A DNA stretch of 64,000 nucleotides from an uncultured Clostridia bacterium (GCA_947625855.1 CANQPW010000001.1:10969-74968); one strand, 5' to 3'. Positions 1 to 64,000 are shown, counted from the stretch's first letter. Made by a program: numbers and translations. The notes: generated from the sequence alone by a model not told the origin.

Positions 1-681
1 TAAAACTAAAATCATGCCTAAACGTAAAAACATATTTTCTATTGGCAAAAATAGTATTTCAAGTATATTAAATATAAAAAATAAAGAAATAAAGTTTGTA
101 CCACATCTTTTATGTATTCTTGTTACATTTTTTACATCTTCTAAAGTTAGCTCTTCTTTATCTAATTTTTCATAGGCGTTTATAATTTTATGCTCTGCTC
201 CATGATATTCTATAAAATCAGAAAAAAATGGAACAAATCGTATAGCAAAGCCAGATAAAATAACAAATATAGTTTGTAAAGAGGCCATTATTATTCTATT
301 ATAATTATCAAATGGTAATGATATTAAAAAAGGTAAAATCATATATATGAATATAAAAAATAATACAAGTAGTATAATAGATAAATATCCTATACTTAAG
401 TCTTTATTACTATATTCTATATTATACTTTTCATAATTTGATTTTAGGCTTTCTTTCATATTATATTTTAAATTATATAATATATTTTTTGCATTATATA
501 TTAGTCGTATAAATGGTAATTTTGAAAAACTAAATTTTTCATCTTCCTCAATATAGTTACTTATTCTTACAAATACTTTTCCGTCACTATCTCTTTTTGC
601 TATAACATCTCTTGTACTACTTTCAAACTTTATACCATTATATAAAGCAAGCCCTCCAAATTCTTTTTTCTTTTTTTTCAT
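1..681 (-). CDS. DUF1385 (YqhQ-like) membrane protein, 5'-complete, runs off the window start
   Basis: Minus-strand reading frame is open from an ATG at 681 to position 1. An AAGGAG RBS lies at 691-702 (reverse complement). The translation contains the DUF1385 hallmark ...EYHGAEHKIINAYE... plus hydrophobic segments. It is not in the ORF track because it is truncated by the window edge. Confidence 0.6.
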   Translation of the reverse strand, partial: MKKKKKEFGGLALYNGIKFESSTRDVIAKRDSDGKVFVRISNYIEEDEKFSFSKLPFIRLIYNAKNILYNLKYNMKESLKSNYEKYNIEYSNKDLSIGYLSIILLVLFFIFIYMILPFLISLPFDNYNRIIMASLQTIFVILSGFAIRFVPFFSDFIEYHGAEHKIINAYEKLDKEELTLEDVKNVTRIHKRCGTNFISLFFIFNILEILFLPIENMFLRLGMILVL

Positions 682-698
682 AAATTCTCCTTAAATAA

Positions 699-738
699 AT
701 AAAGAGTGTCTTAATATTTAGACACTCTACAATATTTA
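699..738 (-). terminator. Rho-independent terminator downstream of rpmE
   Basis: Inverted repeat agagtgtc/gacactct (713-720 and 731-738) followed, on the minus strand, by a T-rich run. Confidence 0.5.
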
Positions 739-755
739 TAGTATTTTTCTAAATA

Positions 756-983
756 CTATTTACTTGCTTTTTTTACTTTATCGCCATATTTTTCAATAAA
801 CTTAGCTGCTCTACCTTGATTAGAAATAGATTGTTTTTGACCTGTAAAGAATGGATGACAATTACTACAAGTATCTGTTCTCATTTCTTCTTTTACAGAA
901 CCAGTTTCTATTACATTACCACAAGCACATTTTATTACAGCTTTTCCGTATTTTGGTTGTATATCTGTTTTCATCTTATTCAC
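756..983 (-). CDS. rpmE: 50S ribosomal protein L31
   Basis: 75 aa. Motifs CxCGN...C..CHPFFTG characteristic of L31. Confidence 0.9.
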   Translation of the reverse strand: MNKMKTDIQPKYGKAVIKCACGNVIETGSVKEEMRTDTCSNCHPFFTGQKQSISNQGRAAKFIEKYGDKVKKASK

Positions 984-1397
984 ACCTTCCCATTATCAAG
1001 TATTTAATGTTACTAGTATATTTTAACATATTAAATACAAAAAAACAAGTACTTTTTACTAAAATTGATTATAAAAGAAAAAGATATGTTAAAAATGAAT
1101 GACATATTAACTAATAAATAGATATCGTCTCTTTTTTATGCAATATGCATATAATATTATATGGGAGGTGATTTTATGATGTTAAATCCACAACTTTTAA
1201 AAAAGTATTTATTATGTTGTAATAATATAAAACTCCCAATCACAAACACTCATTATATTACAGGTAAAGATATTTATGTATTTTCAAACTTTGCCTGTAT
1301 AGAAAATACTCTAACTTGTTTTACCAATAACTTTAAATGTTTATGTAAGAATTTTACTAACAAAATATATCATTAAATTTATTTATAATTTATTTTA

Positions 1398-1426
1398 TTG
1401 TCTTTTTTTAAAATTTATGTTATACT
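1398..1426 (+). promoter_or_regulatory. Putative sigma-A promoter for murA: TTGTCT, 17-nt spacer, TATACT
   Basis: -35 at 1398-1403, 17-nt spacer, -10 at 1421-1426. It lies about 45 nt upstream of the murA start with its GGAGG RBS. Confidence 0.4.
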
Positions 1427-1472
1427 CTGTATGAAAAAAGTTTATGTGTTTATAAATTGGAGGAGTTTATAT

Positions 1473-2741
1473 ATGGAAAAATTTATTGTACATGGACCTT
1501 GTAAATTAAAAGGTGAAGTAAATATTAGTGGTGCTAAAAATGCTGCTGTTGCAATACTTCCTGCTACGCTTTTAGTAAAAGGAAAATGCCATCTTGAAAA
1601 TGTACCTAATATAAGTGATATTCGTGCATATGTTGAGATACTTGAATCTCTTGGTTCAAAAATTGAATATTTATCTAAAAATGAAATGATTATTGACAAT
1701 ACTGATATATCATCTGCTATTGCGTCATCTGAGCTTACAAGTAAATTTAGAGCATCATACTATTTACTTGGTGCATTACTTGGAAGATTTGATAAAGTTC
1801 AAATTAGTCTTCCTGGTGGTTGTAATTTAGGTGCTAGACCTATTGATCAACATATAAAAGTATTTGAAAAACTTGGTGCAAAGGTTGAAGTCAGAAGTGG
1901 TAATGTGTATGCTACAAGAACTCAAACTTTAAAAGGTACAGCTATATTTTTAGATATAGTTAGTGTTGGGGCTACAATGAATGCTATACTTGCAGCTACT
2001 CTTGCTGAGGGTACAACAATTATAGAAAATGTTGCAAAAGAACCTCATATAGTAGATTTAGCAAACTTTTTAAATTCTATGGGAGCTAAAATAAAAGGTG
2101 CTGGTACAGATACAATTAAAATTACTGGTGTTAAAGAACTACATCAAGTATCTAGTTATTCTATTATACCAGACCAGATTGAAACAGGTACATTTATGGT
2201 GGCTGCAGCTGCTACTTGTGGTGATGTTTTAATTAAAAACTGTATTCCAAAACATATGGAACCTATTACTGCAAAACTTTTAGAGGCTGGTGCAAATGTT
2301 GAGGAATTTGCTGATAGTATACGAGTTAGTATGGATAAAAAGCCTAATGCCTTTACAGTTAAAACAAGCCCATATCCTGGTTTTCCTACTGATATGCAAC
2401 CTCAAATCTGTATTCTTCTTGCTATTAGTACTGGTACAGGTATGATTGTAGAAAATATATGGGAATCAAGATTTCAATATACTGATGAACTTGTTAAAAT
2501 GGGAGCTGATATTTCTGCTCATGGAACAACTGCTATTGTTAAAGGTGTAGATAAACTATATAGTGCTCCTGTTCGTTCTCATGATTTGAGAGCAGGCGCT
2601 GCTATGATAATTGCAGGTCTTGTAGCAGATGGTAATACAGAAATATATGATATACACCATATACTTAGAGGCTATGAAGATATTACTACTAAATTTGCAA
2701 ACTTAGGTGCAAATATTGAATATATACAAGAGGATGATTAA
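1473..2741 (+). CDS. murA: UDP-N-acetylglucosamine 1-carboxyvinyltransferase
   Basis: MurA/EPT fold signatures (KNAAL-like, catalytic Cys region ...PGGCNLGARPIDQH...). GGAGG RBS at 1459-1463. The track ORF begins at an upstream TTG (1398); ATG 1473 is the more likely start. Confidence 0.9.
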   Translation: MEKFIVHGPCKLKGEVNISGAKNAAVAILPATLLVKGKCHLENVPNISDIRAYVEILESLGSKIEYLSKNEMIIDNTDISSAIASSELTSKFRASYYLLGALLGRFDKVQISLPGGCNLGARPIDQHIKVFEKLGAKVEVRSGNVYATRTQTLKGTAIFLDIVSVGATMNAILAATLAEGTTIIENVAKEPHIVDLANFLNSMGAKIKGAGTDTIKITGVKELHQVSSYSIIPDQIETGTFMVAAAATCGDVLIKNCIPKHMEPITAKLLEAGANVEEFADSIRVSMDKKPNAFTVKTSPYPGFPTDMQPQICILLAISTGTGMIVENIWESRFQYTDELVKMGADISAHGTTAIVKGVDKLYSAPVRSHDLRAGAAMIIAGLVADGNTEIYDIHHILRGYEDITTKFANLGANIEYIQEDD

Positions 2742-2742
2742 T

Positions 2743-3541
2743 ATGATAAATATACACCCATTATATAGTTCTAGTTCTGGAAATTTATTCCATATTGATA
2801 ATGGTAGAACTAACATTTTAATTGATGCCGGTGTAACTTATAAAGCAATTAATGCTGGTCTTACAAGCATTGATAAAAATATGTCTGATATTTCAGCTGT
2901 GCTAATTACTCATGAGCATTCTGACCATATTAAAGGTCTTCCTTTACTTTGTAGGAAAAATTCTAACATTCCTATATATGCTTGTGGTAAAACAGCTGAT
3001 TTCTTAAATGAGCTTTTAAAGGAAAGCAATATATCTGCTAATATTATAAAAACAGAATATGGGAAACCTATTAATATTGGTAAGTTTGAAATCTTACCTT
3101 TTGAAACACCTCATGATGCTGTAATGCCTTGTGGATTTAGGATAACTTCTGGTGAGACTACAATGTCTTATGCAACTGACCTTCGGTCATATGTCAAATG
3201 AAGTTTTTGATAATTTAAAATTTTCAGATTTTGTAGTTTTAGAGTCAAATTATGATACAGCTATGCTTGATTTTGGTAAATATCCTTTTAATCTTAAAAG
3301 ACGTATTAAAAGTGCTACTGGTCATTTATCAAACGATACTAGTGCAACTACCATATCAAGACTTGCAAACTTTGGACAAGCTAATTTTTTGCTTGCTCAT
3401 TTAAGTGAAAATAACAATAATGAGGATATTGCTTTTAATACTATTGCTACTACTCTTAATGCAAATAACATTGATGCTACTAATATAAATATAAACTTTG
3501 CAAGTAAAGAGTTATCAAGTGAGGAATATAATATATGTTAA
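2743..3541 (+). pseudogene. MBL-fold metallo-hydrolase (YycJ/WalJ-like) with internal +1 frameshift
   Basis: Track ORFs 2707..3201 and 3152..3541 are the two halves of one MBL-fold hydrolase (HxHxDH motif ITHEHSDH, then ...ATDL / GHMSNEV...). They join if one C is deleted at about 3184 (gaccttCggtcat). Order YycJ-like followed by rlmH matches Firmicutes synteny. Confidence 0.7.
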
Positions 3542-4023
3542 ATATAAAAATAATATGTGTTGGAAAAATAAAAGAGACTTCTTTGAAGGAATTATGTGAT
3601 GAATACTTAAAGAGGCTAACTAAATATTGTAAAATTGAAATTATAGAACTTGAAGATGAAAAATTACCACAAACACTTAATAATTCTGATATAAGTAGAA
3701 TTAAAGAAATAGAATCTAAAAAAATACAAGATAAAATATCAAAACTAGGTAAATGTACATTATTTTTCTTAGATTTAAAAGGAAAAGAATATTCATCAGA
3801 AGATTTTGCTAAGTGTCTAGATACACAAGCTACATATATTTCTTCTACTTTAGTTTTTGTTATTGGTGGAAGTCTTGGTATGACTGAGGAACTTTTAAAT
3901 ACTAGTAATTATAAAATATGTTTTTCAAAAATGACATTTCCTCATCAATTAATTAGATTATTTTTACTTGAACAAATTTTTAGAGCTTTTAAAATAAATA
4001 ATAATGAAACATATCATCATTAA
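3535..4023 (+). CDS. rlmH: 23S rRNA (pseudouridine1915-N3)-methyltransferase, SPOUT family
   Basis: 162 aa. Typical RlmH/YbeA N-terminus MLNIKIICVGKIKE...EYLKRL. Its start overlaps the upstream gene's stop. Confidence 0.85.
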   Translation: MLNIKIICVGKIKETSLKELCDEYLKRLTKYCKIEIIELEDEKLPQTLNNSDISRIKEIESKKIQDKISKLGKCTLFFLDLKGKEYSSEDFAKCLDTQATYISSTLVFVIGGSLGMTEELLNTSNYKICFSKMTFPHQLIRLFLLEQIFRAFKINNNETYHH

Positions 4024-4044
4024 AACTCCTATATTCTAGGAGCT

Positions 4045-4578
4045 TTATTTTTTGTTTATTATTTTACAAGGTATTCCAACAGCAGTTGAATTATCTGGAA
4101 TATCTTTTAGTACTACTGAATTTGAACCTATTTTTACATTATTTCCAATAGTTATATTTCCAAGTATTTTACTACCACATCCAATTAATACATTATTTCC
4201 TATTGTAGGATGTCTTTTTACTGCTTCTTTTCCTGTTCCTCCAAGTGTTACTTGATGATATATCGTACAATCATCGCCAATTATTGATGTTTCCCCTATT
4301 ACTACTCCCATTCCATGGTCTATAAATAGCCTTTTTCCAATTTTTGCACCTGGATGAATTTCAATACCAGTTAAAAATCTACCTATCTGTGATATTAATC
4401 TAGCAATAAAGAACATATGTTTGTTATATAGATAATGAGTTAATTTGTGTATTAAAATTGCATGAAAACCTGGATATAAAAATATTACTGTAAATATATT
4501 TGGTGCTGCTGGATCTTTTTTTACAATATTTTTTGCTTCATCCATAACAAAGCGAAAAAAAGCTTTCATTAATATCAC
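4045..4578 (-). CDS. cysE: Serine O-acetyltransferase
   Basis: Left-handed beta-helix hexapeptide repeats and the CysE motif ...DPAAP...[12 protein letters not shown]...IHPGAKIG... Confidence 0.85.
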
Positions 4579-4614
4579 CTACCTGGTATATAATATTAAT
4601 AAAAGACATTTTTG

Positions 4615-5400
4615 TTACTTATTTATTCTTTTAATATTTATAGCTTTTCTTGTATTATCGTCATATTCTACAATTACTGCATTAAATATTGCATCTTCAT
4701 CACTACACTCATATTTTAAATATTCATTTTCTTCAAATCTTCTTAATGCTATTTCTTTCTTTAATCCTAATACACTATTTTTTGGGCCTGTCATTCCTAC
4801 ATCAGTTATATATCCCATTCCACTATCTAGTATTTTTTCATCTGCTGTTTGCACATGTGTATGTGTACCAAAAACCATATTTACTTTATTTTCTAGCATA
4901 TATCCCATTGCTATTTTTTCAGCAGTTGCTTCAGCATGAAAATCAACAAATATATAATCTATTTTTTCATCTTTTAGATTTTCAAGTATCTCTTTTACTT
5001 TACTAAATGGACTTACTGTACTTTTTTCAAACATTTCTCCCATTCCAAATTTTCCAATTAGGTTTATAACACAATATTTCAAGCCATTTTTTTCAACTAT
5101 ACAATATCCATGACCTTCTAAATTTGTTACATTTGCAGGTATAACAAGTCTTTTTAGTTTAATATATTCTGTTGCCATTTCTTTTCTGTAATAAATATGA
5201 TTTCCCATAGTTATTACATCAACACCTAAATTAATTATTTCATTATACTCTCTATCTCTTATTCCTCTTCCACTTGCTGAATTTTCACCATTTACTACAC
5301 AAAAATCTATATTTTCAGATTTTAATATAACATTTAATTCTTCTTTTAATCTTTCAAGACCTTTTCTTCCTACTACGTCTCCTACAAATAATGCTTTCAC
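4615..5400 (-). CDS. ymdB: YmdB-family metallophosphoesterase (2',3'-cyclic-nucleotide phosphodiesterase, TIGR00282)
   Basis: N-terminus MKALFVGDVVGRKG... and conserved GNHIYY / GTHTHVQTAD motifs of the YmdB family. Confidence 0.85.
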   Translation of the reverse strand: MKALFVGDVVGRKGLERLKEELNVILKSENIDFCVVNGENSASGRGIRDREYNEIINLGVDVITMGNHIYYRKEMATEYIKLKRLVIPANVTNLEGHGYCIVEKNGLKYCVINLIGKFGMGEMFEKSTVSPFSKVKEILENLKDEKIDYIFVDFHAEATAEKIAMGYMLENKVNMVFGTHTHVQTADEKILDSGMGYITDVGMTGPKNSVLGLKKEIALRRFEENEYLKYECSDEDAIFNAVIVEYDDNTRKAINIKRINK

Positions 5401-5500
5401 TTAAGCCTACCTCCAAAAAACATTATATACTAAATTATACATAAAATCAATAATCAAACAAAGAAAAAAGGCCGTATATTAATACAACCTAATTAAAAAA

Positions 5501-5623
5501 CTAATCTATCTTGATAACAGATGCTACAATTTTTACATCTGTTTGTACTATTTCTTTAGTATCCAATTTTACCACTTCACCATTAAAAATAATTAATGGT
5601 AACTCAATTTCATCAGTATGCAT
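5501..5623 (-). CDS. Small hypothetical protein (40 aa) upstream of ymdB
   Basis: ATG at 5623 preceded by a strong AGGAGGAGGG RBS. It encodes MHTDEIELPLIIFNGEVVKLDTKEIVQTDVKIVASVIKID. Too short for the ORF track and I do not recognise a family. Confidence 0.3.
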   Translation of the reverse strand: MHTDEIELPLIIFNGEVVKLDTKEIVQTDVKIVASVIKID

Positions 5624-5862
5624 ATAGCATCCCTCCTCCTTTTTAAAATGTGAGACACATTTAAAGTAATCACTTTAAAATAAATTCTCAACCTTTATTA
5701 ATTATAACATACAATACCATATTATGTCAAGAATTGACAAAATCACTTTAATATTGTAATTTTGTATTTGTCAAGTAAAAAAGGAAAAAATATTAAAAAA
5801 ATTGTAAATTTATTAATTTTTTTAAAAATATAGTTAAAAACCTTTACTATCCCCTATTTTAT

Positions 5863-5892
5863 TTGAAAAGTAAACATAAAAAATGGTATAAT
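5863..5892 (+). promoter_or_regulatory. Putative sigma-A promoter with extended -10 (TTGAAA, 18-nt spacer, TGgTATAAT) reading into the GC-rich island
   Basis: -35 TTGAAA at 5863-5868; -10 TATAAT at 5887-5892 with TG at -15/-14. Orientation matches ORF 6105..6560. Confidence 0.4.
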
Positions 5893-6104
5893 AATAGTAT
5901 GAGAATAATTATTTAGAAGTTAACACAATTGTGGGAACTTGATTATCCAAATTGTGTGGCTTCTTTTTTAAAAAAATGCCTGATTTTTAGGCATCATAAA
6001 GGGTCTCCTGAAGAGGGAGAAAGGCGAAAGCCTTTTCGCACTAGATTGCGAGAAAAAATAAAACAGGAAAGGAAGCCCCACAATAGGGCAAAGGGAAGAA
6101 AAAA

Positions 6105-6560
6105 ATGAGGAAAGAAGTAGAGAAGGTTTTAGAAATTGTTAACTCTGAATTTGGAGGTAAAGCCCCCACAAGAGGAAACAAGGACATTGCCACTGGGGAG
6201 TATACCTTCCTATGGTACAAAGTCACCGAGTATTCGGAGGAGGAATGCAAGGAATGGGATAAGTTCTTCTCAATCCTCAATGACCTACTCCACAGTGAAG
6301 AAACCCGTACAGCGGTTATCGCCCTGCTTATGGCAGGAAGATTAACCGAGTACGGCTCCAACCCCTTCGGGGATGCCTGGAGAAGCATTAAGCTCGACAT
6401 CCGGCGGGCCTCTGACCTCTTCGAAGAGGCAGAGGAATTCGTGAAGAAAGGAGGACAAATCCTACATATGCCAGTAACCCTGGCAAAATGGAACTCAAAT
6501 CCCGATGAGTTCCTGTGGGATTATACCACGGGGGAGTGCAAAGAAATTTGCCTCTCCTAA
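6105..6560 (+). CDS. ORFan protein (151 aa) in a GC-rich (~50%) island with atypical codon usage
   Basis: Complete ORF with an A/G-rich leader and a downstream terminator. GC is about 50%, against about 27% in the flanks. Arg is encoded mostly by AGA/AGG and third positions are GC-rich (ccc, ggg, ctc, aag, gag). I recognise no family motif. Confidence 0.6.
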   Translation: MRKEVEKVLEIVNSEFGGKAPTRGNKDIATGEYTFLWYKVTEYSEEECKEWDKFFSILNDLLHSEETRTAVIALLMAGRLTEYGSNPFGDAWRSIKLDIRRASDLFEEAEEFVKKGGQILHMPVTLAKWNSNPDEFLWDYTTGECKEICLS

Positions 6561-6567
6561 CAAAAAT

Positions 6568-6605
6568 AAGGTCTTGCATTAATTTGCAGGGCCTTATCTT
6601 TTTTA
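6568..6605 (+). terminator. Rho-independent terminator after the island ORF
   Basis: Stem aaggtcttgca / tgcagggcctt (two U-G wobbles) followed by tctttttt. Confidence 0.55.
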
Positions 6606-6679
6606 AAGTAAATAATATTTCTGTTTTAAAAAAATTTATTTTTTGTTTTGAAAAATATGTAATTCACAAATAATGTATA

Positions 6680-7663
6680 TTATATATTTGCTACTTTATT
6701 TTGTAATAAATTTGATTTTTCACATCTTCCTCCTATTTTATCAATCACTTTATTATTTTTGTATATATAAATTATTTCACAATTATTACTACAACCACTA
6801 CACTCTACACCAACAGTTTTAAATGCTACATCTTTTATATTGAAGTCAAAATCTATTTCTTTTTCTTCTTTATTTGCTTCTTTTGATAAAATTGCTATAC
6901 CAAGTGCTCCCATAAGATGTGAATTTTCATCTACATATATTTTTTTATTTAATTCATTTTCAAATGCTTTTACTACCCCTTTATTTTTACTTACACCACC
7001 TTGAAATACTACTTTATCTTCTATTTTCTTTCCTCTGGATAAATTATTTAAGTAATTTTTAACAACACTATTACAAAGTCCTGCTATTAAATCTTCTTTT
7101 TTATGACCAATTTGTGCTTTATGAACTAAATCAGATTCTGCAAATACAGTACATCTTGCTGCAATTTTAGATGGTGATTTTGAAGTTAATGCAATATCTC
7201 CCATATTTTCAATATCTATACCTAAACGCTTTGCTTGTGATGATAGAAAAGCACCTGTTCCTGCAGCACATAAAGTATTCATTGCATAATCTACAACAAT
7301 ACCTTGATTAAGTATAATTATCTTAGAATCTTGCCCACCTATTTCAAGTATAGTTCTAACATCAGGATATCTTGACAATGTACCTATTGCATGAGCTGTT
7401 ATTTCATTTTTTATAATATTTGCTCCTACTACATTTCCAACCAAATTTCTTGCAGAACCAGTTGTACCTACTCCATATATTTTTGGAATAATATTTTTTT
7501 CTTTTAATTTATTATCCAAATTTGTTATAACTTTTTTAGTAGCTTCAATAGGGCTACCACAAGTCCAAATATAGTCACTTACAACAATATTTTTATCATC
7601 GTCTATAATAACTGCCTTTGTTGATATAGAACCTATATCTATGCCAATATAATATTTATCCAT
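6680..7663 (-). CDS. BadF/BadG/BcrA/BcrD-type ATPase (CoA-substrate-specific enzyme activase)
   Basis: Acetate/sugar-kinase-fold ATPase; N-terminus YIGIDIGSISTKAVI, GTTGSARNLV, Cys-rich C-terminus. Its start overlaps the stop of the downstream DUF2229 gene. Confidence 0.75.
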   Translation of the reverse strand: MDKYYIGIDIGSISTKAVIIDDDKNIVVSDYIWTCGSPIEATKKVITNLDNKLKEKNIIPKIYGVGTTGSARNLVGNVVGANIIKNEITAHAIGTLSRYPDVRTILEIGGQDSKIIILNQGIVVDYAMNTLCAAGTGAFLSSQAKRLGIDIENMGDIALTSKSPSKIAARCTVFAESDLVHKAQIGHKKEDLIAGLCNSVVKNYLNNLSRGKKIEDKVVFQGGVSKNKGVVKAFENELNKKIYVDENSHLMGALGIAILSKEANKEEKEIDFDFNIKDVAFKTVGVECSGCSNNCEIIYIYKNNKVIDKIGGRCEKSNLLQNKVANI

Positions 7664-8768
7664 ATACCTCTCTCCTATTCTTCTTAATTTTTTCTTTTCT
7701 CATAACCATCATATCTAAAAAAGCTTCAAGTCTTGTTTTAATTCCTGCCTCACTAGTTTGAGAATCAAATGTAAAATATATAATTGGAATATTTTTCTCT
7801 CTACTTATTTTTTGTAAAATAGGCATAGCATTTATTTCAGGAGTACAACCAAAAGGTTTAATATGAATTATTCCATCATATCCATTATTTACTAATTCCA
7901 AAGTATGTGATACGCTCTCAAGTCCATCAGCACCAAGACTATGACACACATAATCTTTAGCATTTTTCAAATGTCCTTTTTGTGCTCTACCTTTCTCAAA
8001 CAAAAGATAAGTAACAGTAGTATATCTTTTCACAAAACATCCCATTTGAGATAGTTCTTTTTCTAAAAACATACTTGAAAACGGTTCCATAGAAGTATAA
8101 AGCTCCCCTACTATTCCAATTTTTATAACATCTGATTTATCATTTTTAACTGCATTTTTTGCAAGATTAAAATATTTATTTTTAAATTCATATAACTCTT
8201 TGTACGAATTAATATATTTTAATTCTTCTAAAAAGTTTTTATGTATTTTTTCAAGTTCACCTTTATTTTTTTCAAATACAATATTTTCTCTTATATATGT
8301 TTCAAACTTATCAAGTATATTTATTGCTTTTATAGCAAAGATAAAATGTAGAGCAAAATCCTTAAATTTTAACTTTTCATTTATTTTTTTAAATCTACCA
8401 TATACTTTTTTTATATTCACTCCTTCTGGATCAAGAAGCGTAATATATTTAAAATCATATCCCATATCTCTTAAAATCTGTTCTTGAATTTCAGCATAAT
8501 ATCCATATCTACACCCTCCTCCAGCTTGTATTAATACATTTGCACCTTTATTTAATGATTCAATAAAATTCCCCATATTATATTTAAAAGGAACACATAT
8601 ATATTCTGGACTAAATTTACTACCAATATCTATTGTATTTTTACTCATTTTATCTGGAACAAGTATCTTAGTAGTATCTTTATCTATAAGCTTTGAAAGT
8701 AAATTATATACAGGAACATAGTAATTTCCTATATGAGGAAAACTTATAACATACTTTTTACTTGACAT
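7656..8768 (-). CDS. Activase-associated protein, DUF2229 / 2-hydroxyacyl-CoA dehydratase D-component-like
   Basis: 370 aa. Paralogous to the next gene; shared C-terminal motif ...KPFGCTPE...YTRLEAF.D... Operonic with the activase. Confidence 0.6.
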   Translation of the reverse strand: MSSKKYVISFPHIGNYYVPVYNLLSKLIDKDTTKILVPDKMSKNTIDIGSKFSPEYICVPFKYNMGNFIESLNKGANVLIQAGGGCRYGYYAEIQEQILRDMGYDFKYITLLDPEGVNIKKVYGRFKKINEKLKFKDFALHFIFAIKAINILDKFETYIRENIVFEKNKGELEKIHKNFLEELKYINSYKELYEFKNKYFNLAKNAVKNDKSDVIKIGIVGELYTSMEPFSSMFLEKELSQMGCFVKRYTTVTYLLFEKGRAQKGHLKNAKDYVCHSLGADGLESVSHTLELVNNGYDGIIHIKPFGCTPEINAMPILQKISREKNIPIIYFTFDSQTSEAGIKTRLEAFLDMMVMRKEKIKKNRREVYG

Positions 8769-8782
8769 ATATATTCCTCCTT

Positions 8783-9712
8783 TTATTTTTTTACTTTTTC
8801 TAAAATATCAGTAAAACTTTCAAGCCTTGTATAAATACCTGCCATTCCATCTTCTTCATCAAGAATTATATTCATACTTGGTACATTTTTTACTTTCCTT
8901 ATACAAAGCTCATTTACCAAAGAATCAGTACCACACGGAAAAACAGAAAAGTATATAATCCCATCAACTTTATCTAAATATTCACAAACTCCATTTAACA
9001 ATTTTATATTTTGCTTCCAATAAATTGATTTTGATATATTTTTATACCTCATCTTCATTTCCTCATTTTTATAAATACTACTATTGATATCAGCATAAAA
9101 AATATCAACACCAAGTTTTTCAAAATAATCTTTTATTGTAAAACCTAAATATTTATCATTATATACATAGCTATGTGCAACTATTAATATCTTTAAATTT
9201 TTACTTTCATTTAGTTTTTTAAGTTGATTATTTAATTTATCTATTTCATAATTTTTTTGCATCCTTTTTGCTTTAAAATATGAAATAGTTGTCTCATAGC
9301 TTCCTTTATTTAATTTTTTCCCTAAGTTTATAAATGCTTTTAACTCATTTTCCCCCTTGTTATAATCAACATTTAAAATCAAAAACTTAGAATCAAAAAT
9401 ATTACAACATATATCATATAACGCATAAAATTTTACACACATAGTTTGATTATTCTTAAAAGTACAAAGTCTTGGAATTACTATATAATCAATATTTTCA
9501 CTCTCTTTTCTCGATATTAGATCTTTTACATGTCCTAAAAATATTTTACTTGCTAAGCATTCCTCATCTATTGAAGCATAAATACCATTTTGAAGCATTT
9601 TTTTATCTGTATCATTACTTAATACCACTTCAATTCCAAGTTCTTTAAAAAAGCATTTAAACATTTCTGCATATTCAAAATAACACAATGCTTTTGGAAT
9701 ACCAATTTTCAT
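8783..9712 (-). CDS. Activase-associated protein, DUF2229-like paralog
   Basis: 309 aa. C-terminus ...FPCGTDS...GIYTRLESFTDIL resembles the previous gene. First gene of the three-gene operon. Confidence 0.6.
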   Translation of the reverse strand: MKIGIPKALCYFEYAEMFKCFFKELGIEVVLSNDTDKKMLQNGIYASIDEECLASKIFLGHVKDLISRKESENIDYIVIPRLCTFKNNQTMCVKFYALYDICCNIFDSKFLILNVDYNKGENELKAFINLGKKLNKGSYETTISYFKAKRMQKNYEIDKLNNQLKKLNESKNLKILIVAHSYVYNDKYLGFTIKDYFEKLGVDIFYADINSSIYKNEEMKMRYKNISKSIYWKQNIKLLNGVCEYLDKVDGIIYFSVFPCGTDSLVNELCIRKVKNVPSMNIILDEEDGMAGIYTRLESFTDILEKVKK

Positions 9713-9873
9713 AATACCACCCTAAAAGTATTATTAGTAATTTTTTCCAGTTAATACCCCATTTTAGAGAATTTATTTTTTTTAAAAGAAATATATGTAG
9801 ATAACAAATAATGTATATTATATATAGTAAGCATAAAAAAATCAAGATATATTTCTATACCTTGATTATTATA

Positions 9874-11421
9874 CTATTTTGCAAGTTCTATTGCTCTAGT
9901 TTCACGAATTACATTTACTTTAATTTGTCCTGGATAAATCATTTCATTTTCAATTTGTTTTGCAACATCTCTTGCCATAATTATCATTGAATCATCATCT
10001 ACTTGATCTGGTTTTACTATTATTCTAACTTCTCTACCAGCTTGTATAGCATATGATTTATCTACACCTTTATATGAATCGCAAATTTCTTCAAGCTTTT
10101 GTAACCTCTTGATATAAGCACTAACAGTCTCTTTTCTTGCACCTGGTCTAGATGCAGAAATAATATCTGCTGCTTGAACCAATATAGCTTCTATTGTCTT
10201 TGGTTCAGTATCGCCATGATGTGCTTCCATACCCCATATAACTTCATCTTTTTCTTTATATTTTTTCAAAAGTTCAATTCCTAAGCTTACATGTGTACCC
10301 TCAACATCATGATCAAAAGATTTACCTATATCATGTAATAATCCTGCTCTTTTAGCAATTGTAGGATCCATTCCAAGTTCAACTGCAAGTGTTCCAGCAA
10401 GATTAGAGACTTCAATAGAATGGTTAAGTACATTTTGTCCATAACTTGTTCTATATTTTAATTTTCCAAGTAATTTTACTAAATCAGGATGAACATCCAT
10501 TACGCCAGTTTCATATAATGCTCTTTCTCCTTCTTCTTTTATAGTATTTTCAACTTCAACTTTTGCTTTTTCAATCATTTCTTCTATTTTGCCTGGATGA
10601 ATTCTTCCATCAGCAATAAGTCTTTCTAAAGCAATTCTTGCTACTTCTCTTCTTATAGGGTCAAAACTTGATAATACTATAACATCTGGTGTATCATCAA
10701 TTATTAAATCAATACCTGTAAGAGTTTCGATAGTCTTTATGTTTCTTCCCTCTCTACCTATAATTCTTCCTTTTAAATCATCATTTGGAAGTGATACAAC
10801 TGTAACAGTTGCCTCAGAAGTATGATCAGTAGCACATTTTTGAATAGCTCCAACTAGTATTTCTCTTGACTTCTTTTCAACTTCTTCTTTTGCCTTATCA
10901 GTTTCAGTTTTAATATATGTTGCCATTTCTGACTTCATATCTTCTTCTAGCTTCTGCATCATATTATCTTTTGCCTCATCTACTGTCATTTTTGCTATTT
11001 TACTAAGTTCTTCTATTTCTCTTTGCTTAGCATTTTGAAGATCTTTTTCTTTTTTTGCAAGTTCATCATTTTTCTTTATAATGTTATTTTCTTTTTCTTC
11101 GATTAAAGCAGCTCTTTTATCTACTAAATCTTGTCTTTGATTAATTCTATTTTCTGTATCTTGCAACTCTTTTTTTCTAAGTTTTGCTTCTTTTTCAAAT
11201 TCATCTTTTTGTTTTATCATTTCATCTTTTGCCTGCAAAATAGCATCTTTCTTTATTCTTTCAGCATCTATCTTACTATCTTCAATTATTTTTTCAGCTT
11301 GTTGCTCAGCAGATAAAACAGTAGATTCTGCAATTTTTTTTCTATATTTTATTCCAGCAAAGAAAAAAATTGCTCCACCTACGGCAAATGAAATAATTGC
11401 AGCAATTATTATACCTACCAT
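9874..11421 (-). CDS. rny: Ribonuclease Y
   Basis: N-terminal TM helix, long coiled-coil, KH domain ([12 protein letters not shown]) and HD domain (LLHDIGK). 515 aa. Confidence 0.9.
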
Positions 11422-11701
11422 ATCTTTTCCTCCTTAAATATTCTTTTTTCAATGTCCAACATTTATATATCTACATAAACAAATAATTACTATATTATCA
11501 TGTTAGATTATTAAAAGTATATTATGTAAATTGTTTTTCATGTATAATTAATACATACTATACCACTTAAATTATACATTAAAAAATAAAATATATCAAG
11601 TATTTTCATTATAAATACAAAAAATAATAAAATATAGCTTTTTTTTGACAAAAAATGCTTAAAAAACATCCCAAATGATATTTACATTTGAGATGTATAA
11701 A

Positions 11702-12631
11702 TTATACTTTAAATTTTTTTATTTTTTCAATATATCCATTAACTCCAAGATGACTAAAATCTACAATATAATTAGATATTAAATTTCCTTCAATTGCATT
11801 AAAATCTTCATCAGATCTAATAGTAAAAGCCAGCACAGGTTTTCTAGTAAGTTCGTGTACTATCTTAACCAAAAAATACTGAGCTTTATCACTTCCTCTA
11901 TTTAAGGTATCAAAAATCTCCTCAACAGTATTAAAAAACTCATCTGAATGAAACACTCTTGTTGAAAATTTCCACTTTTTATCACTATGATTTTCCATAT
12001 TTATAGCATCAGTTCTTGCTATAAAACATACAAATGATACAATTTTTTCATAAATACTAGCTAAACTTTTTGGTGCTTTAAATACAGAAAGTACAGTTTG
12101 TGCCCGACAAATAAGCTGTAAAGTAAGAATATTTTTTAAATGTGATCTCATAACAAGCATAAATATTGGATTAAAAGATTGTAATGCTACCTCTCCTATT
12201 TTTGCATAATAATTTAATATTTTAGCTAAATTTTTCCTATATTGAGAATAAAGTAAAAAGTTTGCCTCTTTAGCATCAATCAAGCAAGGAACCCGCCCAT
12301 TATTTTCTTTAAGTACATCTTCTAGTAAAACAGGTGCCTTATCTTTCATAATTTCTACTAATTCTTGATATTTATACTTTGATATTTTTATCTCACTACC
12401 ATCATCAAGTAAAATATTATTATCATGTGAGAGTACAGGAATACTATCTTTTGTATTTCTTATATCGCATTCAAAAGGAATATCATTTAATATTGAAAGT
12501 TTAATAGCCTCAAAACTATTTTCTTTTATTTCTTCACCAGTTTCTTCACAAAGGCCATGTATTCCACCATGTGATATAAAAAAGTTATGATTTAAAATTT
12601 TAAAATCTTTTTTAAGCCTTTCTACATACAT
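11702..12631 (-). CDS. Glycerophosphodiester phosphodiesterase family protein
   Basis: GDPD-like motifs (ISHGG..., E..D.R.TKD..PV.SHD) in the N-terminal half; the C-terminal half is divergent. Confidence 0.5.
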   Translation of the reverse strand: MYVERLKKDFKILNHNFFISHGGIHGLCEETGEEIKENSFEAIKLSILNDIPFECDIRNTKDSIPVLSHDNNILLDDGSEIKISKYKYQELVEIMKDKAPVLLEDVLKENNGRVPCLIDAKEANFLLYSQYRKNLAKILNYYAKIGEVALQSFNPIFMLVMRSHLKNILTLQLICRAQTVLSVFKAPKSLASIYEKIVSFVCFIARTDAINMENHSDKKWKFSTRVFHSDEFFNTVEEIFDTLNRGSDKAQYFLVKIVHELTRKPVLAFTIRSDEDFNAIEGNLISNYIVDFSHLGVNGYIEKIKKFKV

Positions 12632-12756
12632 ATAAGACTCCTCCTTTCATAATAATTTAACAAACGTTAAAATTTTTTTATCCTTTAATTAAAAGATATA
12701 TATTTTTGTCACAGAAAATATTATACTTGAAACACATTAATTTGTCAAATAAACAT

Positions 12757-13299
12757 TTATTCTAATTGAGTACCAAGATACATAGAAGTAAGTTTTACAA
12801 GTTTTAACTCCACATCTGTAATTTTATGTTTACTATCCTTTGAAAATATTATAACTGAACCTATAACATCAGCATCACAAATAATAGGAGAAATTATTTG
12901 AGATATATGACTTCCATCTTTAGAAGATAACAAAATATTTTTAGCATCTCCATCAGTAGCAGTAGACCATATTGCTCTATCCTCCATAATTTCTAAAACA
13001 GAATTTGAAATACTTTCACCTAAATATAATTCTTTTTTACAACCACTTACAGCTATTATCTTATCTGTATCACTAATACATACGGAAAAATCAGTCATAT
13101 CAGAAAGTACCCTTGAATAACTTTTTGAAAGCTCAACAAGTTTCCCTAAAGGCTGATATTTTTTAAGTACAATATCCTCATCTTCTATTAAAATTTCCAT
13201 ACTATCATTTGTTTTAAGTGTAAGATTTTTTCTAATTTCTTTTGGTATAACAATTCTACCAAGTTCATCAATTCTTCTAATTATTCCTGTTGTTTTCAT
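12757..13299 (-). CDS. spoVT: Stage V sporulation protein T (AbrB-type N-domain plus GAF-like C-domain)
   Basis: MKTTGIIRRIDELGRIVIPKEIR... SpoVT/AbrB swapped-hairpin N-terminus. ATG 13299 with GGAGG RBS. The track ORF starts 14 codons upstream. Confidence 0.85.
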   Translation of the reverse strand: MKTTGIIRRIDELGRIVIPKEIRKNLTLKTNDSMEILIEDEDIVLKKYQPLGKLVELSKSYSRVLSDMTDFSVCISDTDKIIAVSGCKKELYLGESISNSVLEIMEDRAIWSTATDGDAKNILLSSKDGSHISQIISPIICDADVIGSVIIFSKDSKHKITDVELKLVKLTSMYLGTQLE

Positions 13300-13403
13300 T
13301 TCATACCTCCAAATTCTGTTAATATTATTTGTATCAATCATTTAATTATTCACGAAAAAAGTAGTATAAATAATTTAATTTATTTATACTGCTTTAATAA
13401 ATT

Positions 13404-15356
13404 TTAAAAATAACTATTAAAATCATTTACAAGTTTATATAGTAATATTTCTTTAAGTGACCTTTTATCTTGTGATATATTATCATTTATGTAATTTGCA
13501 AGCTTTAGCATATTCTTTTTTTCTTTACTTTTAATTTTACTATTTTCATATCTTATTTTAAAAAGATTTATTACATTATTTAAGTCATAATTTGAAACAG
13601 AAAGTAATTTATTATACAAAAGTTTTACATCAATATTTTCAAATACAGGTATTTCTTTATACTCATCCATTATTAGTTTATAAAACGTTGACATATCTTG
13701 AGGAATATATGATAAAAGTTCTAATGACTTTTTACTTATTATTTCCTTTATTCTTATCTTTATTAATTTATCTTGTTCTTGTTTTAATTTTTCTATATAT
13801 TCATCATCATACTTAAAATCATTTAATTTAAGTACATTTAAGTCATTTACTGTATTATTTACACAAATCTTAAATCCAGATAAAAACACATCATATAGTT
13901 TATCTAAATCATATATTACAAGCTTTACATCTATAAAATACTTAAACATTCCAAATAAAACTATATAGTCATTTAATAAAACACTTCCCTGTTTTACTTC
14001 ATCTAAAACTTGTGTAACTAATATTTCAAATTCAGAATCACTAAGTTTTAAATAATCACCATTTAATATTTTTAAATATTTTTTATTTGAATCTGTTTTT
14101 TCATCATTTAAAGTAGAAATTGCATTGTCAATATCTTCTTTAAATAACCTATCATCAAAATATCTAGTTCTTATATATACTTCGATAAATTTAAAAAATC
14201 TATATTTAGAAAAATTATTTACAAAATACTTATTATCAAATTCTTTAAGATAAAAATTATTTGTATTATTTAAAATATCTGATGTATAAATAACTGATAT
14301 ATATTCATCATTATTTTTTATATCTTTTAATTTTTCTTTACTTATACTACCAGTCTTAATTTCAAATGAAGTTGCAAGTGTAAAGGTAAGCATAGTTTTT
14401 AAAATCTCATTATTTATATTTTCATATTTTGATACTACACTTTCAAATATCTTTTCAAAATCATTTAGTGCATGCTTTAATATTCTTAAATTTTTAGTAT
14501 TTGATTTTCTAAAAGCAGAAATTATTACAGATGTATTTTTCTTTAAGAATTCTGATAGTTTCTCGTTATATGAAAATTTAAGTATCATTCCACTCAAAAT
14601 ATATGCATACTCTGGACTATATTCAAAAGTCTCCCCTATAAGTTTTTCTTTTATTCTTTCATAATCATTACTTTTTTCAAATATTTCAGATATTTCTTTT
14701 TCTATTATACTTGATAAAGGTATTTTATTCTTACCATCATTATTTTTTTGAAGTAAACTATTTTTATCAAGCACATAAGTAGCAATCATAGTTTTAAGTT
14801 CAATATTTTTATTTTTATATTTTAATGCAAGTTCTTTTTCATTACATATAAGTATTGTTTTTATTCCATCATGTTCAACAAAATTATTTATATATCCTAA
14901 TATATCTATAACATCTACATTTGCTCTTTCTAAATCATCAAAACATAATATTTTATCATCTACGGAAAAACTTTTAGAAAAATCTATTTTATCGGAATTA
15001 TAATTTATTTTTCCGAAAAAATTTGCCATATCAAGACCAGTTTTTACATACTCAGGTATCATATTTCCATCTTTTGTATCAGAAATATTTTTTAATGTCC
15101 TATTTATATTAGGACTAGTTTCAATAAATATTTTTTTGCTTATTTCTTCTAAACTATTTATACCATATAATGACATATATATAGTTTTATAATTTTTTCC
15201 ATTTATTTTTATGCTTTCAAGTCTTTTTCTAAGTTTATTGTTCCAAAAAAATGTCTTTCCACTTCCCCATTCTCCATTTATCATTACAGCATAATCAGTA
15301 TATGGCTTTTTTATATATTCACAAATATTTTCAATTAGTTCTTCCAAAATGCTCAC
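13404..15356 (-). CDS. KAP-family P-loop NTPase (650 aa)
   Basis: Walker A GEWGSGKTFF near the N-terminus and Walker B-like ILCFDDLER. Size and layout match the KAP NTPase family. No operon partner apart from the neighbouring membrane protein. Confidence 0.6.
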   Translation of the reverse strand: MSILEELIENICEYIKKPYTDYAVMINGEWGSGKTFFWNNKLRKRLESIKINGKNYKTIYMSLYGINSLEEISKKIFIETSPNINRTLKNISDTKDGNMIPEYVKTGLDMANFFGKINYNSDKIDFSKSFSVDDKILCFDDLERANVDVIDILGYINNFVEHDGIKTILICNEKELALKYKNKNIELKTMIATYVLDKNSLLQKNNDGKNKIPLSSIIEKEISEIFEKSNDYERIKEKLIGETFEYSPEYAYILSGMILKFSYNEKLSEFLKKNTSVIISAFRKSNTKNLRILKHALNDFEKIFESVVSKYENINNEILKTMLTFTLATSFEIKTGSISKEKLKDIKNNDEYISVIYTSDILNNTNNFYLKEFDNKYFVNNFSKYRFFKFIEVYIRTRYFDDRLFKEDIDNAISTLNDEKTDSNKKYLKILNGDYLKLSDSEFEILVTQVLDEVKQGSVLLNDYIVLFGMFKYFIDVKLVIYDLDKLYDVFLSGFKICVNNTVNDLNVLKLNDFKYDDEYIEKLKQEQDKLIKIRIKEIISKKSLELLSYIPQDMSTFYKLIMDEYKEIPVFENIDVKLLYNKLLSVSNYDLNNVINLFKIRYENSKIKSKEKKNMLKLANYINDNISQDKRSLKEILLYKLVNDFNSYF

Positions 15357-15756
15357 CTCTAATTACAAACATTCTATCATATTAATATTTTTTTCGCAAT
15401 AAATGAAAAAAATATACATACAAAAAGCCCTAGATTTTTCTAGAGCCTATTGTATTTGTATTATGTTAAAATTAGTTTCAAAAGTAGAATCTTTTGAAAT
15501 TAATCAGCATTCTTATATTATTATACATTTATTATGTATTATTATATCATATATTTTTATTGCAATCAACTTTTTATTTCAATTTTCTAATTTATTTTTA
15601 CATTTTATTTTTCTATTATACACTATATTATAATTTTTTACAATTATATAAGCATATATATTTTGTGTAAATTCAAAATCAAAAACTAGTCAAATTTCGA
15701 CAAAAATAGACTATTAAAAAAAATAATAACAGACACAATATCTGTTATTACTAATT

Positions 15757-16554
15757 TTATTTATATTTTAAACTTTTTAATACTTTTTCTACATCAGGAT
15801 GAGCAACATTTTCAATATATTTATTTGGTGTTAATAATCTAAATGTTATAACTAAATCACTATTTTTAGATATCACAATATAAAATTTACCACATTCATT
15901 ATCATATGTTGTATAAGCTACATTTGCAACATAAATATTATTTCCTATATTAGTAAATTCTTTTGATTCATTAAGCAAATTATATTGCTCTATTCTAGCA
16001 TTTGATTTAAGCTCTCTATATATTTTATCATATACTTTTTCTCTTTCCTCTTTTTTTGATATATCAAAATCATCTGATAATTTTTCTCTATCATAATATC
16101 TTAAATAAGTATTTTCATCATTTTTATATATTATTTTAAAATACTTTAAGCCTTCTTCTATTTTCCATTTAGTATTATATGTTAGACTATAATATTCATT
16201 TTGATACTCTTTATTAAATATTGAGAAAAAAACACTTGTTAAAACTATTATTAATGCAAGTAATATTCCTACAACACTTAATAATATTTTAGGGTCTCCT
16301 TTTGTTTGTTTCTTTAATTTCAAATCATATACAATACATATAATTCCAATTACCCCAGATGGTATTGATATATACCACCAAAAGCATGTAAATATACTTA
16401 TAAACCCAAATATTAAAGAAAATAAAGCTAATACACTCATCTTACTTGATTTTACATCTTTATACATTTGTGTCCTTATTTTCACATCTTCATTTTTACT
16501 TGGCATAGCAACCTCCATAACCTTATATATTTTAATTAAATTAAATTTTATCAT
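15757..16554 (-). CDS. Hypothetical membrane protein (two TM helices)
   Basis: Two hydrophobic helices (residues ~40-70 and ~90-115) followed by a charged domain. No recognisable family; the start is uncertain (several in-frame Met). Confidence 0.4.
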   Translation of the reverse strand: MIKFNLIKIYKVMEVAMPSKNEDVKIRTQMYKDVKSSKMSVLALFSLIFGFISIFTCFWWYISIPSGVIGIICIVYDLKLKKQTKGDPKILLSVVGILLALIIVLTSVFFSIFNKEYQNEYYSLTYNTKWKIEEGLKYFKIIYKNDENTYLRYYDREKLSDDFDISKKEEREKVYDKIYRELKSNARIEQYNLLNESKEFTNIGNNIYVANVAYTTYDNECGKFYIVISKNSDLVITFRLLTPNKYIENVAHPDVEKVLKSLKYK

Positions 16555-16601
16555 AAGTATAATATTACTTCAATACATTAATCAATAAATTAATTTCATA
16601 A

Positions 16602-16630
16602 TTGACATTTATGTATTTATATGGTATAAT
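16602..16630 (+). promoter_or_regulatory. Consensus sigma-A promoter TTGACA, 17-nt spacer, TGgTATAAT upstream of ORF 16734
   Basis: Perfect -35 at 16602-16607 and -10 at 16625-16630, 17-nt spacer, TG at -15/-14. Confidence 0.6.
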
Positions 16631-16663
16631 AATTATGTAATGTAAATTTTGATTTTTCAGGAT

Positions 16664-16697
16664 AATTTCTGGAAATTGTAAAATTATTTTGGAAAAT
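16664..16697 (+). promoter_or_regulatory. Two CodY-box-like palindromes (AATTTCtgGAAATT and ATTTTggAAAAT) in the leader
   Basis: Both resemble the CodY consensus AATTTTCWGAAAATT. Their centres are 21 bp apart, between the promoter and the AAAGGAGGT RBS. Confidence 0.4.
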
Positions 16698-16733
16698 TAA
16701 AATAATAAAAATATTATAAAGGAGGTATTCGAG

Positions 16734-17759
16734 ATGAATACGAAGAGGTTTTTAGTAGTAATGGCAACACTGGCAATGGTAATGGCACTTGTGTGTGCTT
16801 GTTCTAAGGAAGATGATGGTTCCACAGACACCATCCAAGCAGAAAGCACACAGGAAACAGTAAATGAAACAGAAAATGATGATCCCTATTTCTATGGTGG
16901 GAAACATCATTTTATCCGGTTAGACGAGTACAAGACATTTGTGTCAAGTCTTGAGCTTGCACCGGATTTTGAAAAGGAGGGTGCTTTAGAATCCCTCAAA
17001 AAAGGGACGCCATTCCCCGATAAAGAAACCGGAAAGTATTACATCGGGGAAAATAATTATTTTTTACTTGACGACACAGACAACTCGTTAAGGTATGTGT
17101 CGCCATCAAAGAGTAGCGACAAACTCATCGAAGTCAAGCTCTTCAAGAGCGAAAACGACAAGCTAGTTGTCGTTGGAATAAGGGCTTATGATGAGTGTCG
17201 TGTACCGGTGGTACTTACCATTATGGAAGATGGTAATGTACTAAATTCCACCGTGTATTCTGACATTAATGTCGATACACTGGGGCTTGAAGGCTACGAA
17301 AAAATCTTTTCTAGCCAGTTTATGACACTCGTACAGAAGGATAACTTCGTATGGTTTTATAGATACGGAGAGCCGATATCCGACAAGTACGAGATGCCCA
17401 AAAAGGTAGATGGAGATTACAGTCAGTGTTTCTTATCTGAGGACGGTATCCTCTACCTCACAATAATGAGTACAAGCATCTCTGATCCCTGGATTAAGAT
17501 GTTCGTACTCGACAAAGATGTCACCGGCTTTTATAACTACACCAAAGTCGATGACTATTCCACCGCAATATATGAAAAGACGGTGGAAAAAGAAACGAGG
17601 TACTTCTATTCTACAATCGACAAGGAAACATATGACAATTATGTATACGTCATGTATCCTAGCATTGTTGACAAGAATGTAATACCTCAAAACATCACCA
17701 ACATCACTGAGGTTAATCCCGAAGATGACAATAAAGGTGATGATACAAAAGAAGTATAA
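16734..17759 (+). CDS. Secreted protein or lipoprotein of unknown function (341 aa), GC-enriched (~41%)
   Basis: N-terminal signal peptide MNTKRFLVVMATLAMVMALVCAC-S followed by an acidic linker. Strong RBS. Coding GC is about 41% against about 27% in the flanks. No family recognised. Confidence 0.6.
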   Translation: MNTKRFLVVMATLAMVMALVCACSKEDDGSTDTIQAESTQETVNETENDDPYFYGGKHHFIRLDEYKTFVSSLELAPDFEKEGALESLKKGTPFPDKETGKYYIGENNYFLLDDTDNSLRYVSPSKSSDKLIEVKLFKSENDKLVVVGIRAYDECRVPVVLTIMEDGNVLNSTVYSDINVDTLGLEGYEKIFSSQFMTLVQKDNFVWFYRYGEPISDKYEMPKKVDGDYSQCFLSEDGILYLTIMSTSISDPWIKMFVLDKDVTGFYNYTKVDDYSTAIYEKTVEKETRYFYSTIDKETYDNYVYVMYPSIVDKNVIPQNITNITEVNPEDDNKGDDTKEV

Positions 17760-17767
17760 AAAACACG

Positions 17768-17803
17768 GAGGCTTAAGCACAGATGCTTAAGCCTCTTTAT
17801 TTT
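17768..17803. terminator. Bidirectional rho-independent terminator shared by ORF 16734 and recD2
   Basis: Perfect stem gaggcttaagc / gcttaagcctc with loop acagat, T-run on the plus side and a T-rich run on the minus side. It overlaps the recD2 stop. Confidence 0.65.
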
Positions 17804-19983
17804 ACCTCATTTATTATTTTCTCTTTTAATCCTGTTCTTCTATTCTTTGATTCAATATTATCTACCATATAATTTAAAACATTTCTATTTCCAACAATTA
17901 TAAGCATCTTTTTTGCTCTAGTCATAGCTGTATAAAGTAAATTTCTTGTAAGGAGCTTAGCATACCCTGTATATAGTGGAAGAATAACATAATCAAACTC
18001 ACTTCCCTGAGATTTATGAATTGTTATGGCATAAGCATGCTCTAGTTCTTCTAATTCTTCAAAATCATATTCTACAAGTTTATCTTCATCAAATAAAATG
18101 TATAACTTTTCTTCCTGCTTATCTATATTTTGAATATAACCAATATCACCGTTATATATGCCTTCAAAATGATTTCCATCTATACAAAACTTTTTATCAT
18201 AGTTGTTTACTATCTGCATAACTTTATCACCTTCACGAAAGACTCTATCTCCTACTTCAATTTGACATCTTTTTTTATTTTCTGGATTTAACATACCTTG
18301 AAGTGTAGCATTTAACTGAACAGTACCAAGCTCAGTTTTTTTAGTAGGTGTTAAAATTTGTAAATCTTTTAATACATCTATATTTGCAAATGACTTAAGT
18401 CTATGTGAAACTAAAGACAATACTTCAGATATTGTATTTTCAACACTATTTGTTTGTATAAAGAAAAGATCAGTATTTTTATTCTTAAATTCAGGATATT
18501 CTCCATCATTTACCTTATGGGCATTTACTACTATATCACTTTCTGCACTTTGTCTATATATATGCTTTAAATACTCAACTTCTACTTTAGAAGAATTAAT
18601 TATATCCTTAAGTACACTACCTGGTCCCACAGAAGGAAGTTGATTTACATCCCCTACTATAATTATCTGAGATGATGGTTTTATAGCTTTTAATAAATTA
18701 TTCATCATCATACAATCAATCATTGATGCCTCATCAACTATTATTACATCTTTATCAATAGGTTTTACCTCATACTCCAAAAACATATCTATATCTTTAT
18801 CATCTATTTTTATAATTTCAAGCAATCTATGTAGTGTTTTTGCCTCTTTACCAGTAGTCTCAGTAATACGTTTTGCTGCACGTCCTGTTGGTGCACACAA
18901 AACATATTCTTTCTCCATATTCTCTAATATATCAATTATACATTTTATAATCGTAGTCTTACCAGTACCAGGTCCACCAGTTATTACAGTAATTGGTGAA
19001 TTTAAAGCATTAGAAATAACTGTCTTTTGCTCATCAGAAAGTTCAATATTATTTTTTTTACTTACAATTTCTATTTGTTTATCTAGTTTTTTATACTTAA
19101 TCTTTTGCTTTAAATGTAAAGCAATTGATTTTGCAATATTTTCTTCTGCCAAATAATAACTTCTTCTAAACACAAAATCTTTATCATCAATTTCTTGTAT
19201 ATATAGTGTTTCATTTAAAACAAGCCTATTTACAGTATTTAATATATCATTTGTACCAACTCTTAAAAGAGACGCAGAATAATTTAATAAATTTTCTTTT
19301 TCTACACAAGTATGTCCAAAATCTGTAATCTTGTTTATCGCGTATACAACACCATAATCAAGTCTATCATCACTATATAACGATACTCCCATATTCATAC
19401 CGATATCATCTACTGTTTTAAAATCTAAAGATTTAACAAACTTTAAAAGGCTATATGGATTTTCTTTTACAATAGATATTGTATCTTTTCCAAGCACTTG
19501 ATATATTTTATTTGCAATTATTGCTGATATAGAAAACTTACTTAAATATTCTACTATATTCCACTTTTCCCATTCATCATTAAAAAAAGTATATAAATAA
19601 TCTATTTTCTCATCATTTAATCCTTTTATGCTTGAAAGTTTATCTGGACTAAACCTTATAACATTTACTGTTTCTTCCCCAAATTCTTCAATTATATTTC
19701 TTGCTGTTTTTTTACCAACTCCAGGTATATTATCTGCAATATATTGAATTAATGCAGAATCTGTCTTTGGAAGTACTTTTTTATACGTAGAAAACTTAAA
19801 CTGACTACCATAAACCTTATGGACATCTTCTATCCCTTCAAGTTCTATTTCATCATCAACTTGTATATCTTCTATTTCACCAACAGCAGTTATATAATCT
19901 TTTCCAACTTTAAGCAACATAACAGTCCAATTATTTTTTTCATTTCTAAATATTATTGTTGCAACTTTTCCTTCTATTTTCAT
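17797..19983 (-). CDS. recD2: ATP-dependent RecD-like DNA helicase (RecD2/YrrC)
   Basis: 728 aa. N-terminal OB/HhH region and SF1 helicase motifs (GGPGTGKTT, ...DEASM...). Confidence 0.85.
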   Translation of the reverse strand: MKIEGKVATIIFRNEKNNWTVMLLKVGKDYITAVGEIEDIQVDDEIELEGIEDVHKVYGSQFKFSTYKKVLPKTDSALIQYIADNIPGVGKKTARNIIEEFGEETVNVIRFSPDKLSSIKGLNDEKIDYLYTFFNDEWEKWNIVEYLSKFSISAIIANKIYQVLGKDTISIVKENPYSLLKFVKSLDFKTVDDIGMNMGVSLYSDDRLDYGVVYAINKITDFGHTCVEKENLLNYSASLLRVGTNDILNTVNRLVLNETLYIQEIDDKDFVFRRSYYLAEENIAKSIALHLKQKIKYKKLDKQIEIVSKKNNIELSDEQKTVISNALNSPITVITGGPGTGKTTIIKCIIDILENMEKEYVLCAPTGRAAKRITETTGKEAKTLHRLLEIIKIDDKDIDMFLEYEVKPIDKDVIIVDEASMIDCMMMNNLLKAIKPSSQIIIVGDVNQLPSVGPGSVLKDIINSSKVEVEYLKHIYRQSAESDIVVNAHKVNDGEYPEFKNKNTDLFFIQTNSVENTISEVLSLVSHRLKSFANIDVLKDLQILTPTKKTELGTVQLNATLQGMLNPENKKRCQIEVGDRVFREGDKVMQIVNNYDKKFCIDGNHFEGIYNGDIGYIQNIDKQEEKLYILFDEDKLVEYDFEELEELEHAYAITIHKSQGSEFDYVILPLYTGYAKLLTRNLLYTAMTRAKKMLIIVGNRNVLNYMVDNIESKNRRTGLKEKIINEVK

Positions 19984-20035
19984 TTTCTCATCCCAACTCT
20001 ACGACTAATTATATTATATAAAGCATTAAATATCA

Positions 20036-20078
20036 AGAAAAAACAAAAAAAGCAGTGTGTTAAATTTCAACACACCGC
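20036..20078 (-). terminator. Rho-independent terminator downstream of ORF 20086..20616
   Basis: Stem gcagtgtgtt / aacacaccgc (9 of 10 pairs) followed on the minus strand by tttttttgtttttt. Confidence 0.55.
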
Positions 20079-20085
20079 AAATGCA

Positions 20086-20616
20086 TCAGAATATCATCTG
20101 TACTACAAAGTGACCATATTCTTCTGCATACTCAGGCTTTACCCCAACTCTTATTCCGACAACGGGGTTATCTGCCTGTTTTAAATTTCTTGCAATCCAC
20201 ATAAACACTTGCCATTTTCTTAGTGGCTTTTTGTTGTACGTGGTAATTGCAGACCTTTCCACGATGGGACTTGCATCCATTACTTCCATCATGGAAAGCG
20301 AAATGTCAAACTTCGTCTTTGCACGAGCAAATTTGAAGTTAAATAGTTCTTTAAACTTCTCAACAAGCTCCTTTCTCCCGTTTACAAGGGATATGTTCAC
20401 TATTTTCTGATCCTGAAAAGGAATCAGATGGAAAAGTGATCTTTCCCCTGCTTCCGAGAGTTTTCCGGACCACAGAAGAGATCTTGTTATCTCTCTAAAG
20501 TTCTCCTCTGTTTTTTCCCGGCCGTCTCTCTCATCAGCCTTGTTCATATCCGGAAAATACTGCTCTGCCTCCGGATTTTGATTCTTTAAGTAATCACTAC
20601 TAAAATTGCACAACAT
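20086..20616 (-). CDS. ORFan protein (176 aa), GC-enriched (~41%)
   Basis: Complete ORF with RBS AAAGGAGAAAAAGAG and its own terminator. Composition differs from the flanks. No family recognised. Confidence 0.55.
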   Translation of the reverse strand: MLCNFSSDYLKNQNPEAEQYFPDMNKADERDGREKTEENFREITRSLLWSGKLSEAGERSLFHLIPFQDQKIVNISLVNGRKELVEKFKELFNFKFARAKTKFDISLSMMEVMDASPIVERSAITTYNKKPLRKWQVFMWIARNLKQADNPVVGIRVGVKPEYAEEYGHFVVQMIF

Positions 20617-20842
20617 CTCTTTTTCTCCTTTTCTTTTTTATATTTGGCATAAATATTTATCACGCCATCCTTTAACTACACAATAAAATTATAACATTTT
20701 TTTGTAATTTTGTCAATATTATGTAAATAGTGTATCTTTCCATCATTTATTTTATAGTATTTATTCATCTTTAAAAATCAAATGAATAAAAGTTAGAACA
20801 AAAACATATAGTGTAATGTAACTTGTACAAAGGAGTGATTTT

Positions 20843-23497
20843 ATGTGGCATACATTATCAAGTGATGAAGTTAGTAAAAAACTAGAAACAAACACAGAAA
20901 AAGGACTAACACAAAAAGAAGCCCAAAAAAGGCAAAAAACATATGGTTTTAATAAAATAGAAGATACGAAAAAGAAAAGCATAATATCAAAATTTATAGA
21001 ACAGTTTAAAGATTTTATGATTATAATACTATTAATTGCAGCACTAATATCAATGATTATGTCTTACCTTGAAGGCACACATGATTATATGGATTCACTT
21101 ATTATAATTGCAATAGTATTTTTTAATGCAATTATGGGATTAATTCAAGAAAGTAAAGCAGAAAAATCAATAGAGGAATTAAAAAAGCTATCCTCTCCTA
21201 TGGCAAAGGTAAAAAGAGATGGAAAGATACAAATTATTGAAAGTGAACTAGTTGTACCAGGAGATATAGTAATACTTGAAGCTGGTAACTTTGTTCCAGC
21301 AGATTGTAGACTTACTTTATCATATAATTTTCAAGTTGAAGAATCTTCTCTTACTGGTGAAACAGTACCAGTTACCAAAAATGCAAATTTAATACTTGCA
21401 AATAATGTTTCTCTTGGCGATACATTAAATATGGCATTTTCAACAACTATTATCACAAATGGGCATGCAGAAGCAATAGTTACTGATACTGGTATGAATA
21501 CTAAAGTTGGAAAAATAGCAAATATGATTATACAAGATGAGTCTCCTCAAACGCCATTACAAAAAAAACTTGCAGATGTCGGAAAAAAGCTTGGTACTCT
21601 TTGTATATTTATTTGTATTGCAATATTTATAATAGGTGTATTTAAAAATATATCAATTGCTGATATGTTTATGACATCAATAGGTCTTGCAGTTGCAGCA
21701 ATTCCTGAGGGACTACCTGCAATCGTTACAATTATGCTATCAATAGGAGTAACAAAAATGGCAAAGAAAAATGCTATTATAAGGAAACTACCGGCAGTTG
21801 AAACACTTGGTAGTAGCTCTGTAATATGCTCGGATAAAACAGGTACACTAACACAAAATAAAATGACAGTAACAAAAATATACAATGCCTTAGGTGAGCT
21901 TAGTGATACTACCTCTACTTTAGATTATGATTTTATACTAGAACTTGGAGCCTTATGTAATGATAGTATTATTGGAAAGAAAAATAAAATTGAAGGAGAT
22001 CCAACTGAAAATGCCATTGTTGAAATAGCTTTAAAAAATGGAAAAAATAAATTAAAAATTCAAAAAATTATGGAAAGAGTAAATGAAATACCATTTGACT
22101 CAGAAAGAAAAATGATGACTACAATTCATAAAATAAAAAATGGTTATAGGATTATAGTAAAAGGAGCACCAGATATAATATTAAAAAAATGTACTAGTTA
22201 TTACTCTAATTCAAATATATGCTCTCTTACATCAGATAAGATTAAAGAAATAACAAAAATGAATGAAAAAATGGCAGAAAGTGCACTACGAGTAATTGCA
22301 ATATCATATAAAGATATATCTTCTCTACCATCAAAAATCGAATCATCTACAATAGAAAAAGATTTATGCTTTGCTGGTATGTTTGGTATGATTGATCCAC
22401 CACGAAAAGGAGTTAAGGAAGCTGTATTTACTTGCAAAAAAGCAGGTATAAAAACTGTTATGATAACAGGTGACCATATACTAACGGCAAAAGAAGTGGC
22501 AAAATCACTTGGAATATATAATGATGGCGATATAGCAATAACCGGAAATATGTTAGATACAATACCAGAAAAAGAATTTGAAAAAAATATAATGAAATAT
22601 TCTGTATTTGCAAGAGTATCTCCTGAGCATAAAGTAAAAATTGTAAAAGCATTTAGGAAAAGTGGAAATGTTGTAGCAATGACAGGAGATGGCGTAAATG
22701 ATGCACCAGCACTAAAATCAGCAGATATAGGTGTAGCTATGGGTATGAATGGAACAGATGTTGCAAAAAATGCCTCAGATATGATTCTTACAGATGATAA
22801 TTTTGTAACTATTGTAGAGGCGGTAAAAGAAGGAAGACATATATATGATAATATAAAAAAAGCAGTTCACTTTCTAATCTCTACAAATATTGGTGAAATT
22901 GTTGCTATATTTTTTGGATTACTTCTTGGATTTGATTCTCCACTACTTGCAATTCACCTGCTTTGGATAAACCTTGTTACTGACTCACTACCAGCACTTG
23001 GATTAGGACTTGAACCACCAGACAAATACATTATGAATAAAAAGCCCAAAAACCCTAAAAAAAGTATTTTTTCAGATGGACTTTTTACTCAAATATTTAT
23101 TGAAGGTGTAATAATTGGTATATTAACTCTACTTTCATTTTCAATAGGTCTTGGATATGATATTAAAGTTGCAAGAACAATGGCATTTATAACCCTTGGT
23201 CTATCAGAGCTTGTGCATAGCTTAAATATAAGAAGTGATAGTTCAATATTTGATGTAGGATTTTTTAAAAATAAATATATACTACTTGCCTTTCTTGTTG
23301 GATTTATATTACAAGTAGGTGTTGTTTTAATACCACCACTTGCAGATATGTTTGATGCTGTAAGGCTTACACAAAGGCAATGGATAACTACACTTTTAAT
23401 ATCCTCTCTTCCATTAGTTATAATTGAAGTAAAGAAAAAAATAAGCGAAAAAATACATGGAAAAACATTATATAACTTGTATAAGGTAAAAACATAG
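20843..23497 (+). CDS. Calcium-translocating P-type ATPase (P2A/SERCA-PMCA type)
   Basis: 884 aa. Phosphorylation motif CSDKTGTLT, TGDN-like hinge, GDGVNDAPAL, ten predicted TM segments. Confidence 0.85.
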   Translation: MWHTLSSDEVSKKLETNTEKGLTQKEAQKRQKTYGFNKIEDTKKKSIISKFIEQFKDFMIIILLIAALISMIMSYLEGTHDYMDSLIIIAIVFFNAIMGLIQESKAEKSIEELKKLSSPMAKVKRDGKIQIIESELVVPGDIVILEAGNFVPADCRLTLSYNFQVEESSLTGETVPVTKNANLILANNVSLGDTLNMAFSTTIITNGHAEAIVTDTGMNTKVGKIANMIIQDESPQTPLQKKLADVGKKLGTLCIFICIAIFIIGVFKNISIADMFMTSIGLAVAAIPEGLPAIVTIMLSIGVTKMAKKNAIIRKLPAVETLGSSSVICSDKTGTLTQNKMTVTKIYNALGELSDTTSTLDYDFILELGALCNDSIIGKKNKIEGDPTENAIVEIALKNGKNKLKIQKIMERVNEIPFDSERKMMTTIHKIKNGYRIIVKGAPDIILKKCTSYYSNSNICSLTSDKIKEITKMNEKMAESALRVIAISYKDISSLPSKIESSTIEKDLCFAGMFGMIDPPRKGVKEAVFTCKKAGIKTVMITGDHILTAKEVAKSLGIYNDGDIAITGNMLDTIPEKEFEKNIMKYSVFARVSPEHKVKIVKAFRKSGNVVAMTGDGVNDAPALKSADIGVAMGMNGTDVAKNASDMILTDDNFVTIVEAVKEGRHIYDNIKKAVHFLISTNIGEIVAIFFGLLLGFDSPLLAIHLLWINLVTDSLPALGLGLEPPDKYIMNKKPKNPKKSIFSDGLFTQIFIEGVIIGILTLLSFSIGLGYDIKVARTMAFITLGLSELVHSLNIRSDSSIFDVGFFKNKYILLAFLVGFILQVGVVLIPPLADMFDAVRLTQRQWITTLLISSLPLVIIEVKKKISEKIHGKTLYNLYKVKT

Positions 23498-23530
23498 AGC
23501 CTTGAATTTTAATTCAAGACTCTTTTTTAT
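23496..23530. terminator. Terminator between the convergent ATPase gene and ORF 23530
   Basis: Stem agagccttgaa / ttcaagactct followed by tttttat. Confidence 0.5.
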
Positions 23531-23928
23531 TATGCCACATTATCTTTATATGCCACAAAATAATCTACAACATTAATATCATCTGCTGTTTCCGGATAAA
23601 CTTTATAGCGTTTTACTTTCATATTCACTTTTCTTTTTACATTATTTTTATTAATTTTATAAAACATAGGATGCATCATATCATTAGAGAGTAGTATTTT
23701 TATTCCAATAACGTTATATCCACTCTTAATGTACTTTGCAATCTCTTCTTTTTTTACAAGTAAAGATTCTGAGCAATGGATTCTTGCTATATCTTCTCTT
23801 ACCTGCAAGACTACTTTTTGTGGATATTCATCTTGCGTTAGCTTTTGGTTGATTGCCTTAGGGTCTTTAAACATAAAATATCTACCCATAAGCGAGTATC
23901 CATAATCGTTAATCTCTCTACCTAACAT
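23530..23928 (-). CDS. Hypothetical protein (132 aa)
   Basis: ORF with an upstream GGAGG-like sequence; no family recognised. Confidence 0.4.
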   Translation of the reverse strand: MLGREINDYGYSLMGRYFMFKDPKAINQKLTQDEYPQKVVLQVREDIARIHCSESLLVKKEEIAKYIKSGYNVIGIKILLSNDMMHPMFYKINKNNVKRKVNMKVKRYKVYPETADDINVVDYFVAYKDNVA

Positions 23929-24097
23929 GGTACATTCCTCCTTATTTTATTTTTTACTGCACTAAAAAATCATTTATGCTACTTAAAAATATCCATTAGA
24001 TATTTTACCACATCTATTAAAAAAATGCAACTTTAAATGTTTCATTAACATATTTTTATGTTTTCCAAAATATAATGTTATATCGGAGGAATATATT

Positions 24098-24895
24098 ATG
24101 TTTATAGCAATTAATAGCAAAAAATTATTACTTATTATTTCATTTGTTATCATCTCTTTTATTACACTATTTTATATTGCAAATGTAAATAGTATCTCTT
24201 CTATGGCATCTACTACTGATAGTTGGGGATTAAGTTATCCAGACAAAGGAAAAGCACCTGTTGGAAATAAATCACAAGAGTTTTTAAATCAATATAACGC
24301 CTTTTATATAGGTCAAGAAACAGAAAAGAAAGTTTATCTTACTTTTGATGCAGGATATGAAGCAGGATATACAGAAGATATATTAGAGACTTTAAAAAAA
24401 CAAAATGTAAAGGCATGTTTTTTTGTTGTTGGCACATATATAAGAGATAATAAAGAAATTGTAAAAAAAATGGTTGAAGATGGTCATATAGTTGGAAATC
24501 ACACACAAAGTCATCCAAACATGTCCAAAATGTCAACTATTGAAGATTTTAAATCTGAAATAGAACCAGTAGAACAAAAATTTGAAGAACTTACAGGCAA
24601 ACAAATGCAAAAATATTATAGACCACCTCAAGGTATATTTAGTGAAAAAAACTTAGAAATGGCAAATAGCCTTGGGTATAAAACAATATTTTGGAGTATT
24701 GCATATGTAGATTGGTATAAAGATAATCAACCAACAAAAGATAAAGCTTTTTCTACTATAATACCTAGACTTCATAATGGAGCAATAATTCTTCTTCATA
24801 GTACATCAAAAACTAATAAAGAAATTCTTGATGAATTAATTACAAAAATTAAGGATTTAGGATATACATTTGGTAGCTTAGATGAACTAAAATAA
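24098..24895 (+). CDS. pdaA: Polysaccharide deacetylase, delta-lactam-biosynthetic de-N-acetylase-like
   Basis: NodB domain motifs (LTFDAGYE, HSxxH = GNHTQSHPNM) with N-terminal signal/TM. RBS GGAGG. Confidence 0.7.
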   Translation: MFIAINSKKLLLIISFVIISFITLFYIANVNSISSMASTTDSWGLSYPDKGKAPVGNKSQEFLNQYNAFYIGQETEKKVYLTFDAGYEAGYTEDILETLKKQNVKACFFVVGTYIRDNKEIVKKMVEDGHIVGNHTQSHPNMSKMSTIEDFKSEIEPVEQKFEELTGKQMQKYYRPPQGIFSEKNLEMANSLGYKTIFWSIAYVDWYKDNQPTKDKAFSTIIPRLHNGAIILLHSTSKTNKEILDELITKIKDLGYTFGSLDELK

Positions 24896-24912
24896 GGCTT
24901 TGGTGGTAAATT

Positions 24913-26415
24913 TTGAGAAAGGCACAGATATTTATTAAAAATTTTTTAATACTTACTACTACATCTCTTTTACTTAATATAGTTGGTCTTTTATTTAATA
25001 CCTATATAACAAATCTTGTAGGAACAGAGTGTCTTGGTATCTTTCAGCTTATAATGTCAGTTTATACATTTGCAATAACTCTTGCAAGCTCTGGCATAGG
25101 GCTTGCTGCAACACGTATAGTATCAGAAGAACTTGCACTAAATAATATAACAAACGCAAAGAAAGCGGCAAAAAAATGTGTTGCTTTAAGCTTCATAGCA
25201 GGTATATTATCTTGCGTTATAATAATTTTTTTGTCCAAAACGATTGCAACAGTTTGGTTACATGGAAAAATTAGTTATATTGCTGTATGTTTTCTTGGTG
25301 CAAGTCTTCCATTTGTTGCACTTTCCTCCTCTATAATAGGTTATTTCAATGCCATAAGGAAAGTGTCAAAAAATGCCATATCACAAATAATTGAACAACT
25401 TGCAAAAATTGTAATTTCAACTTTCTTAATAAGTCGTTTTATGAAAAAAGGTATTTATTATGCCTGTATATGTTTAGTAATTGGTGTATGTGCAAGTGAA
25501 GTATTTTCTTTTACCTATTCTTTCATTTCTTATTTAAAAGAGATGAAAAAATTAAAGAATACACAAGATGAAGATACAAATATTACAAAAAGAATTTTAA
25601 ACATTGCTGTACCTATTGCACTTACCTCATATATACGTTCTGGCCTTTCTACACTAAAACAGATTTTAATACCTTTAAGACTAGAAAAATCTGGAGTATC
25701 TTGTGATATTGCTGTATCTGAATATGGAATGATAAATGGTGTTGCACTTCCATTAATATTTTTTCCAAGTGTGTTTATAAACTCTTTTAGTAGTTTACTT
25801 ATTCCAGAATTTTCAAGATATTATGCAACTAAAGATATGGAAAAGATAAAAATAATAATATCTAAAATATTTAAAACTACTGCAATCTTTTCAATATGTA
25901 TAACTTTTATATTTTTTATGTTTTCAAATGATATATGTATTCTTATGTATAAAAATGTAAAAATTGCAAATTATGTAAAGATGCTATCTCCCCTTTTATA
26001 CATAATGTATCTTGATACAATAGTAGATAGCATATTAAAGGGATTAAATGAACAATTAAGTGTTATGAAATGTAATATTTTAGATTTATTTGTAAGTATT
26101 ACATTTATATATTTTTTACTACCTATTTTTGGTTCATATGGTTATATTATAGTAATATATATTAGTGAAATTTTAAATGGTGTTATAAGTGTTAGGAAAT
26201 TACTTAAATTAACCTATGTAAAGTTTAATTTTAAACTCTGGATACTATTTCCAGTATTTTCTGCCCTTCTTACATTTCAAACAATAAATTTACTAAATAT
26301 TTTTTTAATAAATGAATTATTTACAATAATTTTTAATATAATTATATTTATTTTAGTTTATCTATTTTACCTTTATTTAATGTCTTGTATTTCAAAAAAA
26401 GACATTAAAATATAA
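24913..26415 (+). CDS. spoVB: Stage V sporulation protein B (MOP/MurJ-like flippase family)
   Basis: 500 aa polytopic membrane protein with SpoVB-like N-terminus. Probable TTG start at 24913. Confidence 0.7.
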   Translation: MRKAQIFIKNFLILTTTSLLLNIVGLLFNTYITNLVGTECLGIFQLIMSVYTFAITLASSGIGLAATRIVSEELALNNITNAKKAAKKCVALSFIAGILSCVIIIFLSKTIATVWLHGKISYIAVCFLGASLPFVALSSSIIGYFNAIRKVSKNAISQIIEQLAKIVISTFLISRFMKKGIYYACICLVIGVCASEVFSFTYSFISYLKEMKKLKNTQDEDTNITKRILNIAVPIALTSYIRSGLSTLKQILIPLRLEKSGVSCDIAVSEYGMINGVALPLIFFPSVFINSFSSLLIPEFSRYYATKDMEKIKIIISKIFKTTAIFSICITFIFFMFSNDICILMYKNVKIANYVKMLSPLLYIMYLDTIVDSILKGLNEQLSVMKCNILDLFVSITFIYFLLPIFGSYGYIIVIYISEILNGVISVRKLLKLTYVKFNFKLWILFPVFSALLTFQTINLLNIFLINELFTIIFNIIIFILVYLFYLYLMSCISKKDIKI

Positions 26416-26449
26416 CTTATACATATATATAAATTAGGAGTGTGATTTT

Positions 26450-27700
26450 ATGAATCCTTTTTTAGAAAAGCCTAAAAAAGTTGAAGATACATTTATGAAT
26501 TTTAAAGAAATGTATCCTTGTGCATATAATAAATGTGATGTTGATCCATATACCAAAGCACGTATTATACTTATGAATGGTACAGAAACAGAAGCAATAT
26601 TTTTCTCACATAATTTTCAAAGACACTTTCAAGATAATGATTTAAGACGAGAACTTGCTTTAAGTAGACGTGTCAATCAACAAATGCAAAAACTACTTAT
26701 ATGCCTAAAGCCTATTGAAGAAAATATATTAGAACATACAATCTCATACGAGCAACTAGCAGTAGATTTAACTTCAAGACTTGCAAAATCAGAACCTGAT
26801 GTAAATGTTAGAAATGCTTTAAACTTTGCCTTACTTGAAGACTTTGACCATTTATACAGATACTCTGATTTACTTGAATTAGAATATGGTATTTTACCAG
26901 AAAAATTAGTTGGTGGATATACTGAAATAATGCCTGGTAGACCAACAATTGCACATCACAGATTTCCATTTGATACTGTAAATATTCCAATTACTAAAGA
27001 TGCTCCCCTTATAACAAAACTTCATACAATGATAATTACTGCAGCAGAGCAACAGACAATGAATTATTATATGAATGTTGGAAGTTTTTACACATCTGAA
27101 ATTGGTAGAAAACTATATCAAGAAATAGCTATGGTTGAAGAAGAACATGTAACTCAATATGGAAGCTTAATTGATCCAAATTCTACTTTCTTTGAAATGT
27201 TACTTATGCATGATTATACAGAGTGTTACTTATACTATTCTTGTTTTATGGATGAAAAAAATCCATATATTAAAACTATATGGGAATGTTTCTTTGAAAA
27301 AGCAGTATCAAAGCTACATAAATCAGTAGAACTTTTACAAAAATATGAAGGAAAAGATTATACACAAGTAATACCAAATGGTGAATTTCCAGAACTTCTT
27401 ACATTAGGTCCAAATATTGAATATGTAAGAGATGTACTTGCACAAACTGTAAATTATACTCAACTACTTGAAACATACATACCTGTTGAACAACTACAAA
27501 ATAATGCAAATTTTTGTATATATCAAAATATTGTAACAAATAACAATGACGTATGTATTGTACCAAGTCATGAAATTATTGAAAAATATATAAAAATAAA
27601 TGGTATGGATTATAGGTATGAGACTTGTATAAATCCAATTCCTGCTCTACAAAATAGATGTATGGATAACACTACTATTGGAAGATGCAAAAACTGTTAA
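26450..27700 (+). CDS. Hypothetical protein with ferritin-like diiron E..H motifs
   Basis: Two ExxH-type motifs (LEDFDHLY, EEEHVTQY) spaced as in ferritin-like/rubrerythrin folds; Cys-rich C-terminus. Family not recognised. Confidence 0.4.
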   Translation: MNPFLEKPKKVEDTFMNFKEMYPCAYNKCDVDPYTKARIILMNGTETEAIFFSHNFQRHFQDNDLRRELALSRRVNQQMQKLLICLKPIEENILEHTISYEQLAVDLTSRLAKSEPDVNVRNALNFALLEDFDHLYRYSDLLELEYGILPEKLVGGYTEIMPGRPTIAHHRFPFDTVNIPITKDAPLITKLHTMIITAAEQQTMNYYMNVGSFYTSEIGRKLYQEIAMVEEEHVTQYGSLIDPNSTFFEMLLMHDYTECYLYYSCFMDEKNPYIKTIWECFFEKAVSKLHKSVELLQKYEGKDYTQVIPNGEFPELLTLGPNIEYVRDVLAQTVNYTQLLETYIPVEQLQNNANFCIYQNIVTNNNDVCIVPSHEIIEKYIKINGMDYRYETCINPIPALQNRCMDNTTIGRCKNC

Positions 27701-27756
27701 AAAATACGGCACAGTAATAACTGTGTCGTATATATTTACTATAAAACAAAACTCTT

Positions 27757-28653
27757 CTATTTATAACAATTTAAAATAATATTTGCAAGACTCATAAAAT
27801 TATAATCTTCATTTGTATTTATAATTATAGTATCATTAAGAGACACATCTACATTTTCTTTTTCTATAAAATTATATTTTTCTTCTTTATTTATACTTTC
27901 TTTTATTACGTTTAACACATCATTTGACAAATCAGAATATATTATTATTACTTCTATACCTTTTTTTACTAATTTATCAATTAATTTAAAATTTAATTCC
28001 ACTTCTTTTTGGCATATTGCCTCGAAAATTTCATTTTCTTTTATTTTTGGTATTACATCATTAATATTTACTAAAATCCTCTTAAAATTCCTTTTTGCGT
28101 TTTTGTTATATACTTCTCTTGCAATAAAATCTCTATATGACAATACTATATCTTTTAACTTCAAGTTGTCAAATATTTTTTTAAACTCAAGTATTTTTTC
28201 TTTTAATATGCTATCTTCTATTTTATTAAAACTTTCTTTTGATACAGAAAACTCAACAAAACTACCTATATCTTTTATTTCATTAATCAAAATAGTATAT
28301 GAAAAATCCTCCTTTTCATACACATACTTTCTTACTGTTTTATCAAATGAGACATAACTGTAATATCCAAGACATAGAAGAAGTCTTTTTATATCTTCAT
28401 AACTTGATATATCAATAAAAGCATTACAAAAGTCTTTTTTACTACCATCATATTTGATACACATTTTATCATTACATTTATTAATATATAAATTAACGCC
28501 ATTTTTTATTAATTTATTTTCAAAATCTATAAAATATTCTTCCTTCTCATAAGATATATCACTAAGTTTCATATTAAGATTTAATATATCATATAATAAT
28601 TCATCACTATTTTTACAAAAATACCTATTATCTAATTTATAACTACTTATCAT
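27757..28653 (-). CDS. Hypothetical protein, possible CYTH-like N-terminal domain
   Basis: 298 aa. The end of the N-terminal domain (...INEIKDIGSFVEFSV) weakly resembles the CYTH/CyaB fold. Low confidence. Confidence 0.3.
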   Translation of the reverse strand: MISSYKLDNRYFCKNSDELLYDILNLNMKLSDISYEKEEYFIDFENKLIKNGVNLYINKCNDKMCIKYDGSKKDFCNAFIDISSYEDIKRLLLCLGYYSYVSFDKTVRKYVYEKEDFSYTILINEIKDIGSFVEFSVSKESFNKIEDSILKEKILEFKKIFDNLKLKDIVLSYRDFIAREVYNKNAKRNFKRILVNINDVIPKIKENEIFEAICQKEVELNFKLIDKLVKKGIEVIIIYSDLSNDVLNVIKESINKEEKYNFIEKENVDVSLNDTIIINTNEDYNFMSLANIILNCYK

Positions 28654-28788
28654 AATAATTCCCTCACAGTATTATTATATTTATTTTATTTAAAATATAC
28701 AATACTAAATTTTTAATTAAATATAATTTACGACTTTATTTTTAACGCAATACATATTATAATATATATATATTTTTAGGGGTGAAAA

Positions 28789-30060
28789 ATGAAATATAAA
28801 AATTTTATTTATATAATAACCATATTTTTATTTGTTTTAATTTTTTCTAATACAAATATATATGCTGATGGCTCCAGTGATTTAGTTTTAAATTGCAAAG
28901 CAAATGTTGCAATAAATGCAGATAATAATCAAATAATATTTGAAAGAAATGCTCAAGATAAAGTTTTTCCTGCAAGTACTACTAAAGTACTTACTGCACT
29001 TCTTACAATAGAAAAATTAAATCTAAATGATGAAATTACAATAACCAAAGAAATGGTAGACCAAATTCCATATGATAGTTCTGTTATGGGAATAAGACAA
29101 GATGAAGTATATACAGTAAAAGATCTACTTTATGGACTATTACTTGTATCTGGAAATGATGTTGCAATAGTCTTTGCTGATACAATAAGTGGAAGTATGG
29201 ATGCTTTTGCAAATATTATGAATGAAAAATTAGAAGAAATAGGATGCACTAATACACATTTTACAAATTCACATGGCTATCATGATGATAACCACTACAC
29301 TACTGCATATGATATGGCAATACTTCTTAGCTATTGCCTTAAAAACCCAACCTTTAAAAAAATAATCACAACTAAAGAAATATCTGTTGCACCTAAAAAC
29401 AACCCTGAAAGAGTATTTTTACTTGAAAACTCTAATTATTTGTTATACGAAGACTCTCCACTATATTGTAAAGATATAAAAGGGGGAAAAACAGGATTTA
29501 CTTATGAGGCTGAAGGTACTTTCTTAGGTTTTGCAAAAAGAGATGATATGACAATTATTATTGGTAGTTTTGGAGGCTCATTAGATGAAAATGGACTTAG
29601 TGCAAGATTTACTGATACATCTAAAATATCAAATTATATATTTGATAATTATGAAAAAACATTAATTGCCACAAAAGATAGTTTTAGTATAGAATTAAAA
29701 GATTTTAATACAGAAAAAATATACAACCTTGGACTAGCAGAAGATATGTACTGCATTGCTCCTAAAGACTATATTTTACAGTACGATATAGACTTAGATG
29801 AAACTACACCTCATCTTTATGATAATGCAAACATTGGAAGTATAAACTTCTCATTTCAAAATTCAAATATTACATATTCTAAAAATTTAGTTGTAAAATC
29901 TACCACTAATTACTATTCTACAAATAGTGCTGCATTATATATATCACTACTTATAGTAATATTATTAATAGTATTAAAAGTAAAACAAGTATTATTTAGT
30001 AAGAAAAAAAGTATATTTTACAAAAAAAGACATAGAAAATATTTACCAAAAGGCTCCTAA
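28789..30060 (+). CDS. D-alanyl-D-alanine carboxypeptidase (PBP5/DacF-like)
   Basis: Signal peptide, SxxK (ASTTK), SGN (VSGND), KTG (GGKTGFT) motifs and a C-terminal membrane anchor. Confidence 0.85.
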   Translation: MKYKNFIYIITIFLFVLIFSNTNIYADGSSDLVLNCKANVAINADNNQIIFERNAQDKVFPASTTKVLTALLTIEKLNLNDEITITKEMVDQIPYDSSVMGIRQDEVYTVKDLLYGLLLVSGNDVAIVFADTISGSMDAFANIMNEKLEEIGCTNTHFTNSHGYHDDNHYTTAYDMAILLSYCLKNPTFKKIITTKEISVAPKNNPERVFLLENSNYLLYEDSPLYCKDIKGGKTGFTYEAEGTFLGFAKRDDMTIIIGSFGGSLDENGLSARFTDTSKISNYIFDNYEKTLIATKDSFSIELKDFNTEKIYNLGLAEDMYCIAPKDYILQYDIDLDETTPHLYDNANIGSINFSFQNSNITYSKNLVVKSTTNYYSTNSAALYISLLIVILLIVLKVKQVLFSKKKSIFYKKRHRKYLPKGS

Positions 30061-31191
30061 TTAATTTTTAGAAGCCTTTTTTGATAATTTATTTATTTTA
30101 TCTATTATTTTTTGTGATAGTTCCATAATTTTATCTTCTTCAAACTTATCAAAATCACTAAATGTATATCCTGAATTATCTATTGTAGGTTCACTATTTT
30201 TCTTATAGCCCCCACTTATTCCAATCATCTGACCTTTATCCTTAAATTTTTCAATATTAGATGTAAACTTAAACACAAAAAATTCTTCATCATTCATCTC
30301 AAAACTTTTTACAAATTCTATTGTATCTGGCACATTTGCTAGTTCTGCTGGATGCATAAGCCAATTTACCATATCTGACATAGCAAGATGTTCTTTTGTA
30401 AGATATTCTTCTGGAAATCTGTATAATCTATTCATATTTCTTAAAATTTTGTAAAATCTTTTACAAGTCCTATTTTCTTTTGCTAGTTCATTAATATATG
30501 CATCAGGTACTTGAACGTTATTATATATTAGTGTGCATACAGAAAATAAATTTATTTCTATATCATCAATATCTAAGCTTCTCTCTACATATTTTAAAAT
30601 TTTTGAATCATTATACATTCTGGCAACATCTACCATAATTTCAAGACTTTTTAACATATCATTTGTAGGTTTTGTTTTAGTTTCAGCTAAATAATCAAGC
30701 ATAATTCCTATTTTATATAAACTGTTTTTTATAATTCCTTTATACTTATCCTCTATTTTTTCATAATACTTATCATGATTTAATAAAACTAAATACATAC
30801 AATCTGATATACCATGGAAATTATCCATAACAATATCTGAAAGTATTGGTACTAATTCTAAGAATTTTTCTTCATCAAGTATTATATTTTCTAAATCAGT
30901 GACAAATTCAATTCTGTTATATAATTTGTGCAATAAATAAATTGCAATTTTAAATTCTTTTAAAGTAGATTTTGAATAATAATACTCAATTATATACGGA
31001 AATATATCAGAATTAATAGATTTATATTTTTTTAATAATATTTCTGATAGTTCAGTTATTTTCTCATCTGCCATATCATTAGTATTTAGTTTATCTAAAG
31101 TTTTTGAAAGTTCCTGATAATTATTTGCCTCATTTATATTTTTTATCAATAATCTGTACTCTTTTGCTAAAAATAACAAGCTAATCACCAA
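30061..31191 (-). CDS. Hypothetical protein (376 aa)
   Basis: Complete ORF; no family recognised. Confidence 0.4.
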   Translation of the reverse strand: MVISLLFLAKEYRLLIKNINEANNYQELSKTLDKLNTNDMADEKITELSEILLKKYKSINSDIFPYIIEYYYSKSTLKEFKIAIYLLHKLYNRIEFVTDLENIILDEEKFLELVPILSDIVMDNFHGISDCMYLVLLNHDKYYEKIEDKYKGIIKNSLYKIGIMLDYLAETKTKPTNDMLKSLEIMVDVARMYNDSKILKYVERSLDIDDIEINLFSVCTLIYNNVQVPDAYINELAKENRTCKRFYKILRNMNRLYRFPEEYLTKEHLAMSDMVNWLMHPAELANVPDTIEFVKSFEMNDEEFFVFKFTSNIEKFKDKGQMIGISGGYKKNSEPTIDNSGYTFSDFDKFEEDKIMELSQKIIDKINKLSKKASKN

Positions 31192-31259
31192 ATATATTAT
31201 ACTACATAATTATTCTTTTTTCCATAAAAATTCCTCTTAAATTTTAAGAGGAATTCTTA

Positions 31260-31991
31260 CTAACTTAAATATGCATATATTTTTCTCATTTTTAAATTAG
31301 TTATTATACTATTTTTTGTTATAGTCTCTTTCATATTACCAAAATACTCTTTAAATATTGAAATTGTATCTACACTTCTTATATCTATTGGAATATTTGC
31401 TTCCTTTACTAAACACACATCATTTTTAATAGATATATTTTTGTATACATTAAAAGATATTCCATAAGCAAAGTCTGGGTTTTTACTAGATAATACTTTA
31501 ATTTCTAAATCATTTATACATCCATCATCTATATAAATAACATTAATAATATATCCAAATGAAAATTCGGTAGCAAATCTGTCCTTTGCTTCAAAAATGT
31601 ATTTTATTTTTAATAGTAATTTATGGATATTTGATATTTTAATTACACTATTTCTTTTAAAATTAAAAATATTTAAAACTCCATTATCATATACTATGAC
31701 ACCAGAGCTTACATCTTCTATATAATCTTCTAAAACATATATATGAGTAGTTTTATCAATACTTGATAATAACATAAATTTTGAAATTTTAAAAAATGTA
31801 GAGCTTGGTCTAATATATGAAGTAAAAATATTTTTTGAATCAATAAAATAAATTTCCTTTTGTGTTACTATGTCAAATATTGTAATTTGACATAGATAAT
31901 AGTTTTGTAATACTACATATCTACTATTTTTACTACAATTTAAAATCCGACAATTTTTTGGTATAAATTCCTTTAATTTTGAAATTTTCAA
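31260..31991 (-). CDS. Hypothetical protein (243 aa)
   Basis: Complete ORF; no family recognised. Confidence 0.4.
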   Translation of the reverse strand: MKISKLKEFIPKNCRILNCSKNSRYVVLQNYYLCQITIFDIVTQKEIYFIDSKNIFTSYIRPSSTFFKISKFMLLSSIDKTTHIYVLEDYIEDVSSGVIVYDNGVLNIFNFKRNSVIKISNIHKLLLKIKYIFEAKDRFATEFSFGYIINVIYIDDGCINDLEIKVLSSKNPDFAYGISFNVYKNISIKNDVCLVKEANIPIDIRSVDTISIFKEYFGNMKETITKNSIITNLKMRKIYAYLS

Positions 31992-32110
31992 AACAAATTT
32001 CCTCCTATAATATAATTTGGTAAATTTTTATATACCTTCAAATTATAACACTTTAAAAGTTTTAAATCAAGAAAAAAAGATATTAAATTAAAATAATATA
32101 ATATAACGAA

Positions 32111-32160
32111 AAATAAATAATTAAAAATAAATAAAAATTAAAAATAAATAAAATAAAAAC
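32111..32160. repeat. AT-only tandem repeat (unit about 17 nt, ttaaaaataaataaaaa, two copies) forming the T-run of a terminator
   Basis: Direct tandem duplication seen in the sequence; the hairpin gtcgtt/aacgac at 32163-32180 follows it. Confidence 0.5.
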
Positions 32161-32184
32161 AAGTCGTTAAATTCAACGACCTGT

Positions 32185-32406
32185 TTACCACTCCCCCTTT
32201 CTTATATCATTTTTGGATTTTTGCCTTATGTTCTTTGGATTTTTAGTTTTGTCGTTATGGACAAAACTAGCCGGACATATAGGCATACCAGCACAGTGCA
32301 TTAAAAAATCTGCACTGCCAAATTTCTTTCCCCCTTTACCTTTAGGGGATTTCTCACATACAGGAAATGTCCTGTTCCTCTTTTTGCTCATTTTATTTTC
32401 CTCCAA
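32185..32406 (-). CDS. Small Lys-rich, Cys-containing hypothetical protein (73 aa)
   Basis: ORF with RBS GGAGG (tttggaggaaaataaaatg) and a downstream hairpin terminator. Cys pattern C-x25-C-x5-C. No family recognised. Confidence 0.35.
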   Translation of the reverse strand: MEENKMSKKRNRTFPVCEKSPKGKGGKKFGSADFLMHCAGMPICPASFVHNDKTKNPKNIRQKSKNDIRKGEW

Positions 32407-32599
32407 ATGTTTAATATTTTTAATTCATTTTAATTATATCAATTATTCATTTTTATGTCAACAAAATCATTATATAATTTTTTTATGTTAATTATAACTT
32501 TAAATTATAACATTACAGTAATATATTCTTTTTATTTGACATATATGATATAATAAGAGTGTAATATTAATTGTTCTATTTTAATTAAAGGAGAATGTT

Positions 32600-33274
32600 A
32601 TGCTAAATGCAAAGACACTAGAAAGCTTACTAAATGCACCTATAAAGTGCGACGAAGGAAGATTAATGCGTTTAATGTCTTGCGATAATCCGATAAAGAC
32701 AATTTATATCTTCCACCATTACGATTCATCTGTACAAGGTAGTTTTGAATGTAAAGTAAAAGCATCGATTTTAGAATTTTCAAAAATGGTAGATTATCTT
32801 TTAAAAAATGAAGGAAATGTCGATAGGGATAGACTGATTGGTGTTAATAAAGTTGCTATATTACCTACAAGAAATATTATAAAAAACGCACTATATGAAA
32901 TAGCAAACTGGATATACCTTTTAAAAGAAATATTAGTATCAAACGATATAACAACCCTATACTCAGATATTTACTCATTATCTATGATAAACTACATCGT
33001 ACTTACAAGTTTTTGTGGCATCACAGATTTTTCAAAAAATATTAATAATTCAAGAACTTTAAGACGGTTTATAAATTTCCAAAAAGAAAGTAAACAGTTT
33101 ATAAAAGGTGATATACACATTGATGCCTATTTAAAAGAGGTAGCAAATCACAAACAATTTTTAGAAGAAACTTTTAGAACTTTTTTTAAGTACGATTTAT
33201 TAGAAGAAGACTTTTTAGCATTCATATTACTTTTTGATATACGAAAAAATCGAAATATGGTAAATAATAAATAA
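32600..33274 (+). CDS. Hypothetical protein (224 aa)
   Basis: RBS AAAGGAGAA; no family recognised. Confidence 0.4.
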   Translation: MLNAKTLESLLNAPIKCDEGRLMRLMSCDNPIKTIYIFHHYDSSVQGSFECKVKASILEFSKMVDYLLKNEGNVDRDRLIGVNKVAILPTRNIIKNALYEIANWIYLLKEILVSNDITTLYSDIYSLSMINYIVLTSFCGITDFSKNINNSRTLRRFINFQKESKQFIKGDIHIDAYLKEVANHKQFLEETFRTFFKYDLLEEDFLAFILLFDIRKNRNMVNNK

Positions 33275-33338
33275 GAATAAATGGCATTTTGCTATTTATT
33301 CTTATTTTTATCTATGTTATAATTTTAATGGTGATATT

Positions 33339-33620
33339 ATGAATCCATATTTAATTTTGACAATTTACATTATTGTAATAAATATATTTGCTTTTTTTGC
33401 TATGAAACTTGATAAAGATTTAGCTAAAAAACAAATGTGGCGTATTAGCGAAAAAGCATTATTTTCATTTGCATTATTTTTAGGTGCCCCAGGTATACTT
33501 GCTGGTATGTATACTTTTAGACATAAAACAAAACATATAACATTTGTAATACTTATACCTGTGTTAATTATACTTAATATTATAACAGTATATTTTATAG
33601 TAACTAAATTTATAAACTAA
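33339..33620 (+). CDS. DUF1294 small membrane protein
   Basis: Pattern MKxDKxxAKKxxWRISEKALFxxALFLGAPGILAGMYxFRHKTKH is typical of DUF1294. Confidence 0.6.
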   Translation: MNPYLILTIYIIVINIFAFFAMKLDKDLAKKQMWRISEKALFSFALFLGAPGILAGMYTFRHKTKHITFVILIPVLIILNIITVYFIVTKFIN

Positions 33621-33647
33621 AAAGTGAAGCTAACTTCACTCTTTAAT

Positions 33648-35351
33648 TTACATTTTTTCAGGACATTCAATACCTAGTAATGATAGTCCTTTTTTTATTA
33701 CAATACTTGTTGCATATACTAAACCACATCTTGCATTTTTTAAATTTTCATCATCAACTAATACAGGACATTCGTTATAAAATCTAGAAAATAATGTTGC
33801 AACATCAATTAAATATCTTGCAAGTATTGCTGGCTCATATTCTTCTAATGCCTTTAAAACTATATTTGGAAATTTTCCAAGCTCTTTTACAAGCTCAATT
33901 TCTTGTTTTGTATTAAGTAAGTTATAATCAATTTTTGTTTTTGTATCAAATTTTACCTTATTTAAAATAGATTTTGCTCTTACATATGTATATTGCACAT
34001 AAGGGCCTGTTTCTCCATCAAATCTTAAAGTTTCATCTAAATCAAAAATTATATCTTTTACTTTTGTAGTTTTTAAATAATTAAATATTAATGCCCCTAC
34101 TCCTATCTGCTTTGCAATATTATCTATATCTTCAAGATTTGCATCTTTTGCTATAATTATATCCTTTGCTTTTTTTATAGCGTCTTCTATTAAATCATTA
34201 ATATATACTATTGTGCCATCTCTTGTAGACATCTTACCAGTTTTAAGCCTTATCATACCATAAGAAATATGTATAAGTCCCTTTTGATATTTTTCATCTA
34301 CTAAATACTTTGCTACTTCAAATATTTGTTTAAAATGAAGTATTTGTTCACTTCCAGTTATATAAATACATTTTGAAAAATCATATGTTCTAGCCCTGTA
34401 AAGTATTGCAGCTAAATCACGTGTAGCATATATAGTTGAACCATTTGATTTAACCACAATACAAGGTGGCATATTTTCTCCAACATTTACTACCTTTGCA
34501 CCTTGACTATCAACTAAAACTCCTTTTTTATCTAATATTTGTATAACCTCATCCATTTTATCGCTATAAAAAGCTTCACCATTATATGAATCAAAACCAC
34601 ATCCAAGTATATCATATATTCTTTTATATTCTTTTATTGATACGTCCCTAAATATTTTCCATAATTTTAATATTTCTTCATTTCCTTCTTCAAGTTTTTT
34701 GAAATTTTCTCTAGCAATATCAAAAATACTTTCATCTTCTTTTGCAAGTTTATTAATCCTTATATATATGTCAAGCAAAACATTTAAAGAATCTTTTGTT
34801 ATATCATATTCATCTTTAAATCTTTTATATCCTTCAATTAAAAGTCCAAATTGTCTTCCCCAATCTCCTAAATGATTTATTCTTGTAACGTTATAACCAC
34901 ATATTTTATACATATTATATAAAGAAGCACCAAGTACAGTATTTCTAAAGTGTCCTAAATGAAATGGCTTAGCAATATTTGGTGATGAATATTCTACTAT
35001 TATATTTTCGCCATTCCCTATATTTGTATCACCATACTTTTCATTTTTAGATATTATTTCATTAAGTACAGTAGATGTTACATTAGTATTATTAAGATAA
35101 AAATTCAAATATCCATTTATAACCTCTACTTTAGATATCTTATCATTTAAAACTATTTTTTCTTTAATAGTATTTGCAATATTTACAGGTGAATTTTTTA
35201 AAATTTTTGCAAGATTAAAACAAGGATATGAAAAATCACCATGTTCTTTATCCTTTGGAATTTCTATTTTATCTAATACATCATTTTTTGATATTTTATT
35301 ATCAAGAGACAAAACTATACTTTCTGCAATTATTTCTTTTATATCTTCCAT
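33648..35351 (-). CDS. argS: Arginine--tRNA ligase
   Basis: Class I aaRS HIGH-like motif (PFHLGHFRN) and KMSKS-like KMSTR, plus the DALR anticodon-binding C-terminus. Likely start ATG 35351 (MEDIKEII...); the track ORF starts 19 codons upstream. Confidence 0.85.
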   Translation of the reverse strand: MEDIKEIIAESIVLSLDNKISKNDVLDKIEIPKDKEHGDFSYPCFNLAKILKNSPVNIANTIKEKIVLNDKISKVEVINGYLNFYLNNTNVTSTVLNEIISKNEKYGDTNIGNGENIIVEYSSPNIAKPFHLGHFRNTVLGASLYNMYKICGYNVTRINHLGDWGRQFGLLIEGYKRFKDEYDITKDSLNVLLDIYIRINKLAKEDESIFDIARENFKKLEEGNEEILKLWKIFRDVSIKEYKRIYDILGCGFDSYNGEAFYSDKMDEVIQILDKKGVLVDSQGAKVVNVGENMPPCIVVKSNGSTIYATRDLAAILYRARTYDFSKCIYITGSEQILHFKQIFEVAKYLVDEKYQKGLIHISYGMIRLKTGKMSTRDGTIVYINDLIEDAIKKAKDIIIAKDANLEDIDNIAKQIGVGALIFNYLKTTKVKDIIFDLDETLRFDGETGPYVQYTYVRAKSILNKVKFDTKTKIDYNLLNTKQEIELVKELGKFPNIVLKALEEYEPAILARYLIDVATLFSRFYNECPVLVDDENLKNARCGLVYATSIVIKKGLSLLGIECPEKM

Positions 35352-35515
35352 AACATAACCTTCTTTTTTTAATACATATATTTTACAATATATTGCCAAA
35401 TTTTTCAAGATTTAACCATATATTTATATAAATAGATAAATTATTGTTTTTCATTAATTATATATTGTTTTTCGATATATATTGTGATATACTATAACAT
35501 ATATTGGAGGTTACA

Positions 35516-37387
35516 ATGAAAATTTTAGATAATATTAATTATCCATCTGATTTAAAAAAATTAAAGAAATCAGAATTAAGTAAATTATGCGAAGAAATAC
35601 GTGAGTTTTTAATAACAAACATCTCAAATACTGGTGGGCATTTAAGCTCAAATCTTGGTGTTGTTGAACTTACAGTAGCAATGCATTATGTATTTAATGC
35701 ACCTGAGGACAAATTCATATTTGATGTAAGTCATCAATGTTATACTCATAAAATTCTTACTGGAAGAAAAAACGAGTTTTTAACACTAAGGCAAGAACAT
35801 GGCTTAAGTGGATTTACAAATAAAGATGAAAGTAAATATGATACATTTACATTAGGACATAGCTCTACATCAATTGCTATGGCAACGGGTATAGCAATTG
35901 CAAGAGATATAAAAAAAGAAAATTATAAAGTAGTGGCAGTAATTGGTGATGGCTCTCTTACAGGCGGTCTTGCATATGAGGGATTAAATAATATAAGTCT
36001 TTTAAAATCAAATATAATTGTTATTTTAAATGATAATGATATGTCAATATCTAAAAGCGTTGGCTCCCTTACAAAATATCTAAATAAACTTCGTGCTAAA
36101 AAAAGATATTTTAAATTTAAGTCTACAACTACAAATATTTTATGTAAAATTCCATTTGGAAAATTCATTTTAAAAAGATTAGATAAAGCTAAAAGATTTT
36201 TAAAATATCAATTCATAAATCAAAGTGTTATATTTGAAAACTTAGGCTTTAAATATGTAGGTCCAATACCTGGTCATGATATTGACACTCTCATAACTGT
36301 ATTTGAGGAAATAAAAAATCAAAATGAAAAAATCCTACTTCATATAAAAACTAAAAAAGGAAAAGGTTATCAATATGCTGAGAACAATCCTACTGCCTTT
36401 CATGGTGTGGGAAAATTTGATAAAAACTCTGGAATTATAAAAAAAAGTGATGCTTTAACATATAGCTCTGTTGTAGGAAATAAACTTATGAAAATGGCAA
36501 ATAAGAATAAAGATTTTGTAGTAATAACTGCTGCTATGACAGATGGTACTGGAATATCCACATTTTATAGGAAACATAAAGATAGATTTTTTGATGTTGG
36601 TATTGCAGAAGAATATGCAGTAAGTTTTTGTGCTGGACTATCATCAGAGAATATAAAACCTATATTTATTGTATACTCCACTTTTATTCAAAGAGCATAT
36701 GATCAAATTATTCATGATATATGTCTAAATAATTTATTTGCTATGTTTTTAATAGATAGAGCAGGAATTGTTGGCGAAGATGGAAAAACTCATCAAGGAA
36801 TATATGATATTGCTATGTTAGCCAATATACCAAATCTTGTACTTGTTGCACCACGTGATACAATTGAGCTTGAAAATATGATTGACTATGGTATGTCACA
36901 ATCTTTACCAATAGCTATACGATACAAAAAAGGAACATCTTATCCTACTAAATTTAATACTTATACTAAAATTAAACTTGGAAAATATGAAATTTTAAAT
37001 AAAGGAAATGATATTGCTTTAATTGGACTTGGTGCCTTCTTTGAAACAGCAGAAAAAATATATTTTCTATTAAAACAAAATGGAATTAATGCTACATTAA
37101 TAAATCCTAGATTTGTTACACCAATAGATAAAGAAACACTACATGAAATTGCATTATCTCACAAACTTATAGTAACTTTAGAAGATGGTATTTTAAGTGG
37201 TGGATTTGCATCTCAAATTGCTTCTTATCTATATGAAAATGGTTTAAATAAAATAGATATGTTAAATTTTGGCTATCCAAAAGATTTTATTTCTCATGGA
37301 AAAAGAGAAGATATTATAAAAAGGTATTCTTTAGATGCAAATAGCATAACAGATAAAATATTAGAAAAGTATAAAGCACTCAAATAA
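35516..37387 (+). CDS. dxs: 1-deoxy-D-xylulose-5-phosphate synthase
   Basis: TPP-binding motifs (GDGSLTGGLAYEGLNN, ...HQGIYD...) and transketolase-like C-terminus. GGAGG RBS at 35506-35510; ATG at 35516. Confidence 0.9.
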   Translation: MKILDNINYPSDLKKLKKSELSKLCEEIREFLITNISNTGGHLSSNLGVVELTVAMHYVFNAPEDKFIFDVSHQCYTHKILTGRKNEFLTLRQEHGLSGFTNKDESKYDTFTLGHSSTSIAMATGIAIARDIKKENYKVVAVIGDGSLTGGLAYEGLNNISLLKSNIIVILNDNDMSISKSVGSLTKYLNKLRAKKRYFKFKSTTTNILCKIPFGKFILKRLDKAKRFLKYQFINQSVIFENLGFKYVGPIPGHDIDTLITVFEEIKNQNEKILLHIKTKKGKGYQYAENNPTAFHGVGKFDKNSGIIKKSDALTYSSVVGNKLMKMANKNKDFVVITAAMTDGTGISTFYRKHKDRFFDVGIAEEYAVSFCAGLSSENIKPIFIVYSTFIQRAYDQIIHDICLNNLFAMFLIDRAGIVGEDGKTHQGIYDIAMLANIPNLVLVAPRDTIELENMIDYGMSQSLPIAIRYKKGTSYPTKFNTYTKIKLGKYEILNKGNDIALIGLGAFFETAEKIYFLLKQNGINATLINPRFVTPIDKETLHEIALSHKLIVTLEDGILSGGFASQIASYLYENGLNKIDMLNFGYPKDFISHGKREDIIKRYSLDANSITDKILEKYKALK

Positions 37388-37401
37388 TTTGAGTGCTTTA
37401 A
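37374..37401. terminator. Bidirectional terminator: perfect 12-bp stem aaagcactcaaa / tttgagtgcttt
   Basis: Perfect inverted repeat with loop taat, between convergent dxs and the RNHCP gene. Confidence 0.6.
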
Positions 37402-37713
37402 TATCCCTCTTTTGTATATTTTTCTATAATTTTATATATCATCTCTCTATTATCATCACGTGCAACAATATTTCTTACTTCCATGTTACACTTGCTACAT
37501 TTATATACTATAACTTCACCTTTTTTTGATGAATTAATAACATTTACTGGTACAAGTAAACCATGACATGTATTTTTTCTATCTCCGTGGCTCTATATCA
37601 ACATGAAGTGAACAAAGACAGTAATTACAATGATCTCTTGATGTATATTTTAGTTTTTCTACTTTTTTTCCACAATTTTTACAAATAAATTCTTGATCGT
37701 TTTTAATAAACAT
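37398..37713 (-). pseudogene. RNHCP-domain zinc-ribbon protein with internal frameshift
   Basis: The minus strand encodes MFIKNDQEFICKNCGKKVEKLKYTSRDHCNYCLCSLHVDIEP, then shifts frame, then ...GDRKNTCHGLLVPVNVINSSKKGEVIVYKCSKCNMEVRNIVARDDNR...; this is the RNHCP signature (R/RDHCP.CL.SLHVD). An extra C at about 37587 (ccaCggagat) breaks the frame. RBS GAGGT. Confidence 0.55.
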
Positions 37714-37783
37714 TTTAACTTACCTCATTTATATTTTAATATAAATGAAATAAAAAAGCAAGAAAAATAGAGGACATTGTCCC

Positions 37784-38068
37784 CTATTCGTTCTCAAAAA
37801 GACTTGACAACTCCTCAAATCTTTCATCATTTTCATCTTTTAAAATCTCCAATATCTCATCAAGACTTTTATCCATTCTTTCAGCCTCAACTGCAAGCCT
37901 ATTAAGATATCTACGCCAAACAGCATTTACATCAGGCTCTGGGACTTTTTTGTGTTCATAGTCATACATACACACAAATCCCATTGCACATATTCCTCTA
38001 CACTTTGGACATAAAGCCCGATGGAACTTATCAATTACTTCATTTGGAACATTAACCGCACTACTCAT
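37784..38068 (-). CDS. Small Cys-rich hypothetical protein (94 aa)
   Basis: CPKCRGIC...C motif and acidic C-terminus; no family recognised. Confidence 0.35.
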   Translation of the reverse strand: MSSAVNVPNEVIDKFHRALCPKCRGICAMGFVCMYDYEHKKVPEPDVNAVWRRYLNRLAVEAERMDKSLDEILEILKDENDERFEELSSLFENE

Positions 38069-38148
38069 TTATAGGCCATCCTTGTATTTTTAATATGTAT
38101 ATTATATCATATTCTTATTTTTATGTCAAACAAAGGAGACATAATCTT

Positions 38149-38302
38149 ATGTCTCCCAATATTTTTCTTTAGCCTTAGGTTCTATATTTTCCTTACTTTC
38201 TTCCTCAGATTCTTTAGTAAAAAATGGTCTAAGACTTGCCAACGTTTTATAAAACACTAGCATATCTTCCAGTTTTTCTTTTGTCATAATTGGCTCTTTC
38301 AT
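38149..38302 (-). CDS. Small hypothetical protein (51 aa)
   Basis: ATG at 38302 with strong AAGGAGA RBS; encodes MKEPIMTKEKLEDMLVFYKTLASLRPFFTKESEEESKENIEPKAKEKYWET. Confidence 0.3.
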
Positions 38303-38437
38303 TTTTCTTTCTCCTTATTAAATATTATTTGCATACAAATTAATGATGCATTATTTTTTATTATAAATATATTATATCACGTATCTTTTTTTATGTCAAT
38401 TTTACAAATTAAAAACGTAGCATATGCTACGTTTTAT

Positions 38438-40084
38438 TTATCTATAAAAGCATCCATTTCCAATAAATTCTCTAATTATTGAGTCAAAAGGTATATTAGA
38501 TGTTTCCATTGGTAAGAAATTATTTAAGTATTCATATAATCTTCTTGCCTCTGCATAATATTCATTTGTTTTTTCAATTTGAAGTAATAGTGGCTGAGCA
38601 AATGTCTTCATAACACTTGCCTCATAAAGTAAGCTTGAGTTATAAATATAGTCTGCTGATTCAACAAAAGGATATATATACTTTTCTTCACCTTTTTTAA
38701 CATTTTTCCATAACTCAAATGTTCTTTGAACACTATGACCACGAGTTGAATAATCTCTTACCATTCTCCTTAAAAATCTTATATCAGAAGAAGATACTTT
38801 TGTATATCCATCTATATTTAAAGTAACTATTGGTGCAATATATATTTTATATTTATTCTCCTGTGGTGTAAATTCTGTGCATATAGGATTTAGAGCATGT
38901 ATTCCTTCAATAATTAATATATCATTTTTCTTTAATTTTAAGTAATTTCCATTATACTTTTTTGTACCAACTACAAAATCAAACTCTGGTAATTCAACTG
39001 TCTTTCCATCAATTAAATCTTTCATTTGACTATTAAATAAGTCTATATCTAAAGCCTCAATACACTCAAAGTTATAATTTCCTTCCTCATCTAATGGAGT
39101 TTCTTTTCTTTCCTTAAAATAATTATCCATTGAGATTGTTATAGGTCTGTAACCATTTAACTTAAGTTGTATACCCATTTTTTGTGCAAAAGTAGTTTTA
39201 CCAGAAGATGAAGGGCCTGCAATAAGTATCATTTTTACATCTTTTCTTTTCTCAATATCTTGAACTAACTCTATTAATTTTCTTTGATGTATTGCCTCAC
39301 ATACTTGAATAATCTCTTGACTTCTATTTTGTAGTATTTTTTCATTCAAATGTCCTATATTTGATATGCCTATTACACTTTTTAGTTTATTAAATTCAGT
39401 ATATGCATCAAATAGCTTTATATCTGTTACTTTATTATTTATTTCCATATTTTTATCTGGAATTACAAGAAGTGCCCCATCTTTATATTTTATTAAATCA
39501 AATGTTTTAACATATCCAGTATTTGGAGCTAATGCACCATAAAAGTTATTATACATTCCATCACAAAAATACATACTAACATATGATTTTAATCTGTTAT
39601 CTAGATTTTGAAGTTTATCTATATCATTTGACTGTGTGTATAAATCTGTTGCTTCTTCTAAAGATACAACTCTTTTTTCAAGTGGAAGTTTTCTTGCAAT
39701 TATATCTTCCATTTTTTCTTTTATTCTCTCAATTTTTTCTTTTGTTATTTCCATATTATTTATTATAAAATACTGATTGTTATTAATAGTTGCAATAAAC
39801 TCAACATCTGCATTTGAATAAAGTGATGTAAGAGCCATATAAAGTACCATTTTTAAAGTTCTAGAATATACTCTATAACCATCTGAGCTTTCTATTGTTA
39901 CATATTCTATTTTTGAATCTTTTACAAGCTCATATTTATAATTTTTTACTTCATTGTTTATTTTTAAAGATAATATATTATCTATATTTTTCTCTACAAG
40001 CTTTACTGCCTCTATTGCAGGTGTTTTATATGGTACTTCAACTACTCTACCCTCTGGTAGTAATATTTTTAATTTTTTATTCAT
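38438..40084 (-). CDS. Uridine kinase / phosphoribulokinase-family nucleoside kinase with N-terminal TGS-like domain
   Basis: Walker A AGPSSSGKTT in the central region; PRK/UK family architecture. 548 aa. Confidence 0.6.
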   Translation of the reverse strand: MNKKLKILLPEGRVVEVPYKTPAIEAVKLVEKNIDNILSLKINNEVKNYKYELVKDSKIEYVTIESSDGYRVYSRTLKMVLYMALTSLYSNADVEFIATINNNQYFIINNMEITKEKIERIKEKMEDIIARKLPLEKRVVSLEEATDLYTQSNDIDKLQNLDNRLKSYVSMYFCDGMYNNFYGALAPNTGYVKTFDLIKYKDGALLVIPDKNMEINNKVTDIKLFDAYTEFNKLKSVIGISNIGHLNEKILQNRSQEIIQVCEAIHQRKLIELVQDIEKRKDVKMILIAGPSSSGKTTFAQKMGIQLKLNGYRPITISMDNYFKERKETPLDEEGNYNFECIEALDIDLFNSQMKDLIDGKTVELPEFDFVVGTKKYNGNYLKLKKNDILIIEGIHALNPICTEFTPQENKYKIYIAPIVTLNIDGYTKVSSSDIRFLRRMVRDYSTRGHSVQRTFELWKNVKKGEEKYIYPFVESADYIYNSSLLYEASVMKTFAQPLLLQIEKTNEYYAEARRLYEYLNNFLPMETSNIPFDSIIREFIGNGCFYR

Positions 40085-40132
40085 ATAATCTTCCCCTCTA
40101 AATAGTATTTTAACATTTTACTAATATTAATT

Positions 40133-41449
40133 CTACTTCTTTTTCATATTTTCTAAGAAAACTTTTATAAAATCTTTATTATTTTTTGTTTTAACTATTA
40201 TATTCATAATTTTATCTACAATTTCAATGTTAGATAAATTAGTATTATTTGAAGACATTAGTCTACGTATATATGTACTACATTCTTGTTCTTCTTTTGT
40301 AAGTAGTAAATCATCCCTTCTTGTTCCAGATTTATATATATCAATTGCTGGGAATATTCTTCTTTCAGATAATTTTCTATCAAGATGTACTTCCATATTT
40401 CCAGTACCCTTAAATTCTTCAAATATAATATCGTCCATTCTACTTCCTGTATCTGCTAAAACTGTTGCAAGTATTGTTAGGCTTCCACCATTTTCAATAT
40501 TTCTTGCTGCTCCAAAAAATTTCTTTGGAAAGTTTAAACATGCAGGATCTAATCCTCCTGATAATGTTCTTCCACTTGGTTCTACTTCCAAATTATTTGC
40601 CCTTGTAAGTCTTGTTAGGCTATCAAGTAGTATTACAACATCCTTGTTTTGTTCAACTAATCTTTTAGCACGTTCAAGTACCATCTTTGATACTTTAATA
40701 TGATGCTCTGGTGACTCATCAAAAGTAGAATGTATTACTTCTGCATCAATTGATCTTTCAATATCTGTTACTTCTTCAGGTCTTTCATCAATTAATAATA
40801 CCATTAACATAACATCTGGATTATTAGATAAAATACCATTTGCAATTTGTTTTAAAATTGTTGTTTTACCAGCTTTTGGTTGTGCAACGATAAGACCACG
40901 TTGTCCCTTTCCAATTGGTGCTAATATATCAATTATTCTTGTTGAATATTCTGTCTGCTTTGTCTCAAGTCTTAACCTATCAGTTGGATATATTGGAATT
41001 AAAGTATCAAAATTTCTTCTTTTTAAAGCAAGCTCTACTCTATCATCATTTATTGCATCTATATATATTAAAGATGGAAATTTATTTTGAGGATCACTTG
41101 TAAATCTTGCAATACCTCTAAGTTTATCTCCAGTTGCAAGCTTAAATCTTCTTATTTGAACTTGTGATACATAAATATCTTTATTTCCTGGTAAATAATT
41201 GTCACTTCTTAAGAAACCAAATCCATCTGCAAGAACTTCTAAAATTCCTTCAGCAATATAATCTGTTTCAGGATTTTCAATTTGAATACTTATCTTTTCT
41301 TCAATTTCATGATTATCCTCTAGATTTTTTATAATTTCTTCTACTAGATATTCCTTTTTTAGTCTTTCATATCCCTCTAATTTCAAGCTTTCAGCAAGTG
41401 TTCTTAATTCTGCAAGCGTTGATTTTTTTAAATCTTCCTTTGTGTACAT
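40133..41449 (-). CDS. rho: Transcription termination factor Rho
   Basis: N-terminal RNA-binding OB domain and RecA-like ATPase with Walker A (AQPKAGKTT). 438 aa. Confidence 0.9.
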   Translation of the reverse strand: MYTKEDLKKSTLAELRTLAESLKLEGYERLKKEYLVEEIIKNLEDNHEIEEKISIQIENPETDYIAEGILEVLADGFGFLRSDNYLPGNKDIYVSQVQIRRFKLATGDKLRGIARFTSDPQNKFPSLIYIDAINDDRVELALKRRNFDTLIPIYPTDRLRLETKQTEYSTRIIDILAPIGKGQRGLIVAQPKAGKTTILKQIANGILSNNPDVMLMVLLIDERPEEVTDIERSIDAEVIHSTFDESPEHHIKVSKMVLERAKRLVEQNKDVVILLDSLTRLTRANNLEVEPSGRTLSGGLDPACLNFPKKFFGAARNIENGGSLTILATVLADTGSRMDDIIFEEFKGTGNMEVHLDRKLSERRIFPAIDIYKSGTRRDDLLLTKEEQECSTYIRRLMSSNNTNLSNIEIVDKIMNIIVKTKNNKDFIKVFLENMKKK

Positions 41450-41468
41450 AATTTCACTCTCCTTATTA

Positions 41469-42782
41469 TTATATTACTTTAGCAAATAAATCATACTCAT
41501 TAAAATCTATTATTTTAACTTTTGTATATTCACCAACTATAACCTTCTTTGTACTTTCATCATCTATTTTTATATATATTCTTCCATCTACATCTGGTGC
41601 CTCAAGTCTAGACCTACAAACAAAATATTTTTCATCTTCTGATATATCTTCAACTATTACTTCATATTCTTTACCCATTCTATTTTTATTTGCATTTAAA
41701 GATACTTTTGATTGAACCTCAAATACTTTTTTAAGTCTTTCTTCTTTTACATTTTGAGGTATTTGTCCATCCATAGAATATGCTTTTGTATCTTCTTCTC
41801 TAGAATATGTAAATGCTCCAAGTCTATCAAATTTTAATTTTTTTATTCCATCTAAAAGCTCCTCAAATTCTTCTTCAGTTTCGGTAGGAAAACCAGTTAT
41901 CACAGTCGTCCTTAATACTGCATCTGGAACCATTTTTCTAATTTTATCTACTCTATCATAAATTATCTCTTTTGTATCATGTCTATTCATTAATTTTAAT
42001 ATTCTATCATTTAAGTGTTGTATAGGAATATCAAAATATTTACATACTTTTTTATTATTTGCTATTTCTTGTATTAACTCATCAGTTGTTTCAAACAAAT
42101 ACATATATAATATTCTTATCCATTTTACTCCATCAATTTTGCTCATTTTATTTAGAAGTTCTGCAAGCATTAACTTGCCATATATATCAAGACCATATTT
42201 TGAAGTATCTTGAGATATAATACAAAATTCACTTATTCCCTCTTTAGCAAGTAATTCTACTTCATTTAAAATGTCTTCCATTTTTCTACTTTTAAAACTA
42301 CCTCTAATATTTGGAATTGCACAATAACTACATCTATTATCGCACCCATCAGATATTCTTATATATGCTAAAGGAAAATTTGTTGATATAACTCTGTCAT
42401 TAAAATCTAATTTATGAATTAAAAACTTCTGATTAAAAAATTTTGATAGAATTTGCTCAATATTTTCATATTCATCTACACCAATACATAAATCTACTTC
42501 GGGAAGTGTTTCTAAAATCTCTTTTTTATATCTTTTTACTAAACAACCTGTTGCAATTAAAGCTTTACATTTTCCATACACTTTATAATCTGCCATCTCA
42601 AGTATTGTATCTATTGCCTCTACTTTCGCTGATTCTATAAATCCACAAGTATTTACAATTATTACATCAGCATTTTTAGGATCACTTACAATATTAAAAC
42701 CATTTTTCTTAAAAAAGCCAAGTATCATTTCACTATCTACTTGATTTTTACTACATCCAAGTGTTACTAAACCAACATTCAT
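41469..42782 (-). CDS. rimO: Radical-SAM methylthiotransferase (MTTase domain, radical SAM, TRAM), most likely ribosomal protein S12 methylthiotransferase
   Basis: N-terminal MTTase domain (VGLVTLGCSKNQVDSE), CxxxCxxC (CDNRCSYC), C-terminal TRAM. The 437-aa length fits RimO better than MiaB. Confidence 0.65.
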   Translation of the reverse strand: MNVGLVTLGCSKNQVDSEMILGFFKKNGFNIVSDPKNADVIIVNTCGFIESAKVEAIDTILEMADYKVYGKCKALIATGCLVKRYKKEILETLPEVDLCIGVDEYENIEQILSKFFNQKFLIHKLDFNDRVISTNFPLAYIRISDGCDNRCSYCAIPNIRGSFKSRKMEDILNEVELLAKEGISEFCIISQDTSKYGLDIYGKLMLAELLNKMSKIDGVKWIRILYMYLFETTDELIQEIANNKKVCKYFDIPIQHLNDRILKLMNRHDTKEIIYDRVDKIRKMVPDAVLRTTVITGFPTETEEEFEELLDGIKKLKFDRLGAFTYSREEDTKAYSMDGQIPQNVKEERLKKVFEVQSKVSLNANKNRMGKEYEVIVEDISEDEKYFVCRSRLEAPDVDGRIYIKIDDESTKKVIVGEYTKVKIIDFNEYDLFAKVI

Positions 42783-42937
42783 AACTTTCTCCTTTCAGTC
42801 ATAGCAAATTATAGCACAAAAAGTCACAAAAATAAAGTAATGCGACAAAATTTAACAAAAATACAACATTTATTACATAATTCTACAAAATATTCCATAT
42901 AAGTTAAGATGTCTGAGAAAAAACTCAGACATCAAAA

Positions 42938-43537
42938 TTACATAACTACTTTTCTATTTGCAAGAACTGGCTGTATTTGTTTACCATCAAAAGCATCTTC
43001 TAACGTCTTAATTACATATGTATAATCAAGAACTAAAGACTTTGGTTTTTTAGAATAATCATCTTGCCTAAATGGTATAAAATACATATTTTTTGTATCT
43101 ATAAGCTCTGCAATGTTTTTAAGGGATTTACCTAGTCCATCATTTGTTGAAACACCAATTACAACCGGTTTATTATTTCTTATATGCCCTTTTACTGCCA
43201 TTAATACTGGAGTATCTGTAATTCCATTTGCAAGTTTTGCAAGAGTATTACCAGTACAAGGACATATTAAAATTATATCAACAAGATTTTTAGGTCCTAC
43301 AACTTCTGCATCTACAATACTATCTATTACTTTATTTTCTGTATTTTCTTCTAACATTTTTATAAATTCATCTGCATTATAAAATCTAGTATCAAATTTT
43401 CTTGTAGAATATGACACTATTGGGATTATCTTCTTTACATTTTCTGCCTTTAAAGAATCAATAACACCTTTTACTTCTGAAAAATTACAAAATGAGCCAG
43501 TAACTGCAAGTCCTATTGATTTATTTTCTAATTTCAT
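42938..43537 (-). CDS. dpaB: Dipicolinate synthase subunit B (flavoprotein family)
   Basis: Close match to the SpoVFB pattern throughout: GLAVTGSFC, IDSIVDAEVVGPK, CPCTGNTLAKLANGITDTPVLMAVKGHIRNNKPVVIGVSTND, FIPFRQDD..KKP. Confidence 0.7.
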   Translation of the reverse strand: MKLENKSIGLAVTGSFCNFSEVKGVIDSLKAENVKKIIPIVSYSTRKFDTRFYNADEFIKMLEENTENKVIDSIVDAEVVGPKNLVDIILICPCTGNTLAKLANGITDTPVLMAVKGHIRNNKPVVIGVSTNDGLGKSLKNIAELIDTKNMYFIPFRQDDYSKKPKSLVLDYTYVIKTLEDAFDGKQIQPVLANRKVVM

Positions 43538-43598
43538 AGTACACCTCCCTAATTATAGTTTATGTTATAGGTATACTACTTTGTGAAGATAAATAACT

Positions 43599-44999
43599 TT
43601 ATTTCAAGTTCAAATAATCTTTTGTTGTTTCAACAATAACATCTGTATAGCTTTCTTCATTTGCTATTATATTTTCTATATTAGATAAATTAGTTATATA
43701 ACCTAACTCTAATAAATAAGTTTCAACGCCCATATTTGAATTATAATATGGATTATTTTCATATGTTGGATCTCTACCATCAATGTATGCACCAGTCATA
43801 ATGCCACCAGATTCTCTTATAACACCATAATATGCTGTATTATATGAAACATTATATGGTTCAAATCCAAGTTCTCTTGCATACTCTAAAACTTCTTCAA
43901 ATGCTGCATCATTAAAGTTTCTTACATAAACACCATCATTTTCTTTCCAAGTATTATTTTGAGAATAAGAAGTATTACAATTTAACACTAAATTATTTGC
44001 TAAATTTTCTGCAAATTTTAAATTTGAGCTATTTGGGCAATATACCTCAACACCAGTTAAATCACTATCCCCACTATTTAGGTGCACTGACAGTTGAAAT
44101 TTTGCCTTTACACTATTTGCAATAACATATCTACCATCTTCACCATATGTATCCATTCTAGTTTCATTTTCATTTCTTGTAAGTTTTACCTTAAGTCCTA
44201 ATTTATCAAATTTTTCTTTTAGTTTGAAAGCATAATCAAGAGTTAACTCAGATTCAGTGTAACCATTTGCACTTGCACCACAATCTTCTCCTCCATGTCC
44301 TGCATCTATTACTATATCATAAACATTTGCAGGAAGTTTTGACTCCTTTACATTCATACATAATGTATTTACATCCCTATTTTTTATCTTATTTTCTTTT
44401 ATATCAATTTTATTATTTTTCTTTTTCCTTGTAATTGTATAATACTCTATATCTTTATATTCAGTATTATTTTCTATATTATAATAATGCTCTTTTTTTG
44501 TTTCTTTTTTATCACCATTTTCACCATATGATACTTTATTTGTTATAACTTTTAGTAATATATAATACTCATCTTGATTTATACTTTCTAAATCTATGCC
44601 TGTATTAATTTTATCAGAAGTGGAAAATAAAATTTTATCATTTTCTACGATATAATCTGCATCATAATTGGTTTCATCACCTTGCATATTCTTAAGTATA
44701 ATTTTTGCATCATAAATGTTATCTAAATCATCACTATTATTTACACTTATATTAAAATTTAAGTGTGTTCCATAAACTGTATATTTTTCAAGGCTTGCTG
44801 AAACAAGCTCAATGTTTTCAAATATATCAACTTCTTCTTCACTAGACATTGAATTTAATATTTCATTTTGATTATTATTTGAAATTGTAGATACAGTTTC
44901 TGGATGTATTATGAAATATAGAACACCAAAAACTAAAATTGCAAATAACAATACCGAAATTATTATTATAACGTAATTTGTTTTTTTCTTTTCATTCAT
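43599..44999 (-). CDS. N-acetylmuramoyl-L-alanine amidase (Amidase_3 domain) with N-terminal membrane anchor
   Basis: Amidase_3 motif DIVIDAGHGGED...E...LTLDYAF in the C-terminal half; one N-terminal TM helix. Confidence 0.7.
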   Translation of the reverse strand: MNEKKKTNYVIIIISVLLFAILVFGVLYFIIHPETVSTISNNNQNEILNSMSSEEEVDIFENIELVSASLEKYTVYGTHLNFNISVNNSDDLDNIYDAKIILKNMQGDETNYDADYIVENDKILFSTSDKINTGIDLESINQDEYYILLKVITNKVSYGENGDKKETKKEHYYNIENNTEYKDIEYYTITRKKKNNKIDIKENKIKNRDVNTLCMNVKESKLPANVYDIVIDAGHGGEDCGASANGYTESELTLDYAFKLKEKFDKLGLKVKLTRNENETRMDTYGEDGRYVIANSVKAKFQLSVHLNSGDSDLTGVEVYCPNSSNLKFAENLANNLVLNCNTSYSQNNTWKENDGVYVRNFNDAAFEEVLEYARELGFEPYNVSYNTAYYGVIRESGGIMTGAYIDGRDPTYENNPYYNSNMGVETYLLELGYITNLSNIENIIANEESYTDVIVETTKDYLNLK

Positions 45000-45107
45000 A
45001 AAGGTTCCACCTCTTGTATTTTTAATTATTTTAGCATATAAACTTTATTTATTCAACAATTTTTAAAACACTCATCACCTAAGATGAGTGTTTTTTACTA
45101 TATTCTA

Positions 45108-45716
45108 TTATATTTTTCTAAATAATCCTATTACTTTACCTAATATTTGAACATTGTTTGATATAATAGGTTTCATTGTATCATTTTCTGGTTGAAGTCT
45201 TATATAATCTTTTTCTTTATAAAATGTTTTAACTGTTGCCTCACCATCAATCATAGCAACTACAATTTGTCCATTTCTTGCTGTATCTTGTTTTGAAACA
45301 ATAATATAATCTCCATCATTTATTCCAGCATTTATCATACTTTCCCCTTGTACCTTCAATACAAAGTTTTCATTTTGTAAAGCTTCATTGTTAAAAAAGC
45401 TTTCACCAATTGAAAAATAATCTTCTATATTTTCTTGTGCAAGTATTGGTTCACCTGCTGCAACCTTTCCAACAACTGGAAGTGATATTGTAGATTCACT
45501 ACCAACAACCCTTATAGCTCTTGTTTTTAAATCTTTCTTTGAAATATATCCTTTTTCTGCAAGTCTCCATACATACTGATGAGCAGATGATGTTGACTTA
45601 AATCCTAATGCTGCACATATCTCCCTTACAGATGGTGGATATCCTGTATCCCTTATTTGTTCTTTTATATATTCAAGTACCCTTTCTTCTTGGGCATTTA
45701 ATGTAACCTCACTCAT
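45108..45716 (-). CDS. lexA: LexA repressor (S24 peptidase)
   Basis: wHTH N-terminus, cleavage-site AAGEP-like (VAAGEPI), catalytic Ser (GESM) and Lys. Confidence 0.9.
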   Translation of the reverse strand: MSEVTLNAQEERVLEYIKEQIRDTGYPPSVREICAALGFKSTSSAHQYVWRLAEKGYISKKDLKTRAIRVVGSESTISLPVVGKVAAGEPILAQENIEDYFSIGESFFNNEALQNENFVLKVQGESMINAGINDGDYIIVSKQDTARNGQIVVAMIDGEATVKTFYKEKDYIRLQPENDTMKPIISNNVQILGKVIGLFRKI

Positions 45717-45761
45717 ATAAAAAATCCTCCTTAAAACTTATATTCGAAAAAATTATATCAT

Positions 45762-45782
45762 ACAAATATTTGTTTGTCAAAC
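45762..45782. promoter_or_regulatory. Overlapping palindromes ACAAATATTTGT / GTTTGtCAAAC between lexA and the divergent gene (candidate operator)
   Basis: Perfect 12-bp and 11-bp palindromes seen directly in the sequence. There is no canonical GAAC-N4-GTTC Cheo box in this intergenic region. Confidence 0.3.
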
Positions 45783-45926
45783 ATAAGTTTACTTTTTTAT
45801 TTTGCATTTTATTTTACTTTTTTATGTATACTATTTACTTTAAAAGCACATTATGATATAATATTTTCATCAAAAAATGATTGTATAATATAATTATTAT
45901 ACAAAAAGAAAAAAGAGGAAAAACAT

Positions 45927-46583
45927 ATGTTTATCAAGAAAAGCTTAAAAAATGAGATATCTACCCTAACAGATTTAATGGAGAAAAAATCTGATCTTTT
46001 AGTTGAAATTGAAAGGTTAAAAGCACAAATTACTTCAAAAAATGAAACTATATCAGAACTTGATGAAAAAATTGCCAATATGAAAAAACTATTGACACTT
46101 GACGAAGCAATAAAAAAAATGACAGAAACTCTAGTTAATTTACAAAATTCAATAGATAGAGAACAAATAGCAATTCAAAAGTTAAGAGAAGAACACAAAA
46201 TTACAAAAGAATACATAGAATTAAAAAAAGATACAGATGAATTGCAGCTTAATCTTAGTGAATCAATTGAGAAAAATTTTATTAAAATATTTAGTGTGTA
46301 TCCAAATGTAAAGCCAGTTCACTTTAATGTATTAGAAGCATTAAATAATCCAAGTAGATTAAATACTTTAGAGACTATTATGGTAGCAATTGATGCTCAA
46401 CTTACACATTTTGCTTTATCTCATCATTTAAAACCTGAAACGTATAAGCAGATTATGTTTGATTATAATAAAAACTGGGTAGCTTTATATGACAGCTATG
46501 TTGATAAATATGAAAGTCTTAGTATAACAAACACTCAAAACTTTTCTCTTTTTAATGATTTTATAGTTTTAGTAGATGAATAA
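45927..46583 (+). CDS. Coiled-coil hypothetical protein (218 aa) divergent from lexA
   Basis: RBS AAGAGGAAAAAC; heptad-rich N-terminal 130 aa; no family recognised. Confidence 0.45.
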   Translation: MFIKKSLKNEISTLTDLMEKKSDLLVEIERLKAQITSKNETISELDEKIANMKKLLTLDEAIKKMTETLVNLQNSIDREQIAIQKLREEHKITKEYIELKKDTDELQLNLSESIEKNFIKIFSVYPNVKPVHFNVLEALNNPSRLNTLETIMVAIDAQLTHFALSHHLKPETYKQIMFDYNKNWVALYDSYVDKYESLSITNTQNFSLFNDFIVLVDE

Positions 46584-46613
46584 TGTCGTGGATTTTTTCC
46601 ACGACATTTTTAT
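46584..46613. terminator. Bidirectional terminator tgtcgtgga / tccacgaca
   Basis: Perfect 9-bp stem with T-rich loop and T-run, between convergent genes. Confidence 0.6.
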
Positions 46614-47686
46614 ACTCCAAAACTTATTCCCATATCTTTTGCAGTTATTGCAATATCATCTTTATCTAGTTCTAATATTCTAGGCTTTCTTGTTTTTGGA
46701 AACTTAACTTTTACAAGAGCAGTCTCTTTTGTACCTACTATATATCCTGATTCTCCTTCTAAAAGTAAATTTAATGCATAATTTCCAAGTCTTGCTCCAA
46801 GAATTATATCTGACATTATAGGTTCTCCTCCACGTTGTAAATGTCCAAGTACCATAGCTCTTGATTCATATCCAGTTATTTCTTCAATTTGTGATGCAAG
46901 CTTTTCAGCAATTCCACCATATCTTTTTTGTTCAAAACTATCTTTTAAAATTTTAGATATTGTTTCTTCTTTTCCTTTTTCTTTACAAGCTTCTGATGCT
47001 GCTATTATAACATAACGCTTTCCTGATTTCATTATTTGCTTTACTTTATTACATACTACTTTCAAATCATAATCAAGCTCTGGTAAAAGTATAATATCAG
47101 CTCCTGAAGCAAAGCCAGAATAAAGTGTTAAATATCCTGATGTTCTACCCATTATTTCAACAACAAATACCCTTCTGTGTGAATATGCAGTAGCTTTTAA
47201 ATTTCTTATTGCTTGCACAGAATTTTCAACTGCTGTTTCAAATCCTATTGTAGGCATACTTGCAGACATATCATTATCTATTGTTTTAGGTATACCAATT
47301 GTTGGCATTCCTGCATCATTAATTACTCTTGCAGAATCTAGGGAACCATCTCCACCAACTACAATTAGTCCTTCTACGCCCTGTTTTTTTAAAGCTTTTA
47401 TTGATTCTTCAACTCTATCTTCATACTCATTATTTTTTCCTGCAACAGGATAATGAAAAGGACATTGTTTATTTGATGAACCTATTATAGTTCCTCCCAT
47501 TTTTTCAATATCATATACATCTGATTTTGTAAGTTTAATATATTTTTTTTCTACAAATCCTATATATCCATCTTGTATTCCTAATACTTTTATTTTTTTA
47601 TCTGCAGCAGATAAAACAACTGCTTTTATAACACTATTTAATCCTGCACAATCACCACCAGCAGTCATTATTGCAATTTTTTTCAT
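46610..47686 (-). CDS. pfkA: ATP-dependent 6-phosphofructokinase
   Basis: PFK motifs TAGGDCAGLN, GGDGS, MGR.SG. 358 aa. Confidence 0.85.
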   Translation of the reverse strand: MKKIAIMTAGGDCAGLNSVIKAVVLSAADKKIKVLGIQDGYIGFVEKKYIKLTKSDVYDIEKMGGTIIGSSNKQCPFHYPVAGKNNEYEDRVEESIKALKKQGVEGLIVVGGDGSLDSARVINDAGMPTIGIPKTIDNDMSASMPTIGFETAVENSVQAIRNLKATAYSHRRVFVVEIMGRTSGYLTLYSGFASGADIILLPELDYDLKVVCNKVKQIMKSGKRYVIIAASEACKEKGKEETISKILKDSFEQKRYGGIAEKLASQIEEITGYESRAMVLGHLQRGGEPIMSDIILGARLGNYALNLLLEGESGYIVGTKETALVKVKFPKTRKPRILELDKDDIAITAKDMGISFGV

Positions 47687-47739
47687 ACATCTTCTTCCTT
47701 TCTTATATATTTTTATCTTAAAAATTCTCTATATACCTT

Positions 47740-49140
47740 TTACATGATTTTTTCTTCTTTTGACATTTTTTCACAAGCATATGAAAGTAAAATACTTGGT
47801 ACTTTCTTTTTATTATTTTTTTCTTTTAAATATTTTATTACAACTTCTTTCTTAGTTTTATATAATTCTCTTAAAACCCAACCTGATGCTTTTTGAAATA
47901 AATGATACTCATCATATATTACTTTATCAACAACCCATAAAACTATTTTATCATTTCCTTCTTTTGCATAAGGTAACATTGATACAATACCAATTCTTTT
48001 TTTCCATATATTTTCATCATTTAAGTATTCATTTAATTTTTCTTTTAATTTGCTAACATTTAAAGTATTAAAATATTTTGCAGTTATATTTGGTGCAACT
48101 TCATCAGTTAAATCCCAATTGTTTATGTAACGCATATTTTTTTCTATATATTCATTTATTTTTAAAACTGCCTCTTTATCTTCATTAAACATATATTTTA
48201 CTAAATATGAAAGACAATATATTGCAAATCTCCTATACTCATGATAGTCTGAACTAATATAATCATTTAATATATCTTCATCTACAAATTTATACCATTT
48301 TTTTGCAATTTTTCTAATATTTGGAATATTTATGCCAAGCAACGTATCATGTTCTGCGTATCCTTGTGGTACTATTTGTAGAATAGTTTTTTCAAAATCA
48401 AGATTAACATCTTTTGGTAACATTTCTATGTCATTTTTTATATTAAAACTTAGTATCTTGCTATATAGCTTATTCTTACTTAATTTTATAAGATACATAC
48501 CAATAACAAAACTTTCTACACCATACCTTAATGGTTCTTCAATAGTTTTTATATCTATTCCACCATCAACTTCAATTATATGATTTTCAAATAATACTTT
48601 TGCTGTTCTTAACTTGTCATTTACTTTAGTATTATATTCTTGTCCTCCATATCCTGCCTCTACACTCATTATAAGTATTTTATCAAATAAATCTTTATAT
48701 TTTCTTAATTCTTCAACAGGAGTGTCTGTTTTTATAGCAACACCAATTACAATATTTCTTCCTCTATATTTTAATATTTTGTTTTTTCTTACATTTAGAT
48801 ATTTTAAGGTTTCTTCAAAATTTTCAATTTCATAATGTATAGTTATTTCATCAGCACCAAAAGCTATTGCATTTTCTATATATCTATCAAGTATTGGTTC
48901 TTTTACCATAAGATGGACATCTGTATAAAATCCCATATCTTTTGCAAGTTTTATATAGCCTAAATCTACTCCAATATTATCTACAAACTTTCCATCCATT
49001 ACATCAAAATGAATATTTATATCAAATAAATCCTTACCTATCTTTTTTTTATTAATTTTTTCTTTTACTTCATTTAAAGTATTAAAAAATTCATTTACAT
49101 TTCCAGAATTTAAAATAGAAATTGAAATGCTTTTCCCCAA
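47740..49140 (-). CDS. rpe: Ribulose-phosphate 3-epimerase domain fused to DNA-alkylation-repair (AlkD-like HEAT) domain
   Basis: The N-terminal ~230 aa carry Rpe motifs (HFDVMDG.FV, HLMV, SVEAGYGGQ, EVDGGI). The C-terminal ~230 aa resemble the DNA alkylation repair enzyme family (WDLTDEVAPN..., ASGWVLREL). Single uninterrupted ORF of 466 aa. Confidence 0.55.
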   Translation of the reverse strand: MGKSISISILNSGNVNEFFNTLNEVKEKINKKKIGKDLFDINIHFDVMDGKFVDNIGVDLGYIKLAKDMGFYTDVHLMVKEPILDRYIENAIAFGADEITIHYEIENFEETLKYLNVRKNKILKYRGRNIVIGVAIKTDTPVEELRKYKDLFDKILIMSVEAGYGGQEYNTKVNDKLRTAKVLFENHIIEVDGGIDIKTIEEPLRYGVESFVIGMYLIKLSKNKLYSKILSFNIKNDIEMLPKDVNLDFEKTILQIVPQGYAEHDTLLGINIPNIRKIAKKWYKFVDEDILNDYISSDYHEYRRFAIYCLSYLVKYMFNEDKEAVLKINEYIEKNMRYINNWDLTDEVAPNITAKYFNTLNVSKLKEKLNEYLNDENIWKKRIGIVSMLPYAKEGNDKIVLWVVDKVIYDEYHLFQKASGWVLRELYKTKKEVVIKYLKEKNNKKKVPSILLSYACEKMSKEEKIM

Positions 49141-49369
49141 AATATATCCCTCCTATGTCGTTTATATCTTACTACAAACAATATTTTTTTTCAATAGAAA
49201 AATAATATTGCATACAAAATAATAATTTGTTTTAAAAAAAAACATAATTTTTATGTAAAAAAGCTTGATATATTGACAGTTTATTAGTATAATCTTATTA
49301 ATTTATAGCAAAATTAATATAAATTTATATTAATGCTACAAATTAAACAAAAATTACAGGAGGAAATTT

Positions 49370-64000: not shown

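Follow-up and report, generated by a model that had tools for sequence, protein, structure and literature searches.

A GC-rich single-gene island, probably acquired horizontally, in a variable intergenic slot of an AT-rich gut Clostridia genome

We identified a short GC-rich island in a 64-kb stretch of DNA (64,000 nucleotides; hereafter the window) from an uncultured gut Clostridia lineage with a GC content of 27%. The island probably represents a protein-coding gene that stands on its own, was gained by horizontal transfer and belongs to no family known so far; it sits in a hypervariable intergenic slot. The presumed insertion site lies between the operon for an acyl-CoA dehydratase activase and the orf40-ymdB-cysE operon, and the gene is an open reading frame of 151 codons that we call ORF151. 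We observed that the composition of the island is foreign, that the island is absent from relatives, that ORF151 has the statistics of a coding sequence, and that its product is a foldable singleton protein. The features discussed below are listed in Table 1.

Table 1. Features of the island and of two further GC-rich ORFs in the window
Feature	Position	Strand	Description or basis
Extended -10 promoter, host-type sigma-70/sigA	5863-5892	+	TTGAAA-18-TGgTATAAT; 11/12 consensus matches plus TG extension
AT-rich first part of the 5' leader	5917-5972	+	CACAATTGTG-type hairpins, then GGCTTCTTTTTT
Left copy of 17-nt direct repeat	5961-5977		TTCTTTTTTAAAAAAAT; repeat search
Hairpin, predicted minus-strand intrinsic terminator	5975-5995	-	Terminator-like site; -7.9 kcal/mol
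GC-rich, purine-rich untranslated leader	5996-6104	+	Small hairpins at 6004-6020, 6022-6033 (GAAA loop) and 6034-6053
ORF151, 151 aa	6105-6560	+	ORF and codon data
Intrinsic terminator	6566-6605	+	13-pair stem 6566-6597, then TTTTTT; -17.2 kcal/mol
Right copy of 17-nt direct repeat	6619-6635		TTCTGTTTTAAAAAAAT; inside DNA homologous to relatives
ORF341, 341 aa	16734-17759	+	Lipoprotein-type signal peptide; GC 0.40, GC3 0.45
ORF176, 176 aa	20086-20616	-	GC3 0.42

The GC content of the window as a whole is 26.55%. When GC was calculated in 150-nt windows, the mean was 0.266 (sd 0.058) and the island reached 0.567, which is the highest value in the 64 kb and more than 5 sd above the mean. In 200-nt windows, GC was 0.42-0.525 over positions 6000-6599 and 0.16-0.27 in both flanks. 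At finer scale (40-nt windows), the left edge fell at approximately 5990-5996; on the right, the GC-rich core stopped at approximately 6565 and was followed by a moderately GC-rich terminator hairpin that extends to about 6605. The core (5996-6565) is 47% GC, and the sharp-edged GC-rich stretch described in the initial annotation was clearly recovered as the strongest peak in the window.

The codon and dinucleotide signatures of the island are alien to the host. GC at the first, second and third codon positions was 0.50, 0.38 and 0.57 in ORF151, compared to 0.40, 0.28 and 0.11 in the host, in agreement with the GC-rich third positions noted initially. Of the 58 long ORFs in the window, those of the host have GC3 values of 0.07-0.27, and only three ORFs (ORF151, ORF341 and ORF176) exceed 0.4. 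The correlation of relative synonymous codon usage between ORF151 and the host was 0.00. The observed/expected ratio for CpG was 0.58 in the island and 0.25 in the host, and for GpC it was 0.77 and 1.33, respectively; the plus strand of the island is also purine-rich. Because host DNA outside the islands combines extreme CpG depletion with an excess of GpC, foreign segments are easily spotted by their dinucleotide signature. Two more specific statements about codon usage did not hold. Arginine was said to be encoded almost entirely by AGA and AGG, and these account for four of the seven arginine codons (AGA 3, AGG 1, CGG 2, CGT 1), AGA being the host's own preferred arginine codon (0.80). An archaeal-like codon usage or archaeal donor finds no support: there was no archaeal or other homolog in the data searched, and the pattern is simply one of GC-rich third positions.

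Sharp changes in GC content could also arise if the island were an assembly chimera, or contaminating DNA joined to the Clostridia contig, and the contigs that support the junctions are of low coverage (about 2x). By exact-protein look-ups we found two separately assembled ENA contigs that are 100% identical to this locus. The first (L001, ERZ27248980, 1,884 bp) runs from the 5' end of ymdB through orf40 and the whole island to the 3' end of the activase gene; it matches positions 5893-6610 at 718 of 718 nucleotides and spans both junctions. The second (L002, ERZ27060504) covers murA through ymdB and the left junction, ending 181 nt into the 5893-6610 query. Identical junctions in independently assembled contigs indicate that the junctions are not an assembly artefact, and the regulatory signals, which are of host type, fit the ORF. 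On the evidence of the independent contigs we rejected an assembly chimera, and we consider an artificial join of any kind extremely unlikely.

The genes around the island are murA, rlmH, cysE, a TIGR00282 YmdB-family phosphoesterase gene (ymdB), the gene for the acyl-CoA dehydratase activase with two DUF2229/HGD-D partners, and the gene for RNase Y (rny). We scanned GTDB species genomes with YmdB and recovered 27 loci, all from metagenome-assembled genomes of uncultured gut Clostridia (mouse, rabbit, human, chicken and deer). The closest of these has 77% identity in YmdB and 94% in RNase Y. The order rny-g309-g370-activase-[gap]-ymdB-cysE was retained in about half of the 27 loci, and in most of the others rny lies directly upstream of ymdB. 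A search with the activase added nine contigs from the nearest relatives (84-87% identity). Most of these carry activase, orf45 (the homolog of orf40), a His_Phos gene, a 222-aa ORF and ymdB, and in two of them (L037 and L038) the gap contains a single 213-aa ORF instead. There was no blastn, nhmmer or tblastn match to the island in the 27 species loci or the nine contigs. The initial annotation had proposed a BLASTN comparison to see whether relatives have an empty locus, and the island was indeed absent at every syntenic locus examined. Because the same ORF was not found at this locus in any relative examined, we could discard the idea of a conserved native gene on the basis of synteny.

The gap between the activase gene and ymdB (5401-6679 in the window) varied from 76 to 1995 bp across the related species (loci L003-L038), and its cargo was unrelated between them. 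The cargo includes a histidine phosphatase, further ORFs of 90-300 aa for which no family was recognised, and several small orphans. Judged from these sequence comparisons, the gap demonstrably behaves as a hypervariable, cargo-swapping intergenic slot between conserved operons. Alignment to relatives showed that homology resumes at or before 5730 on the left, in the promoter region of orf40, and at approximately 6613 on the right, indicating that about 880 bp are new here. This new DNA consists of an AT-rich part with the promoter (5731-5995), the GC-rich core and the terminator. The extent of about 600 bp given initially is therefore correct for the GC-rich part, and the DNA that is missing in relatives is larger (about 5731-6612). 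Similarly, the island is intergenic, as had been stated, but it does not directly adjoin ymdB; the conserved 40-aa orf40 (5501-5623, minus strand) separates the two.

Two conserved elements of this neighborhood were recognised in passing. The orf40 family comprises conserved ORFs of 40-52 aa (MHTDEIELPLIIFNGEVV...) located between the activase operon and ymdB, also in the nearest relatives (L004, 4242-4400; L030, 3649-3786), and has no Pfam match. The second element, AT-rich and approximately 70 nt long (core TATGTATTTCACAAATAATGTATATTATAT), occurs at 6610-6685 and 9750-9830, that is, at both ends of the g309-g370-activase operon. It is kept in relatives (L003, 5060-5140 and 1935-2015) and could be a common operator, promoter or terminator module.

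The regulatory parts of the island bear out the description of a self-contained unit, in that a single, compositionally foreign gene has its own promoter and its own terminator. A consensus scan confirmed the upstream extended -10 promoter at the position given initially, and from its match to the consensus it probably drives the island transcript. The AT-rich first part of the leader is paired with 6060-6088 in the predicted fold and could serve as an attenuator. The purine-rich, GC-rich second part was seen within one nucleotide of the reported limits (5995-6104). It contains a weak Shine-Dalgarno sequence (AAGGGAAG) before ORF151 and stops in frame with, and upstream of, the ORF151 ATG, and no period-3 signal was detected in it. 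Another ORF (5929-6108, plus strand), with a TTG start and 59 codons in a different frame from ORF151, is open through the whole GC-rich leader. Its TGA overlaps the start of ORF151 (ATGA), and the tail of the encoded peptide is strongly basic (RRKPFRTRLREKIKQERKPHNRAKGRKK). This frame may derive from the 3' end of a gene that preceded ORF151 in the donor.

The terminator, placed at 6568-6605 in the initial annotation, was confirmed as a stem followed by a run of T residues. Its form is that of a bidirectional terminator, with the convergent activase operon on the other side, and because there is a run of A residues upstream of the stem it can terminate that operon as well. This terminator is missing in relatives, in which homology resumes only beyond it. 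On the other side of the GC-rich core, the minus-strand terminator predicted from its hairpin would halt antisense transcription leaving the island toward the orf40-ymdB promoter.

Taken together, these elements suggest a mode of expression. The extended -10 promoter would start a transcript with a hairpin-containing leader of roughly 200 nt, and ORF151 would be translated from the weak Shine-Dalgarno sequence that precedes it. The strong downstream hairpin terminator would end the transcript and insulate the convergent activase operon, and the minus-strand terminator would block antisense read-out toward ymdB.

The GC-rich unit is flanked by the two copies of a 17-nt direct repeat (TTCTKTTTTAAAAAAAT) spaced 658 nt apart. 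Allowing up to one mismatch, there are two matches to this sequence in the 64 kb compared to 0.09 expected. One possibility is a target-site duplication flanking an insert of 641 bp, another the footprint of a recombination event; the repeat could equally be a coincidence between terminator tails. No terminal inverted repeats were reported by the repeat search of the window, there was no second copy of the island in the window or in the approximately 40 related loci, and we found neither a mobility gene nor a clear terminal repeat to account for its arrival. A CRISPR or other tandem array was rejected, as the repeat search revealed no periodic repeats.

ORF151 is most likely a real protein gene whose sequence is also unusually rich in hairpins. 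The 151-aa reading frame is exactly as first described. The three codon positions differ in base composition (chi-square 26.8, p = 1.6e-4), the first being rich in G, and in Markov simulations of island-like sequence an ORF of at least 151 aa occurred in 0.4% of trials (probability 0.004). The other frames are less open than had been claimed: over 5990-6565 there are 3-10 stops in each of the five non-ORF frames, and 5 in the frame of ORF151 itself, leaving alternative ORFs of 69, 119 and 63 aa. Single-sequence AlphaFold2 prediction gave a pLDDT of 60.5 and a pTM of 0.61 for ORF151; the control, the 119-aa antisense ORF, scored 37.3 and 0.22. Residues 1-118 have a helix and strand pattern and a predicted alpha/beta fold. 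The protein is acidic (28 D/E compared to 19 K/R) and, by inspection, has no signal peptide and no hydrophobic or membrane segment. We infer from these predictions that the product would be a soluble, acidic, cytoplasmic alpha/beta protein. These properties do not match a type I toxin-antitoxin system, in which the toxin is hydrophobic and under about 60 aa and is paired with an antisense RNA.

Large structured RNAs of AT-rich Firmicutes are conspicuous by their high GC content, and we considered whether the island is a structured non-coding RNA of about 600 nt in which the 151-codon ORF is accidental. Several observations fit this proposal. Minimum free energy z scores were -9.4 for the whole unit (5893-6610), -6.2 for ORF151 relative to dinucleotide shuffles, and -5.1 for the leader (5893-6110). 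In the predicted structure, about 16 local hairpins with GAAA and UCGA-type loops follow one after another, the one at 6305-6355 having 20 pairs. The folding of the ORF is far above that of a normal coding sequence, as a structured RNA would show, and the unit is equipped with a promoter and a terminator of its own. However, no Rfam family matched. A search of the whole window with 4227 models, including OLE, ROOL, GOLLD, raiA, RNase P, tmRNA and riboswitches, gave no match at the gathering score, and a local search at E<=10 gave nothing credible (best 20 bits, compared to gathering scores of 33-85); ARAGORN also found nothing. In addition, the antisense strand of the island folds well, indicating that the signal reflects the density of inverted repeats and not a strand-specific RNA structure. 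The period-3 composition, the length of the ORF and its AlphaFold2 foldability favor coding, and the excess of folding is shared by the other two GC-rich ORFs, at least one of which, with 341 aa, is much longer than chance would allow. We therefore regard a non-coding RNA as distinctly unlikely, and favor a protein-coding gene.

The excess of folding in ORF151 is not a simple consequence of its protein sequence and codon usage. It survived permutation of synonymous codons, in which both are kept (z = -4.5 to -4.9), a dinucleotide-preserving synonymous shuffle of third positions (z = -4.2), and a shuffle of 30-nt blocks (z = -6.9). In the same tests, nine ordinary genes of 35-56% GC gave values of +0.6 to -2.7. 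The effect was moderate in 240-nt windows (z = -2.4 to -5.8).

The two other ORFs with high GC3 have an architecture like that of ORF151, with a host-type extended -10 promoter, a GC-rich coding sequence and a hairpin terminator. Their promoters share the TGNTATAAT form with the promoter of the island. Their leaders are AT-rich with a good Shine-Dalgarno sequence, and the onset of the rise in GC nearly coincides with the start codon. No Pfam or PADLOC family was recovered for either. At 90% identity ORF341 is a singleton, and the sole database match of ORF176 is a copy with a frameshift that comes from the same strain (L039). ORF341 is found between recD2 and the gene for a KAP NTPase, together with a 265-aa membrane ORF (15757-16554); in four metagenomic relatives recD2 directly adjoins the KAP NTPase gene, with neither ORF and no GC island. 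The marginal similarity between ORF151 and ORF176 (BLASTP E = 0.015, shuffle p = 0.0085) does not suffice for a claim of paralogy, and the other pairs showed nothing. Correlations of codon usage among the three ORFs were weak (r = 0.08-0.27) and their CpG ratios differ, so the three probably arrived separately.

This neighborhood also contains two features of separate interest. The KAP-family P-loop NTPase (650 aa; 13404-15356, minus strand) matches PDC-S49, a candidate defence system in PADLOC (E = 1e-79); its gene is conserved beside recD2 in relatives and is 7 kb from the island. The AT-rich intergenic region between this gene and the 265-aa ORF (15357-15756, GC about 0.17) is predicted to form a long, nearly end-to-end inverted repeat, with a folding z score of -5.7 over 400 nt and of -8.7 in one 240-nt window.

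The resemblance among the three GC-rich orphan ORFs allows a different interpretation, in which they represent an undescribed class of hairpin-dense genes whose GC content and synonymous sites have been shaped or inherited at the level of the nucleic acid. Candidate reasons are that the mRNAs resist A/U-directed single-strand RNases in an AT-rich host, that the genes have a dual RNA and protein function, or that their source was an RNA or ssDNA replicon showing genome-scale ordered structure. In synonymous and dicodon-type shuffles, the real sequence folded better in all three islands (z from -2.7 to -6.9; -3.7 and -6.9 for the two halves of ORF341 and -5.1 to -6.4 for ORF176 in the synonymous shuffle), compared to +0.6 to -2.7 for the nine ordinary genes. 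They averaged approximately -3.6 in 240-nt windows, compared to a window-wide mean of -0.8 (sd 1.6), and the rise in GC at the start codons of ORF341 and ORF176, behind AT-rich, host-like promoters and Shine-Dalgarno sequences, points in the same direction. On the other hand, the argument rests on predicted energies and both strands fold, the poor codon correlation and differing CpG speak for separate origins, and no reverse transcriptase, RNA-virus or ssDNA-element gene was found nearby. The cause could also be neutral: G and C may survive preferentially in stems as foreign DNA decays toward AT. Selection on mRNA, a structured donor replicon and the survival of G/C in stems are thus all candidate causes of the hairpin richness. 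We consider a distinct class of genes unlikely as the explanation for the island, and continue to favor the acquisition of a single foreign gene.

The family of ORF151 is new and unplaceable. Profiles from Pfam, PHROGs, NCBIfam and PADLOC gave either no match or only matches with E>0.1. A k-mer and HMMER search of 5.8 billion clusters returned ORF151 itself as the sole match, and its cluster has one member. A full HMMER search of 1.84 billion representatives gave, besides ORF151, just two weak matches to repeat proteins (with EEAEE-type and FxWYKV-type repeats), which we read as compositional. Among PDB sequences, the matches were solely to idealised designed helical proteins (E of 0.0025 or weaker). 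There was no relative of ORF151 in phages and plasmids (tblastn and blastn), in scans of IMG/VR and JGI metagenomes, or among about 15 billion predicted proteins overall, and neither a donor nor homologs in other lineages were identified in the protein, phage, plasmid, viral and metagenome searches. The initial view that the protein belongs to no known family was upheld in every library and database searched. These searches yielded no sequence variants for dN/dS or covariation, as every additional contig (L001 and L002, and L039 for the neighboring island) is from the same strain and differs only by low-coverage indels. We also found no described equivalent of the island in the literature.

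The lack of a donor and of any homolog in the searched databases would also be expected if the island were native to this lineage, whether as a fast-evolving gene or through de novo birth, and had never been transferred. The host-type promoter and terminator fit such an origin, as do a weak internal repeat in ORF151 (FLW..ECKE, present twice; p = 0.02) and the restriction of PDB matches to idealised designed helices. However, DNA with a GC content of 27% and a CpG ratio of 0.25 cannot readily give rise to a segment of 47% GC with a ratio of 0.58, and the closest relatives have no AT-rich precursor at the site. A native origin therefore seems very unlikely, and horizontal acquisition is the better account of the island.

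Several known types of element resemble the island in part. It is comparable to horizontally acquired ORFan 'genomic islets' in variable slots between operons, with which it shares a single gene of atypical GC, codon and dinucleotide composition, absence from the syntenic site, variable cargo in the slot, and no mobility gene. It differs from them by the extreme contrast in composition (most apparent in GC3), by being a strict singleton, by the excess of hairpins, and by the possible 17-nt flanking repeat. The OLE, ROOL, GOLLD and raiA RNAs are similar in size (about 600 nt), in being GC-rich on an AT-rich background, in having many hairpins with their own promoter and terminator, and in their intergenic location; the island is distinguished from them by the lack of an Rfam match, by a statistically supported, foldable ORF, and by folding of both strands. 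Integron cassettes and MITE-like insertions likewise have one small orphan ORF, hairpin-forming sequence and a short direct repeat at their bounds. In contrast, the island carries a promoter of its own and lies alone between housekeeping operons; no attC-like site, cassette array or integrase was noticed, no terminal inverted repeats were reported, and no second copy was found in the window or the related loci.

Orphan immunity and anti-defence genes are also small, acidic, soluble, lineage-specific and monocistronic, and occur at variable loci, and the gene for the KAP NTPase, a PDC-S49 candidate, is 7 kb away; this resemblance serves as a lead. The island differs from them in having no Imm, PADLOC or PHROG match and neither a toxin nor a defence partner next to it, and the cargo of the slot in relatives is metabolic or of no assigned role. 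The immunity, anti-defence or toxin role suggested in the initial annotation remains a guess; no PADLOC, PHROGs or Pfam model matches. The most plausible guess, which is drawn from size, charge and location and which we make with low confidence, is that ORF151 is a strain-specific accessory, for example a binding protein of the orphan immunity or anti-defence type.

As a kind, the island is known: it is one more orphan accessory gene, of a type that is common in metagenomes. It stands out as a clean case, with a very sharp contrast in composition, a protein without relatives, and a demonstrable cargo-swapping slot. If the excess of hairpins common to the three orphan ORFs is due to selection or to origin, it would point to an unrecognised route of gene acquisition in AT-rich gut bacteria, or to an unrecognised form of mRNA protection. 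If the excess is a neutral by-product of AT-biased decay, these genes would provide a natural test of structure-dependent mutation.
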